A stretch of 11,639 nt of DNA from Octopus sinensis (Eukaryota). The notes beneath the pieces were generated by a model that searched no databases, had not been told where the DNA came from, and was given only the letters and a program-made list of their open reading frames with translations. The stretch covers positions 1-11,639 of the forward strand of contig NW_021826941.1 in assembly GCF_006345805.1 (NCBI RefSeq), in the 5' to 3' direction. Both the position numbers and the translations under genes were made by a program. Of this stretch, positions 1 through 11,639 are shown piece by piece; the first letter of the stretch is position 1; every line of letters starts with the position of its first letter.

Positions 1-151
1 TATATATTTTTATACGTTTTTATAGCGTTTGTAAATTCTTGAGCGATAGCCATATTCACATTTAGAAAGAAGGCAATTATGCAATATTTCATAAATAATT
101 AGAGGATTGCAAAAAACTGAGTCGCCAAGATTATATTTTATCAGTCCCATT

Positions 152-217
152 TTAAATGCGGAGTATGCGTTTGTTAAATGCGGAGTATGCGTTTGTTAAA
201 TGCGGAGTATGCGTTTG
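152..217. repeat. Perfect tandem repeat, 22-bp unit TTAAATGCGGAGTATGCGTTTG x3
   Basis: Three identical units at 152-173, 174-195 and 196-217. Confidence 0.97.
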
Positions 218-885
218 TTTCTATGATAAACATCTCATACAGTTAGTTTGCATCAATTAGATTGTAGAGAGATAGGTATTCAGTAAAATTTTGGTGAGTT
301 CAATTAAGTGAAGTACTTATGTTGAACTAATCCACTTACTACACCACTTCACCAAATGTTTGGCATTGTAGCACAATCTATATTAGATTGATTATTTGAC
401 AGAATCGATACTACGACATACAAATTGCGATCAATTTAGGTTTCTTTAAAGATTGAGTTCAAATCTCAGTTTCTCTTTGAAAGAGCGGCAGGTTTTGGCT
501 AATAGATGGCTAAAGGCATTACAACATACTGTCAGTCTGTCTGTCTGCCTGTCTCCCTCCCTCCCCATCCCCATCTCTCTCCTTGTTCTGAGTTTAAACA
601 ACAGTTCCTGAGGATCAACAGTCTAGTTTTGTAAAAATTCGTGGAGAATTCATTAGTTTATTTATCTCCTTAACCACTTCATAAACTGTAAAAGGATTTG
701 CTAAGTTTAGCAGCAAATGAAGAAAGACGAAAATGAATAAAATAAAAAAATTAAAAAAAAAAGATCAAGAGGGAAGAAGAATACTTCAACTTTGAGAAGA
801 AGTACTTAACTTTTAAATATTTATTAACACTTATTATCTACAAAGCGCCTAATTGGGGCTAATTAGTGTGTGGAGGGTTTGGATT

Positions 886-1121
886 TTCTCTTCTTCTTCT
901 TCTTCTTCTTCTTCTTCTTTTCTTATTCTTCTTCTTCTTCTTCTTCTTCTTCTTTCTTCTTCTTCCTTCTTCTTCTTTCTTCTTCTTCTCTTCTTCTTCT
1001 TCTTCTTCTTCTTCTTCTTCTTCTTCTTCTTCTTCTTCTTCTTCTCTTTCCTTCCTCCTCCTTCCTTCATCAACATCATCATCGTCGTTATCGTATAATC
1101 ACACCACCACCACCACCACCA
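886..1121. repeat. Compound microsatellite: long (TTC)n tract (~886-1044) followed by short CCT/ATC/ACC runs
   Basis: Read directly from the sequence. It explains the poly-K/E/R/F/S/L ORFs at 849-1171. Confidence 0.98.
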
Positions 1122-1124
1122 ACC

Positions 1125-1310
1125 CCACTATTCTGCACGTGATCAGAGATGCACATATCGTCAGCCACTAAGGGACATGCTCAACTGGTTAAGGTCAAAC
1201 AACTGACAAGCAAATCTGTGGTATTGAGCAGAATATTTGCTGTAGCCCATATTTTATACCAGGACAAAACAATGTACATGAAACACTCCAATCAGTTAAG
1301 ATCAGAAGCC
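1125..1310. mobile_element. Probable fragment of an interspersed repeat adjoining a (TTA)n array
   Basis: Normal-complexity island between two microsatellites, ending abruptly at (TTA)n. It resembles a repeat I recall next to (AAT)n arrays in octopus sequence; this is recollection only and unverified. Confidence 0.35.
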
Positions 1311-1331
1311 ACTTATTATTATTATTATATT

Positions 1332-1366
<35 letters not shown>

Positions 1367-1403
1367 TATTATTATTATTATATTATCATATTATATTATT
1401 CAT
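1311..1403. repeat. Compound (TTA)n/(ATC)n microsatellite; its right part serves as the tail or target of the minus-strand LINE copy
   Basis: Read directly. Abuts the LINE 3' terminus at 1404. Confidence 0.95.
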
Positions 1404-2165
1404 CAGTAGTATATTTTTTATATCGTGCTTTCACTTCACTACCGAGCGCAGCTCTGTGTGCCTTGGGTATGTGCTGTGTGATATGTTGTGATGCTCTGAT
1501 GGTTATTGTATGGAAAGTGTTCTGCGTAGGATGTGTGCAGTGTCTAGTAGTGCAATTTTCTGTATATTATATGTGTTTGTAAGTCCTGGTGTTTTTGTTA
1601 TGTATTTGTCTGAAATTTTTTTATCATGCCTAATGCACCTATTATGATAGGAATTGTTTCTGTTTTAGATTCTACATTCTGGTTACATTCTATTTCCAGG
1701 TCTTAACTATTTGAAAGTTTCTCCATTTCTTTTAGAGACAGTTGTCATCCGCTGGTATTGATACATCAATTAGAAAACATTTCTTTCTTCATGATCTTGA
1801 CAACTATATCTGGGTGTTGGCCTTAATTTCTCTATCTGTGTGTATTGGCATATCCCAGAGTATTGGTTGCTTTCTAGTTTTCTGTGACCTTTTCTGGTCT
1901 GTGCCTATACCATCTTTTTTCTGTTGGTATCCATAATGTTGGCATAGTTTCCAGTGTATATAGGCCCCAAATCTGTCGTGTCTGTGAATATATTCCTTCT
2001 TAGCCAGGACTGGGCAGCCAGAGATAATATGATTTATTGTTTCTTGCCCCATCTCCACATATTCTGCAGTTACTTGTTATATCTTTTCATTACATTTTTG
2101 GTAATTTCTGGTGGGGAGGCTTTGGTCTTGTGCTGCAATTAAAAATCCTTCTGTCTCTGCTTTTC
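1404..2165 (-). mobile_element. R4/Dong-like non-LTR retrotransposon, 5'-truncated 3' fragment (zinc-knuckle region, REL endonuclease, 3' UTR), frameshifted
   Basis: Across frameshifts the minus strand reads AETEGFLIAAQDQSLPTRNYQ...QETINHIISGCPVLAKKEYIHRHDRFGAYIHWKLCQHYG...ILWDMPIHTDREIKAN-PDIVVKDH..CFLIDVSIP..KEMEKLS...PGLTNTYNIQKIALLDTAHILRRTLSIQ*. It contains RHD and the PD (1808-1813)...D...K REL motif. 1404-1588 is ~96% identical by eye to the reverse complement of 3941-4123. Confidence 0.9.
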
Positions 2166-2166
2166 A

Positions 2167-4123
2167 GGGTTACTTTGGCACATCCTCTAATCCAAATCCT
2201 GAAACTTTAACAGCATATAGCAGAGCCAGAGGACAATGCATGAATGGCTCACGAAGGGGAAAAACCATCTTAATTCCCAAAATCAAATGAAACAACAAAA
2301 CCAGAAAACTACAGACCAATAACCTGCCTCTCCTACTATGTTCAAGGCATTTACTGCAGTGATATCGCAAAGGCTGAAAAGCACCTGGACGAAAACAAAC
2401 TGTTCCCAGAAGAGCAGAAAGGATGCCGCAAGGGTATATGGCTGTAAAGATCAACTAATGATTAATAAAGCCGTAACTGAAGACAGCCACAGAAAGAAGA
2501 AAGGCCTCAGTATGGCTGGATTGACTACAAAAAGGCCGTTGATAGCACCCCCCACACATGGATCCTCGAAACACTAGCTATTAACAAAAGTTAGCACCAA
2601 CAATCATAAAAATTCATAGAGCACTCTATGAATAAATGGCAAACAGTCCTACAGCTCCAAACAAAAGAGGACTCATGAAAACCAAAGACATCCCCATTAG
2701 AAGAGGAATATTCCAGGGAGACATGCTCTCTCCACTCCTTTTCTGCTTGGCACTGTCACCTCTATCTGATATGCTAAATAGAACTGGATGCGGATATAAA
2801 TGTTACGGCAAAACGATCAGCCACCTTTTATATATGGATGACCTAAAACTATACGCTGCAAATGACCAAACAGCTGGAAACACTATTAAAGACAGTTCAT
2901 GGATTTACCAAAGAAATAGATATGAAATTGGATTAGAAAAATGCGCCAAAGTAACCATGAAAAGAGGACAAAGGGAAAACTAGTTAAGAGTAACAACATC
3001 ACACTAGATAAAACCCATGAAATAAAAGAATTAGACCAAAGCCAAACTTACAAATACTTAGGAATCCATGAACTAGATAAGACACAACACACACAAATGA
3101 AAGAGGAGGAAATAAAAAAAGAAATTATAGACGAGTTAGATCAATACTAAAAACAGAGCTCAATGCTAAAAACAAGATAATATGTATCAACACTTTAGCT
3201 GTCCCAGTTATAAGTTACAGCTACAATATCCTTAACTGGACACGAAATGAACTGTCCAAAATAGATAGGAAAACAAGAAAAATACTGACAGGATCTAGGA
3301 TGCATCACCCAAAATCTGACATAGAAAGACTATATATAAACGTATAGAAGGTGGTAGAGGCCTTATACAGCTGGAAAACTACTATAAAATAACCACCATA
3401 GGACTGCAAAAATACCTACTTCAGAAGGAAGGAAAACTGATCCAGATAGCAGCAAAACACGAGCAAACAAAAAAACTGTTCTCAGTATTTAAGGAAGCTG
3501 ACAAATACAAACAAGAAATCATACCACCTAATAAACACAAAGAAGAAGAAGATGAAGAAGAAACAACAAAAGCTATAAAACAAATGAAATCAAACTAAAA
3601 ATAGAACAGCAACGAGCCATGATTAAAACGATGGCAAGAAAAACCCCTTCATGGTAAATACTGCACTAAATAACGCAAAAAGAAATAGACAAAGAAAAAT
3701 CAGCAATGGTTGAGAAGCTCAGGACTCAAAGCAGAGAAACATAGGGATTTTTAATTGCAGCACAAGACCAAAGCCTCCCCACCAGAAATTACCAAAAACA
3801 TGTAATGAAAAGAAATATTACAAGTAACTGCAGAATATGTGGAGATGGACAAGAAACAATAAATCATATTACCTCTAGCTGCCCAGTCCTGGCTAAGAAG
3901 GAATATATTCACAGACATGACAGAGTTGGAACCTACATACCAGGACTTACAAACACATATAATATACAGAAAATTGCACTACTAGGCACTGCACACATCC
4001 TACGCAGAACACTTTCCATACAATAACCATCAGAGCATCACAACAAATCACAGCACATACCCAAGGCACACAGAGCTGCGCTCGGTAGTGAAGTGAAAGC
4101 ACGCTATAAAAATAAAACTACTG
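2167..4123 (+). mobile_element. R4/Dong-like non-LTR retrotransposon, 5'-truncated (RT, CCHC, deleted REL core, 3' UTR), multiply frameshifted
   Basis: RT motifs WLTKGKTILIPK, YRPITCL (2310-2330), QGDMLSPLLF (QGD 2714-2722) and HLLYMDDLKLY (YMDD 2831-2842), plus YKYLG. C-x2-C-x8-H-x4-C knuckle at 3829-3882. C-terminus IQKIALLGTAHILRRTL* is typical of R4-clade elements. Ends in an (AAT)6 tail. Clade assignment is from motif recognition, not a database search. Confidence 0.9.
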
Positions 4124-4141
4124 AATAATAATAATAATAAT
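4124..4141 (+). repeat. (AAT)6 tail or target at the LINE 3' end
   Basis: Immediately follows the terminal ...ACTACTG shared by both LINE copies. Confidence 0.9.
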
Positions 4142-4648
4142 GAGGGAATAGAAGAGGAAGATGAAAGCGGAGTAAGAGTTAGTAGATGGTGTAAGTTTTA
4201 TCATAATTAATTGTATGTATCTGACTCTGACGACCTATTTCTGAATGATTAGGAACCAAAGCTCATAAAAGAAAAGTCTCAAGTATTGCTCTTATTTTCT
4301 TTTAATATCAATGGCTGTGTGTATATCCAAGTGAATACTTTGGGGGAAAGTACATACTGATATGCATATAATCAGTGTATTGTGATTTTTTTCTCCCTAT
4401 AACAGTTACAGAAACATATATTAGAGTTGTCTCCTCCTCACCATATTTTTACTTTTTAATCCGCGAAGAATTCCTTTCTGTTTTATTTTCTCAGCCATCA
4501 ACGTTGTAATATAGTAATTTCATATAATTAAGTATTAGTTTGATTACCCTCATTGTCATGAAAATATATTTTAGGGGCTGTCATGTCACTTTGGTAAAAA
4601 CTTTCTCTTTGCAATTCGATTCTGCAACAATTCAATTGTGCTGCTCAC

Positions 4649-4755
4649 CAGGAGTCCAGTGGAAACTTGTTATTCCAGTTGAAATATAATTTTGCAATTT
4701 CGGTTGAAGCTAGTTTCCTGTTTTCTGGAATTGTTCCAAGGGTCCAGAAAGAGAA
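4649..4755 (-). CDS. Candidate internal exon of an unidentified host gene (107 nt; FSFWTLGTIPENRKLASTEIAKLYFNWNNKFPLDS-W)
   Basis: On the minus strand: branch-like CTAAT (4774-4778), T-rich tract and AACAG acceptor, and CTG/GTGAGC donor. Only one frame is open, with stops just outside both splice sites. No recognisable protein family. Confidence 0.3.
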
Positions 4756-4917
4756 CTGTTAAAAAACAGTAGTATTAGTTGCGTAGGACTGTTGCACTCT
4801 CAACATATTTCGGCGATTATCTGGATCAGTTCGACTGTAGCACCCGTTAAGTCTGAATCAAAATTACTGGTGTAGAATTGTGCCAGCATTTCTTGGCAAT
4901 TTTCCATTTTCTTTTAT

Positions 4918-4956
4918 CGTGATGGGTAGCCGTGATGGGTAGCCGTGATGGGTATC
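4918..4956. repeat. Tandem repeat, 13-bp unit CGTGATGGGTAGC x3 (last unit has one substitution)
   Basis: Units at 4918-4930, 4931-4943 and 4944-4956. Confidence 0.95.
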
Positions 4957-5009
4957 CATCTCATATTATTCAAGTTGTGTGTGTTTATATACTCCATCTT
5001 GGAGAATTT

Positions 5010-5353
5010 TTGAAAAATTTTAGTCAAATGAATCGACCCAGGTAATTTTTCCTGTTTAAGCCTGCTGCTTATTCTATCGGTATCTTTTGCCGAACCACTA
5101 GATTCTGAGGACGTAAACACACCAACACCGATTTTCAAGTGATGGGGAGGACAAACAGACACAAACACACACACACATACATATATATACGACAGGTTTC
5201 TTTCAGTTTCCGTCTAGTAAATCCATTCACAAGGCTGTAGTCGGCTTGAGGCTGTAGTAGAAGATACTTGCTTAAGGTGCCATGCAGTGAAACTGACCCT
5301 GGAACCATGTAGTCGAGAACCAAGCTTCTTACCACACAGCTACGCCTGCACCT
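5010..5353 (-). mobile_element. tRNA-derived SINE (octopus-type), diverged copy
   Basis: Minus-strand head AGGTGCAGGCGTAGCTGTGTGGTAAG with an A-box-like TAGCTGTGTGG (5332-5342) and a degenerate B box. Then a CORE-like GGCACCTTAAGCAAGTATCTT segment, an internal (TA)/(TG) microsatellite and a 3' body ending near GGGTCGATT. The 3' boundary is approximate and the family is recognised from memory. Confidence 0.8.
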
Positions 5354-5371
5354 TTAATTATTAATAATATG

Positions 5372-5381
5372 TATTACTATA
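5372..5381. repeat. Target-site duplication of the RTE element, copy 1 (TATTACTATA)
   Basis: Identical 10-mer at 8482-8491. The two copies sit exactly at the element's 3' and 5' ends. Confidence 0.85.
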
Positions 5382-5412
5382 GTCCTTCTTAGCTTCACTT
5401 CGCTGACGAATA

Positions 5413-7830
5413 TTAGGAAGGCTGTTGTCCACATTGTCTGCACGCTCTTTCGTGGCTGATAAGGTCGATGTGGGATCGACATATCCGATTGCAATGATGC
5501 TTGTCTAGGGTCTGATGATGCAGCAGCATTATGTTTTCGCCTCTGACGTTTCTCTTCAAGAGAGGCACTGCGAGAGGTCTCAAAGAAGGAAACAACATCG
5601 CTAATGAATGTCGCAAACGCTCAGGGACTGCGTCAAGGAGTCCTTGTAACGCTTCTTTGGTGCCCCCTGTTGCGGTGGCCAATGGTGAGCTCACCGTACA
5701 TGATGATCTTGAGTAGGCGGTGATCCTTCATCCTGTCAACGTGTCTTGCCCAACGTAATCGTGTCTCAAGTAAAATGGCTTACAGACTGGTGACCTTTGC
5801 TCACTTGAGGACCTCAGTGCTGGTAATGTAGTCGCTATAGTAGATGTGGATGGGACGAAAGCAGCGTTGATGAAAAGGTTCAAGGACTCTGAGATGAGAG
5901 CGTTAGGGGATCAGGACTCAGAGTCATATAGGAGTGTCGAGATGACGGCGGTTCTGTAGACTCTGACTTTTGTGCTGATCTTAAAATGCTTATTATTCCA
6001 CACATACTTGTGCAGTCTACCAAATGCTTTGTTTGCTTTTGAAAGTCTCTTGTCAATTTCTTTGTTGATAATCGCATCTGATAAACTGATACATCCAAGA
6101 TAAGTGACCTGCTGTACCAATTGTTTCGGCAATGATGATGTGGGACATCCTGTACTCTTCCTGAGGAGTTGGTTGGTGTAGGACTTCACACTTTTTCAAG
6201 CTTACTTCCAGCCCGAAGAACTGGGCGGCCTCTGCAAAGCAGAGCGCTGCAGGTCTCTTTCTGCGTGTGCAACAAGTGCAGCATCATCTGCAAAGAGGAG
6301 TTCCTGGATCACTTACTCTTGAGTCTTGGTGTGGGCTAGTAGGCGCCGGACGTTGAAAAGTCTGCCGTCCTGATATAGAGGCCATCTTCAGTGTCGAGGT
6401 CTGTAGTGGCCTGCTTGAGCATCGTGCTGAAGAAGATGCTGAAGAGAGTTGGTGCTAGGACACAGCCCTGCTTCACGCAGTTGTTGATGAGGAATGGCTC
6501 TGATATGTCGCTATTCAGGCGGACTTGTCCTTGCCGGTTTTCGAGAAGTTGAATGATCCTGGTTAGGAGTTTTGGGGGACAGCCAAGTCGGTTTAGTATC
6601 TTCGACAGATATTTCCTGCTCACAGTGTCGAGAGTTTTCGTCAGATCGACGAATGTTATATAACGTGGCTTGTTTTGGTCCCGGCACTTTTCTTGGAGTT
6701 GTTTAAGAATGAAAACTTATCTGTTTTGCTCCTTTTGGATCTGAAATCACATTGGCTTTCTGGAAGACAATGGGCAGAACATCGATTTTATTAAACCAAT
6801 CCTTGTTCTTTTTCTTCGTAAACCCAAGGATTTCTGCAGAGGTCTGTTGGATGGCGGTTTTCAGTTGTTCCCATAGGATGTCTGGCGATTGGATTTATCA
6901 AGCTTTGCCTGTAGTCCGACCTGGAAGTTTACTTTCACTTAGTTTAACTGCCTATTGCTTGTTTTGATTTTTATGTTGGGAGGTCCTGTCTTATTTGTTG
7001 GTTTAGGCTTGAAGTGGAGTTTTGAGTTTGCAACGGATCAGGCGATGGTCAGTATGGCATTCTGCGCTAGGCACCACCCTAGTGTGCATGATGTCGACTG
7101 GTTTCATTGGTGCACTAGGACGTAATCAAGGAGCTGCCAGTATTATGATTGGAGATGCATCCAGGTTGTTTTCAGACTGTCTCTTTGCTGGAAGATGGTA
7201 TTGGTTATAACGAGGTGATGTTCGGAGTAGAACTCAAACAAGTATCGCCCGTTGTCGTTGCAGTTCCCAACCCCGTGCTTTCCAAGGACTTCTTTCCAAG
7301 TTTCTGAATCTCGACCCACTCTGGCGTTGAAATATCCTAGGATTATGACTTCATCATCGGCGGGGGTTCCTGGAGGAGTCTGCACAGGTCTGAGTAGAAA
7401 CATTTACCTTGTCTGCTGGATCTGCTTGGAAGGTCAGAGAGTAAACACTGAAGATTGTGACAATCCGATTGTTTTCCAGAGAAACTCTCATGGAGAGGAT
7501 GCCGTCAGAATGACCTGCTGGTAAGGTTTCCAGCATTGAAGTAATTGGAGTTTCTTTTCATGAAATCGACATCTGAACGGCGTCTTTCTGATGGGGGTTT
7601 GCCTAACTAGTATACGGTGTGCCGGTACCATGTTCTTTCAAGCTGCCTTCCTCTGGGAAGTTCATGTGCAACGAGAACGGATCAGCGTTCTGCGTGACCT
7701 CTGTCACCGGAGTCAAGAATGGTTCTGACGTCCCAACATGCGATCTTCAAACATTTGGCAACATTTGAAGGGAGTTTGGAGTCTTTTCTTTTTGCATTTG
7801 TGCGTATTTGACCGCTTGAAGACGATGTCC
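5413..7830 (-). pseudogene. Disrupted RTE ORF (AP endonuclease + reverse transcriptase + C-terminal Cys/His region)
   Basis: EN motifs: LKIACWDVRTIL, VIILGYFNARVG, GVGNCNDNG, LVITNTIFQQ, TTWMH. RT motifs: LPESQCDFR, FVDLTKTLDTV, VKQGCVLAPTLFSIFF, LLFADDA (FADDA 6280-6294), TYLG, KVRVYRTAVISTLLY. C-terminus CNRICRSHIDLISHERAC. Many stops and frameshifts. The start coordinate is approximate. Confidence 0.9.
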
Positions 7831-8341
7831 GATAGCCGTGATTTGCCAAGTGAATGTGTAAGAAACGAGATTTCTTTAGGCTACCTTTTCTAAGCCCCTG
7901 GACAAGGTTGCTTGGTTGTTCGGAATGCTGCCGAGTGATGTCGTCTCCGAGTCAACACCAAGCGACCAATGTCCTGAATAACTGCATGCATGTTGGGAAT
8001 TGCGGCTTCCAGTAGCATATTCCACCTCCCATTTTCGCCCCCTTCCCATCGTTACAAGGCTTGGAGAGTTGCAATCGTAGTCGTGGACATGGGCTGATAC
8101 TTCGGTTTGTGTGATGGAGTTTTAAGGTGAAGCGCAGTCTGTGCAGAAGTGGCCTTACCCTTTACACCCGGAGTTCATCTGCCGTGGCCCAGCAAGCTGG
8201 GTCGATGACAGAGAGGTCCTCGGGTTGTAGGTTTTATATCGCAGTGTCCTTCTCTTAGACAAGCTACCGATCATGGCTAATTAGTCCCATCTGCTCGGAG
8301 CAGCTTGGTTATACTGCGCCAGACACCCGCTGTCGTCCTCT

Positions 8342-8481
8342 CTTGTTGGTTTAGTTTCAGATGGTATCACGATGAGGTCCAGGTAGGACTTGGGGCTTGC
8401 CTCACTCTTTGGAAGTTTTAGCCCAATATGGTGCTCACCCAACAAGCTTCCGGTGAGTATGTGGACCTCCATTAACCACCT
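8342..8481 (-). ncRNA. HDV-like self-cleaving ribozyme fold at the RTE 5' terminus (degenerate in this copy)
   Basis: P1 AGGTGGT (8481-8475) pairs with ACCATCT (8365-8359), 7 bp. Long J1/2. P2 CTACCTGG (8386-8379) pairs partially with CCAACAAG (8349-8342). P3 ACC/GAT has one mismatch. L3 is TCATCGT. J4/2 ACTAA has a candidate catalytic C at 8354. Copy B (9197-9226) preserves ACC-TCTTCGT-GGT-ACCACCT-GG. Confidence 0.7.
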
Positions 8482-8491
8482 TATTACTATA
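8482..8491. repeat. Target-site duplication of the RTE element, copy 2 (TATTACTATA)
   Basis: Matches 5372-5381 exactly. Confidence 0.85.
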
Positions 8492-8657
8492 ATAGTTCCT
8501 AACATATCGAGACTTTCTCCTTATTATAGTGAAATCTTTGGATTATTTAATCCCTAATGAACCTGACAACCTCGAATTTACAATATATATATAATAAGGT
8601 AAGAACATAGAGAGGGAATTAATAAATTATTATTTATTAATTAAAAAAATGGCAAAC

Positions 8658-8697
8658 GTCCCTCACAGCTGTTTCACTTCCACACCTTCAGAAATTT
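8658..8697 (-). ncRNA. Inverted, more degenerate copy of the hammerhead-like motif
   Basis: Minus strand reads CTGAAGG (8691-8685)-TGTGGAAGT-GAAA-CAGCTG-TG. A9 is changed to G and the cleavage triplet is GTG, so it is expected to be inactive. Confidence 0.35.
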
Positions 8698-8826
8698 AAT
8701 TAAAATTATTTGGAAGTCGAATCTCTTCTGAGGCGTGCTGAGTAAACGGCTGCAAACCGGTAACAGTATACCTTAAACTACCCCTGAAGAGATTCGACTT
8801 TCAAATTATTTTTAATTTAGGTAATT

Positions 8827-8866
8827 AAGTCTCTGACGATCTGGAATTGAAACAGCTGTAAAGGAT
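8827..8866 (+). ncRNA. Minimal type-I hammerhead-like motif (Penelope-type), probably degenerate
   Basis: CTGACGA (8833-8839), 9 nt, GAAA (8849-8852), C-AGCT-G, then TA (cleavage would follow 8860). Palindromic helix III ACAGCTGT. Helix II lacks a canonical closing pair and helix I is weak. Confidence 0.45.
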
Positions 8867-9151
8867 GTTTGTCAACTTTTTAATTAATGAATAATAATTT
8901 ATTAATTACTTCTCTATTTTCTCATCTTATTGTAATAAATAAATATATATAAACCACGGTTTATATAGTTACCTTGCAGTTGAGTATTATATATAATGGT
9001 CAATATTCTTTGTATCGGTAACTAACCAGTACTTTCATAGGATTTTGCTGTCCCTCAATGAGGTTTGTAACCTTTATTTGTGCTTATATATCTTAAATTA
9101 CGATGAAAGTCAACAAATTTTGCTTTAGAAGCGTTGAGATGTATTGAAGGA

Positions 9152-9360
9152 TACAGAAATAATTTATTCTCAAACGCATGAGACTCGAACTCACATCCAG
9201 GTGGTACCACGAAGAGGTCGAAGTAGGACTTGGGGCTTACCTCACACTTTGGAAGTTTTAGCCCAGTATGATGCTCACCCAACAAGCACCCAGTGACTTT
9301 GTGGATAGTTTATCCTGTTCATGCTATTGTATTAGCATTTGAGAATAAATGATTTCTGTA
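9152..9360. mobile_element. MITE-like element with ~24-28-bp terminal inverted repeats and TA flanks (Tc1/mariner-type layout), carrying an RTE 5'-UTR/ribozyme fragment
   Basis: 9150-9177 GATACAGAAATAATTTATTCTCAAACGC matches the reverse complement of 9335-9362 at 26/28. The layout is TA|CAG...CTG|TA. Interior 9198-9305 matches 8358-8465 at 94/108 with no indels. Confidence 0.65.
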
Positions 9361-9364
9361 TCTT

Positions 9365-9441
9365 TTTATATATATAAACATACATTAATATATATATAAT
9401 ATTCATATATGTTATATATACGTGTGTGTAAACAATGTATG

Positions 9442-9489
<48 letters not shown>

Positions 9490-9570
9490 ATATTATATAT
9501 ATATATACATATGTATGTATACATACCACACTCACACACATACACATATGTATATAGTTTGTATACATAT
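9365..9570. repeat. Compound (TA)n/(TG)n/(CA)n/(TATG)n microsatellite
   Basis: Read directly. Confidence 0.95.
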
Positions 9571-9780
9571 AGAATGTATTAGGTATGTATGATTAGGTAA
9601 AAGGGCTTTCATTTTACTGTCAAAAACCGAAGAGGAAAACATGGTCAGCGGTGTCAACTGCTCTGAAAGGCAAAGGAAATCTATTTCCGTATTTGGGTTT
9701 TTCACGTTTTCCGTTCATGATTTCCTTGGCCTCCAGCAAAACAATAAAGTCAAGAAATAAATATATGAGCAAAAAAAAGA

Positions 9781-9900
9781 AACATACATATACACAACTC
9801 TCTTCTCTCCTAACACACACACACATACACACATACACACACCACACACACACACACCCCACACACCACACACACACACAACACACTCAAACACAAGCAT
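9781..9900. repeat. Imperfect (CA)n-rich microsatellite
   Basis: Read directly. It explains the CV/HT-rich ORFs. Confidence 0.95.
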
Positions 9901-10358
9901 AATGCAATACATGTAAAAAAATATATGCTTATGCATCCATGTATGTATGTATAATATTACAGTATATTATAAACTATACAATACTATAATGATAATTATT
10001 GTAGTTATTAAATTTAGTTAGTAAGTCAAAAGTATTGTAATTTATAACTTGTTACAACAATATTATTTTGTTACTTCTGAAAGAATTAAGAAAATTTGGA
10101 TATATACTATTTATAGTCCTTTATATATAAAAAAATAATATTAATTATATTCATCGAGGACCGGTATTCAATCCTTGTTTTTTTATATATACTTAATTTT
10201 TATTTACTGAGTTCTCCTTTCTATAATATACGAATAATAATCCTTATTGAAGTAACTTCAAATCTGGTTACTTCTAAAGAACTAGTAATATTTTGATATC
10301 CATTAATATAGCACAACTCTATATCTATTGGGTATTTAGGTTGTAGTTACTGTACGTA

Positions 10359-10475
10359 ATATTTATTACAGAATTCTCCCTACGATAAATTAAGAACATT
10401 TCTGTTAGGGTTCTCTTCATATTTATTACGAAATTCCCCTTAAACTAAATAGACAAAGAACATTTTTTTGTTAGT
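10359..10475. repeat. Degenerate ~60-bp tandem duplication
   Basis: ATATTTATTACAGAATTCTCCC...AAGAACATTTCTGTTAG (from 10359) versus ATATTTATTACGAAATTCCCCT...AAGAACATTTTTTTGTTAG (from 10419). Confidence 0.6.
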
Positions 10476-11194
10476 TACTTTAAACAATCGTTTTTATATC
10501 AACAATTCTAATTAAAGAGAAGAGTTCTTATATACTACCAACATAATTATCATTTATATTTTTTACACGTTTTATAGCAGTTTCTAGATTAGGTAAGACC
10601 CTGATACTTAATTCATATACCAATATATTGTTGTTGAATGTTATTATAATAGCAAAAAATGGTCTTCGACCTAAACGAGTTTGGATTAATATCATTTGAG
10701 ATATATAGAAATACATTTAAATAGTTGTAGACTCTATTTACTTAATTATTTTGCTCGTTATAATTTTGTTGCTTTTTAATTGTTATTGTTATGTAGTTGA
10801 AAAGTTAACGATCACGCTCATAATACATAGGCATTTGAATTAACGTTTTTTTTTACAATCAAGCCGTCTTTTCACACGGAATTTCGTCTTTCTTTAAACC
10901 TTAGCTCTGATTAGACTTATATAAGTGTATTGAATTGTTTATAAATCAAATAATGTATATAAGTCGAAACAAATTTCGGTTTTTTTGATTTTAATGATTT
11001 TTTAAATGTTATATTATATTCATAGTATATTATGTTATAATATGAATAAATTATCGGATTGTCAATTGTATCTCCCCATTTATTATTTGTAATTTGCATT
11101 ATACCCATTTTGATGCAGTTTTCAACTGACGTACCAGTGAATTGGTTGTTTTACACATCCCTTTGAAGGAATTCCTTTCCTTAATTTGTTACTA

Positions 11195-11412
11195 CAAACA
11201 CACACACTCATCATCATCATCATCATTGTTCGACCGTATAAACAGATAAATATACAGAAAGATAGATAGACTGATAAATAGATAGTTAGATAGATTGATA
11301 AATAAGTTGATATAGGTATAGTTATACATGCATATCTATATATCAATCTATCTATCGATCATCTCCATCTCTTGTATATATATAAATATATACACACGCA
11401 TATATATATATA
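11195..11412. repeat. Compound (CA)n/(ATC)n/(GATA)n/(TATC)n/(TA)n microsatellite region
   Basis: Read directly. The terminal (TA)n abuts the SINE 3' end. Confidence 0.9.
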
Positions 11413-11639
11413 TTTCTTTACTACCCACAAGGGCTAAACATAGAGGGGACAAACAAGGACAGACAAGGGATTAAGTCGATTATCGACCCCAGTGTGTAAC
11501 TGGTACTTATTTAATCGACCCCGAAAGGATGAAAGGCAAAGTAGACCTCGGCGGAATTATGAACTCAGAACGTAGCGGCAGGCGAAATACAGCTACGCAT
11601 TTCGCCCGGCGTGCTAACGTTTCTGCCAGCTCACCGCCT
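11413..11639 (-). mobile_element. Second tRNA-derived SINE family (octopus-type) with a MetaSINE/Sauria-like central domain
   Basis: Minus-strand head AGGCGGTGAGCTGGCAGAAACGTTAG (A-box-like 11618-11628), B-box-like GAGTTCATAATTCC (11553-11566), central CTTTGCCTTTCATCCTTTCGGGGTCGATTAAATAAGTACC and a (TA)n tail. The head reaches the window edge. Superfamily assignment is from memory. Confidence 0.8.

What the first reader, a model, noticed from the sequence alone, without database searches (positions are those of the whole stretch)
9150..9362. MITE-like element that has captured the catalytic-core half of the RTE HDV-like ribozyme
Seen: 26/28-bp inverted termini with a TA|CAG...CTG|TA layout enclose a 108-bp segment that is 87% identical, without indels, to the RTE 5' UTR 840 bp away. 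This copy retains the canonical core better than the RTE copy: P3 ACC/GGT, L3 TCTTCGT, P1 3' strand ACCACCT and the P1.1 GG. It lacks the original P1 5' strand and the CTAA/P2 3' strand, although GGGTGCT (9291-9285) could substitute as a 6/7-bp P1 partner. Inference: a DNA-transposon-type vehicle carrying a retroelement ribozyme module, which would be an unusual chimera. The 13% divergence argues against a recent local duplication. A split core might be completed in trans or by flanking sequence. A one-off insertion with inverted target rearrangement is the alternative.
Basis: partly seen in the sequence, partly recalled or inferred. Interest (0 to 1): 0.78.

Follow-up and report, generated by a model that had tools for sequence, protein, structure and literature searches.

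The report
MITE-like repeat holding a dead ribozyme fragment
A 209-bp inverted-repeat element next to an RTE retrotransposon really does enclose about 110 nt copied from that retrotransposon's 5' ribozyme region, but the copy lacks the catalytic part and looks like ordinary transposon debris rather than a working chimera.

Summary
The sequence facts are correct. Positions 9150-9177 and 9335-9362 are a 26/28 inverted repeat laid out as TA|CAG...CTG|TA. Positions 9198-9305 match 8358-8465 at 94/108 without gaps.

The neighbour at 5382-8481 (minus strand) is a full-length, decayed RTE-like LINE with a 10-bp target duplication. Its first 147 nt fit an HDV-like double pseudoknot. A related RTE from an ENA metagenome contig (L004) keeps this fold, with two compensatory pairs. 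The fold has a large J1/2 domain and no P4 helix, and it scores below Rfam thresholds.

The cargo corresponds to RTE nt 17-125: J1/2, the P2 5' strand, P3/L3, the P1 3' strand and P1.1. It lacks the P1 5' strand, J4/2 with the likely catalytic C, and the P2 3' strand. Nothing inside the element replaces these parts. The 6/7 "substitute P1" occurs by chance about 15% of the time.

Most likely this is a TA-flanked non-autonomous DNA-transposon copy whose interior is RTE-derived filler, acquired by repair template switching or by nested insertion plus deletion. It should be catalytically inert.

Whether the TIR and cargo form a multi-copy family could not be tested, because no available collection holds the source genome. 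Interest is low.

The parts
9152..9153 (.). Left TA, a putative target-site duplication (also part of the palindrome)
   Evidence: Sequence read directly
9154..9177 (+). Left terminal inverted repeat, CAGAAATAATTTATTCTCAAACGC
   Evidence: 2 matches, 0 expected; 26/28 over 9150-9177
9178..9195 (-). Element-specific subterminal sequence not found in the RTE. On the minus strand it forms a small hairpin, GTGAG-TTCGAGT-CTCAT (9194-9178)
   Evidence: The Rfam alignment used it as a pseudo-P4 (13.1 bits, E = 4.8)
9196..9305 (-). Cargo: a copy of RTE 5' UTR nt 17-125. It holds the J1/2 domain (9305-9230), P2 5' strand (9229-9221), P3 5' ACC (9218-9216), L3 (9215-9209), P3 3' GGT (9208-9206), P1 3' strand ACCACCT (9205-9199) and P1.1 GG (9198-9197)
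   Evidence: (D9)
9306..9334 (.). Element-specific subterminal sequence with no match elsewhere in the window or in the related loci
9335..9358 (-). Right terminal inverted repeat (reverse complement CAGAAATCATTTATTCTCAAATGC)
9359..9360 (.). Right TA, a putative target-site duplication
5382..8481 (-). Source family: a full-length but decayed RTE-like LINE of 3100 bp. It has an RT domain and an APE region homologous to L004's Exo_endo_phos ORF
5372..5381 (.). RTE target-site duplication TATTACTATA, 3' side of the element
   Evidence: (D19)
8482..8491 (.). RTE target-site duplication TATTACTATA. It fixes the RTE 5' end at 8481
   Evidence: (D19)
8335..8481 (-). Putative HDV-like ribozyme of the RTE: P1 8481-8475 with 8365-8359; J1/2 8474-8390; P2 8389-8385 and 8382-8381 with 8343-8342 and 8339-8335; P3 8378-8376 with 8368-8366; L3 8375-8369; P1.1 8374-8373 with 8358-8357; J4/2 8356-8344 (conserved CC at 8349-8348); no P4

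Best explanation
The unit at 9152-9360 is one copy of a small non-autonomous cut-and-paste DNA element. It is MITE-like and probably of the Tc1/mariner type, because it is bounded by TA and its ends read CAG...CTG. Just over half of its interior (110 of the 157 bp between the repeats) is filler copied from the 5' UTR of an RTE-type LINE.

The filler most likely entered in one of two ways. One is template switching while a double-strand break left by transposon excision was being repaired (abortive gap repair). The donor could have been the RTE copy 716 bp away or another family member. The other route is a slightly 5'-truncated RTE insertion into the element, followed by deletion of the rest.

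The copied piece is RTE nt 17-125. It contains the J1/2 peripheral domain, the 5' strand of P2, P3/L3, the 3' strand of P1 and the P1.1 guanines of the RTE's HDV-like ribozyme. It omits the 5' strand of P1, J4/2 with the probable catalytic cytosine, and the 3' strand of P2. The fragment therefore cannot fold into the double pseudoknot or cleave. It is a fossil that happens to preserve ancestral core bases.

Shown: the inverted repeat, the homology and its limits, the missing parts, and the direction of transfer. Inferred: mobility, the capture mechanism, and lack of activity.
For: - Inverted repeat 26/28, non-random. TA|CAG...CTG|TA layout. The single strand folds at -30.8 kcal/mol against -18.1 +/- 3.2 for shuffles, z = -3.9. 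No ORF lies in the element.
- Cargo 94/108 identical to the RTE 5' UTR, ungapped.
- The same segment sits at the homologous place in an independent RTE (L004 3452-3837, 72% identity to window RTE nt 5-382). Homology between the two RTEs continues on both sides of the cargo limits.
- The RTE 5' end is fixed by a 10-bp TSD. Its first 7 nt (AGGTGGT) pair with the 7 nt that follow P3.
- The HDV-like fold is 90.7% paired across the three sequences, against 42-56% when partners are slid. It has two compensatory pairs.
- The best Rfam match at both copies is the HDV-like family drz-agam-1.
- No P2 3' strand exists inside the element, and only a chance-level P1 5' strand.
- Polarised with L004, 8 of 15 differences arose in the RTE copy, 4 in the cargo, and 3 are ambiguous. 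The two TIR arms differ at 2/28. Both are compatible with one old event.
- Capture of sequence from other loci by template switching during gap repair is an established route (PMC3814204).
Against: - Only one copy is known. The defining MITE property, many copies, could not be tested. Pattern scans of JGI metagenomes, IMG/VR and GTDB genomes gave only chance hits. The window's ORFs are absent from the protein collection.
- No transposase or second TIR lies in the window.
- The TA cannot be separated from the palindrome. Weaker complementarity continues 21 nt outward (15/21), so the true ends are uncertain.
- No clear microhomology is visible at the cargo junctions.
- The ribozyme assignment rests on three sequences. 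The shuffle control is not significant (143/500), the Rfam scores are far below threshold, and an alternative pairing of nt 10-20 with P3/L3 exists.
Confidence: 0.55

Rival explanations
1. A one-off local structure that was never mobile. A short piece of RTE 5' UTR became embedded in a pre-existing AT-rich palindrome or in a locally generated inverted duplication. The piece could be repair filler, or the remnant of a 5'-truncated insertion that later lost nearly all its length.
For: - Only one copy is seen.
- Complementarity continues beyond the TA at 15/21 (I11).
- Joining the flanks gives a palindromic AAGGAT|ATCTTT site.
- The region is full of AT-rich palindromes and holds a second foldback.
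- A donor RTE lies 716 bp away in the same orientation.
- A stray ~50-bp piece of the other half of a related RTE 5' UTR sits in unrelated AT-rich DNA in L006, so isolated 5' UTR scraps do occur without TIRs.
Against: - The 24-28-nt arms are complex sequence, not microsatellite, and end in CAG/CTG next to TA as Tc1/mariner-type ends do.
- Palindromic AT-rich targets are the known preference of TA-inserting transposons (own knowledge), so the outer complementarity also fits insertion.
- 47 bp of element-specific sequence lies between the arms and the cargo.
Confidence: 0.3
2. A functional module. The element spreads half of an HDV-like ribozyme that is completed in trans, or by flanking sequence. 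Alternatively its transcript acts on RTE RNA by pairing with the RTE 5' end, or serves as antisense or small-RNA precursor.
For: - The core P3/L3/P1 3'/P1.1 bases are intact and match the drz-agam-1 consensus at 12 of 13 positions.
- The cargo is less decayed than the RTE copy in the core.
- GGGTGCT pairs 6/7 with the P1 3' strand.
Against: - There is no J4/2 with a catalytic C and no P2 3' strand within the element. The best P2 partner lies 140 nt outside it.
- The 6/7 P1 partner is expected by chance in about 15% of shuffles and depends on a cargo-specific mutation.
- Rfam gives 13.1 bits against a gathering score of 37.
- 4 cargo-specific substitutions in 110 nt match the TIR decay rate, which suggests neutral evolution.
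- There is no evidence of transcription.
Confidence: 0.03
3. Reverse direction. The 108-nt block is native to the inverted-repeat element, or to a third repeat, and was acquired by the RTE family as part of its 5' UTR.
For: The block is shared, and by itself it folds into a long hairpin.
Against: - An RTE that is only about 70% identical, from another organism (L004), carries the block at the same position. Homology there continues on both sides.
- The block's ACCACCT pairs with the RTE's own terminal heptamer, and this pairing covaries in L004.
- The element holds only an internal, truncated part of that structure.
Confidence: 0.03

Closest known systems
Stowaway-like / Tc1-mariner-derived MITEs formed by abortive gap repair (for example Gnome, Elf and Goblin from Ozma in Aedes aegypti, PMC3814204)
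   Same: About 200 bp, TIRs of roughly 25 bp, TA flanks, no coding capacity, strong hairpin potential. The interior can include sequence brought in by template switching during repair.
   Different: Copy number and a parent transposase are unknown here. The interior is not derived from a transposase gene but from a LINE 5' UTR. No microhomology scars are recognisable.
HDV-like self-cleaving ribozymes at the 5' ends of non-LTR retrotransposons (R2, RTE, baggins, L1Tc; drz-Agam families; PMC6765202, PMC3774820, PMC4908430)
   Same: The donor RTE shows P1 starting at the exact element terminus, an ACC/GGT P3, a 7-nt L3 ending in CGU, P1.1, P2, and a long J1/2 domain as in drz-Agam-2-1.
   Different: The donor has no P4 helix and starts with A-U rather than G.U in this copy (G.U in L004). 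It scores below Rfam thresholds. The element holds only nt 17-125 and so is not a ribozyme.
Non-autonomous retroelements that keep a LINE 5' ribozyme (for example NARTc, which keeps the L1Tc 5' ribozyme; own knowledge)
   Same: A short non-coding element carries sequence from the ribozyme region of an autonomous LINE.
   Different: Those keep the complete ribozyme and the LINE 3' end and move by retrotransposition. This one has inverted repeats, no LINE 3' tail and an incomplete ribozyme.

Membership tests
MITE (non-autonomous class II element) | Small size (under about 800 bp) and no coding capacity | tested here: met
   209 bp. No ORF is listed in the element, and every reading frame on both strands contains stop codons
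MITE (non-autonomous class II element) | Terminal inverted repeats | tested here: met
   26/28, 0 expected by chance
MITE (non-autonomous class II element) | Target-site duplication typical of a superfamily (TA for Tc1/mariner) | tested here: inconclusive
   TA lies on both sides, but TA is palindromic and continuous with the repeat. No 3-, 4-, 8- or 9-bp direct duplication is present
MITE (non-autonomous class II element) | Many near-identical copies in the genome | not testable with these tools
   The source genome is absent from all searchable collections. There is one copy in the 11.6-kb window
MITE (non-autonomous class II element) | An autonomous partner whose TIRs match | not testable with these tools
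   ORFs of 80 aa or more show no transposase in the window.
HDV-like ribozyme (the element's cargo) | P1 helix of 6-7 bp whose 5' strand starts at the cleavage site | tested here: not met
   The native 5' strand (RTE nt 1-7) is absent. The only 6/7 substitute is at chance level, p about 0.15
HDV-like ribozyme (the element's cargo) | P3, L3 and P1.1 | tested here: met
   ACC/GGT, UCUUCGU, GG
HDV-like ribozyme (the element's cargo) | J4/2 with catalytic C, and the P2 3' strand closing the outer pseudoknot | tested here: not met
   Homology stops right after the P1.1 GG, at RTE nt 125-126. There is no complement to the P2 5' strand inside the element
HDV-like ribozyme (the element's cargo) | Score above the gathering threshold of an Rfam HDV-like model | tested here: not met
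   drz-agam-1 scores 13.1 bits, E = 4.8, against a gathering score of 37
HDV-like ribozyme (the donor RTE, 8481-8335) | Nested double pseudoknot (P1, P1.1, P2, P3) with support from comparison | tested here: inconclusive
   90.7% of cells paired against 42-56% when slid, with 2 compensatory pairs. But there are only 2-3 sequences, the shuffle control is 143/500, there is no P4, and Rfam gives 16.1 bits against 37
HDV-like ribozyme (the donor RTE, 8481-8335) | Self-cleavage | not testable with these tools
   Needs a transcription and cleavage assay
RTE-clade LINE (the neighbour at 5382-8481) | Short (about 3.2 kb) APE+RT element with TSD and no poly(A) | tested here: met
   3100 bp with a 10-bp TSD. 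RVT_1 at E = 7.5e-12. The APE region is homologous to L004's Exo_endo_phos ORF. Clade placement by phylogeny was not done

The most novel reading that the evidence does not exclude
The TIR-plus-cargo unit is a multi-copy MITE family that spreads the substrate-binding and peripheral half of the RTE's HDV-like ribozyme through the genome. Its transcripts then interact with RTE RNA, either by pairing with the RTE 5' terminal heptamer or as antisense and small-RNA precursors. This would be a DNA transposon that has co-opted a retrotransposon's processing signal.
Probability: 0.04. Interest if true: 0.6.

Novelty: new member of a known kind. Interest (0 to 1): 0.2.

Why it matters
It matters little in itself. 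Nested and chimeric transposon remnants are common, and this one cannot be a ribozyme.

It has two modest uses. First, the fragment preserves ancestral states of the RTE ribozyme core that the adjacent full-length copy has lost. Together with the L004 homologue, this helps define an RTE ribozyme variant with a long J1/2 domain and no P4 helix that current Rfam models miss. Second, it is a cautionary example for motif-based ribozyme searches: a well-preserved P3-L3-P1 3' strand core can sit in DNA that lacks the rest of the fold.

Tried and rejected
- Rfam on the whole window at E up to 10 gave no ribozyme. The only hits were microsatellite-driven miRNA artefacts. On the two short regions only sub-threshold drz-agam-1 hits appeared.
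- tRNA-like origin of the GTGAG-TTCGAGT-CTCAT hairpin: ARAGORN found nothing.
- Finding more copies:
  - The peptide of the open frame across the 5' UTR had no homologues.
  - Scans for the ribozyme core, the TIR and a conserved 18-19-mer were run against JGI metagenomes, IMG/VR and GTDB genomes. They gave nothing, or single chance hits in microbial genes.
  - Exact look-up of 8 window ORFs found none in the collection.
- Eight related RTE loci were fetched. Only L004 retains the 5' UTR. No TSD could be found for L004.
It was replaced by P2 nt 93-101 with 139-147.
- Completing the fold inside the element (P4 from the small hairpin, P2 from the TIR), as the Rfam alignment forced it, gives too few pairs.
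- Similarity of the element's non-cargo parts to the RTE, the foldback at 8590-8934 or any fetched locus: none.

Full report
**Setting.** The window is eukaryotic, AT-rich and full of microsatellites. On the minus strand, 5382-8481 is a 3100-bp APE+RT LINE of the RTE type.
- It is broken by many stops and frameshifts.
- It has an RT domain (Pfam RVT_1, 7.5e-12). Its best protein relatives are only about 55% identical.
- It is bounded by a perfect 10-bp target duplication, TATTACTATA, at 5372-5381 and 8482-8491 (D19, 17). The copy is therefore full-length, and its 5' end is fixed at 8481. On the minus strand it starts AGGTGGT.

**The observation.**
- 9150-9177 and 9335-9362 are complementary at 26 of 28 positions.
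- The 24-nt core occurs only at these two places, with none expected by chance.
- The ends read TA|CAG...CTG|TA.
- 9198-9305 equals 8358-8465 at 94/108 without gaps. The match can be extended to 9196, giving 110 nt with 15 differences.
- On the minus strand the cargo ends ...ACC TCTTCGT GGT ACCACCT GG.
- As single-stranded DNA the 209-nt unit folds much better than shuffles (-30.8 against -18.1 kcal/mol, z = -3.9).

**What the shared segment is.** Rfam gives nothing at threshold. The best match at both copies, on the minus strand, is the HDV-like family drz-agam-1, at 16.1 and 13.1 bits against a gathering score of 37.

One related RTE was recovered with its 5' UTR. It lies in an ENA metagenome contig at L004 3452-3837 and is 72% identical to window RTE nt 5-382. 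Aligning the window RTE, L004 and the cargo supports an HDV-like double pseudoknot:
- P1: nt 1-7 with 117-123
- P2: nt 93-97 and 100-101 with 139-140 and 143-147
- P3: nt 104-106 with 114-116
- P1.1: nt 108-109 with 124-125

In this fold 90.7% of cells are paired, against 42-56% when the partners are slid. There is one compensatory change in P1 (U-A to G-C) and one in P2 (U-A to C-G). P1 begins at the exact element terminus, as expected for a 5'-processing ribozyme. L004 has the canonical G.U first pair.

The J1/2 linker is about 85 nt. Large J1/2 domains are known in drz-Agam-2-1 (PMC4908430). No P4 helix exists: a conserved 13-nt J4/2 with a CCAA motif joins P1.1 to P2.

Four caveats apply. 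Only three sequences were available. The shuffle control is not significant. The structure was derived from these same sequences. An alternative pairing of nt 10-20 with P3/L3 is possible in both RTEs. I treat the ribozyme as probable, not shown.

**What the element holds and lacks.** The cargo is RTE nt 17-125. It holds the J1/2 domain, the P2 5' strand, P3, L3, the P1 3' strand and the P1.1 guanines. Homology stops right after P1.1 on one side and 16 nt short of the RTE terminus on the other. The two RTEs stay homologous beyond both limits.

Three parts are missing: the P1 5' strand, J4/2 with the probable catalytic C, and the P2 3' strand. Inside the element nothing pairs with the P2 5' strand. 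The 6/7 partner GGGTGCT is found at that quality in about 15% of shuffles, and one of its pairing bases is a cargo-specific change. The fragment cannot form the fold. "Catalytic-core half" overstates it.

**Direction and age.** The segment is native to the RTE. It sits at the same place in a distant RTE, and its ACCACCT pairs with the RTE's own terminus. Polarised with L004, the 15 differences split as follows: 8 arose in the neighbouring RTE copy, 4 in the cargo, and 3 are ambiguous. The 8 RTE-copy changes include all 4 polarisable core differences. The explanation is decay of the RTE copy, not selection on the cargo.

The cargo's rate of about 3.6% per lineage matches the 2/28 difference between the TIR arms. 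This fits a single old event followed by neutral decay. The data do not distinguish a donor 716 bp away from another family member.

**Mechanism.** The anatomy is that of a small TA-inserting cut-and-paste element. Non-autonomous elements of this kind arise by abortive gap repair after excision, and template switching during that repair can bring in sequence from other loci (PMC3814204). I take that as the most likely origin of the chimera. A nested, slightly 5'-truncated RTE insertion followed by deletion is a close second.

The main rival is a never-mobile local structure. Complementarity continues weakly for 21 nt outside the TA (15/21, I11). That could mean a pre-existing palindrome. It also fits the palindromic AT-rich targets that TA-inserting transposons prefer (own knowledge). 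A stray 50-bp piece of the other half of a related RTE 5' UTR sits in unrelated DNA in L006. This shows that such scraps also occur without TIRs.

**What could not be done.** The decisive test is the copy number of the TIR and of the TIR-cargo combination. It needs the source genome, which is not in any collection I could search.

**Verdict.** This is a MITE-like unit with RTE-derived filler, a known kind of transposon debris, carrying an incomplete and almost certainly inert ribozyme fragment. Interest is low. The P4-less, long-J1/2 RTE ribozyme next door is the more interesting object.

Noticed in passing
window 8335-8481 (minus strand); L004 3452-3607: The RTE's 5' end fits an HDV-like double pseudoknot with a J1/2 domain of about 85 nt and no P4 helix (13-nt J4/2 with conserved CCAA). 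It is missed by Rfam at threshold (16.1 bits against 37). Two compensatory pairs are seen against a relative that is 72% identical across the 5' UTR.
   Followed up: partly
window 8472-8462 with 8381-8370; same columns in L004: RTE nt 10-20 (ATGGAGGTCCA) can pair with the end of P2, P3 and L3 (TGGACCTCAT). The nested MFE uses this instead of P2/P3. The L004 heptamer TGGGGGC keeps 6/7 pairing. This may be a conserved alternative (inhibitory) helix, or evidence against the ribozyme fold.
   Followed up: partly
window 8590-8934: A second foldback or MITE-like element lies between the RTE 5' end and the candidate. Its arms are 8590-8702 and 8822-8934 (113 nt, 83% complementary), and the spacer is itself partly palindromic. 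It is unrelated in sequence to the candidate.
   Followed up: no
window 1394-4133: A decayed second LINE (RT with YMDD, Pfam RVT_1 2e-17) is flanked by inverted arms of about 400 bp (1394-1599 plus 1956-2158 against 3735-4133, 91-95% identical), with a 356-bp insert in the left arm. It looks like an inverted duplication of the element's 3' part.
   Followed up: no
L006 3451-3496 (minus strand): An isolated piece of about 50 bp from the 3' half of an L004-like RTE ribozyme region (P1 3' strand through P2 3' strand) lies in unrelated AT-rich DNA, next to a local tandem duplication. It comes from a different ENA metagenome sample.
   Followed up: no
window 152-219: Three exact tandem copies of a 22-bp unit, TTAAATGCGGAGTATGCGTTTGTT.
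   Followed up: no
window 9412-9590 and 11281-11413: Sub-threshold Rfam miRNA hits (mir-297, mir-3149, mir-4536 and others) fall on TA/TG/CA microsatellites and are composition artefacts.
   Followed up: yes
window 8410-8428 / 9250-9268: The 19-mer CTTTGGAAGTTTTAGCCCA, identical in both copies, has six exact hits in bacterial genomes. They lie in unrelated genes, and the count is close to chance expectation.
   Followed up: yes
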